41,267 nt of DNA from a virus: the IMG/VR virus record IMGVR_UViG_3300045988_070117, positions 1 to 41,267 of that record. One strand, given 5' to 3'. A program made the position numbers and the translations under genes. The notes under the pieces are model-generated. The model was not told where the DNA came from. It worked only from the letters and a program-made list of their open reading frames with translations, and made no database searches. How positions within the stretch are numbered: the first letter of the stretch is position 1; each line of letters opens with the position of its first letter. Shown here piece after piece: positions 1 to 41,267 of this stretch.

Positions 1-119
1 AGGCGAACGAGGTGCGAAATATATCGGGATTCATTTGAATCATCGTTTCGACGGCTGACGACCCTGACGACCCTGACGGCTTTTATACCTTTACGCTATG
101 AAAAAAAAAAAAAAAAAAT
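1..119. repeat. Terminal direct repeat, left copy (identical to 41149-41267); nt 1-58 duplicate the 3' end of the primase-helicase CDS
   Basis: Compared base by base: aggcgaacgagg...acgctatg-A18-t is present at both ends. Confidence 0.95.
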
Positions 120-165
120 AATATAAAAGAATAGAGTAGCCGTCATCCTCGTCAGGGTCGTCAGG
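54..165. repeat. Imperfect inverted repeat built from 9-bp units, flanking a 58-bp A/T-rich spacer with an A18 run; candidate replication origin
   Basis: Left arm 55-80 is CTGACGACC CTGACGACC CTGACGGC. The reverse complement of right arm 139-164 is CTGACGACC CTGACGAGG ATGACGGC (3 mismatches). The spacer 81-138 contains A18 at 101-118. The site lies directly after the primase-helicase gene. Confidence 0.5.
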
Positions 166-212
166 TTTCCCGTTCACCTGACCGCATACTATAACAGAAA
201 GGATACAAAACT

Positions 213-335
213 ATGAATAATTTAACCCCGGAAGAGCGAAAGCTTATCGAACTCTTTCGATGCCTGACCCCGGAGATGCAACGAATCATTCTGGCAACGC
301 TGCGTCTGATGAAGAAAGCGGAGGACGAAGTATGA
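213..335 (+). CDS. Small hypothetical protein (40 aa)
   Basis: ORF is below the track cutoff. AAAGGA lies 9 nt before ATG 213, and the stop overlaps the next start (ATGA at 332-335). Sequence: MNNLTPEERKLIELFRCLTPEMQRIILATLRLMKKAEDEV. Confidence 0.5.
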   Translation: MNNLTPEERKLIELFRCLTPEMQRIILATLRLMKKAEDEV

Positions 336-703
336 CCTTCCCCGAAACCGAACTGCGAGCCTACGAGGGCGCATATCTCGATTATGACGCAATGCCCCCG
401 GCAAAATACAAATACTTCGCCCGCATTGCCGGTCTGGGGCGAGACGTCAGAGCTGGACGCAAAACACCCAATGAGGCGGCGACCGCGAGAAACGAGTACC
501 TCGAGGAATACAACCGCACAATGGAAAAAATGTCCTGGCCTGACATCATCAAGCTCACGGAATCCTGCCGCGTCTGCGTGAACGGCTCGAATGACCCGGC
601 ATACATCGCGGCGCTGACACTCAGAGTGCTGAGGGACATCACAGGAGACATGATGCTGGACAAAAAAATGCGAGAAATGGAGAGATTGGTTAATGACGAG
701 TAA
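332..703 (+). CDS. Hypothetical protein with possible AP2-like DNA-binding motif
   Basis: Track ORF 260-703 trimmed to ATG 332 (GGAGGA 6 nt upstream). KYKYFARIAGLGRDVRAGRKTPNEAATARNEY resembles the AP2/integrase-type DNA-binding signature. Confidence 0.6.
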   Translation: MTFPETELRAYEGAYLDYDAMPPAKYKYFARIAGLGRDVRAGRKTPNEAATARNEYLEEYNRTMEKMSWPDIIKLTESCRVCVNGSNDPAYIAALTLRVLRDITGDMMLDKKMREMERLVNDE

Positions 704-766
704 GGAGGAGTACGCGCTGCTCGACAAGCGCGGGCTTAATAAATTAAAAGATATGGAGGACAAACA

Positions 767-1111
767 ATGAACGACAAAATCAGGCAAGAAGCAATGCACC
801 TGCACAACTGGTGCGAAGAGCAATGCGACTGTGCGCACTGTGACTTCGGACGCGACAATCGCACGTGTAAGATCAGCGGGATTCCGGCGCAGTGGTTCGA
901 CGATGAAGACCATTCTGCCGACGACGGCAATATGGTTAAGACCCGGCAGGAAAGGTTCCTCGAACTGTTCCCGCGCGCCGATGCGCATACGGGCGTGCTG
1001 GAAGTTTGTCCGGGCGATATAGATATGCGCTACACGTGCCAAGGACCGAAAGATTGCGCCGATTGCAAGAAAGACTACTGGCTCGCTGCTGAGAAGGAGA
1101 GAAAATCATGA
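767..1111 (+). CDS. Cys-rich hypothetical protein
   Basis: GGAGGA lies before ATG 767. Cys clusters are WCEEQCDCAHCDF and CQGPKDCADCKK. The gene is translationally coupled to the next ORF. Confidence 0.65.
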   Translation: MNDKIRQEAMHLHNWCEEQCDCAHCDFGRDNRTCKISGIPAQWFDDEDHSADDGNMVKTRQERFLELFPRADAHTGVLEVCPGDIDMRYTCQGPKDCADCKKDYWLAAEKERKS

Positions 1112-1446
1112 TTGACGAGAAGACACGAAAGCAGATCGAAGCCTATATTCCGTCTCCGCGGGACAAGTCGCTAAGACCTTACTGCGACTACTATGTAAAC
1201 CAGAACGGCCGAGTTAAGCTCGGGCACGTGCGGGAGCTGTTCGAAACGGACGACGGCGATGACCTCATCGGGCTAGTCGACGACCGCGGACGGCAGATTC
1301 ACGGGCTGTGGGAGTTCGACAGTTTCAGGCGCTGCGAGCTTTACGACAATGAGACCGACTGCCGGAGTCAAACGCACGGCGCGTATGATGACTGGGAGCG
1401 GCTCAGGAGGATACAGGAGGGCGAAAATGGAGAGAACAATGCGTAA
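1108..1446 (+). CDS. Hypothetical protein
   Basis: ATGA overlap with the upstream ORF; the ORF follows the + strand operon. Confidence 0.65.
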   Translation: MIDEKTRKQIEAYIPSPRDKSLRPYCDYYVNQNGRVKLGHVRELFETDDGDDLIGLVDDRGRQIHGLWEFDSFRRCELYDNETDCRSQTHGAYDDWERLRRIQEGENGENNA

Positions 1447-1825
1447 GATCAGATTTTTACTTGCGGCACTGGTAGTAGCCGCAACAACCTTCACTGGATG
1501 CACTGAAGCGTCCAAGGTGAATTATAACATATCGAGACAGGCGGAGTATTTCGAGTGCCAGCGGCGCATAACCGTGTACAACGCCCGAACTGACACCATC
1601 ATTCTTAAAATGGAAGGGTGCATGAACATCTCGAACGACGAATACGGTGAACTGGTCGTAACGGTTAAAACCGGAGCGAATACGTACAAGAAGAATTACG
1701 TGTATCTCAACGAGTACACGCTATATGTAATCGAGGACATCACCGGAACGCTGACGAATCCCTACGACTACAAGATATACTTCCACACGAACGTTCTGCC
1801 GTTTGAACCGAACATAGTGAATTGA
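1427..1825 (+). CDS. Predicted lipoprotein
   Basis: Track ORF 1349-1825 trimmed to ATG 1427 (AGGAGG upstream). The N-terminus MERTMRKIRFLLAALVVAATTFTGC has a basic n-region, a hydrophobic core and a lipobox-like TG-C. Confidence 0.7.
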   Translation: MERTMRKIRFLLAALVVAATTFTGCTEASKVNYNISRQAEYFECQRRITVYNARTDTIILKMEGCMNISNDEYGELVVTVKTGANTYKKNYVYLNEYTLYVIEDITGTLTNPYDYKIYFHTNVLPFEPNIVN

Positions 1826-1843
1826 GATGAAAGGGGAAAATCG

Positions 1844-2302
1844 ATGAGGAGGATGACGATGAACGCTAAGCTTATGTTTTCATCAGAGAGAGAGGACTGG
1901 GAGACGCCGCAAAACTTCTTTGATGAGCTAAACAAGGAGTTTCATTTTACACTTGACGCGGCAGCTTCGCCCGGAAATACAAAATGCGACAGCTACTTTA
2001 CAAAGGAACAAAACGGATTAACCCAAAGTTGGGCGGGGCAAACCGTGTGGGTTAATCCGCCATACGGGCGCTATACAACCGGTCTGTGGGTTAAAAAGGC
2101 TTACGAAGAACATCAATGCACCGGATGCACGATCGTCATGTTGCTGCCCGCGCGAACCGACACGATATGGTTTCACGAGTACATACTCGGAAAAGCCGAA
2201 ATCCGATTCGTAAAAGGGCGGCTGAAATTCGGTGATGGCAAAAGCCCCGCGCCGTTCCCATCTTTGATAGCTGTATACGGAGGAAAAAGTGATGGAGATT
2301 AA
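1844..2302 (+). CDS. DNA N6-adenine methyltransferase (phage Dam / N6A-methylase family), orphan
   Basis: Contains DWETPQNFF, FTLDAAAS, the catalytic VWVNPPYGR (NPPY) and LLPARTDT, as in phage Dam-type enzymes. No adjacent restriction gene. Confidence 0.9.
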   Translation: MRRMTMNAKLMFSSEREDWETPQNFFDELNKEFHFTLDAAASPGNTKCDSYFTKEQNGLTQSWAGQTVWVNPPYGRYTTGLWVKKAYEEHQCTGCTIVMLLPARTDTIWFHEYILGKAEIRFVKGRLKFGDGKSPAPFPSLIAVYGGKSDGD

Positions 2303-2501
2303 GATTATCAAGCCGGGCAAAAAGCCCGAACCAATTCACTTCGAGCGCAAGCACTGTGGGTGTGTATTCGAGGTGAACACGGCTGAATACGATGCCGATA
2401 TGGGCGGGCTGCTTTCGCCGGACTACGTCGCGTTCTGCCCGACGTGCCGCAAAATGTGTTTCTCCAAAGGACCAAGAAAGGACAAAGATAATGGCAACTA
2501 A
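2289..2501 (+). CDS. Small Zn-ribbon protein, paralogue 1
   Basis: MEIKIIKPGKKPE...CGCVFE...CPTC. CxC...CxxC spacing; RBS GGAGGA upstream. Confidence 0.6.
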   Translation: MMEIKIIKPGKKPEPIHFERKHCGCVFEVNTAEYDADMGGLLSPDYVAFCPTCRKMCFSKGPRKDKDNGN

Positions 2502-2685
2502 GATTATCAAGCCGGGGAAGAAGCCCGACACGACGAGACGATTCGAGTGCACCAGTTGTGGGTGCGTCTTCGAGGGGGAACGCGAGGACTATCAAGCTAT
2601 ACACGACTGCAACAACACCTTCATTATTGTGATGAGATGCCCAACGTGCGGTACTGTGTGCTACGCGGATGGTGATGAGCGATGA
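2491..2685 (+). CDS. Small Zn-ribbon protein, paralogue 2
   Basis: Track ORF 2392-2685 trimmed to ATG 2491. MATKIIKPGKKPD...CTSCGCVFE...CPTCG. Shares the aagattatcaagccggg-aa-aagcccga start with paralogue 1. Confidence 0.6.
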   Translation: MATKIIKPGKKPDTTRRFECTSCGCVFEGEREDYQAIHDCNNTFIIVMRCPTCGTVCYADGDER

Positions 2686-3077
2686 CCCGGCAGGAGCTAT
2701 CACAGCTGTACTATCTCCGCCGCGAGATCAATTCCGACAAAGAACGTCTGGCGAAGCTCGAAGCCGCCGCGTCATCGACGTCGCCGATATCGTCCGGTAT
2801 GCCGAACGGCAAAGGCAGCGTCACCGACCGGACGGCAATCGCTGTGGAGATAGCAATGCTTAAGTCTCTGATCTTCGAGAAAATCTGCCGCGAAGAACAG
2901 GAACTCAGACGTTTAATGAACTACATCTCGGGCGTCGAAGACAGCCTGACCCGGCAGATTCTCACCGCACGTTTTGTCGATAACCTGAGCTGGCAAGCAG
3001 TCGCAATGCGTGTCGGCGGAGGTAACACAGCGGCAACTGTCAGACAGCGGTGCAACAGATTTTTGCGGCAGAGCTGA
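2682..3077 (+). CDS. Late-gene transcriptional regulator, sigma-70 region-4-like (ArpU/RinA/DUF1492-type)
   Basis: Last gene before terS. The pattern YYLRREI...GMPNGKGSV.D...YISGVEDSLTRQILTARFVDNLSWQAVAMRV is typical of Firmicute phage late activators. Confidence 0.7.
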   Translation: MTRQELSQLYYLRREINSDKERLAKLEAAASSTSPISSGMPNGKGSVTDRTAIAVEIAMLKSLIFEKICREEQELRRLMNYISGVEDSLTRQILTARFVDNLSWQAVAMRVGGGNTAATVRQRCNRFLRQS

Positions 3078-3081
3078 AACT

Positions 3082-3121
3082 TGTCACAAATGTCACATCC
3101 TCTGTGGTATAATGGTATCAT
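3082..3121 (+). promoter_or_regulatory. Candidate late promoter: two TGTCACA direct repeats, an extended -10 TGgTATAAT and an overlapping -10-like TGgTATCAT
   Basis: TGTCACA at 3082-3088 and 3091-3097. TGGTATAAT at 3105-3113. TGGTATCAT at 3113-3121. No -35 hexamer at 16-18 nt. Confidence 0.5.
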
Positions 3122-3155
3122 CGGGAGACTGTGGAAACACAGCCTCCTGATTTTT
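3120..3155 (+). terminator. Intrinsic terminator-like hairpin immediately downstream of the candidate late promoter
   Basis: 14-bp stem (1 mismatch, 1 G-U), GAAA loop, then a T5 run. A second hairpin lies at 3157-3188. Confidence 0.65.
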
Positions 3156-3271
3156 ACCGTGCGTGTCCAACACTCCTTCACGGCACGGGAAAGGGTACAG
3201 GGTAAACACGCGCCGTTATACGCAGTGGTGGGGGCGGGCGCGACTATGACAAGAAAGGCGGGTGAAACCGG

Positions 3272-3694
3272 ATGACGAACAAGCAAAAGCGATTTTGTGA
3301 AGAATACCTCGTGGATCTGAACGCGACGCAAGCCGCACTGAGGACAGGATACTCTGAAAAAACCGCCGCAAGCATAGCGAGCGAGAACCTACAGAAACCT
3401 GAGATACTGGGATATATTGCCAAATTACGTGTTGAGCAATCGAAGCGTACCGGTATAACCGCCGATAAAGTCCTCGAAGAGCTGTCGAAGGTCGCATTCT
3501 TCCCCGCGGAAGAATGCGAGCTCAAAGCGTCGGACAAGCTCCGCGCTCTCGAGCTGATCGGCAAGCACATCGGTATGTTTAAGTCCGACAGTGACGCTGA
3601 CGCTCCGGCTCTCGAGAAGCTTGACAAGATACTCGCCGAGGTGAGAACTGATGCTGACCGCGAAACAAAAACAGTATATCGCCGAGGCAAATAA
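3272..3694 (+). CDS. terS: Terminase small subunit
   Basis: MTNKQKRFCEEYLVDLNATQAALRTGYSEKTA is the classic terminase small-subunit (P27-type) N-terminus. The gene precedes terL. Confidence 0.9.
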   Translation: MTNKQKRFCEEYLVDLNATQAALRTGYSEKTAASIASENLQKPEILGYIAKLRVEQSKRTGITADKVLEELSKVAFFPAEECELKASDKLRALELIGKHIGMFKSDSDADAPALEKLDKILAEVRTDADRETKTVYRRGK

Positions 3695-4886
3695 ACGCTG
3701 GAATTTTAAGTCAGGTGCGGTCAGATCGGGCAAGTCCTATGTGGACGTCACGGCGGTCATCCCGATGCGGATACGCGAGCGGATAGGCAAAGACGGGCTG
3801 TGCTTTATCGTCGGCGTCAGTAAAGAGACCATCGAGCGAAACGTCCTACAGCCGATGCGCGAGCGGTACACCTCAAGCGTAGTCGGAACGATTAACTCAC
3901 GGAACATCGCCCGGGTGTGCGGCGAAGATGTCTACTGCCTCGGCGCCGAAAAAGTCTCGCAGGTGGCGAAGATTCAGGGTGCGTCCGCAAAATATATCTA
4001 CGGCGACGAGGTGGCGAAGTGGCACGAAGATGTGTTCAATATGCTGAAATCGCGTCTCGACAAGCCCTATTCATGTTTCGACGGCTCTCTCAACCCTGAG
4101 CACCCGACGCACTGGCTTAAAACATTTCTCGACAGTGACGCTGATATCTACTGTCAGCAGTACACGATTTTCGACAACACGTTCCTCTCGCCGGAGTTCG
4201 TCAAGAACCTCTGCAAGGAGTACGAGGGAACGATTTATTATGACCGCCTGATACTTGGCAAATGGGTGCGAGCTGAAGGCGCAATATACCGGCGTTTCGC
4301 GGACAACCCCGCGAAATTTCTTTTCACCGGCGAATTCAAGAAGCGCGAAATCACTGAAATCGTCATCGGCGTCGACTTCGGCGGCAACAAGTCCGGGCAC
4401 GCTTTCGTCGCGACCGCGAAAACAGGCGGCTATGACAAGCTCGTCGCGCTGGCGTCTGAACGCCACTTCGGCGACCTGGACCCGGGCGATATAAACGATC
4501 TCATTATTAAGTTCGCACAGCGCATCGCCGCGAAGTACGGCGAAATCGACTATATCTATTTCGACAACGCCGAAACCGTCCTCGGTCGGGGGCTTGCACG
4601 GGCTTTTGATAAAGCAATGCCCGCGACGATCGTACGACCGGCTATCAAAGCGTGCGTCAACGACCGTATAGCCGCCACACAGGCGCTTATGGGCGCGGGA
4701 AGGTTCTTATATACCCCCGACTGCGAAACGCTCAGGACGGCGCTCTCGGAGGCTGTGTGGGACGACAAGGCGCTTGACGACGTTCGTCTTGACGACGGCT
4801 CCACTGATATCGACTCACTTGACGCTTTTGAATACACCTTCGAGCGCGACATGAAGCGCTTCATAGATCACGAGGGACAAGTATGA
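3651..4886 (+). CDS. terL: Terminase large subunit (PBSX-type)
   Basis: Walker A SGAVRSGKS near the N-terminus. Size and position between terS and portal fit. Confidence 0.9.
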   Translation: MLTAKQKQYIAEANKRWNFKSGAVRSGKSYVDVTAVIPMRIRERIGKDGLCFIVGVSKETIERNVLQPMRERYTSSVVGTINSRNIARVCGEDVYCLGAEKVSQVAKIQGASAKYIYGDEVAKWHEDVFNMLKSRLDKPYSCFDGSLNPEHPTHWLKTFLDSDADIYCQQYTIFDNTFLSPEFVKNLCKEYEGTIYYDRLILGKWVRAEGAIYRRFADNPAKFLFTGEFKKREITEIVIGVDFGGNKSGHAFVATAKTGGYDKLVALASERHFGDLDPGDINDLIIKFAQRIAAKYGEIDYIYFDNAETVLGRGLARAFDKAMPATIVRPAIKACVNDRIAATQALMGAGRFLYTPDCETLRTALSEAVWDDKALDDVRLDDGSTDIDSLDAFEYTFERDMKRFIDHEGQV

Positions 4887-6226
4887 AATTTATTACTTTT
4901 GTGAAAGGACTGATACGGCAATTGTTTGCACCTGACCAGATAAGATCGGCGCTCGGCGTTAAACCAGCGCTGACGCCCGACACGGCAGAAAGATTAAAGC
5001 TGTGGGCAGATATGTATACCGGGCACGCGCCGTGGCTGTCCGACGATATTCGCTCCCTCAAAGTGGAGCAAGGCGTCGTCCGCGAGTTCGCTAACATCGC
5101 GGTCGGCGAGATGACGGCGACCGTCTCGGACGCGAATCTTGACGCGGCATTACAAGCTGTGCTGAGAAACTTCAACGTAAGCTTTCAGAGCGGGCTTGCA
5201 ACCGGCGCACTGGTCATTAAGCCTATGCCTGATCTGTCGGTACAGTTCCTGCCGCAGAACGCGTTTATACCGCTGTCCTACGACATCCGGGGACGTCTGA
5301 TAGACGTTATATTCCCGGAGACGGTTAAGGAGGATGAGCAGTATTTAACGCGCCTCGAGTGGCACCACCTCGACGAGACCGGGCTGACGATAACGAACCG
5401 TGCTTTTGTAAGTTATTCCGAAAATAATCTCGGAATCGAGACGAGTTTGTCGGTATTAGACAAATGGGCGAACATCGCGCCGGAGACGCGCTACCCCGGC
5501 ATGACGCGCCCGATCTACGGCTATTACCGAAATCCCATCGATAACACGATTGATGGCAGTAACGCCGGAGTTTCGATCTTCGATCCGGCGGTCGATTTAA
5601 TTAAAATCGTCGACACGCAGTTCGGACGGCTTGACTGGGAATTCGCTTCCGGTGAGCGTGCAATTCACGTCGACCCGGCAGCGCTTAAGAAGGACGACAA
5701 CGGTAAATTCCATCTTCCGAAGCTTTCGAAGCGGCTGTACAGAGCTGTGGACATCGATACCGGCAAGGACGGTAAAGGACTCTTCGAGGCGTTCTCGCCG
5801 GAGTTCCGAGAGACGTCGATTATTGCCGGTCTTGAAGAGTTTAAGCGGGCAATCGAGTTCGCCGTCGGGCTGTCGTACGGTGATATCTCAAACCCACAGA
5901 CTGTGGAGAAGACCGCAACTGAAATTCTCGCCGCGAAAAAGCGCAAGTACAATACAGTCAACGCGATTCAACAGAATCTTCGCGACTGTCTCGACGATCT
6001 CGTCTTCGCGATGGCGTTCTGGTCGGCGAAAACAATGTCCGGCTACGAATTTGTCTGCGACTTCAAAGACAGCATTCTGATCGACGAGGAGACCGAACGT
6101 CAGCAGGACCGCGCGGACGTCTCGATGGGTGTCATGAGGCTTGAAGAGTACCGCTCGAAGTGGTATGGTGAGAGCGTCGAGGACGCGCTTAAAAACCTCC
6201 CTGAGCGCGACGAAGTGGTAATGTGA
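4883..6226 (+). CDS. Portal protein (SPP1 gp6-like)
   Basis: 447 aa, ATGA-coupled to terL and followed by the MuF/gp7 gene. Confidence 0.85.
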   Translation: MKFITFVKGLIRQLFAPDQIRSALGVKPALTPDTAERLKLWADMYTGHAPWLSDDIRSLKVEQGVVREFANIAVGEMTATVSDANLDAALQAVLRNFNVSFQSGLATGALVIKPMPDLSVQFLPQNAFIPLSYDIRGRLIDVIFPETVKEDEQYLTRLEWHHLDETGLTITNRAFVSYSENNLGIETSLSVLDKWANIAPETRYPGMTRPIYGYYRNPIDNTIDGSNAGVSIFDPAVDLIKIVDTQFGRLDWEFASGERAIHVDPAALKKDDNGKFHLPKLSKRLYRAVDIDTGKDGKGLFEAFSPEFRETSIIAGLEEFKRAIEFAVGLSYGDISNPQTVEKTATEILAAKKRKYNTVNAIQQNLRDCLDDLVFAMAFWSAKTMSGYEFVCDFKDSILIDEETERQQDRADVSMGVMRLEEYRSKWYGESVEDALKNLPERDEVVM

Positions 6227-6227
6227 T

Positions 6228-7931
6228 ATGCTGACCGCCGATGAGATTGAGAGCCTGCCAATAGGGCTTGAAAAGCAGTTCCGGCAGCTTGAAAAGCGTA
6301 TCATGCGTGATATCATCCGACGGCTGAAAAGCGCCGAAGAGATCACACGTACCGCCGACTGGCAGATATACCGCGCGTCAGAGCTTGGCAAGGCGGCGGA
6401 TGATATCAAAAAAGAAATCACCGAGGCGCTCGGGGCGTCCGACGATGAGGTAAATAAGATTTACACTGACGCGGCGAAGACCGACTGGGCACGGAGTAAA
6501 AAGCTGTACAAGGCAGTCGGGCAAGTGGCTATCGCCTACAAGGACAATGAGCCGCTGAAACAGCTTGTCGCGGCTATCAAAAAGCAGACCGCCGACGAGC
6601 TGAAAAACATCACGCGCACGCTCGGCGTAGCGACGGCAAACAAGGGCAAGATCAAGACTGTCAGTCTGACCGAGTATTACACGGATATGCTTGACGCCGC
6701 CGTGCTGGACATCTCGTCCGGCGCGTTTGACTATAATACGGTGCTACAGCACACCGTCACACAGCTTGCCAACAGCGGCATCCGGACGATCAACTACGAT
6801 TCCGTGTCGAAACGTCCGACATCGGCGCGTATCGACGTCGCCGCCAGACGCGCCGTGATGACCGGCATCGGGCAGCTTACAGCGCAGGTGAGTGAGGACA
6901 ATGCAAATGCTCTCGGTACAGATATGTACGAGGTCAGCGCACATTCGTGCTGCCGTCCGGAGCACGTCGAGTGGCAAGGCGGCTGGTACACGATGGCACA
7001 GCTTAAGTCTGTGTGCGGCTATGGCAAGGTCGACGGACTGAAAGGCGCTAACTGCGGCCACGACTTCTACCCGGTGATTCCCGGCGTCTCGGAACCGTCG
7101 TATACGCCCGAAGAGCTTAAGCAGATGAAAGCCGACGAGGCAGAAAAGCATGAGTACAAGGGCAAGGAATACACGAAGTATGAGGCGTCGCAGAAACAGC
7201 GGCGGCTTGAACGCACTGTAGCGGCTCGGTATCACGCCGTCGACCTTCTCAAAGAGGGCGGCGCGGACGAGAAGAGCATACAGGACGCGAAGATATCCTA
7301 TCAGGCAGTGTCGCAGGAATACACGCGATTCTCCCGCGCTATGGGTTTAACTCCACAACGAGAGAGAATCAACCTCGCGCTCGGCGGGATGGAAGGTCGG
7401 AATAATCCGGCACCGCCGCCGGTGAAGACGGACGCAAAACCTGTGGAAATACCCCTTGACAAATCCGAAAAAAGTGGTATAATAAATACAGAGATGTATC
7501 GGAGGAAAGATTACAAGCCGCGCGAGAATGTAAAGCCTGTATCGGAAAGGGTCTTCAACGATCTTACGATCGAGGCGAAGAAGGATGGCGCGGAAGTGAT
7601 TCGCTGTGAGTACGGCGATTCGCTTTATAAGCATCTTGAAGAGAATAACGCCACTGCTTCCTGCATCGGCGACGTTCTGATTTTCCGTCCGGACGCGACT
7701 GTTTCGGAGGTGCTCGAAGAAACATATCATTTCCAGCAAAATCAGAAAGGAATAAATGCTGACAAAGAGATTATTTTAAGAACCATTCTTAACGAGATCG
7801 ACGCGAAGAAGTTCATTCTTAGGAATGCTAAAAAATACGGTGTTCCGAGAGCCGAAATTGACGAAATCGCATCGCATCTCGAGCAATATACAAAAGAGCT
7901 CGAAGAATACTACAAGAAAGGTAAGGGCTGA
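6228..7931 (+). CDS. Head morphogenesis protein (MuF / SPP1 gp7 family) with an unassigned ~145-aa C-terminal extension
   Basis: The MuF-like core is SAHSCCRPEHVEWQGGWYT...GANCGHDFYPV. It is followed by a Pro-rich linker NNPAPPPVKTDAKP and then an A/T-richer tail. Confidence 0.85.
   Translation: MLTADEIESLPIGLEKQFRQLEKRIMRDIIRRLKSAEEITRTADWQIYRASELGKAADDIKKEITEALGASDDEVNKIYTDAAKTDWARSKKLYKAVGQVAIAYKDNEPLKQLVAAIKKQTADELKNITRTLGVATANKGKIKTVSLTEYYTDMLDAAVLDISSGAFDYNTVLQHTVTQLANSGIRTINYDSVSKRPTSARIDVAARRAVMTGIGQLTAQVSEDNANALGTDMYEVSAHSCCRPEHVEWQGGWYTMAQLKSVCGYGKVDGLKGANCGHDFYPVIPGVSEPSYTPEELKQMKADEAEKHEYKGKEYTKYEASQKQRRLERTVAARYHAVDLLKEGGADEKSIQDAKISYQAVSQEYTRFSRAMGLTPQRERINLALGGMEGRNNPAPPPVKTDAKPVEIPLDKSEKSGIINTEMYRRKDYKPRENVKPVSERVFNDLTIEAKKDGAEVIRCEYGDSLYKHLEENNATASCIGDVLIFRPDATVSEVLEETYHFQQNQKGINADKEIILRTILNEIDAKKFILRNAKKYGVPRAEIDEIASHLEQYTKELEEYYKKGKG
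7456..7483 (+). promoter_or_regulatory. Near-consensus sigma-A-type promoter inside the MuF coding sequence
   Basis: TTGACA (7456-7461), a 16-nt spacer, then TGgTATAAT (7475-7483). An in-frame ATG at 7494 follows. Confidence 0.6.
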
Positions 7932-8125
7932 TGATGAAAATAAAAAGCAGTGTTAATATAGGCAAATACGCGGTTCTAACTTTCGATTCGATACCGCGGG
8001 GATTCAAGAGATTGAAGATTGGCGGTAAGGTCTATGGCGCTATGGTGGCGTATGAGATAGAGAACAGCGTAGCGATTGAAAGCAGTCTTGATTTCAGCGG
8101 CATGGACGCTGAATTTCTCGAGTAA
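7931..8125 (+). CDS. Small hypothetical protein (64 aa), immunity-like position after the MuF C-terminal module
   Basis: The start overlaps the MuF stop (TGATG). A/T-richer than the flanks. Confidence 0.6.
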   Translation: MMKIKSSVNIGKYAVLTFDSIPRGFKRLKIGGKVYGAMVAYEIENSVAIESSLDFSGMDAEFLE

Positions 8126-8176
8126 AGTTTTAACGCTGAACTTAACACTGACTTAGCATTAACTTGCGTTAAAACT
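8126..8176. repeat. Perfect 11-bp inverted repeat (AGTTTTAACGC / GCGTTAAAACT) with a 29-nt loop
   Basis: Arms at 8126-8136 and 8166-8176, directly after the stop codon at 8123-8125. Confidence 0.8.
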
Positions 8177-8187
8177 TAAGTTTATGC

Positions 8188-8231
8188 GCAAGTTATAAGC
8201 AAGTTATAAGCAAGTTACCAGCAAGTTACAA
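8188..8231. repeat. Four tandem 11-bp direct repeats (GCAAGTTATAA-like), iteron-like
   Basis: gcaagttataa, gcaagttataa, gcaagttacca, gcaagttacaa. An inverted half-copy aacttgc lies at 8161-8167. Confidence 0.85.
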
Positions 8232-8241
8232 CTCAATAACT

Positions 8242-8274
8242 ACAGCACTACGGATTCCGTGGTGCTGTTTTTAT
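8242..8274 (+). terminator. Strong intrinsic terminator inside the structural gene block
   Basis: 12-bp stem ACAGCACTACGG/CCGTGGTGCTGT (1 G-U), 3-nt loop, then TTTTTAT. Confidence 0.8.
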
Positions 8275-8359
8275 ATCATTTTCCCCCGCCGGAGGGTATC
8301 TGGCTTACTTTCAGCCGCGGTCGGAGCGGGGTAAAAATCACGAAGAAAGGAAGCACGCA

Positions 8360-8914
8360 ATGAAGAACATTGAAACCATCTTAACGGAGCTCGGAATTCA
8401 GATTCCGGCAGACAAAAAGGACGCCTTTACAGCTCAGTTCGGCGAGAATTACAAAACCGCCGAAGAGACAAACCGTCTCCGCACAGCCCGCGACGACCTT
8501 AAGTCGCAGCTCGACGGCGCGAAAGAACAGCTTAAGTCGTTTGAGGGTATCGACGTCTCCGACCTTAAGTCGCAGATCGCGAAGCTCAACGGCGACCTGA
8601 CCGCGAAGGACAACGAGTACAAGGCGAAGATCGCCGACATGGAATTCTCGGCGGTTCTCGACAGCGCTATCTCCGCGTCTGGCGCGAAGAACTCAAAGGC
8701 AGTCAAGGCTCTGCTCGATGTGGACAAGCTCAGAGCGTCCACCAACCGAGACGCCGACATAAAGTCCGCTCTCGAGGCTTGCAAGACTGATAACGACTAT
8801 CTGTTCACGTCAAACGAGCCCGTCCACAACCCCGTCGCTCCGACAGGTGGCAGCACCGGTTCTGATCCTCTCGCCGCTGTACGCGCGGCAATGGGGCTCG
8901 AGCCGAAAAAGTAA
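8360..8914 (+). CDS. Scaffolding protein (phage GP20-like)
   Basis: Helical, charged 184-aa protein directly before the capsid gene, with a GP20-type N-terminus MKNIETILTELGIQIPADKKDAF. Confidence 0.8.
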   Translation: MKNIETILTELGIQIPADKKDAFTAQFGENYKTAEETNRLRTARDDLKSQLDGAKEQLKSFEGIDVSDLKSQIAKLNGDLTAKDNEYKAKIADMEFSAVLDSAISASGAKNSKAVKALLDVDKLRASTNRDADIKSALEACKTDNDYLFTSNEPVHNPVAPTGGSTGSDPLAAVRAAMGLEPKK

Positions 8915-8930
8915 CAGAAAGGATTAAAAC

Positions 8931-9827
8931 ATGCCAAACTCTATTGAACTCTTTAAGAAATATGTGCCCCTCCTCGATGAGGTGTACAAGCTCTCGTCTC
9001 TCACCTCTGACCTCGACGGCGCGCCTGAACTCGCGCGTCAGGGGCAGAACGTGAATGAACTGATCATTCCGAAGATCGACATGAGCGGGCTTGCGAACTA
9101 CTCTCGCAATGGCGGCTATGTCGACGGCGACGTGACCTTTACCAATGAAACGGTCAAGTGCAACTTCGACCGCGGCAGAAAGTTTACGGTAGACACTCTC
9201 GATAACCTGGAAACTGCAATGATGGCATTCGGTCGCCTCGCGTCCGAGTTTATCAGAACGAAAGTTACCCCCGAGATTGACGCTTTCAGATTCGCAACTC
9301 TCGCGTCCATGTCCGGTATTGGCACGACCGCCGGTGCGGCGCTTTCGACCGGTGCAAACGTCATCACAGCTCTTCGCGACGCTGTGAACACGATGGACGA
9401 GGCTGAGGTTCCTTCGACTGAGCGCTATCTTTACATCACCCCGACCCTTCTCGGACTCGTCCGCGACCTCGATACCACGAAGTCGAAGGAAGTGCTCGAC
9501 GGCTTTGCGAAGATCGTCAAGGTTCCGCAGTCCCGCTTCTACACGGCTATCAAGCAGCTGTCCGGTAAGGTCGAGACCGTTACCAGTGGCTCTGACGACC
9601 AGACCGCGGGCGGCTATAAAAAGGCAGACAGCGCGAAGAACATCAACTTCATGATCATCCACAAGCCCGCCGTCATCCAGTACCAGAAGCACGTCGCGCC
9701 GAAGGTCTTCACCCCCGAGCAGAACCAGGATTCCGACGGATGGATTTTCGGCTATCGTAACGTCGGTATCTCCGACGCTTACGAGAACAAGGTGGCGGGC
9801 ATCTACCTGCACAAAGCAGCGTCGTAA
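8931..9827 (+). CDS. Major capsid protein
   Basis: 298 aa with a strong RBS, positioned after the scaffold gene. Confidence 0.8.
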   Translation: MPNSIELFKKYVPLLDEVYKLSSLTSDLDGAPELARQGQNVNELIIPKIDMSGLANYSRNGGYVDGDVTFTNETVKCNFDRGRKFTVDTLDNLETAMMAFGRLASEFIRTKVTPEIDAFRFATLASMSGIGTTAGAALSTGANVITALRDAVNTMDEAEVPSTERYLYITPTLLGLVRDLDTTKSKEVLDGFAKIVKVPQSRFYTAIKQLSGKVETVTSGSDDQTAGGYKKADSAKNINFMIIHKPAVIQYQKHVAPKVFTPEQNQDSDGWIFGYRNVGISDAYENKVAGIYLHKAAS

Positions 9828-9829
9828 TT

Positions 9830-10189
9830 ATGTGCTGGGCGGACTATGAATACTACCTTGACGCATATCTCGGCGGAAAAGATCCACTGATACCGGCTCA
9901 GGATTTTTACTTCTGGGCGCGTAATGCCGCGGCGCATATTATGGCGTTTACCGGCACTTTGCCCGAAATTGATGATACCGCTAAGCTCTGCTGCTGTGAG
10001 GTGGCAGAGCTTTTATGGCGGCATGATCATAACACGGGTGCTGACGGCGTGACAAGCGAGCGAACCGGAGATTTGTCGGTAACATACGATTCCGGCGAAG
10101 CCCGCGCGTCGGTGCTGTCCTGCCGCGTGCGCGGGTGCGTATACAAGTATTTTGCTGACACAGGACTGCTGTATCGGGGGCTGGATTAA
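9830..10189 (+). CDS. Head-tail connector/adaptor protein (gp6/gp15-like)
   Basis: Assigned by synteny: first small gene after the capsid gene. Confidence 0.6.
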   Translation: MCWADYEYYLDAYLGGKDPLIPAQDFYFWARNAAAHIMAFTGTLPEIDDTAKLCCCEVAELLWRHDHNTGADGVTSERTGDLSVTYDSGEARASVLSCRVRGCVYKYFADTGLLYRGLD

Positions 10190-10549
10190 ATGCTTACGAA
10201 CACAGACTGCACGCTGTACCGGGCGTCAGGCATCGGCTATGAGCGCGTATATATCCCCGCTGTCTTCTGGATGGAATCACGGGGCGCGGCGTTGATGAAG
10301 GGCGCGAACGTCGAGGATGTGGGTATAACAATTTACATCCCTGAGCAGTACGCCGATCTCGCGCCGAAGACGCCGATGAAGGATATGTTTGTCAAGGGCG
10401 AATGTAAAATCGAATTTGATAACACATCCGAAAAAATGGTATCCGAGAGTATGCGCGACCTACGGAATTATTTACCGGCTGTTGTAAAAGCTGTGGATAA
10501 TAAACTGTATGGCACGGCGCTTCGGCACATCAAGGTGACTGCGGTATGA
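10190..10549 (+). CDS. Head closure / head-tail joining protein
   Basis: Assigned by synteny only. Confidence 0.55.
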   Translation: MLTNTDCTLYRASGIGYERVYIPAVFWMESRGAALMKGANVEDVGITIYIPEQYADLAPKTPMKDMFVKGECKIEFDNTSEKMVSESMRDLRNYLPAVVKAVDNKLYGTALRHIKVTAV

Positions 10550-10998
10550 ATCAGCCGAAAGACCATGCAGACGGCGGGTTCAGTTTCTTATGGAACCCGA
10601 ACTTCGCGAAAGCGACGAATGAGGACTTCCATAGAGCACAGCGTTTCGTCGACAGCGAGTGTATCCGCTATATGGACAAATATACGCCTATGCGCACCGG
10701 AGCGCTGATTCGTTCCGCGACACTCGGTACGAAAATCGGCTCCGGGCGCATCGTGTATAATTCACCGTATGCACGATACCAGTACTACGGCGAAATATAC
10801 GGACCCAACATCCCGATATACAAAGACGGTGAACTTATGGGATGGCGTTCGCCGCCGAAGAAATCGCCGACCGGGCGCGAAATCACCTACTCTCAAGACA
10901 AACACCCGAACGCTCAAAAGCTCTGGTTTGAGGCAATGAAATCCGAGAAAGGTGACGCCATAAGACGCGGTGCACAGAAAATCGCAGGAGGCGGCTAA
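10546..10998 (+). CDS. HK97 gp10-like minor head/tail-joining protein
   Basis: The motif YTPMRTGALIRS...IVYNSPYARYQYYG is typical of the gp10 family. ATGA-coupled. Confidence 0.65.
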   Translation: MNQPKDHADGGFSFLWNPNFAKATNEDFHRAQRFVDSECIRYMDKYTPMRTGALIRSATLGTKIGSGRIVYNSPYARYQYYGEIYGPNIPIYKDGELMGWRSPPKKSPTGREITYSQDKHPNAQKLWFEAMKSEKGDAIRRGAQKIAGGG

Positions 10999-11438
10999 TG
11001 AACATCATAGAAGCAACGCGGGAACTAATCGCTGAGTTTCCCCGGATATCTGAGATCGGAACCGTACACATCGAGTTTGCCGCGCTCGCGCCCGACAGTT
11101 ATTCGCTCTCGTCAGCCGGAGACGAATTGCTGAGGGAAGATATTTGTGGAAATCAGGTACGGCAACACACGTTTTACTTTTACAGCGTGTGGCAGTCACT
11201 TAATGATTTCGACCGTTTGAACAACTCCGGAGCCCTTCTCGACCTCGCGCAATACCTCGGAAGGCACGGACGCGGTACGGAGATAACGGCGGAAATTGAC
11301 GGCAAGGAATATCCCGGAGAGATTACGAAAATTACATCGGCAAACGGTATGCTGTACGAGATACCGACCGGCTTAAACGGCGGCGTGCGGTATCAGTTAC
11401 AGCTTATCGCGGAGTACAAAATTTACATGGAGGAATAA
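10998..11438 (+). CDS. Tail completion/terminator-like protein
   Basis: Assigned by synteny, immediately before the tail tube gene. Confidence 0.55.
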   Translation: MNIIEATRELIAEFPRISEIGTVHIEFAALAPDSYSLSSAGDELLREDICGNQVRQHTFYFYSVWQSLNDFDRLNNSGALLDLAQYLGRHGRGTEITAEIDGKEYPGEITKITSANGMLYEIPTGLNGGVRYQLQLIAEYKIYMEE

Positions 11439-11441
11439 TCA

Positions 11442-11948
11442 ATGGCAGCAACAGTTGCAACCGGCGAGAAGATTGAGAGAAAATATCTCGCTCACTACCT
11501 GAACGCTACGCCGGGTACTGAATCCGAGACCTACGAGAAAATCGGTCAGGACCTCGAAGAGTTTACTATCAACATGAACGCGGATATCGAGACCAACCAC
11601 AATATTTGGGGCGAAGTCTCAATTAATCTTAAGGGTTACGAGCCGGACGCGTCGGCAGAGCCATACTACGCGCGTAAGGGCACAAAGCTTTTCGACTACT
11701 TGCAGAACATCATCGACAATCGCTTGACCGGAAGCAAGGTTGAGACCGACTATGTGGAAGTTCAGACGTGGGATGAAGCGACGACCGGTAAGTATACAGC
11801 GTATAAGGAGACTGTTATTGTCGAAGTCCCGTCCTATGGCGGAGACTACGGCGGATATCAGATTCCGTTCACGCTGCATTTTTGCGGCGACCGCGTGAAA
11901 GGCAAGTTCGACCCGTCCACAAAGACATTCACCGCCGACGCGGCATGA
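11442..11948 (+). CDS. Major tail (tube) protein
   Basis: 168 aa with a strong RBS, positioned before the chaperone genes and the tape measure. Confidence 0.7.
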   Translation: MAATVATGEKIERKYLAHYLNATPGTESETYEKIGQDLEEFTINMNADIETNHNIWGEVSINLKGYEPDASAEPYYARKGTKLFDYLQNIIDNRLTGSKVETDYVEVQTWDEATTGKYTAYKETVIVEVPSYGGDYGGYQIPFTLHFCGDRVKGKFDPSTKTFTADAA

Positions 11949-11956
11949 GGTGACGC

Positions 11957-12352
11957 ATGAAAAGCTTGAATTTCGATTCCGGCGTCAAGGAATACGAGAT
12001 CAACGGGGACCCGAACAGGGTCCTCCGTATCAATCCGTCCGACATCGGAATCATCGAACGTATCAACAAAGCAAAAGACGCGCTTGACGAGCTGCATATC
12101 ACGCCGGATATTGACGGTATGGTGGAGCTTGATAAGGTCGTCCGCGCACAGATCGACGAGATCTTCGGCGTCGGTTCGTCCGACACCATTTTCGGCGAGA
12201 CCAACAGCGCGTCTTTCGCGGGCGGTCAGCCAATATTCGCGAATTTCCTCGAGTGCATAGCGCCTGAAATTACGCGTGTAATCGAAGAAGAGAAAAAGAA
12301 ATCTGCGACGAAGATTAAAAAGTACACGTCGCAGGTCGAAAACCTGAAATGA
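11957..12352 (+). CDS. Tail assembly chaperone
   Basis: Assigned by synteny. Lys-rich C-terminus. Confidence 0.6.
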   Translation: MKSLNFDSGVKEYEINGDPNRVLRINPSDIGIIERINKAKDALDELHITPDIDGMVELDKVVRAQIDEIFGVGSSDTIFGETNSASFAGGQPIFANFLECIAPEITRVIEEEKKKSATKIKKYTSQVENLK

Positions 12353-12891
12353 TCGGGCTTCCGACGTCGCTGAATGTCGCGGGTGAAGAATATCCGATAA
12401 GAACCGATTATCGCGTGATTCTGACGATCTTTGCGGCATTCAGCGACCCGAACATGAACGACCGGGAGAAGATCACCACTTGCCTGAACTGCCTGTATAA
12501 GGTCATTCCCGAAGACACCGAAGGGGCAATGAAACAGGCAATGTGGTTTATAGACGGCGCGGAGCTTCCGGGCAACGGTCCGTCTGTGCGTCTGATGGAC
12601 TGGGAGCAGGACGAAGGCATGATCTTCGCCGCCGTGAACCGCGTCGCCGGGAAGGAAATAAGAGCTGTGGAGTATCTGCATTGGTGGACATTCCTCGGCC
12701 TTTTTTATGAAATCGGCGAAGGACGTTTCGCGACTGTCGTCGGCATCCGGTCGAAGATGGCGAAGGGTAAGCAGCTTACCAAAGAAGAACGCGAACTTCT
12801 TCGCGATAACGGCGATACGATTAAATTAAAAACCCGGTACTCAGATGAGGAAATTGAGGAACAGGAAAGACTTAAAGCGATATTTACGTGA
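12349..12891 (+). CDS. Bacteriophage Gp15-like tail assembly protein
   Basis: Begins MIGLPTSLNVAGEEYPIRTDYRVILTIFAAFSD, like Gp15-family proteins located before tape measures. Confidence 0.6.
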   Translation: MIGLPTSLNVAGEEYPIRTDYRVILTIFAAFSDPNMNDREKITTCLNCLYKVIPEDTEGAMKQAMWFIDGAELPGNGPSVRLMDWEQDEGMIFAAVNRVAGKEIRAVEYLHWWTFLGLFYEIGEGRFATVVGIRSKMAKGKQLTKEERELLRDNGDTIKLKTRYSDEEIEEQERLKAIFT

Positions 12892-12903
12892 GGTGGTGGC
12901 TGA

Positions 12904-15495
12904 ATGGCTGTCGATGGAAGCCTGAATTTTGATACGAAAATCGATTCCAAGGGCTTCGACAAAGGCGTAAAAAATATAAATTCTTCGGTGTCTCAGCTGT
13001 CAGGCAAGCTCGGGACGCTTAAAACAAAAATCGCCGCCGCCTTCTCGGTCGCGGCTATAGTGGCATTTGGCAAGAAAGCGCTTGAAACCGCCGCGTCAGT
13101 CAACGCCGCGAACAGCGCTATGTCGCAGACCTTCGGCGAGCTCGAAGGAGCAGCTTCGGCTGCTATTTCCCGCGTTGCTAATGAAAGCGGCATCCTCGAG
13201 ACGCGGTTGAAATCCATAGCGACAGGAATCTACGCTTTCGCGAAGACATCCGGCATGGATTCAGCGTCGGCTCTCGGCATGATGAAAGAGGCGCTGCAAG
13301 TCGCGGCGGACAGCGCGGCGTATTACGACAGGTCACTCGAAGACACGTCTGAGACGCTGAAATCCTTCCTCAAAGGCAACTACGCGAACGACGCCGCTCT
13401 CGGACTATCCGCGACGGAGTACACACGAAACGCCGCGGCAATGAAGCTGTACGGGAAATCGTTTCAGAATCTCTCTGAGGCTCAGAAGCAGCTCACGCTC
13501 CTCCAGATGGTCAAGGACGCGAACGATCTCTCCGGCGCGACCGGGCAGGCGGCACGTGAAGCTGACGGGTGGGAGAACGTCATCGGAAACCTGAAAGAGG
13601 CATGGAAGCAGCTCATCGCGGTCATCGGTCAGCCGGTGCTTAAGCTGGCAATACCCGTGGTTCAGTCCATGACGGCGGCATTACAGCGTATGACAGAGGT
13701 CGCAAACGCCGCATGGCGGGCTTTACAGAAGATCTTCGGATGGGAAGACGCCGACGCGATAAAGTCCGCGACAAAGGCGCAGGAACAGCTCACAAGCGCT
13801 GTGGAGGAAACCTCAGACGCGCAGAAGGGCGCTCTTGCTGGTTTTGATGAAATCCAGACTTTGAGTGACAAGACCGCCGAAACAGCGACCGCGAGCGCCG
13901 GAGCGGATACGCCCGTCGAGGACCTCGCGAATATCGCGGATAAGGACGGCGGGAAGATACCGCTTGAATTCGACACCTCCGGCATTGAAGGCGCCGTCAA
14001 GACAATTCAGACCGCGGTCGGACGTATAAAAGCGATTTTAAGCTCATTGGCAAGGTGGGCAGAAACCACTATAAAACCACAGTTCGGCAAGCTATTCGAC
14101 GCGATTACACCGGCTCTCCCGGCAATCCAGACGAAGGTACAGGAAGCGTTCTCCGGGCTGTCCGGAATCGCGTCTCAGGCTTTTGCGGGGCTGAAAACGA
14201 ACATAGAAAAAATCTTCGCGAATGTCGGCACACTCGCCGCTCCACTCGGGAATTATTTCACGGTACAGCTTCCGGAACTAATTTCGGCGGGAATCACGTC
14301 AATCGGAACGATTCTGCTCGGACTGTTTGATACGTTCAATCTGATTTTCGGGGACATTCTCGGTATTGCTCAGACATTTTCGGAAGGATTACTGAGCACT
14401 GTTTTGCCGACGCTGACTGAAATCGGTACGGAATCGGTGACTACGGTAACACAGGTATTCGAAGATGTCAAAGATATCTTTGATTCTGTATGGTCAGAAG
14501 GTATCGCGCCGTTTTTCAAACGGTTAATAAAATACTGGAACGAAGCGTGGGATTCGGTAAAGGCGGCGTGGAAAGAACACGGGGCACCAATCTTCGAAGG
14601 CATCCGCGAAGCGTTCAAGAACCTGACTGAACGGATAAAAAATCTGTGGGAGGGGCTGTTAAAGCCTGTCTGGCAGAACTTTATGGATACGCTCGACTGG
14701 TTGTGGGAACAGCACATAAAACCTGTCTGGGATAAGATACTCGAATTTGTCGCAGTGCTAATCGAGAACGCCACGAAAATTTACAATCAGGTTATAAGCC
14801 CAATCGTAAAGTGGCTGCAAGAAACACTGTATCCGATAATCGTCACGGTGATTAATACGATCTGGAATGTAGTCAGCGAAGTTATCGGATTTATCGTTGA
14901 TATCATCGGAACGATCATTGACGCTTGCAAAGGCGTCGCAGACTTTTTGACTGGCGTATTCACGCACGACTGGCAACAGGCTTTTGATGGACTGCAAGAA
15001 ATATCTGATAGCTTCGTCAACGCCGGAATAGCTCTGTTTGAGGGCGCTGTAAACATTATTGTAGACCTGATAAACGGACTGCTGGAATATGTTGTTGTGG
15101 GCATTAACACGGTCATCAAAGCACTGAATTCAATCAGCTTCGATGTTCCTGATTGGGTGCCGTTCGTGGGCGGAAAGCATTTCGGTATTAATTTGTCGCC
15201 ACTCACGGCGCCAAAATTGCCGAAGCTCTCAATTCCTCGTCTGGCAACCGGCGCGGTCATCCCGCCGAACCGCGAATTTCTCGCCGTCCTCGGAGATCAG
15301 AAGCAGGGTACGAACGTCGAAGCGCCGCTGGAGACCATCAAACAGGCTTTCCGCGAAGCTCTCGCGGAATCCGGAAGCTCGGGCAGGCAGATGACCGTCG
15401 TGCTGCAAGTCGGTCGGCGTGAACTCGCGCGTACAATCGTCGAGCTGAGCCGGGAGGAGCAGCAGCGTGTGGGAATGAGGATAAGAACCGTATGA
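12904..15495 (+). CDS. Tail tape measure protein
   Basis: 863 aa, Ala/Gly-rich and helical with hydrophobic segments. It is the longest gene in the window and sits downstream of the chaperones. Confidence 0.9.
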   Translation: MAVDGSLNFDTKIDSKGFDKGVKNINSSVSQLSGKLGTLKTKIAAAFSVAAIVAFGKKALETAASVNAANSAMSQTFGELEGAASAAISRVANESGILETRLKSIATGIYAFAKTSGMDSASALGMMKEALQVAADSAAYYDRSLEDTSETLKSFLKGNYANDAALGLSATEYTRNAAAMKLYGKSFQNLSEAQKQLTLLQMVKDANDLSGATGQAAREADGWENVIGNLKEAWKQLIAVIGQPVLKLAIPVVQSMTAALQRMTEVANAAWRALQKIFGWEDADAIKSATKAQEQLTSAVEETSDAQKGALAGFDEIQTLSDKTAETATASAGADTPVEDLANIADKDGGKIPLEFDTSGIEGAVKTIQTAVGRIKAILSSLARWAETTIKPQFGKLFDAITPALPAIQTKVQEAFSGLSGIASQAFAGLKTNIEKIFANVGTLAAPLGNYFTVQLPELISAGITSIGTILLGLFDTFNLIFGDILGIAQTFSEGLLSTVLPTLTEIGTESVTTVTQVFEDVKDIFDSVWSEGIAPFFKRLIKYWNEAWDSVKAAWKEHGAPIFEGIREAFKNLTERIKNLWEGLLKPVWQNFMDTLDWLWEQHIKPVWDKILEFVAVLIENATKIYNQVISPIVKWLQETLYPIIVTVINTIWNVVSEVIGFIVDIIGTIIDACKGVADFLTGVFTHDWQQAFDGLQEISDSFVNAGIALFEGAVNIIVDLINGLLEYVVVGINTVIKALNSISFDVPDWVPFVGGKHFGINLSPLTAPKLPKLSIPRLATGAVIPPNREFLAVLGDQKQGTNVEAPLETIKQAFREALAESGSSGRQMTVVLQVGRRELARTIVELSREEQQRVGMRIRTV

Positions 15496-15884
15496 ATATT
15501 TGCATACTAGAAGGGAAAGTATTCGACGCGAACGTAGTCGAAATCGAGGAGAATTTCAACATCTTATATACCGATAACACGAAACGCACGCTTGCGAGCG
15601 GGCATATGTTTCTTGACCCCATCGGGACGTTTATCGGGCACTCGGTGACGTTCGCGCCGGGTAATAACCGCGCGGATTTCGACGCGCTGTGGGACTTCTT
15701 CAAGGTTCCGCGGCGCGAAGGCTTTAATGTCACGTGTATCGACGGACAGAACCGGACGATATCGTACAAGGCGTACACCTCCAACGGCGCACGGAAAACA
15801 TCCTGCATCCGAAACGGGATAGCGTACTGGGAAAGCCTACAGGTAAACGTTATCCCGATAGACGCGCAGGTGGTACCGACATGA
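15492..15884 (+). CDS. Distal tail protein-like
   Basis: First gene after the tape measure, ATGA-coupled. Confidence 0.55.
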   Translation: MNICILEGKVFDANVVEIEENFNILYTDNTKRTLASGHMFLDPIGTFIGHSVTFAPGNNRADFDALWDFFKVPRREGFNVTCIDGQNRTISYKAYTSNGARKTSCIRNGIAYWESLQVNVIPIDAQVVPT

Positions 15885-17497
15885 TCAGGATGATATACAA
15901 GGATATCGCCGTCGGGTCAAAGACGGCGTTTACTCCCACATCGGGCGACGCCGCGAGTATATCTAAGCTCTCCGACCTTAACGCCGATCTCGTTTTCGCG
16001 AGCTTCGGCACGGGCGGAGAGCTTAACCAGTTCCTTCTCGACGGCGAGCAGGGCGTACTTCCGGACGATCTGACAGATACCGCTATAGGGCTGTGGTCGG
16101 ACGCGCTATCTGGCGATGATGGGAGCTTTACAAGCCCGCTGACGCTGACTATGACCGCATCAGGGCTTTTTACGTCGCAAGGCATCACCCTGACGTTTGA
16201 CACAGACGTCGGCATATACGCGACGGCAGTGAATATCAAGTGGTACAATGGCGCGTCGCTGCTGTACAATGTGGACTTTACGCCGGATTCAGCGATTTAC
16301 TTCTGTAAGAAAAAAGTAGACAATTATAACAAAGTTGTACTGACATTTTCATCTATTAATTTTGCTCACTGCCGATTAAAACTCCGGGCAATTGATCACG
16401 GCGTCATACGTACCTTTGCCGGTCGGCTGCTGTCAGACATTTCAGTCATTCAGGAGTGTTCGCCGGTATCGGACGAAATCGCTATCGACACAATGGACTT
16501 CACGCTGATCAGCGGCGAGGACGTCAATTACGTCTTCCAGAGCAAACAGCCGATGTCGCTGTATACAGACAAAGACCTTCTGGGCGTCTTTTTCGTAAAG
16601 AGCTACGAACGGACAGCAAAGCAGATTTACAGCGTATCCACGGAGGACTATATAGGGCTTCTGGACAGCGTGCAGTTTGCAGGGGGTATTTACTCGTCTC
16701 AGAGCGCAACGGCACTCCTGACGGCTATATTCGTGTCTGCGAACGTCCCTGTAGACATCAGCGCCGACATACAGGGGAAGACCATTACGGGATGGATACC
16801 GGTGTGCACCTGCCGCGAAGCCGTGAGACAGATATGCTTTGCTATCGGTGCGGCTGTGTCCACAGCTCGAACGGACACGGTTCGGATTTTCATTCCCGGC
16901 AGTACGCCGGTGAAGAAATTCGGGCTGTCAGACACTATGCAAGGGCAGACGTTTAACGACCGCGATGTGAAGCTCACGGAGTTACGCGTGACTGTCCACA
17001 GCTACTCGCAGATCACCGAGGCTGCGGAGCTGTACAAAGCGGCTGACAGCGGTACGGGAACCGGCATATACGTCGAGTTTCCGGAGCCTATGCACGATCT
17101 AGTCATCACGAACGGCTCAATAACCTCGTCGGGCGCGAATTTCGCGGTCATCACGGCAAACTCCGGCTGTGTCCTCAGCGGCAAGAAGTACCGCGACATG
17201 ACGTCGGTGATCTCGAAAACAAATCCATTGACAAACGTCGGAGACCCGGCGAACATCGTCGAGGTGCGCGACATGACGCTTGTCAGCGCGTCGAACGCTC
17301 AAACACTGCTATCCACGCTGTGGGAGTTTTACGTTAAGTGCGGCACGATCACGTCGGAGCTGGTGCTTAACGGCGAGCGTCCCGGCGATATGATCACGCT
17401 GACTACGGAATATCTCGGCGATATCGACGCGCGAATAGAATCCGAGCGGTATAATCTTTATGGCGGCGCTATTGTCGCGGAGGTGACAGCACGATGA
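15881..17497 (+). CDS. Tail-associated / baseplate hub protein
   Basis: Track ORF 15734-17497 trimmed to ATG 15881 (AGGTGG RBS, ATGA overlap). Second gene after the tape measure. Confidence 0.7.
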   Translation: MIRMIYKDIAVGSKTAFTPTSGDAASISKLSDLNADLVFASFGTGGELNQFLLDGEQGVLPDDLTDTAIGLWSDALSGDDGSFTSPLTLTMTASGLFTSQGITLTFDTDVGIYATAVNIKWYNGASLLYNVDFTPDSAIYFCKKKVDNYNKVVLTFSSINFAHCRLKLRAIDHGVIRTFAGRLLSDISVIQECSPVSDEIAIDTMDFTLISGEDVNYVFQSKQPMSLYTDKDLLGVFFVKSYERTAKQIYSVSTEDYIGLLDSVQFAGGIYSSQSATALLTAIFVSANVPVDISADIQGKTITGWIPVCTCREAVRQICFAIGAAVSTARTDTVRIFIPGSTPVKKFGLSDTMQGQTFNDRDVKLTELRVTVHSYSQITEAAELYKAADSGTGTGIYVEFPEPMHDLVITNGSITSSGANFAVITANSGCVLSGKKYRDMTSVISKTNPLTNVGDPANIVEVRDMTLVSASNAQTLLSTLWEFYVKCGTITSELVLNGERPGDMITLTTEYLGDIDARIESERYNLYGGAIVAEVTAR

Positions 17498-17976
17498 ATT
17501 TAATCTATGACCGGACAGCGCAGGACGTCGAAACGGCGCGGGCACAGCGCGGGACGACACTGACGCCGCTTAAGGGCTGCTATAACGTCTCCGACCTCAA
17601 CCGCGTCGAATCCGCGGTAAAAACCCTCGCCGCCGCGCTGACGTCGGCGGGGTATCCAGTGGAGGTGACGCCGGTGCTCAAGGGGAGCAAATCCGAGGAC
17701 CGTGAATGGCAGGAAGGCGACATCGTTCGGCGTCCGCAATGGACGACATATCTTGACAATGTGCAGAGGCTCCGGGACGCGTACTACACGCTCGCGGAGA
17801 CAGGGGAGCTACCGAAGCCGGAGGACAAGCTGGGCTACATCGGCGCGAACAATATCGAAAAAGTCCTCGCGGATATTGACCTACTTATCGACTGTATGAA
17901 ATCGAGCTATCGACGGTGCGGAACTTTCCGCGCCGGGAACAACGCGGCTCATCTGCCGCTGAAAGGAAGTGTCTGA
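17494..17976 (+). CDS. Tail/baseplate-associated hypothetical protein
   Basis: ATGA-coupled, within the tail block. Confidence 0.6.
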   Translation: MNLIYDRTAQDVETARAQRGTTLTPLKGCYNVSDLNRVESAVKTLAAALTSAGYPVEVTPVLKGSKSEDREWQEGDIVRRPQWTTYLDNVQRLRDAYYTLAETGELPKPEDKLGYIGANNIEKVLADIDLLIDCMKSSYRRCGTFRAGNNAAHLPLKGSV

Positions 17977-17977
17977 A

Positions 17978-19189
17978 ATGGCTGTATATCAAGCACCGGA
18001 CGTTAAAGATCGTGTCGCGACCGGCGACGACCTTTACACGATCACTGACAGCGGAGGCAAGAAGAAGCTCACGCCGTCTCCGACCGAAGTCTCAGAACCC
18101 GGCACCGAAATCAACCGGGCACTGCTTATGCCGCTGATGAAAGCGGTCGAGGGGCTGGACGCGAATATCCTGCCCTACACCGACTACTGGTGGCGGCGCA
18201 GGGCGAGCTCGGGCGCATACGCCGAAACACAGTCGACGGCGTTTACGCAGGCAAACGCCGGGTATTACAGCTCGATAATTTATTTCTTCTATCACGGCGA
18301 AAGCGAGAGCTATCCGCCGTCCGTCACTTTTAAGATCGCGTCATCAGTCACCATCAATCAATCCACGGGCGCGGTGACGATGAACAACCCGACCACCAAG
18401 ACAGTGAAGTACAGCGATTACTCATCCGAGTCCGCGCTGGCAGAAGCACTGCAATCCATGTGCGCCGGGAAATACATTTCCGGGCTTCCCTGCCAGCAGG
18501 ACGCGACGAAGATCATGAAAGTCCCGCAATCCGCTTATGTGAAAGTCTACGCCGTGGCGGCCTCGACCACCGCGCCGATACGCGGGTATATCGGATTCCT
18601 CAGCCCCACCGGCGACTGGGGCGGATGGGGTCCCGGCACGGACGTGCAACTGATCGGGAGTATCAAGCAGACCACGACCGGCGACTGGGAGTATCTCTCT
18701 TCGCCAGATTCAACCGCCTACCCGCACAGCGGCACGTCCGGCGGATATGAGTATGTTTATTACGGGCAAATTTACTCGTATGTGCTTAATCCTCCGGCAG
18801 ATAAAATGAAGACCGCAAACATCACATCGGCGTCGTATTCGAGCAATAAGTACTCCGTCGACGTGCCGGGCAATATCTGCGCGTTCGCCGTGAGTAATGA
18901 TCCGTATTATATCCAGGAAACCGGCGAAATAACAGGCATAATCGACAAGGCATCAGGCTTTGTGTGGTATTGCGGGAATGAGGACATAAAAAATTATTCG
19001 CGGACGGCAGCAATGGTGCATGCCGGCAATAATGTAAGCATTGAGTATAATCACTACTCGTCCGGGTCAAATCTGACGCGAAAAATTGCCAAATACAGCA
19101 ATGGCAAACTGCTTTTTGGATATGGCAACACTGGCGATGATAATAATTTTAATTACACGGGTACCGTCTATCTACTGCCGTTAAAATAA
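17978..19189 (+). CDS. Tail fibre / receptor-binding-type structural protein
   Basis: Track ORF trimmed to ATG 17978 (GAAAGGAAG upstream). 403 aa, within the tail block. Confidence 0.6.
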   Translation: MAVYQAPDVKDRVATGDDLYTITDSGGKKKLTPSPTEVSEPGTEINRALLMPLMKAVEGLDANILPYTDYWWRRRASSGAYAETQSTAFTQANAGYYSSIIYFFYHGESESYPPSVTFKIASSVTINQSTGAVTMNNPTTKTVKYSDYSSESALAEALQSMCAGKYISGLPCQQDATKIMKVPQSAYVKVYAVAASTTAPIRGYIGFLSPTGDWGGWGPGTDVQLIGSIKQTTTGDWEYLSSPDSTAYPHSGTSGGYEYVYYGQIYSYVLNPPADKMKTANITSASYSSNKYSVDVPGNICAFAVSNDPYYIQETGEITGIIDKASGFVWYCGNEDIKNYSRTAAMVHAGNNVSIEYNHYSSGSNLTRKIAKYSNGKLLFGYGNTGDDNNFNYTGTVYLLPLK

Positions 19190-19199
19190 GGAGGACACA

Positions 19200-19547
19200 A
19201 TGACCTATCAACTCTGGGATAAAACATCCCCGATCTACGACATCACCGCCGAGCAGGCGATGATAAATAACCCGCTGTACGAGAGCGAAAACTCGTATCT
19301 TATCCTCCGCGACGACGGCTCAATCCTCGACATTCTGCCGATATCCACACTGAGGGAGATGACCGGGAAGGACGCGACAGCGACTGACGAGGAGGTGTGC
19401 GCGGCGTATATTGCGCAGATCACCGCGCCGCCACCTGCACCGCCGTCCGGCGGCGACGTCTCCGAACTCGCCGCAAAGGTCGCGAACCTCGAGGAACAGC
19501 TCGCAACGATTGAAACCGTCAACAAAACCATTTTAGGAGTTGAATGA
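19200..19547 (+). CDS. Hypothetical tail-module protein
   Basis: AAGGAGGA RBS. Pro-rich linker followed by a short coiled-coil C-terminus. Confidence 0.6.
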   Translation: MTYQLWDKTSPIYDITAEQAMINNPLYESENSYLILRDDGSILDILPISTLREMTGKDATATDEEVCAAYIAQITAPPPAPPSGGDVSELAAKVANLEEQLATIETVNKTILGVE

Positions 19548-19548
19548 T

Positions 19549-19968
19549 ATGGACGAAAAACTTATCGAAGCCGCAAGAAAATTCCGCGCGGTCGTCGAGG
19601 AGATGACCAAGAGCGCCGATGATCAGACGGTATCGAAAGCCCCGACCGCTTGCCCACGTCTGAAGCGGGACGGCTCGCTGGTGAAAGCCGGGACGAAAAT
19701 CTATTGGAACGGCGTCGTGAAGAAAGCCGGAAGTGACCTGTGGGACACCGAAGCGAACGACCCTGACCACGCGCCGAACTTATGGGAAGATCTGCTGTAC
19801 AAGGACGGCTATCGCATCATCCCTGAGAACATCACCGTGACCGGAGCTTTCAGCAACGGCGAAAAGGGCTGGTGGAAGGGGCAGCTGTGGGAGTCCATAG
19901 TAAGCAACAACGTTTACACCCCGGAGCAGTACGCGCCTAACTGGAAGCTGGTGAAAAATGATAATTGA
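19549..19968 (+). CDS. Hypothetical protein with two Trp-rich carbohydrate-binding-like repeats
   Basis: Trimmed to ATG 19549 (AGGAG 9 nt upstream). The repeats are YWNGVVKKAGSDLWDT and GWWKGQLWESIVSNNVYTPEQYAPNWKLV. Confidence 0.55.
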   Translation: MDEKLIEAARKFRAVVEEMTKSADDQTVSKAPTACPRLKRDGSLVKAGTKIYWNGVVKKAGSDLWDTEANDPDHAPNLWEDLLYKDGYRIIPENITVTGAFSNGEKGWWKGQLWESIVSNNVYTPEQYAPNWKLVKNDN

Positions 19969-20293
19969 CAAGATAATCGCATGGGCAATCCCTTTTATCT
20001 GCGGCGGCGTGATCACCGGGCTGATCACATATGTAAAATCCTTAAAGCGAAAGAACGACGCCGTCGAAGACGGAGTGCAATGCCTGCTTCGTGCGGAGAT
20101 CATCCGGAGCCACGAAAAATACATGGAAAAAAGCCACTGTCCAATCTACGCGAAGGAAGCCTTGAAGCGGGCATACAGCGCATATCACCGACTCCACGGA
20201 AACGATGTCGCGACCACGCTTTACAAAGAAACCATGGCGCTTCCGACAGACCCGCCAAAGAAATTATTAACGGAGGGAAACACATATGATTGA
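19958..20293 (+). CDS. Membrane-anchored hypothetical protein
   Basis: One N-terminal TM segment, IIAWAIPFICGGVITGLITYV. Confidence 0.55.
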   Translation: MIIDKIIAWAIPFICGGVITGLITYVKSLKRKNDAVEDGVQCLLRAEIIRSHEKYMEKSHCPIYAKEALKRAYSAYHRLHGNDVATTLYKETMALPTDPPKKLLTEGNTYD

Positions 20294-22793
20294 AATTACA
20301 GCCGTCCCCGGCAAAGTGCTCATGCTCGGTCGACAGGGCGAAAACCTTGCCCGGAAAGTGATCTTTTCCGTATCCGGTGTCCGGGCGGAATTCGGCGACG
20401 GCGCTTTCCGACTCTCAGCTCGCCGCGCCGGAGAATCCAACGTCTACCCCGCGGCAGTGACGGAAAACGGCGACACTGTCGAATGGTCGCTCACCGCCGC
20501 CGACACGCAGAACGCCGGGCGCGGGCAGTGCGAACTTGCCTACTACGCCGGAGAGACCAGACTTAAGACGTGGACATATGACACGGCGATTGCAAAGTCG
20601 CTGACCGGATCGCCCAAAACCGATCCGTACGACGAGTTTTTAGACGAGGTGAACCGGCTCGCCGCCGAGGCGGCAATCTCACAAAGGGAAGCGAAGAATT
20701 CGGAAAACGCTGCGAAAAACTCGGAAGAAAATGCGAAAGCATCCGAGAACGCCGCGAAAACCTCCGAGAACAACGCCGCCGAGTACGCGCGGGCAGCCCT
20801 CGCCGCTGAAACGAAATCCAAACAGAACGCCGAATATGCCGCCTCTGCCGCGGCGACTGCCGGGCAAAATGCACAGAACGCCGCCGTATCCGCGACGAAC
20901 GCGGCAAGCAGCGCGAGCGCCGCCGAAACCCACGAAAAAGGCGCGAAAGACGCCGCCACTGCCGCCGCCGGGTCCGCGACATCTGCCGGGGAATCCGCCG
21001 CCGCTGCGGAGACGTCGAGGGCGGGCGCGGCAGAGATCAAAGCGCAGATTGACGAGATCAAAGCCGGAATCGATCAGGTGAAAGCTGATATTGACCAAAC
21101 CAAAACCGACACTCTTGCCGCGAAAACCGCCGCCGAAACCGCCGCCACGACCGCGACCGAAAAAGCCGCGGAAATCGCGGACAGCGCGGCACAGATCGCG
21201 ACGAACACCGAAAACATCGGGAAGAACGCGGCGGGCATCGAAACCAACACCGCAGACATCGACCTCCTTCGGCGCGAGAACGTCGAGCTCCGGGCGAAGA
21301 CCGACGCGCTGTGGAAGCTGTCCGAGGGCAAGAGCTACGATTTTGTCGAGGACAGCGCGGAGGCGTACAGCAAAGACGTGCCGACCGGGTGCAGTTTTGC
21401 ACAGGTGGAGAAGATCGGCGGAAAGACCGTGGCGCGGAATGCCGGGGAGCTGGTCAGTGCGAAGGTGGAGGATGTGAAGGTAGGCTTCCCGGAGCAGTCG
21501 GGCAGCATTGTGACTATCTCCGATGGCATCGACGGACACGCGCTGGATGTCACTGCAAGCTGGACGCCGACACAGGCGGGAAGCGGCGACCCGAGTCCCG
21601 AGAACATAAGACCGATATCCGGACGGAACAAGATCACGCTGACGAGATGTGGCAGGAATCTGTGGAGCTATGGCGATTTGACAATCACGTCAATGAAAGA
21701 AATTGCGCTGAATTATCCGGCGGGACAGTATATCTTCACTGCAAACTTGGATACCGACGCTAAGACGACGGTGCAGGTCGGTGTGTTGGTGGATGGGGCG
21801 TGGAGGTACTTTCAGAATGCCCCTGCAAAACCAATAGCAATCAAAATAACGGCGACCAAGTCTTTCGGGGGTGTGCGCCTATATGCCGGGAGCTCACCAT
21901 CTGAGCAGACGACCACCGCATACCGGAACGTTGCTGTTTGGGTGGGCTCGACAGCTCCCGCGGCTTACGCCTCCTACTCCGGCGAAAGCACCACGCTCTC
22001 TCTTCCCGAAACGATCTACGGCGGCAATGTGGATCAGGACGGAAACGGAGTGAAAGAATGGGCGCTGCTGACGCTGGATGGGACGGAAGCATGGAAGTAC
22101 GACGAGATTTATATTTATCTCTCCGCGGCAGTTTCCGCTCCTGTTGTGGGACCGCCTGAAGTGCACAGGGGTGTGTGCAGCCATTTCAGATATTCTTACA
22201 GTTACGCGGGAAATTGCCTTTTTATTGATAACAGGGCGTTATATATCGGTCAGGAATTAACAACCAAGTACACGCTCGAAACCTGGAAATCCTACCTCTC
22301 CGCCCAGAAAGCCGCCGGAACTCCGGTGACAATCGCCTACAAACTCGCGCCCCCGACGACCTTTACCGCGACCGGCGCGAAGGCCATCACAGCGAAAAGC
22401 GGCGTGAATACCGTGTTTTCCGACGCGGACAGTGTGAAGGTGAAATACTCCGACGACACCTACCCCATCCCCGACGCCGTCAAGGCTCTGCCGGGATATG
22501 GGTGGAGCGCGGGGAACCTTTGCAACGAGATCGTCCGGCGCGCGGACGGGTGGGACTATGTGCAGAGGATCGGACTGCCCGCGACGACGGACGGGTATAC
22601 CGCTCTCGGCACTCCGACAACCACCGACATCACCGACCTTATGACCGGCGCACTGCCGCTCCTGACGACGGAACCGGGCGGCACGATAACGATGCACCAC
22701 GCACTCGCGGACAGCGGGCTGACGTTGGATGTGCCGAACACCGTGAAATATATTCGCGACCTGAAGGAGGTGGCAAGCAGTGGCACTGAGTGA
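20286..22793 (+). CDS. Tail fibre protein with Ala-rich coiled-coil shaft
   Basis: 835 aa. Four imperfect heptad repeats (NSENAAK, NSEENAK, ASENAAK, TSENNAA) are followed by a long Ala/Thr/Glu helical region and a beta-rich C-terminal part. Confidence 0.75.
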   Translation: MIEITAVPGKVLMLGRQGENLARKVIFSVSGVRAEFGDGAFRLSARRAGESNVYPAAVTENGDTVEWSLTAADTQNAGRGQCELAYYAGETRLKTWTYDTAIAKSLTGSPKTDPYDEFLDEVNRLAAEAAISQREAKNSENAAKNSEENAKASENAAKTSENNAAEYARAALAAETKSKQNAEYAASAAATAGQNAQNAAVSATNAASSASAAETHEKGAKDAATAAAGSATSAGESAAAAETSRAGAAEIKAQIDEIKAGIDQVKADIDQTKTDTLAAKTAAETAATTATEKAAEIADSAAQIATNTENIGKNAAGIETNTADIDLLRRENVELRAKTDALWKLSEGKSYDFVEDSAEAYSKDVPTGCSFAQVEKIGGKTVARNAGELVSAKVEDVKVGFPEQSGSIVTISDGIDGHALDVTASWTPTQAGSGDPSPENIRPISGRNKITLTRCGRNLWSYGDLTITSMKEIALNYPAGQYIFTANLDTDAKTTVQVGVLVDGAWRYFQNAPAKPIAIKITATKSFGGVRLYAGSSPSEQTTTAYRNVAVWVGSTAPAAYASYSGESTTLSLPETIYGGNVDQDGNGVKEWALLTLDGTEAWKYDEIYIYLSAAVSAPVVGPPEVHRGVCSHFRYSYSYAGNCLFIDNRALYIGQELTTKYTLETWKSYLSAQKAAGTPVTIAYKLAPPTTFTATGAKAITAKSGVNTVFSDADSVKVKYSDDTYPIPDAVKALPGYGWSAGNLCNEIVRRADGWDYVQRIGLPATTDGYTALGTPTTTDITDLMTGALPLLTTEPGGTITMHHALADSGLTLDVPNTVKYIRDLKEVASSGTE

Positions 22794-22971
22794 GGCTGAA
22801 AAAGCACTGATCAAGGCGGCGGGGCTGACCGAAGCCGACTTTACTGGGGAAAAGGACGAAAGCCCTGACCCGGTCACCGTCACAGACCCGGAGCTTGAAA
22901 AGCGCGTCGCGACGGTCGAAGAGACCGTTGAGGCGGTAAAAATTATCTTGATGGGGGAGGAGAAATTGTGA
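22780..22971 (+). CDS. Small hypothetical protein preceding the endolysin
   Basis: GTG start with GGAGG 9 nt upstream; GTGA-coupled to the endolysin gene. Confidence 0.5.
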   Translation: MALSEAEKALIKAAGLTEADFTGEKDESPDPVTVTDPELEKRVATVEETVEAVKIILMGEEKL

Positions 22972-23768
22972 GAGGAATCGACATTTCCCGGCACAACACC
23001 ATCCGGAGCTTCCCCGCGATAAAGTCACAGGGGGTGGATTTCTGCGTCATCCGCGCCGGGTACGGCACGGTGGTCGATGCCAAGTTTGAAGCCCACATAA
23101 AAGCGGCGAAAGACGCGGGAATGCTCGTCGGCGCATACTGGTTCTGTTATGCGCTCGACGTCGCCGACGCGCGACGGGAAGCCGAGGTATGCGCGGAGAC
23201 ACTGCGCGGGCATCAGCTCGACTTGCCAGTGTTTTATGATTTTGAGTACGACACGGAGCGGTACGCCGAGAAGCGCAAAGTGACATATAACCCGAAGCTC
23301 CGGACGGACATCATAGACACTTTTTGTACCGAAATGACGAAGCGCGGGTATAAAGCCGGTGTATACACAAACCCGGACTACTGGCTCTACAAGCTCAACT
23401 CCGACCGGCTGTCGAAGTACGCGCTGTGGATCGCATCGTACAAAAGCAAAGACGGCAAGGCGACTTTCGACACAGTGTTGCCGACCGACCTTCCGCCCGC
23501 GTTTCAGAACGCCATGCTGTGGCAGTTCGGCATGTGCAAAATGCCGAAAGCTGTCGGGTATGTAGACATCGACTATGGGTACGGCGTCAAGCCGCCCGCG
23601 CCAAAGAAAACGTATAAGGTCGGCGACGAATACACGATAAAGCCCGGCGACCTTTACACGACCGGACGGAAAGTCCCCGCACGGCTCGTCGGGAAGACTT
23701 ACACCGTCTGGCAGACGAAGCCCGGCGCGGTGCTGCTCAAAGAGATCGTGAGCTGGGTGAGCGTATGA
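22968..23768 (+). CDS. Endolysin: GH25 muramidase with a C-terminal SH3-like wall-binding domain
   Basis: RGIDISRHNTI...GVDFCVIRAGYGT is the GH25 signature. The C-terminus KTYKVGDEYTIKPGDLYTTGRKVP...VWQTKPG is SH3-like. Confidence 0.9.
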   Translation: MRGIDISRHNTIRSFPAIKSQGVDFCVIRAGYGTVVDAKFEAHIKAAKDAGMLVGAYWFCYALDVADARREAEVCAETLRGHQLDLPVFYDFEYDTERYAEKRKVTYNPKLRTDIIDTFCTEMTKRGYKAGVYTNPDYWLYKLNSDRLSKYALWIASYKSKDGKATFDTVLPTDLPPAFQNAMLWQFGMCKMPKAVGYVDIDYGYGVKPPAPKKTYKVGDEYTIKPGDLYTTGRKVPARLVGKTYTVWQTKPGAVLLKEIVSWVSV

Positions 23769-24121
23769 GATACTTAAAACGGCTGATTCTCGCGGTTTTA
23801 ATTTACCTCGCGGTTTACCTGCCGTTTATCGCCGTCCTGCAAGCCCTCACCGGCGCCGACCTGACCGCCGCCTCTTCGGTCGGCGGGATCGTCGGGGCTG
23901 TGGAACTCGCGCTCGGAAGTATTATTAAAATCACTGAAAACAAAGAGATAAGCAAGAAAGGATATATCGAAAATGAACAAGATAGATATAACGCCGATTC
24001 TGGAACTGGCAGTGAAGCTGATCTTCGCGGCAGTGACGATTTTCCTGATCCCGAAGATCAAGAAGCTGTTCGCGACAAAAGTCTCGGAGAGCGACCAGAA
24101 GAAACTGATCCGCTGGGCTGA
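23765..24121 (+). CDS. Two-TM membrane protein (holin-like); 3' end uncertain
   Basis: The TM segments are LILAVLIYLAVYLPFIAVLQAL and AASSVGGIVGAVELALGSII. The last ~149 nt overlap the next gene out of frame. Confidence 0.5.
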   Translation: MRYLKRLILAVLIYLAVYLPFIAVLQALTGADLTAASSVGGIVGAVELALGSIIKITENKEISKKGYIENEQDRYNADSGTGSEADLRGSDDFPDPEDQEAVRDKSLGERPEETDPLG

Positions 24122-24308
24122 AATCGCCGTACAGGCTGCGGAAGAGGCTGCGCGTTCCGGGCTGATCGACAAAAAGGCGAAGTATCAATACGCGAAAAGC
24201 TTCCTCGAGGCTCGCGGTGCGACCCTCGACGCCGACGCCATGCAGGCGCTGATCGACTCCACCGTGTGGGAACTTTTCAATCGCTTCAAAGACGAAAGCG
24301 AGGAATAA
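23973..24308 (+). CDS. Holin, LL-H-like
   Basis: N-terminal TM ILELAVKLIFAAVTIFLIP, then a helical tail with the IRWAEIAVQAAEEAARSG...KKAKYQYA pattern of LL-H holins. Confidence 0.7.
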   Translation: MNKIDITPILELAVKLIFAAVTIFLIPKIKKLFATKVSESDQKKLIRWAEIAVQAAEEAARSGLIDKKAKYQYAKSFLEARGATLDADAMQALIDSTVWELFNRFKDESEE

Positions 24309-24520
24309 TGAAGGCAGACGATCTGGCTGATCTCACGCGCACGGAGTGGGCGCGGCTTATCGATGAGTGCATCCATGATCGGCAGTGGCGCGAGATCTTC
24401 AAGGCTCGATGGCTCGACAACGAAAAGTTCGAGCCCCTCGCGGAGCATTTTCAGCTGTCCGTTCGACAAACACAGCGGATAGTAAAGGCTTGCGAGCAAA
24501 AGATACAACGGCATATATAA
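24308..24520 (+). CDS. Small HTH protein, sigma-region-4-like
   Basis: Track ORF trimmed to ATG 24308 (TAATG overlap, GAGGAA RBS). FEPLAEHFQLSVRQTQRIVKACEQKI looks like an HTH. Confidence 0.6.
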   Translation: MKADDLADLTRTEWARLIDECIHDRQWREIFKARWLDNEKFEPLAEHFQLSVRQTQRIVKACEQKIQRHI

Positions 24521-24527
24521 TGGCATG

Positions 24528-24557
24528 AAAGCGGCACGAAAGTGCCGCTTTTTTTTC
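24528..24557 (+). terminator. Strong intrinsic terminator ending the late operon
   Basis: GCGGCAC GAAA GTGCCGC flanked by AAA and T8. Confidence 0.85.
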
Positions 24558-24578
24558 GTACACTTTTGCGTCTGAATG

Positions 24579-24587
24579 TGGTACAAT
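24579..24587 (+). promoter_or_regulatory. Extended -10 promoter element (TGgTACAAT) without a clear -35
   Basis: Lies between the terminator and the RBS/ATG at 24603. Confidence 0.5.
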
Positions 24588-24602
24588 ATAGACACAGAGG
24601 TG

Positions 24603-24998
24603 ATGAAATTGTTTGAGAACTACCAATCCCCCTTTACTCCGCCGATGATGTGGGGACAACAGCGGCCACAAATGCAGCAGCAGCTCCCGCCACAGCAAGT
24701 AACGCGCGTCAGCGGGCAGAACGGCGCTCAGGCATACGCACTGCCGCCGAACTCGTCGGCTCTCTTGCTCGATGAGACCGCGCCTATCGTATGGCTGAAG
24801 ACCACAGACGGAGCCGGATACCCTACGCTTACGCCATACGATATTATCCCGCATCAGACACCGGCGCCGGTCGACGCGTCGAGCCTCGAGGCGCGAATTA
24901 AAAAGCTGGAGGACATGATATATGCAAAACCCGATACTGCAAGCGCTGAGGCAAAACCCGCAGCAAAACAACCCGCTGGCAATGGTGGCAAAGTTTAA
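24603..24998 (+). CDS. Hypothetical protein with a Gln/Pro-rich N-terminus
   Basis: Track ORF trimmed to ATG 24603 (AGAGG RBS). First gene of the post-lysis operon. Confidence 0.6.
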   Translation: MKLFENYQSPFTPPMMWGQQRPQMQQQLPPQQVTRVSGQNGAQAYALPPNSSALLLDETAPIVWLKTTDGAGYPTLTPYDIIPHQTPAPVDASSLEARIKKLEDMIYAKPDTASAEAKPAAKQPAGNGGKV

Positions 24999-25134
24999 GG
25001 AGTTTGCCCGCGGGATGACGCCGGAGCACGCAAAGCAGCTCGTCGAAGAAAAGCTTCGCACTGGCGAAATGTCTCAGGCACAATTCGAACAGCTCAAATC
25101 GCAAGCTCAGGATTTTATGCGATTGTTACAATGA
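24922..25134 (+). CDS. Small helical hypothetical protein
   Basis: GGAGGA lies 8 nt before ATG 24922. Overlaps the upstream ORF by 77 nt. Confidence 0.55.
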   Translation: MQNPILQALRQNPQQNNPLAMVAKFKEFARGMTPEHAKQLVEEKLRTGEMSQAQFEQLKSQAQDFMRLLQ

Positions 25135-25181
25135 AATATAGGCAATAGCCTATAAATATTATGAAAGGTGGTATAACCACA

Positions 25182-25850
25182 ATGGATGGAACTCCCTCCC
25201 TCTCCGATATCGCGGCGGTAACCCGCGACAACGACGGCGCATTCGGCGGCTCCGGCGGCTGGATGTGGATAGTCGTGATCTTCCTCTTCGCCTTCATGGG
25301 CGGCGGCTTCGGCTGGGGAAATCGCGGCGCGGCGGCAGAACAGCCCGTGACCGAGGCCGGACTGTGTAACGCCATGAACTTTAACAACCTCGAGAACGCA
25401 GTCGGCAGACTGTCTGACCAGACCCAGAACCAGACTATGACGCTGGGCAACGGCATCTGCAACCTCGGCTACGAAATGCAGGGCAACATCGGACAGCTTG
25501 GCAAGGAAATCGCGCTCGGACAGGCTAACCTCGGCACTCAGATCGCGGGCAGCACGTCTGAGCTCTCCCGGCAGCTCGCCGAGTGCTGCTGCACCACACA
25601 GCGCGGCATAGATAGCGTTAATTACAATAACGCTATCAACACGGCGGCTATCAATGCCAACATTGACGCGAAATTTGCGGCAATGGAAAAGGCACAGCTG
25701 GAGCAGACGATTGCTGCACAGCAGAATCAGATCAATCAGCTGAACCTTCAGGCACAGCTCTGCGGCGTCGTAAGATACCCGATGTCGTACAGCTACACTG
25801 CCGGACAGTCGCCCTTCTGCGGCGGCTGCGGGTGCAACGGCAACGTATAA
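25182..25850 (+). CDS. Cys-rich membrane protein with a Gly-rich TM segment (alternative start 25161)
   Basis: AAAGGTGG lies before ATG 25182. Contains GGSGGWMWIVVIFLFAFMGGGFGWGN, then a Gln/Asn-rich helical region. Cys motifs are CCC and a C-terminal FCGGCGCNGNV. Confidence 0.65.
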   Translation: MDGTPSLSDIAAVTRDNDGAFGGSGGWMWIVVIFLFAFMGGGFGWGNRGAAAEQPVTEAGLCNAMNFNNLENAVGRLSDQTQNQTMTLGNGICNLGYEMQGNIGQLGKEIALGQANLGTQIAGSTSELSRQLAECCCTTQRGIDSVNYNNAINTAAINANIDAKFAAMEKAQLEQTIAAQQNQINQLNLQAQLCGVVRYPMSYSYTAGQSPFCGGCGCNGNV

Positions 25851-25881
25851 GGTATAAACGCCCTTTACGGCGAGGATTCAA

Positions 25882-25908
25882 GGGGCGGCAATAGCTGCCC
25901 CAATTTTA
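25882..25908 (+). terminator. Weak terminator-like hairpin
   Basis: GGGGCGGC AATA GCTGCCCC followed by AATTTTA (poor U-tract). Confidence 0.35.
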
Positions 25909-25929
25909 ATAAACGGAGGAAAGATTAAA

Positions 25930-26328
25930 ATGAAATCTGCTATATACACGGCGAATACCACTGCGGCTACACTTGCGGTCGGCGACATTATCCCACTCGG
26001 AACGACCATCCGGCGCTACGGGTGTAATCTCCGGCAGGATGGCAACGCCGTCACGACAACCGGTCGCGGGTATTACAAGATCACCGCCGCCGTCACAGCA
26101 GCACCCACAGCAGCCGGAGAGATCGGTGCGACACTGCTTAAGGATGGCATAGCAGTCACCGGTGCAAGCGCGTCAGCGACCGCCACGGGAGCCGGTGACG
26201 TTGTAATGCTGCCTATAACGGCAATCGTCCGTAACCTCACTGACTGTGATTCCTCGCTCCTCGCGCTGCGTCTTGACGACGGCGCCGGACAGGTTACCAA
26301 CGTCGCGGTAACTGTGGAGAAGCTGTGA
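25930..26328 (+). CDS. BclA C-terminal-domain-like (TNF/C1q-type jelly-roll) protein
   Basis: The pattern GYYKITAAVTA...LLKDGIAVTGASA...NVAVTVEKL parallels BclA-CTD (GFYKITVIANT...IQVNGVPVPGTGS...SIIIEKV). There is no collagen-like region. Confidence 0.6.
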   Translation: MKSAIYTANTTAATLAVGDIIPLGTTIRRYGCNLRQDGNAVTTTGRGYYKITAAVTAAPTAAGEIGATLLKDGIAVTGASASATATGAGDVVMLPITAIVRNLTDCDSSLLALRLDDGAGQVTNVAVTVEKL

Positions 26329-26822
26329 TGAAAGCCCACATACAGGACTATCGCGCCCGGCTCGAGAAGGAAATCGCCGAGTACCTCGCGCTTCCGGCAA
26401 GCGAGAAAAGCGCGAGGGCCGTCGACGGTATGCTCTCGTGCTGGGAACATATCCGGTCGGTCGAGCGGTGTCTGTACGGCGGCGAGGGGCATCAGAGCGC
26501 GGCTCTGAGCGCCGCCGATCTCACGGCATGGAATTCCCGTATGGACAACGCTGACGGCACCCGCGGTGGGCATTGGACGATCTCACAGACGTCCGGAGCC
26601 GCGCAGAGTGTGGGAGTGGCGTTTGAGCACATCACGCCCGAGGCGTGGAACGCCACAATGAATATGATGTACTCGGACTATTACCCCACAGCTGAGGCAT
26701 ACGGCACAGATCAGCCGGAGTTTTACGCACAGCTCGCGAAGGATTTTCTGTTCGATAAAGACGGCGGCGAACCGCTGAAAAAACTTGCAGAATATTACCG
26801 CGAAATTGTAAAAAACGCTTGA
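26328..26822 (+). CDS. Hypothetical protein (NADGTRGGHW motif)
   Basis: TGATG coupling and a GGAGAAG RBS. Last gene of the operon. Confidence 0.65.
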   Translation: MKAHIQDYRARLEKEIAEYLALPASEKSARAVDGMLSCWEHIRSVERCLYGGEGHQSAALSAADLTAWNSRMDNADGTRGGHWTISQTSGAAQSVGVAFEHITPEAWNATMNMMYSDYYPTAEAYGTDQPEFYAQLAKDFLFDKDGGEPLKKLAEYYREIVKNA

Positions 26823-26847
26823 CAAACGCGTTTGCTTGTGGTATAAT
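26819..26847 (+). promoter_or_regulatory. Consensus sigma-A promoter for a short non-coding unit
   Basis: TTGACA (26819-26824), a 17-nt spacer, then TGgTATAAT (26839-26847). Confidence 0.7.
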
Positions 26848-26852
26848 GAGAA

Positions 26853-26949
26853 TGCAGGGGCGGCGAACCCCGGCAGCCGCCTGCAAAGGCGCGGATTAAA
26901 AAGAACTCATATATCGAGGGAAAAGGGAGCGGAAACGCTCCTTTTTCTT
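26853..26949 (+). ncRNA. Candidate ~95-nt small RNA
   Basis: Own promoter and own terminator. A 5' GC-rich hairpin (26853-26885) is followed by an A/U-rich single-stranded stretch. There is no ORF with an RBS. Confidence 0.5.
26921..26949 (+). terminator. Intrinsic terminator of the sRNA unit
   Basis: AAAAG GGAGCG GAAA CGCTCC TTTTTCTT. Confidence 0.8.
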
Positions 26950-26998
26950 GTTCATATAACGTTTACAAATAAATACGGTACTTTTTCTCGTAAACCTA

Positions 26999-27027
26999 TT
27001 GACTTTTTGTACCGAATGTGATATAAT
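26999..27027 (+). promoter_or_regulatory. Near-consensus sigma-A promoter of the acidic-protein operon
   Basis: TTGACT (26999-27004), a 17-nt spacer, then TGaTATAAT (27019-27027). The GTTTAC/GTAAAC inverted repeat (26961-26966 / 26990-26995) lies just upstream. Confidence 0.7.
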
Positions 27028-27080
27028 AGATACATCAACAAGGGACGCGGATAACCCGGAAACCGCAGAAGGAGAACAAA

Positions 27081-27425
27081 ATGAAGCTTACGAATGAAAT
27101 GATTGAAAAGGTGAAGGCGGCAATCGAGGCTGACGAGAAGCACGAGATCTTCGCGATCCGCACTCAGGACGTTCCCTTCGAGGTGGGAAGAATCGATCAC
27201 AAGTCGCTCATCTGGATCGACGGCGAAATGACCGACGAAGAGCTCGACGGTATCAGCGCGACCGTCATCGATACAAATGATATCGAAAGGTCTCTGAACC
27301 GTCACAATCGCGAAGGCTACGACGGCGAGCACATCGCGATCCTCGCTGGTGGCTACTCAATGCCTGGCGAGGACGCCGGCGAAATCATCATGGAGACCCC
27401 CGACGTCATCGCGATCCTCGCGTAA
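27081..27425 (+). CDS. Acidic hypothetical protein (114 aa)
   Basis: AAGGAG RBS. By my count 26 D/E against 10 K/R. Confidence 0.7.
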   Translation: MKLTNEMIEKVKAAIEADEKHEIFAIRTQDVPFEVGRIDHKSLIWIDGEMTDEELDGISATVIDTNDIERSLNRHNREGYDGEHIAILAGGYSMPGEDAGEIIMETPDVIAILA

Positions 27426-27513
27426 ATCAACCGCTCCTGAGCCGTCGAGCGCATCGGCGGCATCCCAGAAATGAAGCTGTCCCATCGGCTTGACGGGGGA
27501 GAAGGAGAAAATC

Positions 27514-27870
27514 ATGGAGTACAAAGCAAGACTTAGCGCGGCAGAGTGGACTAACGGAAGCGGTTGGGACTGTGGAAACGGCTTCGACGTGATAGGCGAT
27601 GAAGTTGCAAGCTGGGACATCAGCGAGGGTGATCTTGACAGATGGAAACAGCTTTTCAAAGACCGTGACAGATCACTTTTCGATTACGTGATCGACGGTT
27701 TCGACGATCGCGACGATGACTACGACGAGGATCCGGACGACGAGGAAGGCGACACCAAGTGGACGATGAGGCTCATCGAGATCGATGACGAGGGCGATGA
27801 GAAGGTTCTCGCGTCGGTCTCCTACTGGGAATCGGAACTCATGGGCGACGATGAGGAAAGCGACGAATGA
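27514..27870 (+). CDS. Extremely acidic hypothetical protein (118 aa), DNA-mimic-like composition
   Basis: Trimmed to ATG 27514 (AAGGAG RBS). By my count 41 D/E against 11 K/R, with runs such as DDRDDDYDEDPDDEEGD. Confidence 0.7.
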   Translation: MEYKARLSAAEWTNGSGWDCGNGFDVIGDEVASWDISEGDLDRWKQLFKDRDRSLFDYVIDGFDDRDDDYDEDPDDEEGDTKWTMRLIEIDDEGDEKVLASVSYWESELMGDDEESDE

Positions 27871-28244
27871 AAAAAGTCATTAAAGGCGCCGTCTGCGACA
27901 CGGAGACAGCGGAGCAGATCGGCGAATCGCGGTACGACGGATATACCGAGTACCTTTACCGGACGAAATCCGGGAAGTACTTTATCCACACTGTACGGAG
28001 TAAAGGGCTCGTGCGAGAGGATATATACCTGATGACCAATACAGCCGCCGCTGATTGGATTATGGTCGCCTACGGACCCGTAGACGCCTACTACGACGCT
28101 AAGACCGGTGCGAAAAAAGAGTGGGCGAAGATCAGCGTGTCGTCGACGACCAAAGCGCTGATCGACGAGCTTCGCGGGGCATATGGGATGACTGCGAATG
28201 AGCTGATCTCAGACGCGCTTAAGACATATCGTAAAAACGCATGA
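27867..28244 (+). CDS. Hypothetical protein with a C-terminal ribbon-helix-helix-like segment
   Basis: ATGA-coupled. KISVSSTTKALIDELRGAYGMTANELISDALKTY fits a strand-helix-helix pattern. Confidence 0.65.
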   Translation: MKKVIKGAVCDTETAEQIGESRYDGYTEYLYRTKSGKYFIHTVRSKGLVREDIYLMTNTAAADWIMVAYGPVDAYYDAKTGAKKEWAKISVSSTTKALIDELRGAYGMTANELISDALKTYRKNA

Positions 28245-28247
28245 CGG

Positions 28248-28272
28248 AGCCGGGGAAGAATCCCCGGCTTTA
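28248..28272 (+). terminator. Terminator-like hairpin after the accessory operon
   Basis: AGCCGGGGA AGAA TCCCCGGCT followed by a short T run. Confidence 0.55.
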
Positions 28273-28291
28273 CACGTTTTATACACGTTTT
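28271..28291 (+). repeat. Two tandem TACACGTTTT repeats (11-bp period), candidate integrase arm-type sites
   Basis: Copies at 28271-28280 and 28282-28291. Confidence 0.5.
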
Positions 28292-28474
28292 CTCCGAAAA
28301 CAACTTTTTTCAGTACGAAAGCGATAAAACGAAAATACTCAAAATGTCAGGAAATATAGGCGTTTTCGGGATACTTTCGAAATGTCGTGAACGTGTGTGA
28401 ACTGTATCTCTGTTTCCTAGATGGTCCACCAATATACAGAAAAGTGCCGTATTTACGGCATTTTTTATTTGCCG
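28292..28474. other. Candidate attP core region
   Basis: A/T-rich non-coding stretch next to int and bracketed by the TACACG repeat pairs. The core cannot be defined without the host sequence. Confidence 0.35.
28445..28466. terminator. Bidirectional terminator-like hairpin downstream of int
   Basis: TGCCGT ATTT ACGGCA with A-rich sequence on one side and T6 on the other. Confidence 0.5.
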
Positions 28475-28496
28475 TACACGTATTTTACACGATTTT
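28475..28496 (+). repeat. Two tandem TACACG(T/A)(A/T)TTT repeats (11-bp period), second pair of candidate arm-type sites
   Basis: TACACGTATTT at 28475-28485 and TACACGATTTT at 28486-28496. They overlap the int stop codon. Confidence 0.5.
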
Positions 28497-29615
28497 ATTC
28501 AGGATTTCGAGCGCGTGCTCCTCTTCACGCGGGTATAAGTGGGAGTATGTATTCCACGTGATCGTAACATTTTTGTGCCCGAGCCGTCGTGCGACTTCCT
28601 GAATATTGATACCGCTGTTGGCAAGCAGCGACGCGTGCGAGTGTCGGAACTCGTGTATTGTGCGGTGTGGAAGTCCTGCCGCCTCCGCGAAAGCCTGATT
28701 CCGTTTCTCGATTGTCGAATCTCTCAGACAGCCAACACCACGGCAGACGAGCCAATTGTCGTTAAAGCCTGTCATGACCTGTTGTCGCTTTCTGTGGTCC
28801 TCGAGAGCGGCGACAAGAGGCTGTGGCATTTGTATGTCACGGACAGACGATAGCGTCTTTACGAGCAGCTCTGTTTCCCTCTTGCCCTTGATCTTCTGGG
28901 ATATGCTTCGCCGGACCTTGATAACATTCCCGTCGATATCGGACCATTGCAGCGCGTGTATCTCACCTTTTCTCATCCCCGTGTAAAACGCGACCATGAA
29001 GAAGATATAATAGCCCCACTCGTCAAGATCACCGCTTGCCTCGGCTCGCTGTTTCGCGACAGCAATGTAGCGGAGAAATTCGTCCGAAGTATAGTAACGG
29101 ACTTTTTTCTCCGGTACGGCAAACTCCGGTGTTTTGTATCCACCGATCTGCCGTATGGGATTCTTCGGGACATATTCCATTCGTACAGCGTAGTTGATCA
29201 TCGTCGATAGCACCTTAAGATACGTGCTGGACGTTGCCGGGCTCAGACCGAGGGCAAGAATATCCGATTTGTATTTCTGCGCCGCTACAACATTAAATTT
29301 GTCGAGCTTTATGTCCCCGACGAGAGGGATGATAGTATGTTCAAAGGTACGTCGTTTCTTGTCCCACGTGGTCTCGCGAAGCTCGTGCTTGCAGACCTCG
29401 ATATACTCGTCATACAGATCTTTCAACGTCTTCCGCGCCGCGGGAGGCGTTTTTTTGATCTCTTCGGACAGCTTCCGCTCGAGATCCTTTGCTTCGGCCG
29501 AGCCGTAGGCTACCCGGTCGATCTGCCGGGGCTTGCCGAACTGATCGACGTAGTTGATACGTACACGGTACTGTTGTTTACCGTCTTTTTTGCCGTCCAT
29601 TTTGTAGATCGGCAT
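28485..29615 (-). CDS. int: Tyrosine integrase
   Basis: The C-terminus HEFRHSHASLLANSGINIQEVARRLGHKNVTITWNTYSHLY has the R..H-x-x-R..H..Y catalytic pattern. Start trimmed to the ATG (MPIYK) with an AAGGAG RBS. Confidence 0.92.
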   Translation of the reverse strand: MPIYKMDGKKDGKQQYRVRINYVDQFGKPRQIDRVAYGSAEAKDLERKLSEEIKKTPPAARKTLKDLYDEYIEVCKHELRETTWDKKRRTFEHTIIPLVGDIKLDKFNVVAAQKYKSDILALGLSPATSSTYLKVLSTMINYAVRMEYVPKNPIRQIGGYKTPEFAVPEKKVRYYTSDEFLRYIAVAKQRAEASGDLDEWGYYIFFMVAFYTGMRKGEIHALQWSDIDGNVIKVRRSISQKIKGKRETELLVKTLSSVRDIQMPQPLVAALEDHRKRQQVMTGFNDNWLVCRGVGCLRDSTIEKRNQAFAEAAGLPHRTIHEFRHSHASLLANSGINIQEVARRLGHKNVTITWNTYSHLYPREEEHALEILNKIV

Positions 29616-29636
29616 GATGTTCACGCTCCTTTTGCT

Positions 29637-29678
29637 AAAAAGTGGTTATTTCCGGAATGGAAACAACCACTTATTTTT
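29637..29678. terminator. Bidirectional intrinsic terminator between the Zn-ribbon membrane gene and int
   Basis: 14-bp stem AAGTGGTTATTTCC/GGAAACAACCACTT (1 mismatch) flanked by A5 and T-rich runs. Confidence 0.7.
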
Positions 29679-30243
29679 ATTCCACGATTACACAACGGTC
29701 TATGGTAAGGGTTAAATTAAAATTACCCACCTTGCCATAAAGCGTGATGGTATCTCCAACTGCGAGATTCGCGACCTTATCAACCTCACTCTGGTCGCTG
29801 AAATAACATTGTGCATATTCCCACGTTAAGTCTGTGCCGTCGTTGACGCAGACATATATATTGTTAAGCACATCTTTCCCAATGTCCTTAACTTTGCCGG
29901 TGATCTTCACGAACTTGTCTTTGTACTTCTGATCAGCGGCGACTTCGTTTGTCTGGTATTCGTCGAGCATGGTCATAACATCGGCAAATTCATATTCGAT
30001 AGTAGGGGAATCTTTCCCGACAACTACCGTTCCATTCTGGTTGGTATCTATAGAACCTCCCGTAGGCTGATCGGAGTTATTTTTGCCGCTGTTGCCGCCG
30101 ATAACGGCGATCGCAATAACGGCTACAACAATAACCGGAATCAACCATTTCGGCATTTTCTTCTTCCTGCTGACATTACCTCCACAGTATGGGCAGGTGT
30201 TCGCGTCGTCCGGAATGTCGCGGTTGCATTTCTTACACTGCAT
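29677..30243 (-). CDS. Zn-ribbon / single-TM / extracellular OB-fold-like (tRNA_anti-like) membrane protein
   Basis: MQCKKCNRDIPDDANTCPYCG, then TM WLIPVIVVAVIAIAVIG. The C-terminus reads ...VAADQKYKDKFVKITGKVKDI...GDTITLYGKV. Confidence 0.7.
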   Translation of the reverse strand: MQCKKCNRDIPDDANTCPYCGGNVSRKKKMPKWLIPVIVVAVIAIAVIGGNSGKNNSDQPTGGSIDTNQNGTVVVGKDSPTIEYEFADVMTMLDEYQTNEVAADQKYKDKFVKITGKVKDIGKDVLNNIYVCVNDGTDLTWEYAQCYFSDQSEVDKVANLAVGDTITLYGKVGNFNLTLTIDRCVIVE

Positions 30244-30259
30244 AGTGCCTCTCCTCTCA

Positions 30260-30697
30260 TCAATATCTCAGCCACCCCGCGCCGGGGTTCAGGATATCGA
30301 TCATAAATATTAAACATATAAACGTCATCAAAGCAATAGCCAGGATGAACACCGCTCGGAACTGTTTCCGCTGATATTCGAACTGCCTCTCAAAAAGCAG
30401 CCTCATTTCCGTAATGGCAGAATTTTCCATTTTTGAATCTTCGCTCCCATTCTCGGGAATAGTCTCATTTTCTGCGTCAATCGTCTCATTCTGCGTCCCG
30501 TCTTCGGCTATCAGCCACTCGACTGAAACATCCAAAGACTGTGCGATAAGTTCGACCGTGGAATACTTAACCGATATCGTGCCGTCGTAAATGCGATACA
30601 GCGTGGTCTTCGAAACGCCCGACTGATCGGCAAATTGCTGTACTGTCATTCCCTTTTCCGCAAGCTTGCCTTTCAACCGTGGGATATTTACCTTCAT
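30260..30697 (-). CDS. XRE-family HTH regulator with a C-terminal TM anchor
   Basis: The HTH is MTVQQFADQSGVSKTTLYRIYDG. The C-terminal hydrophobic helix is AVFILAIALMTFICLIFMIDIL. Confidence 0.8.
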   Translation of the reverse strand: MKVNIPRLKGKLAEKGMTVQQFADQSGVSKTTLYRIYDGTISVKYSTVELIAQSLDVSVEWLIAEDGTQNETIDAENETIPENGSEDSKMENSAITEMRLLFERQFEYQRKQFRAVFILAIALMTFICLIFMIDILNPGAGWLRY

Positions 30698-30749
30698 TTT
30701 GGTTCACTTCTCTCTCACAAAATTGGTAATCATTTCCAGAAACTAGGGC

Positions 30750-30778
30750 TTGCTATTACGCTTTGTATGATGTATAAT
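30750..30778 (+). promoter_or_regulatory. Rightward promoter of switch A
   Basis: TTGCTA (30750-30755), a 17-nt spacer, then TATAAT (30773-30778). Confidence 0.65.
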
Positions 30779-30792
30779 ATGTTTACAGGTAC

Positions 30793-30821
30793 ATTATATC
30801 ACCTTTTGAACGAAATGTCAA
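30793..30821 (-). promoter_or_regulatory. Leftward consensus promoter of switch A, face-to-face with the rightward one
   Basis: On the minus strand: TTGACA (30821-30816), a 17-nt spacer, then TGaTATAAT (30801-30793). Confidence 0.65.
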
Positions 30822-30865
30822 GTATCCGAACGAAATTTCTCGAAAAAAGATGAAATCGAACGAAA
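30808..30865 (+). repeat. Three direct GAACGAAA repeats (candidate operators)
   Basis: Copies at 30808-30815, 30828-30835 and 30858-30865, spaced 20 and 30 bp apart. Confidence 0.6.
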
Positions 30866-30877
30866 AGAGGTTACATA

Positions 30878-30982
30878 ATGAAGAATCTGAGATCGTTAAT
30901 CAACCAAATGCTCGACCGCGCGACCGACGCACAGCTAAGAGCCGTCTACGCATTCATTCGGCGCCTGATGAGGGACGAATGA
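30878..30982 (+). CDS. Small hypothetical protein (34 aa), cro-like position
   Basis: ORF is below the track cutoff. AAGAGG RBS lies 7 nt upstream. Sequence MKNLRSLINQMLDRATDAQLRAVYAFIRRLMRDE. Followed directly by a terminator. Confidence 0.45.
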   Translation: MKNLRSLINQMLDRATDAQLRAVYAFIRRLMRDE

Positions 30983-31016
30983 AAAGGAGTGGGAAAATTC
31001 CCACTCCTTTTTTATT
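30983..31016. terminator. Strong bidirectional intrinsic terminator
   Basis: Perfect 12-bp stem AAAGGAGTGGGA/TCCCACTCCTTT with loop AAAT, A- and T-rich flanks. It abuts the stop codons of both convergent genes. Confidence 0.85.
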
Positions 31017-31395
31017 GCTTGTCTGCCTTCTCGACAGCGTCCAGAAAGTCGCTCAGAGCTTTCCACCCTTCAGGGCCTAGTGACGCGAGAATGCGCATGA
31101 CGCGCTTCTGAAACTCGTCTCCCTTGTCTGATAAGACGTCGCCGACGAAACCGGCGATTTGCTCGTCGATGGTCGGTTCACGAAACATTTCGCCTTCGCC
31201 GGTTTCAAGCCAGATACGGTCACAGCCGTATATGCGGCAGATGAGATCGGCAAAAGCGGAGCTTATATCGGTCTTTCCTTCTTCAATGCCTTTAATTACC
31301 CCGCGTCCACAGCCCAGCTTTTCAGCAAAATCGGTCTGCGAAAGCCCGGTTGATTTTCTAAGTTCGCGAAACCGGTCTTTGAGCTCGCTCATCAT
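31012..31395 (-). CDS. XRE-family (CI-like) repressor
   Basis: Trimmed to MMSELKDRFRELRKSTGLSQTDFAEKLGCGRGVIKGIEEG (AAGGAGGTGA RBS). Divergent from the early operon. Confidence 0.85.
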   Translation of the reverse strand: MMSELKDRFRELRKSTGLSQTDFAEKLGCGRGVIKGIEEGKTDISSAFADLICRIYGCDRIWLETGEGEMFREPTIDEQIAGFVGDVLSDKGDEFQKRVMRILASLGPEGWKALSDFLDAVEKADKQ

Positions 31396-31413
31396 TATCA
31401 CCTCCTTGCATTT

Positions 31414-31442
31414 ATTATAACACATAATCGTGCATTTGTCAA
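31414..31442 (-). promoter_or_regulatory. Consensus promoter of the CI-like repressor gene
   Basis: On the minus strand: TTGACA (31442-31437), a 17-nt spacer, then TGtTATAAT (31422-31414). Confidence 0.7.
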
Positions 31443-31487
31443 TGGATGTGAGAACCAAAATAATATTTTATTTTTTTCAAAAAGGTC

Positions 31488-31516
31488 TTGACAACCAGTC
31501 AAAAGTGTGGTATAAT
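31488..31516 (+). promoter_or_regulatory. Consensus early rightward promoter
   Basis: TTGACA (31488-31493), a 17-nt spacer, then TGgTATAAT (31508-31516). The palindrome TTGAC-N5-GTCAA (31488-31502) overlaps the -35. Confidence 0.75.
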
Positions 31517-31577
31517 GGATACAGCAACCAAGAGAAAACGAAAACAAGGCTGACACAACCATAAAGGGGTACACAAC

Positions 31578-31922
31578 ATGACCGAAACAATCATCCGGGT
31601 TTACACCGGAAACGTCAAGACCATCAAAAAAGCAGATCGGAAAATCAATCAGAGTGGATACTATGAGATCGGCTACAAAGAATTCGACGCCGAGACCGGC
31701 GAGCTTATAGGCGAGGGGTCAGCGGATTTCAGCTCCGCGAGAATGCACGGAGAGCTTAAGAGATACGATGTACAAGCCTATTCCGGCAGATTAAATCGCG
31801 CAGGCGGCAGAATGACCGAAACCATCGGAGTAATTTTCGTCAGCAAGAACCAGAAGTTCCCCGCGATAAAAGCGGCAAGGCTCATATACGGCGAGCGCGT
31901 CGCGAGAATTGAGAGATTCTGA
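31578..31922 (+). CDS. Hypothetical early protein
   Basis: AAGGGG RBS; first gene after the early promoter. Confidence 0.65.
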   Translation: MTETIIRVYTGNVKTIKKADRKINQSGYYEIGYKEFDAETGELIGEGSADFSSARMHGELKRYDVQAYSGRLNRAGGRMTETIGVIFVSKNQKFPAIKAARLIYGERVARIERF

Positions 31923-31936
31923 GAGGAGATAACGAA

Positions 31937-32245
31937 ATGAAAACAGTAGTCAAGAAAGTAGTCATCGAGGGCATGGATTTTGCCCTCGTCCGCGAACCGG
32001 AGTGGGGCACCGATCACCAGTATGGCACGGTGCCGTACTCCGAGGTCGACGAGAACGGACGTCTGAAGCGCGCCCTCCTGAACGGGTTTGAAATGTGCGT
32101 CGCCGCAACTCCTGAGGAAGCAATCGAACGCCGCGAAGACGTCCTGCTCGCCCAGAAGTGGAAAGCAAAACACCCGAATGCAACCGAAGTCGAAGAAATG
32201 AACGCAATAGCGGATATTGTCAGACGCAGAGTGACGGGGGCATAA
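31937..32245 (+). CDS. Hypothetical early protein
   Basis: GAGGAG RBS. Confidence 0.65.
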   Translation: MKTVVKKVVIEGMDFALVREPEWGTDHQYGTVPYSEVDENGRLKRALLNGFEMCVAATPEEAIERREDVLLAQKWKAKHPNATEVEEMNAIADIVRRRVTGA

Positions 32246-32278
32246 GCCCCCGGTAATGCGGCAGGCAGAAGGAACTAT

Positions 32279-32683
32279 ATGGCCAAAGAAAAAGATGGTA
32301 TATACAAATGTTCAAAATGCGGTTGTGAAGAGTTTTACCGAGAAAAAACGGGAACGAAAAGATGCGTAAAATGTCAAAAAGAACGCATGAAAAAAATATA
32401 TGCCAGTGACGCGTACAAGTCAAAACACAGAGCGAGCGATCGATTCCGCAGACGTGGATGCACGGAAGCACAATACAATGAAAGGATGCAAAAGCAAGCC
32501 GGAAAATGCGAAATATGCGGCAAAGAACTATGGCAAGAGCTTAGAATAGACCATGACCATAAGTCCGGCGCGTTAAGAGGTTTGCTATGCGATAAATGCA
32601 ATTTAGGGATTGGACATTTCGCAGATTCCCCGGACGTTCTGCGAAAAGCGGCTCAATACCTTGAAAAATACACAAACAGTTAG
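32279..32683 (+). CDS. Recombination endonuclease VII family protein
   Basis: CEICGKEL...LRIDHDHKSGALRGLLCDKCNLGIGHF is the Endo VII signature. Confidence 0.88.
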   Translation: MAKEKDGIYKCSKCGCEEFYREKTGTKRCVKCQKERMKKIYASDAYKSKHRASDRFRRRGCTEAQYNERMQKQAGKCEICGKELWQELRIDHDHKSGALRGLLCDKCNLGIGHFADSPDVLRKAAQYLEKYTNS

Positions 32684-32722
32684 CCCCGGTCGCAAGCCCG
32701 GGCAGAATAAGGAGGTGAGAAA

Positions 32723-33031
32723 ATGGGTTATATACACACGCTGAAACGCTATGGCGCCGTTACTCGTGCGTACTTCCGCGCCAACGATGCGTATGTCATC
32801 CGAAACCTTGATCGGTACGAAGACGTTTGCCTTGCTCTCCGGGACAAGCGAAACGCGCTCATAGATGAAATTAAGGCGTATGTCGCCCGTCCGGTCAGAG
32901 TTCGTCGTTTCACCGACGATTTTGTCGACGGTCAATGGCATATCGAGTATGGACGGTATTTGATCCGTCGTCAGCAGATACTGACGGCTTGCCGTCTGCT
33001 CGGTGTTGATTCCCGAGAAATCCGCTTTTGA
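32723..33031 (+). CDS. Hypothetical protein
   Basis: AAGGAGGTGA RBS. Confidence 0.65.
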   Translation: MGYIHTLKRYGAVTRAYFRANDAYVIRNLDRYEDVCLALRDKRNALIDEIKAYVARPVRVRRFTDDFVDGQWHIEYGRYLIRRQQILTACRLLGVDSREIRF

Positions 33032-33047
33032 AAGAAAGGAGAACCAC

Positions 33048-33344
33048 ATGACCAACGTACCAATGATAGCAAGTGTAGAGACGGCAGTGACCGCCTACTA
33101 CACAAAACCACAGCTCGGCAATGCTGAGATCAATGAGATCTTCGGCGGTCTGAGCAAAGGCAAAGTGTGTCAGCTTAAGGTACTCGCACGGGAGAAAATG
33201 GAAGAACTTGGAATCCCGCTAATGAACAACCGCACAGTTGACGCGGACGCAGCCTACCAGGCGTGGGGGCTGAACATCGGCGATCTCGAGCGCCGATACG
33301 CAAAAATTAAGAAAATGGAGGAAAATAACAATGGCAAAAACTGA
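33048..33344 (+). CDS. Hypothetical protein, possible HTH
   Basis: Track ORF trimmed to ATG 33048 (GAAAGGAG RBS). Confidence 0.6.
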   Translation: MTNVPMIASVETAVTAYYTKPQLGNAEINEIFGGLSKGKVCQLKVLAREKMEELGIPLMNNRTVDADAAYQAWGLNIGDLERRYAKIKKMEENNNGKN

Positions 33345-33495
33345 AAAGCTCTCGGCCGAAAACGCCGATCTGCTCGCGAACATCCTACGCCATCTCGTCG
33401 CAATGAGCGAAAGCGACCTTCTGCCGCTGGAGTGCTACTGCAAAGGCTTCGAAGCCGGTAAGGCGTCGAGCGAGAAGAACAGCAAGACTGCGTGA
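33331..33495 (+). CDS. Small hypothetical protein (54 aa)
   Basis: ORF is below the track cutoff. GGAGGA lies 9 nt upstream of ATG 33331. Confidence 0.5.
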   Translation: MAKTEKLSAENADLLANILRHLVAMSESDLLPLECYCKGFEAGKASSEKNSKTA

Positions 33496-33504
33496 GGTGT
33501 GGAC

Positions 33505-33771
33505 ATGATCACCGAAGTCGACTACGAAAAAATCCACAGCTTACAGACCGAGCTCATCCGCAAGCAGGACCGCACAATCGATGAACTCAGAGCCTCGAAC
33601 AAAATCCTCGAGGCTACGAACAAAATCCTCGCAGAGGCGCTCTCGCGGGCTCTGACGCGCGAAGGACGCGACCGGGTATTCATACCGGCTTGTGAAGCAA
33701 ACAGCGACGCAGAGTTCCGCACGGAGCGCACGATTGACAATGACATACTCATCATCAGGGTCAGAGCATGA
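33505..33771 (+). CDS. Coiled-coil hypothetical protein
   Basis: Trimmed to ATG 33505 (GAGGTG RBS). Confidence 0.6.
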   Translation: MITEVDYEKIHSLQTELIRKQDRTIDELRASNKILEATNKILAEALSRALTREGRDRVFIPACEANSDAEFRTERTIDNDILIIRVRA

Positions 33772-33852
33772 AAAAAGACCCGCGGCGGAGCGGCAACTCC
33801 GGACGCGGGCAGATAAAATCATCCATGAACATTATAACACAGGAGGAACAAA

Positions 33853-34449
33853 ATGTCAAGCCTTTTCAACATTTCATCTCGCTACGCGTCGGTGCTTAAG
33901 CTCATCGACGACTACACCGACTGGGAGCCGGGCACCGACGCCGAGGGTCACTACCTCGACGAAAACAATGAGATCATAGACGATCTCGTCGAGTACCGCC
34001 AGCAGCTCACCGACGCGCTCCTCGACACTCTCGACGCCGTTGACGGCGAGATGGCGGACAAGCTCGCGAACTGCGGCGCGTTCGTTAAGCAGCTTACTGC
34101 CGAAGCAGGAGCGCTCGACGCCGAAATCAAGTCGCTGCGGCAGCGCAGTGCGTCGAAGAAGCGCGAAATCGAGCGCTTCAAGAAGTACATCATGGACTGC
34201 ATGATAAACGCCGACGTCAAGAAGGTCGACGAGCCGCTCGCGAAGCTCACTATCAGGCAGAACGCTGAGAGTGTGGAAGTAGCTGATGAACTCGGGTTTA
34301 TTGACTGGGCACAGCGGAACGACCGCGACGATCTGCTCAGGTATTCGACGCCGGACATCAACAAGACAGCAGTCAAGGACGCGATACGCTCCGGCACGGA
34401 GCTTCCCGGCGCTCAGATCGTCCGCACGAAGTCCCTGATAATCAAGTAA
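33853..34449 (+). CDS. Siphovirus Gp157-like protein
   Basis: Begins MSSLFNISSRYASVLKLID, with a coiled-coil centre. Position before the AAA_24/helicase genes is as in the Sfi21-type module. Confidence 0.75.
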   Translation: MSSLFNISSRYASVLKLIDDYTDWEPGTDAEGHYLDENNEIIDDLVEYRQQLTDALLDTLDAVDGEMADKLANCGAFVKQLTAEAGALDAEIKSLRQRSASKKREIERFKKYIMDCMINADVKKVDEPLAKLTIRQNAESVEVADELGFIDWAQRNDRDDLLRYSTPDINKTAVKDAIRSGTELPGAQIVRTKSLIIK

Positions 34450-34461
34450 GGAGGAAGACAT

Positions 34462-35331
34462 ATGTTCGAGAAAGCAGCAAGGAAGAAAGCGAAACTCAGG
34501 CTCGCGCTCACAGGTCCTTCCGGCTCGGGCAAAACCCTGTCGGCGCTGATGATAGCGGGCGGCATGACCGGCGGCGACTGGTCGCGCGTCGCTCTGATCG
34601 ACACGGAGCACGAGAGAGCGAGGTTCTACGCGGATCGTCCGGAGTGGGGCACGGGCGAGTTCCTCTATCAGCCTCTCGTCCCGCCGTATAAAGCGGACAA
34701 GTACATCGAGATTGCCAAAGCGGGAGCCGAGGCGGTCGGAGAAGACGGCGTGCTGATCGTCGATTCCCTGTCCCACGCGTGGGAGGGCGAAGGCGGCGTC
34801 CTCGAGTATAAAGCCGAGGTCGAGAAGCAGAAAGGCAAGAACTCATACACCGCGTGGGATGAAGCCGGAAAGGTGCAGAACACGCTCATCACCACATTGC
34901 TTTCGCTCCCCTGCCACGTCATCGTGACGCTCCGGACGAAAACGGCATACGCGATGGAGCTGAACGACCGCGGCAAGAACGTTCCGGTAAAGATCGGTCT
35001 CGCGCCGATACAGCGCGAGAACACCGAGTACGAGTTCGACGTCGTGCTGAACCTCGACCGGGCGCATTACGCGACGGCTTCGAAAGACACGACATTCCTT
35101 GACGATTTCAACGCGCCGATAACCCCCGAGATCGGGCAGAAACTCCGCGACTGGCTCGCCGAAGGAGCGGAGCCGGACAGGTGCGCGGACTGCGGACACG
35201 TGATACTACCGGAGCGCGGCGTCACCGTCGCGCAGATCGTCGACGGCACAACGAAAACATATGGGCGCAAGCTCTGTATGAGCTGCGCGGGAAAGGCGAA
35301 GAATGCAGCAGCTCAGACCGTATCAGGTTGA
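34462..35331 (+). CDS. AAA_24-type (Sak4-like) RecA-fold ATPase with a C-terminal Zn-ribbon
   Basis: Walker A LTGPSGSGKT. The C-terminus has CADCGH...CMSC. Confidence 0.8.
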   Translation: MFEKAARKKAKLRLALTGPSGSGKTLSALMIAGGMTGGDWSRVALIDTEHERARFYADRPEWGTGEFLYQPLVPPYKADKYIEIAKAGAEAVGEDGVLIVDSLSHAWEGEGGVLEYKAEVEKQKGKNSYTAWDEAGKVQNTLITTLLSLPCHVIVTLRTKTAYAMELNDRGKNVPVKIGLAPIQRENTEYEFDVVLNLDRAHYATASKDTTFLDDFNAPITPEIGQKLRDWLAEGAEPDRCADCGHVILPERGVTVAQIVDGTTKTYGRKLCMSCAGKAKNAAAQTVSG

Positions 35332-36640
35332 TGTCGTCAACCGCGTCCATCAGGCATGGGCGGAAGGAGCGCGAGCGCCGTGTGTGGTGCTCCCCTGCGG
35401 AGCGGGAAAATCATGTATCGTCGCAGACATGGCACGCCGTACAACATGGAAGGGCAACCGGGTGCTGTTCCTCGTCCACAGAAAAGAGCTCGTCGACCAG
35501 ATTGTCCGGACGTTCATCGGATGGGGCGTCGACATGGAGTACTGCACTGTGGGCATGGTTCAGACGATAACACGCAGAATCCATAAAATGCGCCCGCCGT
35601 CGCTGATCATCACCGACGAGAATCACCACTCACTCGCTGCGTCATACCGCCGGATATACGACGCATTTCCGAAAGCCTATCGCGTCGGCGTGACAGCTAC
35701 GCCGGTCAGACTGAACGGCGACGGGCTCGGAGATGTAAACGACCGGCTGATAATCGGTGTGTCCGCGAAGTGGCTGATTGAAAATCACTTCCTCGCGCCG
35801 TATGACTACTACGCGCCGAGCGTCGCCGACCTCACCGGACTGCACGTCAAGCAGGGCGAGTACGTCGCTTCCGAGATTGAATCGCGGCTGATGTCGTCAG
35901 CTATCTACGGAGACGTCATCGCGAACTACAAGAACCTCGGAAAAGGCGAAAAAGCTATCTGTTACTGCGCGTCGATCAAGCACTCGAAAGCGGTCGCGGA
36001 AGCGTTTTCGAAAGCTGGAATTCCCGCCGTCCACCTCGACGGCGAGACGCCAAAACCGGAACGAAATCGCATTATCACCGACTTCCGCGCCGGAAAAATC
36101 CGGGTGCTGTGCAACGTCGATCTGATTTCCGAGGGGTTCGATGTGCCTGACTGCGGGTGCGCAATACTTCTCAGACCGACAAAATCGTTGACACTGTATA
36201 TACAACAGTCAATGCGGTGTATGCGTTATATGCCGGACAAGCAAGCGGTGATCATCGACCACGTGGGCAATTACGCCCGGTTCGGAATGCCGGACGATGA
36301 CCGCGAATGGTCCCTCGAAAAGAAGGACCGGACGAAGAAAGCACCGCGTGAGCAGAACGACGTGAAAATCGTCACCTGTCCCGAGTGCTTCCGGGTGTTC
36401 GAGCCGAACGACCTCCACAGGTGCCCGTGGTGCGGCGCTCCTCTCCCGAAGAAAGTCAGGGAGATACAGGAGAAGGCGGCTGAGCTTGTCCGTATCGAGG
36501 GTTTCACGCTCCGGTACACACAGCCGTCAGACTGCAAGACATACGCAGAGCTGCAAGCATACGGCAAGCAGCATGGATATAAGCCGGGCTGGGCATGGCA
36601 CCAGGCACGGACGCGAGGACTGATACATGACAGAGCATGA
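35303..36640 (+). CDS. SF2 DEAD/DEAH-box helicase
   Basis: LRPYQ, PCGAGKS (motif I) and TDENHH (motif II). Confidence 0.88.
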   Translation: MQQLRPYQVDVVNRVHQAWAEGARAPCVVLPCGAGKSCIVADMARRTTWKGNRVLFLVHRKELVDQIVRTFIGWGVDMEYCTVGMVQTITRRIHKMRPPSLIITDENHHSLAASYRRIYDAFPKAYRVGVTATPVRLNGDGLGDVNDRLIIGVSAKWLIENHFLAPYDYYAPSVADLTGLHVKQGEYVASEIESRLMSSAIYGDVIANYKNLGKGEKAICYCASIKHSKAVAEAFSKAGIPAVHLDGETPKPERNRIITDFRAGKIRVLCNVDLISEGFDVPDCGCAILLRPTKSLTLYIQQSMRCMRYMPDKQAVIIDHVGNYARFGMPDDDREWSLEKKDRTKKAPREQNDVKIVTCPECFRVFEPNDLHRCPWCGAPLPKKVREIQEKAAELVRIEGFTLRYTQPSDCKTYAELQAYGKQHGYKPGWAWHQARTRGLIHDRA

Positions 36641-36938
36641 CGTCCAGAACCTCATCCGCACACGGTGTGGAGATATCGCGCTGCTGTTCCGGGCAAACGT
36701 CGGAAGCTGGGTGACGAAGGACGGCAGGTTCGTCACGACCGGGCTTCCGGTCGGATTCCCCGATCTGTTCGGCGTCCGGTTCTCGGACGGCAAAGCGGTG
36801 TTCATCGAAATCAAAAAGCCCGGCGGGAAAGTCCGACCGGAGCAGGAAAAATTCGTCTCGAGAATGCGCGAATACGGGTTTATTTCCGGTATCGCCTACT
36901 CGGTCGAAGACGCGAGAAAATTAATTTTGGAGGATTAA
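36627..36938 (+). CDS. VRR-NUC domain nuclease
   Basis: GFPDLFGV...FIEIKKPGGKVRPEQEKF matches the D...E-x-K core pattern. Confidence 0.85.
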   Translation: MTEHDVQNLIRTRCGDIALLFRANVGSWVTKDGRFVTTGLPVGFPDLFGVRFSDGKAVFIEIKKPGGKVRPEQEKFVSRMREYGFISGIAYSVEDARKLILED

Positions 36939-36943
36939 ATTTA

Positions 36944-37471
36944 ATGTTTAACTTAAGCTACCAGGATCTGAATGACATCATCCCCGAGGGAAAATACGAA
37001 GCCGCTATCACCCGCGCCGCCGAAGATCACGGCTGTGTGGTCATCAACTGCGAAATCCGCAAGGACGTGCAGCAGACCTGTGCCGGACGCACTCTGACTC
37101 ACTGGATGTACAAGCTCCGCGAGCCAAAGGAACTCGACGCCGCTGTCGGCGGGTACAGCTTTTCACAGGTCATGCGTATCGCGAAAGCCGCCGCTCTGCC
37201 GGAAGGCAAGAACTACCAGTCACTCGGCGAAATGCTCGCCGACCTCGCGGGCAAGGCTGTGCAGCTCGAGCTTTATCACGAGCTGTACAACGGGAAGAAG
37301 TATCTTAAAGTGAAATACTGGAACCCCTCAGAGGCAGGACCGCTGACATACGTTCCTGAACCTCCACAGCCTCGTCAGAGCGCCGGGAGCTCGAGCACGG
37401 CTAAGAATACCGCCCCGGCACAGAACACGCAGTCAGGCGGTATTCCTGGCTCTGCTCTGCCGTGGAACTGA
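36944..37471 (+). CDS. DUF669-like (putative ssDNA-binding) protein
   Basis: Track ORF 36665-37471 trimmed to ATG 36944 (GGAGGA RBS). Sits in the module with AAA_24, helicase and primase. It has a disordered tail ending in LPWN. Confidence 0.65.
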   Translation: MFNLSYQDLNDIIPEGKYEAAITRAAEDHGCVVINCEIRKDVQQTCAGRTLTHWMYKLREPKELDAAVGGYSFSQVMRIAKAAALPEGKNYQSLGEMLADLAGKAVQLELYHELYNGKKYLKVKYWNPSEAGPLTYVPEPPQPRQSAGSSSTAKNTAPAQNTQSGGIPGSALPWN

Positions 37472-37478
37472 AGCTATA

Positions 37479-37751
37479 ATGAAATCTAAAGACATTCGCC
37501 TTGTCCCCACGTGCGCAGAGTGCCCCGAACAATACGACGCGTATGACCCTGCCGGAAATCCGGTCGGATACATACGCGTCCGCTGGGGAATCTGTGCGGC
37601 GTGGTGCACAATTATCGACGGTGCTTATGACAAGTGCGTATACAGTAAAAATGTCCGCGGCTGGTGGAAGTTTAACAGCGAATTTGAGCGGCGGTTCCAC
37701 CTATGGCGTATCAGACGCGCGTTTGCGAAGTGCCTGAGCAAGCCGCATTAA
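37479..37751 (+). CDS. Hypothetical Cys/Trp-rich protein
   Basis: The ORF follows the operon. Its 3' end overlaps the convergent PIN-like gene by 41 nt. Confidence 0.5.
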   Translation: MKSKDIRLVPTCAECPEQYDAYDPAGNPVGYIRVRWGICAAWCTIIDGAYDKCVYSKNVRGWWKFNSEFERRFHLWRIRRAFAKCLSKPH

Positions 37752-38274
37752 TACGTGCTATGAAGTCTTCGTAAGTAATCGCTCGCCCCGGTTCGCCGTG
37801 ATTGACCTTGTTGAAGAACCTACGGTCATTGACCACTAATACGCATCCGTGCACAACAGAAACCATACCTATCATAGCGTCATTGTAATGCTGATGATCG
37901 TTGTTATTAAGGATGTCCCTGAATACCTTTTCAGCGGCATATTCGCTATCCGGCAAGATATCGAATGTCCCGTCTAGCGTCCAACGGTAAGGTAAGAGAG
38001 TCGCTATCTGCCCCACATATTGTGTCTGCAACTTGATGATAATTTTCAGTAAGCGGGACATAAAGTCAACACGATCTCGTTCAACAAAGTTATCCGGCAC
38101 ATCCGCATGGCGCCGGGCAACACTTTTCAAAATTTCGTCGACCTGAATCTCTGAAAAATAGTATTCAAAACCGAACGATTTTGAGGAATAAATCAGAATT
38201 TCATCGCCCGAATTGCGGGTAATGCGATTTAACGCAGAGGTATCAAACATAAATCGCTTATCGACAATATCCAT
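37711..38274 (-). CDS. PIN-like domain protein, reverse-oriented insertion
   Basis: Trimmed to ATG 38274 (GGAGGTG RBS). FMFDTSAL near the N-terminus and NDAMIGMVSVVHGCVLVVNDRRF near the C-terminus fit the PIN acidic-residue pattern. Visibly lower G+C than its neighbours. Confidence 0.65.
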   Translation of the reverse strand: MDIVDKRFMFDTSALNRITRNSGDEILIYSSKSFGFEYYFSEIQVDEILKSVARRHADVPDNFVERDRVDFMSRLLKIIIKLQTQYVGQIATLLPYRWTLDGTFDILPDSEYAAEKVFRDILNNNDHQHYNDAMIGMVSVVHGCVLVVNDRRFFNKVNHGEPGRAITYEDFIARINAACSGTSQTRV

Positions 38275-38300
38275 TATAATCACCTCCTCTCTCAGGAATG

Positions 38301-38329
38301 ATTATACCACAAATTCCATCAAAAAACAA
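38301..38329 (-). promoter_or_regulatory. Promoter of the PIN-like gene
   Basis: On the minus strand: TTGTTT (38329-38324), a 17-nt spacer, then TGgTATAAT (38309-38301). Confidence 0.6.
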
Positions 38330-38341
38330 GGAGAAACAGCA

Positions 38342-38923
38342 ATGGAAAACAATCAGGTACAAATCTTCGAGAACCCCGAGTTCGGGAAAATGAGAACTCT
38401 TATGATCGACGGTGAGCCGTGGGCGTCCGGCAAGGACGTTGCAACCGCTCTCGGGTACGCAAATTCGCAAAAAGCAATCCGCGACCACGTAGATCCTGAA
38501 GACAGGACGGTGAACGAATCGTTCACCGTCAACGGAACGAAACTCACTCTCATCAACGAATCCGGCTTATACTCCCTCATCCTCGGCTCAAAGCTCCCGA
38601 AAGCGAAAGAATTCAAGCACTGGGTAACGTCCGAAGTCCTCCCGACGCTCCGCAAAACCGGCAGCTACGGCAAGAAACCGGCTCCGGCTGACCCGTCCGC
38701 GCTCGCCGATCTCGTCAGAGCAACGTCGCAGCTCATGCGCGACCAGAGGAAGAACGTACACGACATAGCATACGCCGCCGCCGTTATCATGCACCAGTAC
38801 GGCGTGGACGTCCCGGCGGAGTTCCTCGCGACACAGGGTGAGAGAGAATACACATTCCGCCGCGAGACAGACGAAATGCTCAGGCAGGTCAGGGAATACA
38901 AACCCCTCCTCCCGTGGAACTGA
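38342..38923 (+). CDS. BRO-N domain protein (antirepressor-type)
   Basis: Track ORF trimmed to ATG 38342 (AAGGAG RBS). QIFENPEFGKMRTLMIDGEPWASGKDVATALGY...LINESGLYSLILGSKLPKAKEFKHWVTSEVLP is the Bro-N signature. Confidence 0.85.
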   Translation: MENNQVQIFENPEFGKMRTLMIDGEPWASGKDVATALGYANSQKAIRDHVDPEDRTVNESFTVNGTKLTLINESGLYSLILGSKLPKAKEFKHWVTSEVLPTLRKTGSYGKKPAPADPSALADLVRATSQLMRDQRKNVHDIAYAAAVIMHQYGVDVPAEFLATQGEREYTFRRETDEMLRQVREYKPLLPWN

Positions 38924-38929
38924 TCCCCG

Positions 38930-41206
38930 ATGGCGAACTACGATAAAATTCCGGCAGAGCTGAAAGCCCTCCCGAACTGGGTGAGCTGGAAGCTCGTGCC
39001 GGACCCCGACAGGGGTAAGCCCCGGAAGGTTCCCTATGATCCGCGCTCCGGAGAACCGGCGAGGTCAAACGACCCGTCGACGTGGTGCGGGTTTGACATC
39101 GCCTCGACCGCCGAAGGCTATGACGGCATAGGCTTCATGTTCTCGAACAGCCCATATTTCGGTGTGGATATCGACGGCGTGACGGATGAAATTGACAGAT
39201 ATATGCAAGGTGAACCCGGATTGCTCGCGGATTTCGTTGATACTCTCCAAAGCTACACGGAAATCTCGACGTCCGGCGGCGGCATACATATCATCTGCCG
39301 CGGCACTCTCCCTCCACATGGGCGGAGGCGCGAGAACATCGAAATGTACGAGGACGGCAGGTTCTTCGTGATGACCGGCAGATCGGCGTCTCAGTACCCG
39401 GACGTCTCCGAGTGCACCGAGACAATCAAGACCCTTCACGAGCAGTATATAGGAGGCGGCACAACCCCCGCAGAAGCCCCGCTCGAAGCCCCCGCCTCCT
39501 GCCCGGATTCCATAGACGACATACTCGCCGCGATTCAGCGGTCGGCGTCGGCGGACAAGTTCTTCCGGCTCTGGCACGGAGATTGCACCGGCTACCCGTC
39601 ACAGTCTGAGGCGGATATGGCGCTGTGCAACCACCTCGCGTTCTGGTGCAGGTGCGACGCCGCGAAGATGGACGCCATGTTCCGGCAGTCGGGGCTCATG
39701 CGTGAGAAGTGGGACAGACAGCAGGCAGGAAGCACCTACGGGATATTCACGATTCAGAAAGCTATCGCCGGGTGCTCGAAAGTCTACACCCCCTCTGAGA
39801 GGCTCCATGACGTCGCAGGAGCATATGTAACCATCGGGGGGACATCTACCCCTAAGATGTACTCATTCGATGATATGGGCAACGCTGAGCGCTTCTGCGA
39901 CTATTTCGGCGGGTTCATCAGATACTCGTACGTAGATAAGCGCTGGCTGTACTATGATCGCCGCAAGTGGGTATCAGACCGCGGCGGCGAAATCGAAAAG
40001 GCGGCTGAGCGGTCAATCCAGATGATGGACGCCGAAGCACAGCTGTATGACACCGGCGACCCGGAGAACCCGAGTGACGAATTCAAAGCGTTCCAGAAGT
40101 GGCGGAAACGAAGCCGGTCAAGCGCGACTAAGAAAGCTATGCTTGAAGAGCTGCATCATCATCTCCCGATTCTGCCGGAACAGACAGACACCGACACAAC
40201 GCTTCTGAACGCCGTCAACGGCTATATCAACCTCGAGAGCGGCAGGCTGTTTGAGCATGAAGCCGACCGGTACATGACGAAAATCGTTCCGGTTGAGTAC
40301 GACCCGGAGGCTGAATGCCCGACGTGGCTGACGTTCCTCGACACGGTATTCGCCGGTGATGAAGACCTCATAAGGTACATCCAGAAAGCCGTCGGTTACT
40401 CGCTGTCCGGCGACACGTCAGAACAGTGTGTGTTTTTCCTCTACGGCTCAGGATCGAACGGCAAATCGACGTTTCTGTCCACAGTCAGGCAGATATGCGG
40501 AGACTACGCTGCAAACGTGCAGCCCGAAACGATCATGGTCAAGCCGTCCTCGGGCGGCGGAGCGAACAGCGACATTGCCCGGCTGAAATCCGCACGGTTT
40601 GTGACTTCCGTCGAGCCCAACGAAGGAATGCGGCTGAACGAGGGACTGATAAAGCAGCTTTCCGGCGAAGACCCTGTGACGGCGCGAAAGCTCTACGGCG
40701 ACGAATTCGAGTTCATGCCGGAGTTCAAGCTCTGGATGGGGACGAACCATAAGCCGATCATCCGCGGCACCGACACCGGTATCTGGCGGCGTGTGCACAT
40801 GATCCCGTTCACGGTTTGTATCCCGGACGACAAGAAGGACAAGCAGCTCCCCGGCAAGCTGAGGAGAGAGCTGCCCGGAATCCTTGCCTGGGCTGTGCGC
40901 GGCTATCAACTGTACAAGCAGGACGAAGGGCTTAAAATGCCCGCCGCCGTATATCAGGCTGTGGCAGAGTACCGACACGAGATGGACAGCATTTCGCAGT
41001 TCCTCGAAGAGTGTACAGAGCCCGGCGGAGATGTACCGGCGAATATGCTGTACGCGGCGTATAAAGACTGGGCGAGAAGCGGCGAACAGTATGTGCATAC
41101 GAGTACGAAGTTCGGTATGGAAGTCTCGAAGCAATACCAAAAGATTAAAGGCGAACGAGGTGCGAAATATATCGGGATTCATTTGAATCATCGTTTCGAC
41201 GGCTGA
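38930..41206 (+). CDS. DNA primase-helicase (Prim-Pol N-terminus, PriCT-2-like, D5_N, P4/D5-type SF3 helicase)
   Basis: LPNWVSWK...GIGFMF...FGVDIDG marks the Prim-Pol part. SQSEADMALCNHLAFW...REKWDR is PriCT-2-like. Walker A is LYGSGSNGKST. Confidence 0.9.
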   Translation: MANYDKIPAELKALPNWVSWKLVPDPDRGKPRKVPYDPRSGEPARSNDPSTWCGFDIASTAEGYDGIGFMFSNSPYFGVDIDGVTDEIDRYMQGEPGLLADFVDTLQSYTEISTSGGGIHIICRGTLPPHGRRRENIEMYEDGRFFVMTGRSASQYPDVSECTETIKTLHEQYIGGGTTPAEAPLEAPASCPDSIDDILAAIQRSASADKFFRLWHGDCTGYPSQSEADMALCNHLAFWCRCDAAKMDAMFRQSGLMREKWDRQQAGSTYGIFTIQKAIAGCSKVYTPSERLHDVAGAYVTIGGTSTPKMYSFDDMGNAERFCDYFGGFIRYSYVDKRWLYYDRRKWVSDRGGEIEKAAERSIQMMDAEAQLYDTGDPENPSDEFKAFQKWRKRSRSSATKKAMLEELHHHLPILPEQTDTDTTLLNAVNGYINLESGRLFEHEADRYMTKIVPVEYDPEAECPTWLTFLDTVFAGDEDLIRYIQKAVGYSLSGDTSEQCVFFLYGSGSNGKSTFLSTVRQICGDYAANVQPETIMVKPSSGGGANSDIARLKSARFVTSVEPNEGMRLNEGLIKQLSGEDPVTARKLYGDEFEFMPEFKLWMGTNHKPIIRGTDTGIWRRVHMIPFTVCIPDDKKDKQLPGKLRRELPGILAWAVRGYQLYKQDEGLKMPAAVYQAVAEYRHEMDSISQFLEECTEPGGDVPANMLYAAYKDWARSGEQYVHTSTKFGMEVSKQYQKIKGERGAKYIGIHLNHRFDG

Positions 41207-41267
41207 CGACCCTGACGACCCTGACGGCTTTTATACCTTTACGCTATGAAAAAAAAAAAAAAAAAAT
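41149..41267. repeat. Terminal direct repeat, right copy (identical to 1-119)
   Basis: Same comparison as for the left copy. Confidence 0.95.

What the first reader, a model, noticed from the sequence alone, without database searches (positions are those of the whole stretch)
24528..26822. Separately promoted five-gene operon after the lysis genes, encoding unassignable secreted/membrane-type proteins
Seen: the late operon ends at a strong terminator (24528-24557). An extended -10 (TGgTACAAT, 24579-24587) then precedes five tightly packed ORFs. These are a Gln/Pro-rich protein, a 70-aa helical protein (77-nt overlap with the first), a Cys-rich membrane protein, a BclA-CTD-like jelly-roll protein and a 164-aa protein with the motif NADGTRGGHW. 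None matches virion, lysis or replication functions that I recognise. The position between lysis and attP is the classic moron/lysogenic-conversion slot. Inference: this is a cell-envelope or spore-surface modifying module, or a superinfection-exclusion module. A Cys-rich protein paired with a BclA-type domain recalls exosporium building blocks. This is speculative.
Basis: partly seen in the sequence, partly recalled or inferred. Interest (0 to 1): 0.7.

Follow-up and report, generated by a model that had tools for sequence, protein, structure and literature searches.

The report
Mobile gut-phage membrane-protein accessory cassette
The five genes are real: they form a swappable accessory cassette, built around a cysteine-rich membrane protein, that sits in its own promoter-to-terminator slot after the phage lysis genes and recurs in many gut viruses of hosts that do not form spores, so it is not a spore-surface module and its function remains unknown.

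Summary
A strong terminator (24527-24557) and an extended -10 promoter (24579-24587) precede five tightly packed ORFs, all under purifying selection (pN/pS 0-0.15).

Supported:
- The block is a moron-type plug-in. Of about 20 relatives sharing the window's endolysin-holin-HTH backbone, 3 carry it, 15 carry a different three-gene cassette of similar design in the same slot, and one slot is empty.
- The slot's terminator, promoter and right-hand terminator are conserved around both cassette types.
- The O1-O4 core moves on its own. It is a 1.7-kb island at 90% identity in otherwise unrelated phages, and a 2.15-kb indel among Clostridium perfringens phages that are 96% identical.

Not supported:
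- Exosporium or spore surface. The cassette sits in prophages of Collinsella and Phascolarctobacterium.
- O3 (phrog_16490) and O5 (DUF7841) also occur in Crassvirales, and O3 in Methanomassiliicoccales viruses.
- O4 is a bare BclA-C-terminal-like domain with no collagen stalk.
- Only O3 has a membrane segment; no protein has a signal peptide.

Function is inferred only. My best guess (about 0.3) is a membrane-anchored complex that gives a phage-competition or exclusion benefit. An accessory lysis role is the main rival.

The parts
24527..24557 (+). Intrinsic terminator that ends the late/lysis operon and forms the left border of the slot.
   Evidence: 11-bp stem, -20.4 kcal/mol, z = -4.45, U8 tail; 4 compensatory pairs across nine relatives, with 91.6% of cells paired.
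24559..24587 (+). Slot promoter: -35-like TACACT (24559-24564), 17-nt spacer, extended -10 TGgTACAAT (24579-24587).
   Evidence: Read from the sequence. The element T(T/A)CACT-17-TGnTAnnAT is conserved in nine relatives that carry two different cassettes. Activity was not tested. The consensus scan did not call it.
24603..24998 (+). O1, 131 aa. It has a Gln/Pro-rich low-complexity N-terminus, a conserved core of about 50 residues (VxRVxGxxGAxAYxxxPNSxxLLxDxxxPxxWLKxxDGAG), a short coil and a basic tail. Family phrog_21718.
   Evidence: E 3.9e-9; alignment of 32 homologues; found in 134 of 163 loci, always just upstream of O2/O3; pN/pS 0-0.09. No Pfam or PDB match.
24922..25134 (+). Its start lies inside the 3' end of O1 (77-nt overlap, own GGAGG). 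Family phrog_22984.
   Evidence: E 1.6e-9; an O2-type ORF (O2, c34 or c41) in 82 + 31 + 19 loci, always between O1 and O3; pN/pS 0-0.10.
25137..25154 (.). Perfect 7-bp palindrome TATAGGC-AATA-GCCTATA between O2 and O3. Role unknown.
   Evidence: -8.7 kcal/mol, z = -2.7. This is weak evidence.
25182..25850 (+). O3, 222 aa, the signature protein (phrog_16490). It has a short N-terminus (SLSDIAAVT..ND), one Gly-flanked transmembrane helix, a helical region of about 125 residues with an invariant CCCxTxR-ID motif, and a C-terminal CGGCGC tail.
   Evidence: E 1.6e-17; 3824 homologues, none with a Pfam domain; conserved Cys columns. AF2 predicts a TM helix plus helices 68-95 and 99-193, but pLDDT is only 49; median of 8 Cys, all after the TM segment; topology undecided.
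25882..25901 (+). GC-rich hairpin between O3 and O4 with a poor U tract. It could be a partial terminator or an mRNA-stabilising element.
   Evidence: 8-bp stem, -17.6 kcal/mol, z = -4.4.
25930..26328 (+). O4, 132 aa, a free-standing BclA-C-terminal-like (C1q/TNF-type jelly-roll) domain.
   Evidence: BclA_C E 2.1e-5, 24.9 bits, below the gathering score of 38; the family profile's top three PDB hits are BclA, at 5.6e-5 to 2.4e-4; the 120 best-listed of 177 homologues are 131-133 aa, some labelled PF18573; found in 123 of 163 loci.
26328..26822 (+). O5, 164 aa, a DUF7841 protein that is all-alpha and soluble. This is the variable fifth position of the cassette.
   Evidence: E 4.2e-18. AF2 pLDDT 91.4 with seven helices; no PDB fold match (best E 2.2); the named matches at E <= 0.001 in BFVD are annotated DUF7841, all but one (an unnamed entry, and cr6_1 labelled sigma factor/ubiquitin-like), several from crAss-like phages; the fifth gene is O5 in 51 loci, a ferritin-like c6 in 47 and c44 in 26. 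The three types are unrelated to one another.
26819..26912 (+). Cassette-specific 3' end. It holds a perfect TTGACA-17-TGgTATAAT promoter that overlaps the O5 stop codon, followed by a GC-rich 5' hairpin. This is a candidate small-RNA start.
   Evidence: 12 of 12 promoter positions; the 100-nt unit folds at -41.5 kcal/mol, z = -3.5; homology to alt-cassette relatives resumes only at about 26913-26926; no Rfam family.
26926..26950 (+). Terminator hairpin GGAGCGGAAACGCTCC plus U tract, forming the conserved right border of the slot.
   Evidence: Read from the sequence; the hairpin appears in the fold; the region from 26913/26926 onward is shared with relatives that carry the other cassette.
24266..24520 (+). 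Context only, not part of the cassette. An 84-aa sigma-70 region-4-like HTH protein, the last gene of the late operon.
   Evidence: TIGR02937 E 2.8e-4, sub-threshold; kept by relatives that lack O1-O5; similar small HTH genes (c12, c11) precede the cassette in 76 of 163 loci.
22968..24308 (+). Context only: the lysis genes. GH25 endolysin at 22968-23768 and LL-H holin at 23973-24308, plus an overlapping two-TM ORF at 23765-24121.
   Evidence: Glyco_hydro_25 E 7e-27. Phage_holin_6_1 E 1.3e-6.

Best explanation
Shown:
- The block is one allele of a plug-in accessory cassette.
- It occupies an expression slot directly after the lysis genes, bounded by a conserved terminator and promoter on the left and a conserved terminator on the right.
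- Its core, O1-O2-O3-O4, is a horizontally mobile unit present in many gut phages. The fifth gene varies between DUF7841 and a ferritin-like protein.
- It is dispensable for phage propagation.

Inferred:
- The products assemble at the cytoplasmic membrane.
- O3 is the anchor: one transmembrane helix, a coiled-coil stalk of about 125 residues, and a Cys-rich tail that binds metal or cross-links the oligomer.
- O4, as a BclA-type trimer, is the interaction module.
- O1 and O2 (translationally coupled) and O5 are soluble partners.

Most speculative step: because the unit is transcribed from its own sigma-A-type promoter, it can be made in the lysogen as well as during infection. It then acts as a phage-competition device of the moron type, giving exclusion or resistance at the membrane, rather than as a spore or envelope decoration.
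For: Colinear cassette:
- In 163 loci fetched through O3, O1 is present in 134, an O2-type ORF in 132, O4 in 123 and a fifth gene in 124. Order and strand are always the same, with unrelated flanks.

Slot and allelism:
- Among relatives with the same GH25-holin-HTH backbone, 3 carry O1-O5.
- 15 carry a different three-gene cassette that also starts with a Gly-rich single-pass, coiled-coil protein with a CGCGC tail.
- One slot is empty.
- Terminator and promoter are conserved across both types, with compensatory stem changes. The right-hand terminator is shared.

Mobility and dispensability:
- A Collinsella prophage and an unrelated viral contig share only O1-O4 (1715 bp, 89.7% identity).
- The C. 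perfringens phages 17DYC, XP41-N3 and CPD1 carry a 2.15-kb O1-O3 insert. It is absent from phiCP39-O, 26F, 13O, 34O and 9O, which are about 96% identical to them.

Membrane anchoring:
- Only O3 has a hydrophobic helix. A long helix is predicted.

O4:
- It resembles the BclA C-terminal domain.

General knowledge:
- Moron architecture, and the frequent role of morons in exclusion, come from established knowledge (Juhala/Hendrix morons; HK97 gp15; Cumby et al. 2012). They are not a tool result.
Against: - There is no direct evidence on expression timing, on complex formation or on any resistance phenotype.
- Known exclusion proteins are usually single small membrane proteins or lipoproteins, not sets of 4-5 proteins.
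- PADLOC and NCBIfam give no defence-system match. The only hit is a coiled-coil-type ZorA match at E 0.02.
- O3 also occurs in Crassvirales and in C. perfringens phage isolates whose fetched regions show no integrase. It sits next to holin and endolysin genes in two of three Crassvirales/Bacteroides phages examined. That fits a lytic-cycle or lysis role as well or better.
- The promoter is inferred from conservation only.
- O3 topology is undecided, so the bulk of the complex may be cytoplasmic or external.
Confidence: 0.3

Rival explanations
1. Accessory lysis or egress module. O3 is a holin-like, antiholin-like or lysis-timing membrane protein. Its architecture recalls the T4 holin T: a short N-terminus, one TM segment and a large Cys-containing C-terminal domain. 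The soluble partners would tune when, or how completely, the cell opens.
For: Position directly after the lysis genes:
- In the window: GH25, LL-H holin, HTH, then the cassette.
- In the Phascolarctobacterium prophage: amidase, then the cassette.
- In many IMG/VR lineages: amidase or holin-like gene, HTH, then O1.
- Endolysin-type domains are the commonest Pfam class within 3.5 kb upstream, about 15 domain hits among ORFs from 55 diverse loci.
- In crAss-like cr1_1 the DUF7841 and O3 genes lie between 'pholin' and the transpeptidase-type endolysin. In cr116_1 they follow the holin and endolysin.

Other points:
- The alternative cassette in the same slot also begins with a glycine-zipper-like TM protein.
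- Presence in phages without an integrase nearby fits a lytic-cycle role.
Against: - In the window the cassette is separated from the lysis genes by a strong, conserved terminator and has its own sigma-A-like promoter. A lethal membrane effector would not be expected there.
- The phage already has a holin.
- The cassette is dispensable among near-identical C. perfringens phages.
- O3 has no similarity to any holin or spanin family in Pfam, PHROGs or NCBIfam.
- A jelly-roll trimer and a Q/P-rich protein have no precedent in lysis cassettes.
- In Firmicutes siphophages almost any accessory gene ends up 'after lysis'.
Confidence: 0.22
2. Non-essential virion decoration or gut-adhesion module. O4 (a C1q/TNF-like trimer), with O1 and O3 as a fibre or linker, would decorate particles and mediate binding to something common to the gut, such as mucus or host molecules. 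That would explain a spread that ignores host phylum.
For: - BclA-type trimers are surface-display domains.
- Database annotators labelled O3 relatives 'spike protein/glycoprotein' or 'outer capsid protein/viral fiber'.
- In Dulem virus 35 the cassette lies between genes annotated minor and major capsid protein.
- Every hit listed comes from gut or faecal samples, across phages of Bacillota, Actinomycetota and Bacteroidota and putative archaeal viruses.
- Dispensability fits a decoration protein.
Against: - O3 has a true hydrophobic TM helix, which is unusual for tailed-phage particles.
- The cassette lies outside the morphogenesis operon, behind a terminator.
- The 'spike' and 'fiber' labels are unreviewed and probably come from coiled-coil similarity. 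They are not discussed in either of the two crAss-like phage papers I checked.
- No virion proteomics were found.
Confidence: 0.1
3. Metal or redox module suited to strictly anaerobic hosts. The metallothionein-like Cys tail and CCC motif of O3 would work with a ferritin- or rubrerythrin-like partner in the fifth position. Together they would bind iron or another metal, or sense oxidation, at the membrane.
For: - O3 family members carry a median of 8 Cys, including an invariant CCCxTxR motif and CxC-type tails.
- In 73 of 163 loci the fifth gene is ferritin-like. c6 matches Rubrerythrin at 5.7e-4 and PDB BfrB at 4.6e-5, with conserved E...ExxH. For c44, all of the top 20 PDB hits are ferritins, at E 0.008-0.09.
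- All sources are anaerobic gut communities.
Against: - In the window itself the fifth gene is DUF7841. It is not ferritin-like by profile comparison or by fold.
- The ferritin-like gene remains in C. perfringens phages that have lost O1-O3, so it may simply be an independent neighbour.
- No metal-binding family matches O3.
- This idea gives no role to O1, O2 or O4.
Confidence: 0.1
4. One reading: an exosporium or spore-surface building module, pairing a Cys-rich protein with a BclA-type protein.
For: - O4 is BclA-C-terminal-like and O3 is Cys-rich.
- Some hosts, such as C. perfringens and many Clostridia, do sporulate.
Against: - The cassette is in prophages of Collinsella and Phascolarctobacterium, genera I know as non-sporulating.
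- O3 relatives occur in Crassvirales and in Methanomassiliicoccales viruses.
- O4 has no collagen-like repeats and no leader, and its listed homologues are all 131-133 aa.
- No protein has a secretion signal.
- O3 shows no similarity to ExsY, CotY or CdeC-type families in Pfam or NCBIfam.
Confidence: 0.03

Closest known systems
BclA C-terminal domain (Bacillus anthracis exosporium nap; Pfam PF18573; PDB 1WCK, 2Z5W, 3TWI)
   Same: O4 and its family match this C1q/TNF-like jelly-roll domain in sequence. Pfam gives E 2e-5 and the PDB profile search 5.6e-5. UniRef names one homologue 'BclA C-terminal domain-containing protein'.
   Different: - There is no collagen-like GXX stalk and no N-terminal exosporium-targeting leader.
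- The protein is a 132-aa stand-alone domain.
- It is phage-encoded, in hosts that include genera labelled Collinsella and Phascolarctobacterium.
- The Pfam score is below the gathering cut-off.
- The fold itself was not modelled here.
Morons / lysogenic-conversion cassettes of temperate phages (Juhala and Hendrix; for example HK97 gp15 exclusion protein). Cited from general knowledge.
   Same: - It is an independent promoter-genes-terminator unit inserted between backbone genes at the end of the late operon.
- It is present, absent or replaced among close relatives.
- It includes a membrane protein.
   Different: - It has five genes rather than one or two.
- The same core travels between phages of different bacterial phyla.
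- Its signature protein also occurs in Crassvirales and in C. perfringens phage isolates with no integrase in the regions fetched.
- No phenotype is known.
T4 holin T with its RI/RIII partners, and i-spanins (Rz). Architectural analogy only, from general knowledge.
   Same: O3 has a short N-terminus, one TM helix and a large helical C-terminal domain with cysteines. It lies next to lysis genes, and the small helical O2 could in principle play an RIII-like role.
   Different: - O3 has no sequence similarity to any holin or spanin family.
- No lipoprotein partner is present.
- Hosts include monoderms.
- It is transcribed separately behind a terminator and is dispensable.
Pfam DUF7841 and PHROGs 16490 / 21718 / 22984 (catalogued families of unknown function)
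   Same: O5, O3, O1 and O2 are members by score. DUF7841 and phrog_16490 are also found in crAss-like phages. phrog_16490 is annotated in the archaeal viruses vir215 and vir335.
   Different: These are catalogue entries with no function, structure or literature; a search for DUF7841 found no paper. I found no description of their linkage into a mobile colinear cassette.
Cys-rich exosporium or coat lattice proteins (ExsY/CotY, CdeC/CdeM). Cited from general knowledge.
   Same: They are cysteine-rich and are paired in their systems with BclA-type proteins.
   Different: - No sequence match was found.
- O3 is a membrane-anchored coiled coil.
- The hosts are mostly not known as spore-formers.

Membership tests
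BclA / exosporium collagen-like glycoprotein family | C-terminal C1q/TNF-like jelly-roll trimerisation domain (PF18573). | tested here: inconclusive
   Pfam gives E 2.1e-5 but 24.9 bits, below the gathering score of 38. The family profile's top three PDB hits are BclA at 5.6e-5 to 2.4e-4. Some homologues are precomputed as PF18573. The fold was not modelled.
BclA / exosporium collagen-like glycoprotein family | Central collagen-like GXX repeat region. | tested here: not met
   O4 is 132 aa with no GXX repeats. The 120 best-listed homologues are 131-133 aa.
BclA / exosporium collagen-like glycoprotein family | N-terminal exosporium-targeting leader, and a spore-forming host. | tested here: not met
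   The O4 N-terminus, MKSAIYTANTT, runs straight into the domain. The cassette is found in Collinsella and Phascolarctobacterium prophages.
Pfam DUF7841 (PF25223) | Score above the curated gathering threshold over the domain. | tested here: met
   O5 scores 66.1 bits against a cut-off of 25.2, covering profile positions 21-113 of 114. Nearly all named matches at E <= 0.001 in BFVD are annotated DUF7841.
PHROG 16490 / 21718 / 22984 | Significant HMM match. | tested here: met
   O3 E 1.6e-17, O1 E 3.9e-9, O2 E 1.6e-9. All three families have unknown function.
Moron (independent accessory transcription unit in a phage genome) | Own promoter and terminator flanking the insert. | tested here: met
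   The upstream terminator, the promoter and the downstream terminator are conserved around two different inserts. Promoter activity itself was not tested.
Moron (independent accessory transcription unit in a phage genome) | Present in some close relatives and absent or replaced in others, at the same backbone position. | tested here: met
   Three relatives carry O1-O5, 15 carry the alternative cassette and one slot is empty. There is also an indel among C. perfringens phages.
Moron (independent accessory transcription unit in a phage genome) | Base composition different from the surrounding genome. | tested here: inconclusive
   The cassette is 56.9% GC and the whole window 53.7%. The difference is small.
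Holins / spanins | Sequence membership in a holin or spanin family; for spanins, also a lipoprotein partner with a lipobox. | tested here: not met
   O1-O5 have no holin or spanin hit in Pfam, PHROGs or NCBIfam. No signal peptide or lipobox is present in O1, O2, O4 or O5. Hole-forming activity cannot be tested here.
Known anti-phage defence systems (PADLOC-DB) | HMM match to a component of a described system. | tested here: not met
   The only hit is a ZorA tail match at E 0.02 for O3, of coiled-coil type. The other four proteins have no hit.
Ferritin-like superfamily (tested for O5) | Four-helix bundle with E...ExxH di-iron motifs. | tested here: not met
   hhalign of O5 against c6 and c44 gives probabilities below 1%. 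Foldseek of a pLDDT-91 model finds no ferritin. By contrast, the alternative fifth genes c6 and c44 do match ferritins.

The most novel reading that the evidence does not exclude
The O3-centred gene set is a previously undescribed membrane system shared across gut viruses whatever their host: phages of Bacillota, Actinomycetota and Bacteroidota, and putative viruses of Methanomassiliicoccales. Its job would be tied to the anaerobic gut rather than to any one cell envelope. It might be a redox- or metal-sensing switch built from the Cys-rich tail with ferritin-like or DUF7841 partners. Alternatively it might present a C1q/TNF-like trimer that acts on the animal host or on mucus.
Probability: 0.15. 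Interest if true: 0.85.

Novelty: new variant of a known kind. Interest (0 to 1): 0.6.

Why it matters
The cassette's proteins belong to large families with no known function:
- O3 has 3824 homologues in the metagenome protein collection, none with a Pfam domain.
- DUF7841 has no literature.

Three results here make them experimentally approachable:
- The families are linked into one mobile unit.
- The unit is dispensable.
- It alternates with a second cassette of similar design in a defined promoter-terminator slot.

Natural phage pairs with and without the cassette exist, and cassette swaps at a known junction are possible. If the unit proves to be an exclusion, lysis-timing or gut-adaptation device, thousands of 'hypothetical' genes in human gut viromes, including some in crAss-like phages, would gain a function. 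The work also removes a tempting but wrong spore-coat annotation for phage BclA-like proteins.

Tried and rejected
Structure and fold searches
- AF2 of O3 with 64 homologues gave pLDDT 49. The model was unusable for fold search, so it was not searched.
- Foldseek of the good O5 model against the PDB found nothing (best E 2.2).
- Profile searches of O1, O3 and O5 against PDB sequences found nothing.

Family and homology tests
- PADLOC and NCBIfam gave no real hits.
- I tested whether the three kinds of fifth gene (O5, c6, c44) are related. hhalign was negative, so a unified 'ferritin-like fifth gene' was rejected.
- I tested whether the small beta-rich and coiled-coil proteins next to O3 in Crassvirales and C. 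perfringens phages are O4 or O1 homologues. hhalign was negative. Only O3 and DUF7841 are shown to be shared with Crassvirales.
- I tested whether the alternative 190-aa TM protein is an O3 homologue. Only the C-terminal CGCGC motif aligns, so I call it an analogue, not a relative.

Regulation and topology
- I tested whether the small HTH gene belongs to the cassette. This was rejected for the window's lineage, because relatives without O1-O5 keep it.
- A search for an extended -10 upstream of O1 across diverse loci found none shared, and in several loci the HTH-O1 gap is under 50 nt. The separate promoter is therefore a feature of this lineage's slot, not of the cassette.
- The positive-inside rule for O3 topology was undecided.

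Host and literature
- An exact-sequence look-up of O1, to find the window's host, returned only two short contigs. The host is unknown.
- Literature searches on DUF7841, phage BclA/exosporium, crAss lysis and C. perfringens phages, plus two crAss-like phage papers searched for 'spike', 'glycoprotein', 'holin' and related terms, found nothing about these genes.

Full report
**1. What the window is**

The window is a temperate tailed-phage genome.
- It has a terminase and a long plus-strand run of ORFs I read as structural (only the terminase matched Pfam).
- These are followed by a GH25 endolysin (22968-23768) and an LL-H holin (23973-24308).
- Next comes an 84-aa HTH protein resembling sigma region 4 (24266-24520).
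- Then comes the block in question.
- After it lie three small ORFs, a tyrosine integrase on the minus strand (28485-29624), Cro/CI-type repressors and early genes.

**2.

Terminator.
- The hairpin at 24527-24552 plus U8 folds at -20.4 kcal/mol (z = -4.45).
- In an alignment of nine related phages, 4 of its 11 pairs change on both sides and still pair.
- 91.6% of cells are paired, against 38-74% when the partner is slid.

Promoter.
- The extended -10 TGgTACAAT (24579-24587) is there.
- Consensus scanning alone is worthless here: 7 hits against 5.3 expected, and this site was not called because its -35 matches only 3 of 6.
- However, the -35-like T(T/A)CACT, the 17-nt spacing and TGnTAnnAT are kept in all nine relatives, even though the genes downstream differ.

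ORFs.
- The five ORFs are as described, including the 77-nt overlap of O2 on O1 and the TGATG junction of O4 and O5.
- All five are under purifying selection against three relatives (pN/pS 0.00-0.15).
- O3 probably starts at 25182, as its homologues do (222 aa).

**3. The proteins**

- **O1** (phrog_21718) has a low-complexity Q/P/N/Y-rich N-terminus, a conserved core of about 50 residues and a short coil. It matches nothing in Pfam or the PDB.
Its start lies inside the end of O1 in most loci.
- **O3** (phrog_16490) is the only protein with a hydrophobic helix.
  - After the helix come about 125 helical residues with a nearly invariant CCCxTxR-ID motif and a CGGCxGC tail.
  - The family median is 8 Cys, all C-terminal to the helix.
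  - Its AF2 model was poor (pLDDT 49), and its topology is undecided by flanking charges.
- **O4** matches the BclA C-terminal domain at profile level. It is a bare 132-aa domain, as are the 120 best-listed of its 177 homologues.
- **O5** is a clear DUF7841 member.
  - A confident all-alpha model (pLDDT 91) has no PDB counterpart.
  - In BFVD its named matches at E <= 0.001 are almost all annotated DUF7841, several from crAss-like phages.
- O1, O2, O4 and O5 have no signal peptide or TM segment. 'Secreted/membrane-type' therefore applies to O3 alone.

**4. It is a conserved colinear cassette**

- O3 has 3824 homologues in the metagenome protein collection, none with a Pfam domain.
- I fetched 163 loci through O3 from viral and genome collections and searched them with HMMs built here.
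  - O1 is found in 134 and an O2-type ORF in 132.
  - O4 is found in 123.
  - A fifth gene is found in 124: DUF7841 in 51, a ferritin/rubrerythrin-like protein of about 100 aa in 47, and a ferritin-like protein of about 189 aa in 26.
  - Order and strand never vary.
- The three fifth-gene types are unrelated to each other. The core is therefore O1-O4.
- Flanking genes are not conserved.
- Upstream neighbours are most often endolysins, holins and tail genes. Downstream neighbours are integrases or early genes.

**5. It is mobile, dispensable and sits in a defined slot**

(a) A Collinsella prophage on a 289-kb contig and an unrelated viral contig share only O1-O4: 1715 bp at 89.7% identity, with nothing else aligning.

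(b) The C. perfringens phages 17DYC, XP41-N3 and CPD1 carry O1-O3 plus two small ORFs as a 2.15-kb insert. The insert is missing from phiCP39-O, 26F, 13O, 34O and 9O, which are otherwise about 96% identical and keep the adjacent ferritin-like gene.

(c) I fetched the window's own lineage through its endolysin.
- About 20 contigs keep the endolysin-holin-HTH backbone.
- Three carry O1-O5.
- Fifteen carry a different three-gene cassette in exactly the same place.
- One has an empty slot.

The other cassette starts with a 190-aa protein of the same design as O3: a short N-terminus, a glycine-rich TM helix, a coiled coil, a CC motif and a C-terminal PKCGCGC tail. It shows no detectable overall homology to O3.

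Homology between the two kinds of phage runs through the terminator and promoter and stops about at the transcription start. It resumes at 26913-26926, at a second terminator. The promoter and both terminators belong to the slot, not to the cassette. The HTH gene is part of the backbone in this lineage.

**6. Host range rules out the spore idea**

- The full cassette lies in a Phascolarctobacterium prophage on a 545-kb contig. There it sits between an amidase and the host's ABC transporter, ExbB and TonB genes.
- It also lies in the Collinsella prophage. By my own knowledge, neither genus forms spores.
- O3 relatives occur in several crAss-like phages and in a Bacteroides uniformis phage.
  - They are annotated there as 'spike protein/glycoprotein' or 'viral fiber', with no supporting text in either of the two crAss-like phage papers I checked.
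  - In cr1_1 a DUF7841 gene sits immediately upstream of O3.
- phrog_16490 is also annotated in two viruses assigned to Methanomassiliicoccales.
- The O1 and O4 families were not detected in Crassvirales.
- Every source listed is gut or faecal.
- Many genome hits are MAG bins of phage-sized contigs, so only the long contigs are reliable for naming a host.

**7. What it most likely does**

Nothing here tests function. The architecture suggests a membrane-anchored assembly:
- O3 as anchor and stalk, with a metal-binding or cross-linking Cys tail.
- O4 as a trimeric interaction module.
- O1/O2 as a translationally coupled soluble pair.
- A variable fifth partner.

Four features are the hallmarks of morons, which often act in phage-phage competition. 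This link is general knowledge, not a tool result.
- The unit has its own promoter and terminators.
- It alternates with an analogous cassette.
- It can be lost.
- It sits at the prophage end.

I therefore put an exclusion or competition role first, at about 0.3.

An accessory lysis or lysis-timing role is close behind, at about 0.22.
- For it: the unit follows the lysis genes in very different phages, including two crAss-like phages, and O3 is built like a class III holin.
- Against it: the terminator, the separate promoter, the dispensability and the lack of any holin or spanin homology.

Virion decoration or gut adhesion (0.1) and a metal or redox role (0.1) remain open. The exosporium reading is at about 0.03.

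**8. Novelty**

- The component families are catalogued (PHROGs, a Pfam DUF) but have no function and no literature.
- I found no description of their linkage into a mobile cassette, of the alternating slot, or of the spread across host phyla.
- I file it as a new variant of a known kind (an accessory moron cassette) rather than as categorically new. Its mode of genomic existence is familiar, and its function, which would decide the matter, is unknown.

Noticed in passing
window 32225-32277 (+): Rfam type-P5 twister ribozyme match above the gathering score (42.3 bits against 37.6, E 1.2e-5). It lies in the early region between ORFs 31937-32245 and 32279-32683.
   Followed up: no
window 26819-26950 (+): A perfect sigma-70 promoter (TTGACA-17-TGgTATAAT) overlaps the O5 stop codon. 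It is followed by a structured, ORF-less stretch of about 100 nt (-41.5 kcal/mol, z = -3.5) that ends at the slot terminator. This is a candidate small RNA. Its 5' part is specific to the cassette and its terminator is shared with relatives. No Rfam family matches.
   Followed up: partly
L171 8673-9923 (also L172-L189, L203, L225, L228, L233): An alternative three-gene cassette occupies the same slot in relatives of the window phage. It encodes a 190-aa protein with a glycine-zipper TM helix, a coiled coil and a CGCGC tail, then 114-aa and 96-aa proteins. None has a Pfam or PHROG family.
   Followed up: partly
window 24553-24572 and the aligned positions in L170-L188: The sequence TCGT(A/T)CAC(T/A)TT, between the terminator U-run and the -10 box, is almost invariant in nine phages. 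It could simply be the -35 region, or it could be an operator for the adjacent sigma-region-4-like HTH protein.
   Followed up: no
window 23765-24121 and 23973-24308 (+): Two ORFs upstream of the cassette overlap by 149 nt in different frames, and both are conserved at protein level in relatives. One is a two-TM protein with an acidic tail; the other is the LL-H holin.
   Followed up: no
upstream flanks of several O3 loci (alignment A7): AgrB (4 ORFs) and response-regulator plus Trans_reg_C domains (3 ORFs each) occur within 3.5 kb upstream of the cassette in some loci. This hints at agr-like quorum-sensing genes on phages or at prophage borders.
   Followed up: no
L167 (Caudoviricetes sp. vir215) 3152-5759: In a virus assigned to Methanomassiliicoccales, the phrog_16490 gene lies just downstream of a reverse transcriptase (possibly a diversity-generating retroelement) and a tail protein gene.
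   Followed up: no
L169 (Clostridium phage phiCP39-O) 2734-3261; L001 7628-8155: A 175-aa ferritin-like gene (c44 type; the record's note says 'contains ferritin domain') persists in C. perfringens phages whether or not the O1-O3 insert is present.
   Followed up: partly
window 29677-30243 (-): Next to the integrase is a 188-aa protein with an N-terminal zinc ribbon, a hydrophobic segment and a tRNA_anti-like OB domain (E 6.6e-15). It may be another accessory or moron gene.
   Followed up: no

What the first reader, a model, noticed from the sequence alone, without database searches (positions are those of the whole stretch)
26999..28272. acr-aca-like operon: strong promoter, two very acidic small proteins, then an RHH-type protein
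Seen: a near-consensus promoter (TTGACT-17-TGaTATAAT) has an inverted repeat GTTTAC/GTAAAC just upstream. It drives a 114-aa acidic protein (26 D/E vs 10 K/R by my count) and a 118-aa protein that is 35 percent D/E (41 D/E vs 11 K/R, with runs like DDRDDDYDEDPDDEEGD). The third gene is a 125-aa protein whose C-terminus fits a ribbon-helix-helix pattern. A hairpin terminator follows. Established: DNA-mimic anti-restriction and anti-CRISPR proteins (the Ocr/ArdA type and several Acrs) are small and strongly acidic. Anti-defence operons commonly combine a very strong promoter with a downstream autorepressor (Aca) gene. Inference: this is a candidate immediate-early anti-defence operon.
Basis: partly seen in the sequence, partly recalled or inferred. 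Interest (0 to 1): 0.65.

Follow-up and report, generated by a model that had tools for sequence, protein, structure and literature searches.

The report
Candidate phage anti-CRISPR cassette with regulator
This is a self-contained three-gene cassette at the end of a gut prophage whose last gene marks a large, unnamed family of probable repressors; in related phages the same cassette carries known anti-CRISPR parts, so its two acidic proteins are good but untested candidates for new immune inhibitors.

Summary
A near-consensus promoter (26999-27027) leads two acidic proteins and a protein with a C-terminal ribbon-helix-helix (RHH), followed by a strong hairpin. I call these P1 (114 aa), P2 (118 aa) and P3 (125 aa).

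P3 is the conserved anchor. Its unnamed family has about 4,100 clusters at 50% identity. In 26 related loci it is always the last gene of a promoter-led unit. The other genes of the unit (the cargo) are shuffled among 26 mostly acidic, unannotated families.

Relatives link this cassette type to anti-CRISPR function:
- Five cassettes carry AcrIC5-family proteins; one scores above Pfam's cut-off.
- Seven carry AP2-domain proteins.
- One near-identical cassette pair has either P1 or the AcrIC5-like gene in first position.
- Eleven loci carry a promoter-driven solitary type I-C CRISPR repeat just upstream, an RNA anti-CRISPR (Racr) candidate.

P1, P2 and P3 match no known anti-defence family or solved fold. 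The window's own small RNA unit does not match the I-C repeat model. A different repeat that brackets the -35 box is the better operator candidate.

Verdict: an acr-aca-like cassette with a new RHH-type regulator family. The support is guilt by association, with no functional test.

The parts
26819..26847 (+). Perfect consensus promoter (TTGACA-17-TGgTATAAT) of a small upstream transcription unit
   Evidence: 12/12 with the TG extension. It starts just after the stop codon of the last late gene.
26848..26951 (+). Small non-coding unit of about 100 nt: a GC hairpin (26853-26885), a GCGCGGATTAAAAAG motif (26886-26902), then the terminator hairpin 26920-26947 with a T-run. It occupies the position of the type I-C solitary CRISPR repeat (Racr candidate) seen in relatives.
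   Evidence: The unit is an optional insertion, present in some relatives and absent in others. The terminator has dG -21 and z -5.2. The window copy scores only 8.5 bits against the I-C repeat model, whereas relatives score 30.7-33.6 bits.
26961..26995 (.).
   Evidence: Present, but at chance level and not conserved in close relatives.
26973..27017 (.). Better operator candidate: ATACGGTAC (26973-81) / GTACCGAAT (27009-17), bracketing the -35 box
   Evidence: The CGGTAC/GTACCG core is invariant in all ten clade-1 promoters. CGGTAC-N27-GTACCG occurs only once in the window. It shares its symmetry centre with the 12-bp perfect repeat of clade 3. On its own it is weak: 56 of 1000 shuffles reach it.
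26999..27027 (+). Operon promoter: TTGACT, 17-nt spacer, TGaTATAAT
   Evidence: 11/12 with TG. The promoter plus 5'UTR is about 90% identical in MT840043, where it leads a different first gene.
27034..27080 (+). Conserved purine-rich 5'UTR with a possible GCGG...CCGC stem and an AGGAG ribosome-binding site (27070-27074)
   Evidence: Conserved across regulator clades. There is no folding or covariation support: z +0.21, and only 4 predicted pairs of which just one shows a compensatory change, in a single sequence.
27081..27425 (+). P1: 114-aa acidic globular protein (cargo)
   Evidence: PHROG 18666, function unknown. It has 29 close homologues. AlphaFold2 gives pLDDT 88.8 and pTM 0.81. It has no PDB neighbour and only uncharacterised phage proteins in BFVD. 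It takes the place of an AcrIC5-like gene when L041 is compared with L040.
27514..27870 (+). P2: 118-aa very acidic protein (cargo) with conserved aromatic residues and an acidic loop of variable length
   Evidence: It is fused to a second cargo domain in the 207-aa proteins of L027, L028, L031 and L032.
27867..28244 (+). P3: the conserved anchor. It has an N-terminal beta-rich domain (MKKVIKG..CDTETA..LYRTKSGKYF) and a C-terminal RHH, and is the probable autorepressor.
28247..28285 (+). Terminator-like GC hairpin (28247-28270) with an imperfect U-tract
   Evidence: dG about -20 kcal/mol, z -5.35.

Best explanation
The region 26999-28285 is a self-contained accessory cassette of a temperate Bacillota gut phage. 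It lies between the late/lysis genes and attP/integrase, and it works like an acr-aca operon.

Proposed mechanism:
1. A host-type consensus promoter transcribes the interchangeable cargo genes, here P1 and P2.
2. The same transcript ends with P3, the fixed last gene.
3. P3 dimerises through its C-terminal RHH domain.
4. P3 binds half-sites that bracket the -35 box (ATACGGTAC / GTACCGAAT) and shuts down its own operon once enough protein has accumulated.
5. The cargo proteins are inhibitors of host immunity. In this phage lineage the most likely target is type I-C CRISPR-Cas.

Shown by computation: the anatomy; P3 as the conserved anchor; shuffling of the cargo; perfect pairing of promoter type with P3 type; and AcrIC5-family genes, AP2 genes and type I-C solitary repeats in sibling cassettes.

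Inferred only: that P3 binds this promoter, and that P1 and P2 inhibit any defence system.
For: 1. Anchor and variable cargo.
- In 26 loci the P3 homologue is the last gene behind a TTGAC-N17-TAnAAT promoter. The genes between fall into 26 clusters, mostly acidic and without any Pfam or PHROG match.
- P1, P2 and clusters C4 and C5 each occur with several P3 clades.
- The same layout (lysin, hypothetical genes, P3 homologue, integrase on the opposite strand) occurs in the cultured Lactobacillus phages LFP01 and JNU_P7.

2. Known anti-CRISPR content in sibling cassettes.
- The cargo protein at about L047:4725-4955 hits Pfam AcrIC5 (PF22147) at 35.2 bits, E 1.3e-8, above the cut-off of 27.
- The L040 and L042 proteins score 25.1 and 23.3 bits, just below the cut-off.
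- The L047 protein matches PDB 7YHR (AcrIC5) at E 0.014.
- Five cassettes carry this family.
- L040 and L041 are 93-97% identical in DNA except for the first gene, which is AcrIC5-like in L040 and P1 in L041.
- Zn-ribbon plus AP2 proteins lie directly upstream of P3 in seven cassettes. AP2 genes are reported as frequent in acr loci and next to an AcrIC5 homologue (PMC10732046).

3. RNA anti-CRISPR candidates.
- I built a covariance model from 11 published type I-C repeats (PMC4521832, PMC4645204).
- It matches, full length, the promoter-driven unit just upstream of the cassette in 11 relatives: 30.7-33.6 bits, E 2.7e-5 to 1.5e-4.
- Weaker units sit next to distant P3 genes in L059 and L023.
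- A validated I-C Racr lies beside an AcrIC5 homologue (PMC10651486).

4. Regulator.
- Four promoter spacer types pair one-to-one with four P3 clades in 22 loci, despite the cargo exchange.
- Clade 3 has a 12-bp perfect inverted repeat around the -35 box (0 of 1000 shuffles). Its symmetry centre is the same as that of the window's ATACGGTAC/GTACCGAAT.
- Precedents for RHH regulators of acr or establishment operons are Aca14 (bioRxiv 10.64898/2026.07.27.740549), AcrIE10 (PMC13530269) and Reg of p576 (PMC8708921).

5. P1 with other regulators.
- In a Mannheimia Mu-like phage, P1 has its own promoter and is followed by a small XRE-type helix-turn-helix gene.
- P1-like genes precede distant P3 homologues in L077 and L084.
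Against: - P1, P2 and P3 have no hit in Pfam, NCBIfam, PADLOC or PDB sequences.
- The confident models of P1 and P3 match no solved anti-defence protein.
- The window carries no AcrIC5 or AP2 gene.
- The window's small RNA unit fails the I-C repeat model (8.5 bits, E 7.4). No CRISPR array with its sequence was found.
- The window's own inverted repeat is not significant alone (56 of 1000 shuffles).
- The promoter-P3 pairing could simply reflect both lying outside the segment that gets exchanged.
- Some cargo proteins are large or basic (250-300 aa), which is unlike typical anti-CRISPR proteins.
- The region between the lysis genes and attR in Gram-positive prophages also holds lysogenic-conversion genes (my own knowledge).
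- One P3 homologue is paired with a MazF toxin.
Confidence: 0.6

Rival explanations
1. It is a generic lysogenic-conversion (moron) cassette. The genes are expressed from the prophage for the host's or the prophage's benefit, for example superinfection exclusion or host physiology. P3 is an ordinary operon repressor, and the anti-CRISPR genes in siblings are just some of many possible cargo types.
For: - The position is directly after the late genes and before attP/integrase, with its own promoter and terminator.
- A Sie-like gene lies nearby at 29677-30243.
- The cargo is very heterogeneous and includes 250-300 aa proteins.
- acrIB2 of phiCD38-2, at the same position, is highly transcribed in lysogens (PMC10732046).
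Against: - The only cargo with recognisable function is anti-CRISPR-related: AcrIC5 and AP2 proteins, plus the solitary I-C repeats just upstream of the cassettes.
- No membrane, toxin, enzyme or defence-system domain was found.
- In L004 the cassette lies between the small terminase and SSB genes, not at an att site.
Confidence: 0.2
2. P3 is an antitoxin-like protein: the RHH domain provides autoregulation and the N-terminal domain neutralises a partner. The cassette is then an addiction or abortive-infection type module.
For: - A full-length P3 homologue on a Methylobacterium plasmid (hhalign probability 98.7%, E 3e-16) is annotated as a HicB-family antitoxin.
- That gene sits directly upstream of a PemK/MazF toxin gene.
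- The domain layout (partner-binding domain plus RHH) is typical of antitoxins.
Against: - In the window and in the 26 phage cassettes no gene follows P3 within the unit. The upstream partners vary, are acidic, and carry no toxin domain.
- The Pfam HicB match of the plasmid protein covers only its RHH end.
- The P3 model does not resemble solved HicB structures.
Confidence: 0.07
3. P3 is a recombination directionality factor (excisionase) that happens to lie next to the integrase, and the acidic genes are unrelated passengers.
For: P3 homologues usually lie within a few hundred bases of an integrase gene. P3 is small, basic and DNA-binding.
Against: - Homologues occur next to both tyrosine and serine integrases, and in L004 with no integrase at all.
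- attP separates the two genes, so in the prophage they lie at opposite ends.
- The repeats that covary with the P3 clade are in the cassette promoter, not at att.
Confidence: 0.04

Closest known systems
acr-aca operons (Aca1/Aca2-type autorepressed anti-CRISPR operons)
   Same: - A strong promoter drives variable small acidic genes.
- A conserved small DNA-binding gene closes the operon.
- Inverted repeats lie in the promoter.
- The conserved gene can serve as an anchor for guilt-by-association searches.
- Sibling cassettes contain a recognised anti-CRISPR family, AcrIC5.
   Different: - The regulator has an RHH domain plus an extra N-terminal domain of about 85-100 aa, rather than a helix-turn-helix.
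- The candidate half-sites bracket the -35 box, about 36 bp apart centre to centre.
- No anti-CRISPR activity has been shown for any gene in the window.
Aca14, the RHH-type Aca (Feussner et al., bioRxiv 10.64898/2026.07.27.740549)
   Same: An RHH protein in the aca position that represses its own and neighbouring anti-defence operons through promoter inverted repeats.
   Different: - Aca14 comes from Pasteurellaceae and other Proteobacteria.
- Its repeat overlaps the -10 box, and a helical extension is described.
- P3 has a beta-rich N-terminal domain and repeats around the -35 box.
- Sequence relatedness could not be tested because the Aca14 sequence was not at hand.
Bifunctional Acr-Aca proteins (AcrIIA1 of Listeria prophages; AcrIE10, PMC13530269)
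   Same: - A two-domain protein: a DNA-binding autorepressor domain plus a second conserved domain.
- It is the conserved marker of acr loci.
- The Listeria loci also lie between the lysin gene and the att site (my own knowledge).
   Different: - The domain order is reversed relative to AcrIE10 and AcrIIA1.
- The P3 N-terminal domain has no structural match to either protein.
- No inhibitor activity is known for it.
acrIC5-racrIC1 locus of a Bifidobacterium prophage (Camara-Wilpert et al. 2023, PMC10651486) and AcrIC5-AP2 loci (PMC10732046)
   Same: Sibling cassettes combine an AcrIC5-family gene, an AP2-domain gene and a promoter-driven solitary type I-C repeat.
   Different: - In the relatives the repeat unit is a separate transcription unit upstream, not bicistronic with the acr gene.
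- The window has none of the three recognisable parts. It has only a diverged small RNA unit at the same position.
Reg(p576)-controlled establishment genes of pLS20-family plasmids (PMC8708921)
   Same: An RHH repressor acts through operators that flank strong promoters of genes needed just after entry into a new cell.
   Different: That system is a conjugative plasmid, not a phage. No sequence relationship was tested.

Membership tests
acr-aca operon | At least one gene encodes an inhibitor of CRISPR-Cas (activity, or homology to a validated Acr) | tested here: not met
   P1 and P2 have no Pfam, NCBIfam, PADLOC or PDB hit. The P1 fold matches no solved Acr. The feature is met only in sibling cassettes, which carry AcrIC5-family genes. 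Activity cannot be tested with these tools.
acr-aca operon | A conserved small DNA-binding regulator gene in the same operon, downstream of the variable genes | tested here: met
   P3 is the last gene in 26 of 26 cassettes. P2 and P3 overlap by ATGA.
acr-aca operon | Inverted-repeat operator in the operon promoter, specific to the regulator | tested here: inconclusive
   Repeats bracket the -35 box and covary with the P3 clade. The repeat is significant in clade 3 (0 of 1000 shuffles) and clade 4 (24 of 1000), but not in the window's clade on its own (56 of 1000). Binding was not tested.
Aca14 (RHH Aca) | Sequence homology to Aca14 (WP_005725436.1) | not tested
Only the paper's description was read.
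Aca14 (RHH Aca) | Inverted repeat overlapping the -10 element | tested here: not met
   The window's candidate arms are at 26973-81 and 27009-17. They flank the -35 box and end before the -10 box at 27022-27.
Ribbon-helix-helix (CopG/RHH_1, PF01402) | Score at or above Pfam's gathering threshold | tested here: inconclusive
   The window P3 scores 13.2 bits against a cut-off of 20.5. Nine of 22 homologues match, best E 1.2e-4. The family profile aligns with full-length CopG at E 0.47. The predicted secondary structure fits an RHH.
DNA-mimic anti-restriction proteins (Ocr, ArdA) | Sequence or fold similarity to Ocr or ArdA, or an elongated surface imitating B-DNA | tested here: not met
   P1 has no Pfam hit and no PDB neighbour at E <= 0.001. 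It is a compact alpha/beta fold with conserved H, S, W and GED motifs. P2 has no sequence hit.
AcrIC5 family (PF22147) | Pfam match above the gathering score | tested here: not met
   P1 and P2 give no match. The L047 cargo protein reaches 35.2 bits, above the cut-off of 27. The L040, L042 and L043 cargo proteins score 17-25 bits.
Racr / solitary CRISPR repeat unit (for the unit at 26819-26951) | Sequence and structure similarity to a CRISPR repeat, with a promoter upstream | tested here: not met
   A promoter is present. The window unit scores 8.5 bits (E 7.4) against the type I-C repeat model and 14.3 bits against Rfam CRISPR-DR9. No array was found by an exact-pattern scan. The homologous unit in 11 relatives does meet the feature, at 30.7-33.6 bits.
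Type II toxin-antitoxin (HicB-like antitoxin) | An adjacent cognate toxin gene | tested here: not met
   A hairpin and attP/integrase follow P3, and no toxin domain is found in P1 or P2. Only the Methylobacterium plasmid homologue has a MazF neighbour.

The most novel reading that the evidence does not exclude
P3 may be more than a repressor. Its strongly conserved N-terminal beta-domain, which has no Pfam family and no PDB neighbour, could itself be an effector or sensor. It would bind a host immune component or a cargo protein and so couple de-repression of the cassette to engagement of the target, as in AcrIIA1 and AcrIE10. If so, this unnamed family of about 4,100 clusters would be a general two-domain marker of anti-defence islands in Bacillota phages and plasmids. 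It would also give direct access to dozens of new inhibitor families, P1 and P2 among them.
Probability: 0.2. Interest if true: 0.8.

Novelty: new variant of a known kind. Interest (0 to 1): 0.62.

Why it matters
Anti-CRISPR discovery in gut Bacillota is limited by the lack of anchor genes. Most known Aca families are helix-turn-helix proteins from Proteobacteria.

If the P3 family really is the regulator of these cassettes, it offers a new anchor of a different type. It has about 4,100 clusters at 50% identity and no Pfam model. It already points to more than 20 uncharacterised cargo families in human-gut phages, including P1 and P2.

It would also extend the recent finding that RHH proteins can take the Aca role.

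The co-occurrence of AcrIC5-like proteins, AP2 proteins and solitary type I-C repeats in one exchangeable locus makes testable predictions about which immune system these phages face.

Tried and rejected
- Direct annotation of P1, P2 and P3 gave nothing useful. Pfam, PHROGs, PADLOC, NCBIfam and PDB sequences returned nothing apart from PHROG 18666, whose function is unknown.
- Fold searches of confident P1 and P3 models against the PDB found no neighbour at E <= 0.001. BFVD returned only uncharacterised phage proteins.
- A structured RNA in the 5'UTR was rejected. It folds no better than shuffles (z +0.21) and has only 4 predicted pairs, of which just one shows a compensatory change, in a single sequence.
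- AcrIB2 of phiCD38-2 was tested as a relative of P1, P2 or P3, with no similarity. Only gp25 of that operon shares a short 'GSEKQIxWAxDIR' motif with cargo of other P3 cassettes.
- The excisionase idea was rejected on context.
- The toxin-antitoxin reading was kept only as a minor rival.
- The window's small RNA as a type I-C repeat mimic is not supported.
- Domain fusions in long P3 homologues were uninformative.
- P1 was not found in plasmids.
- An exact search for the operon promoter in viral contigs found nothing.
Full report
**Context**

The window is a complete temperate siphovirus-like genome in permuted form.
- Structural and late genes run on the + strand to 26822.
- The finding follows, then a tyrosine integrase (28485-29624, - strand).
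- Next come a Zn-ribbon/OB 'Sie-like' gene and an XRE-type repressor, both on the - strand.
- Early and replication genes on the + strand complete the genome.

There is no close cultured relative. The structural proteins resemble those of Ruminococcus, Acutalibacter and C. difficile phages at about 40% identity. The host is therefore probably a gut member of the Bacillota.

**Check of the observation**

- The promoter at 26999-27027 scores 11/12 with a TG extension.
- I call the three proteins P1, P2 and P3. P1 is 114 aa with 26 D/E and 10 K/R. P2 is 118 aa with 41 D/E and 11 K/R. P3 is 125 aa with pI 8.85.
- P2 and P3 overlap by ATGA.
- A hairpin of about -20 kcal/mol (z -5.35) follows, but its U-tract is imperfect.
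- The RHH reading of the P3 C-terminus is reasonable though below Pfam's cut-off for this protein (13.2 bits against 20.5). Nine of 22 homologues hit RHH_1, best E 1.2e-4. The family profile aligns in register with full-length CopG. AlphaFold2 (pLDDT 90) predicts an extended segment followed by two helices.
- The inverted repeat GTTTAC/GTAAAC exists. It is at chance level and is lost in relatives whose P3 is 94-96% identical.

**What the three proteins are**

None has a named family.

P1:
- It belongs to a phage family of unknown function, PHROG 18666.
- It has conserved H, S, W, TDEELDG and GED motifs.
- Its model is a confident compact alpha/beta fold (pLDDT 88.8, pTM 0.81).
- The model has no PDB neighbour and only uncharacterised viral neighbours.

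P2:
- It belongs to a narrow family with conserved aromatic residues and an acidic loop of variable length.

P3:
- It has a beta-rich N-terminal domain carrying the motif MKKVIxGxxxDTxTA...LYRTKSGKYF.
- An exhaustive profile search finds 4,132 representatives at 50% identity with E <= 1e-3, and 1,932 with E <= 1e-10.
- No Pfam model covers it, and no source gives it a name.

**The key structural finding: a fixed anchor with exchangeable cargo**

I collected loci encoding P3 homologues.
- In 26 of them a consensus promoter is followed by one to five genes, and then always by the P3 homologue as the last gene.
- The intervening genes fall into 26 sequence clusters. Most are acidic, and nearly all lack any Pfam or PHROG match.
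- P1, P2 and other cargo families occur in combination with different P3 clades.
- A human-faecal phage contig (MT840043) has the window's promoter and 5'UTR at about 90% identity but a different first gene.
- The unit usually lies after the lysis genes and before an integrase on the opposite strand. This includes the cultured Lactobacillus phages LFP01 and JNU_P7.
- In one phage type (L004) it lies between the small terminase and SSB genes.

**Evidence that this cassette type is an anti-CRISPR locus**

Three independent kinds of recognisable content appear in sibling cassettes.

1. AcrIC5-family proteins.
   - A 68-77 aa acidic cargo family matches Pfam AcrIC5.
   - The L047 member reaches 35.2 bits (E 1.3e-8), above the cut-off of 27. 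The L040 and L042 members score 25.1 and 23.3 bits.
   - The L047 member matches the solved AcrIC5 chain 7YHR at E 0.014.
   - Five cassettes carry this family.
   - L040 and L041 are 93-97% identical in DNA except for the first gene, which is AcrIC5-like in L040 and P1 in L041.
   - AcrIC5 orthologues are known to be spread across Firmicutes and Actinobacteria (PMC7913775).

2. AP2-domain proteins.
   - Seven cassettes have a Zn-ribbon plus AP2-domain protein directly upstream of P3.
   - AP2 genes are reported as frequent in acr loci and as neighbours of an AcrIC5 homologue. They were the bait that led to AcrIB2, which sits right after the lysis genes of phiCD38-2 (PMC10732046).

3. Solitary type I-C repeats.
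   - The small promoter-driven unit just upstream of the cassette matches, full length, a covariance model I built from 11 published type I-C repeats.
   - Eleven relatives score 30.7-33.6 bits, E 2.7e-5 to 1.5e-4.
   - The unit shares its 13-nt tail TGCGGATTGAAAT and its length of 33 nt with the B. saguini repeat (PMC4521832).
   - Weaker repeat-like units lie beside distant P3 homologues in L059, which has two units with their own promoter and terminator, and in L023.
   - Such solitary repeats are validated RNA anti-CRISPRs, including an I-C one next to an AcrIC5 homologue (PMC10651486).

**Regulation**

- Four promoter spacer types pair one-to-one with four P3 clades in 22 loci, despite the cargo exchange.
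- The residues of the predicted RHH beta-strand differ between clades.
- In clade 3 a 12-bp perfect inverted repeat (ATTTGATGTTTT / AAAACATCAAAT) brackets the -35 box. No shuffle out of 1000 reached it.
- In clade 4, TTTCTCGA / TCGAGAAA does so (24 of 1000).
- In the window's clade, ATACGGTAC / GTACCGAAT has the same symmetry centre as the clade 3 repeat. Its CGGTAC/GTACCG core is invariant, and the pair occurs only once in the window. On its own it is not significant (56 of 1000).
- This fits an autorepressor with clade-specific operators. A caveat is that the promoter and P3 both lie outside the exchanged segment, so simple linkage could also explain the pairing.
- RHH regulators of acr or establishment operons have recent experimental precedents: Aca14 (bioRxiv 10.64898/2026.07.27.740549), AcrIE10 (PMC13530269) and Reg of p576 (PMC8708921).

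**What remains unsupported for the window itself**

- The window's cassette contains no AcrIC5 gene and no AP2 gene.
- Its small RNA unit (26819-26951) lies at the homologous position and shares the promoter, the terminator and a GCGyGGATT motif.
- That unit scores only 8.5 bits against the I-C repeat model and 14.3 bits against Rfam CRISPR-DR9.
- An exact-pattern scan of metagenomes found four single copies and no arrays.
- The DNA-mimic idea has no support for P1 and is untested for P2.
- Expression timing cannot be inferred from sequence.

**Rivals**

- A generic lysogenic-conversion cassette remains possible (0.2).
- A toxin-antitoxin reading is prompted by a full-length P3 homologue directly upstream of a MazF gene on a Methylobacterium plasmid. 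No toxin is present here (0.07).
- An excisionase role is unlikely on context (0.04).

**Verdict**

This is an acr-aca-like cassette whose conserved last gene defines a large, unnamed, two-domain RHH family. That makes it a new variant of a known kind.

The strongest evidence is guilt by association and guilt by position. No function has been shown for P1, P2 or P3.

Noticed in passing
window 26819-26951: A perfect consensus promoter drives a unit of about 100 nt that ends in a strong terminator. The unit is inserted between the stop codon of the last late gene and the shared terminator, and it is present in some relatives and absent in others. In relatives it contains a full-length type I-C CRISPR repeat mimic (a Racr candidate). 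The window's version is diverged (GCGCGGATTAAAAAG) and fails the repeat model.
   Followed up: yes
L059 2048-2122 (- strand); L023 5479-5505 (- strand): Distant P3 homologues also have type I-C repeat-like units next to them. In L059, two units 17 nt apart have their own TTGACA promoter and terminator and are divergent from the P3 gene.
   Followed up: partly
L092 2501-3363 (Methylobacterium fujisawaense plasmid NZ_CP155001): A full-length P3-family protein, annotated as a HicB-family antitoxin, lies directly upstream of a PemK/MazF toxin gene. The family may therefore serve as an antitoxin in some settings.
   Followed up: partly
L027 4333-4956 (also L028, L031, L032): A P2-like domain is fused to the 103-aa cargo domain that is a separate gene in L008 and L037. 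This recalls the split and fused forms described for AcrIB2.
   Followed up: partly
L003 3962-4588 (Mannheimia phage vB_MhM_3927AP2): In a Mu-like phage a P1 homologue has its own annotated promoter and is followed by a 71-aa XRE helix-turn-helix gene. The same cargo is thus paired with a different kind of small regulator.
   Followed up: partly
window 27034-27080 and the homologous 5'UTRs: The 5'UTR (GGGA..GCGGATAACCC..CCGC..AGGAG) is conserved across regulator clades. A similar GCGGAT(T/A)A motif occurs in the upstream small RNA. No structure or covariation support was found.
   Followed up: partly
window 29677-30243 (- strand): A Zn-ribbon plus OB-fold membrane protein matches PHROG 8545 ('superinfection exclusion Sie-like'). 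It lies between the integrase and the XRE repressor (30260-30697).
   Followed up: no
window 30793-30821 (-), 31414-31442 (-), 31488-31516 (+): Three further 12/12 consensus promoters with TG extensions lie around the repressor and early-gene junction. They probably form the lysis-lysogeny switch.
   Followed up: no
window 25930-26822: The last late genes are a BclA_C-like protein (25930-26328) and a DUF7841 protein (26325-26822). No holin or endolysin was identified in the stretch I scanned (25161-26822), unlike in the related phages.
   Followed up: no
L093 4247-5077 (phiCD38-2 gp25); L022 about 4021-4596; L075 333-704: The first gene of the acrIB2 operon of phiCD38-2 shares a 'GSEKQIxWAxDIR' motif with cargo proteins of two P3-anchored cassettes.
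   Followed up: partly
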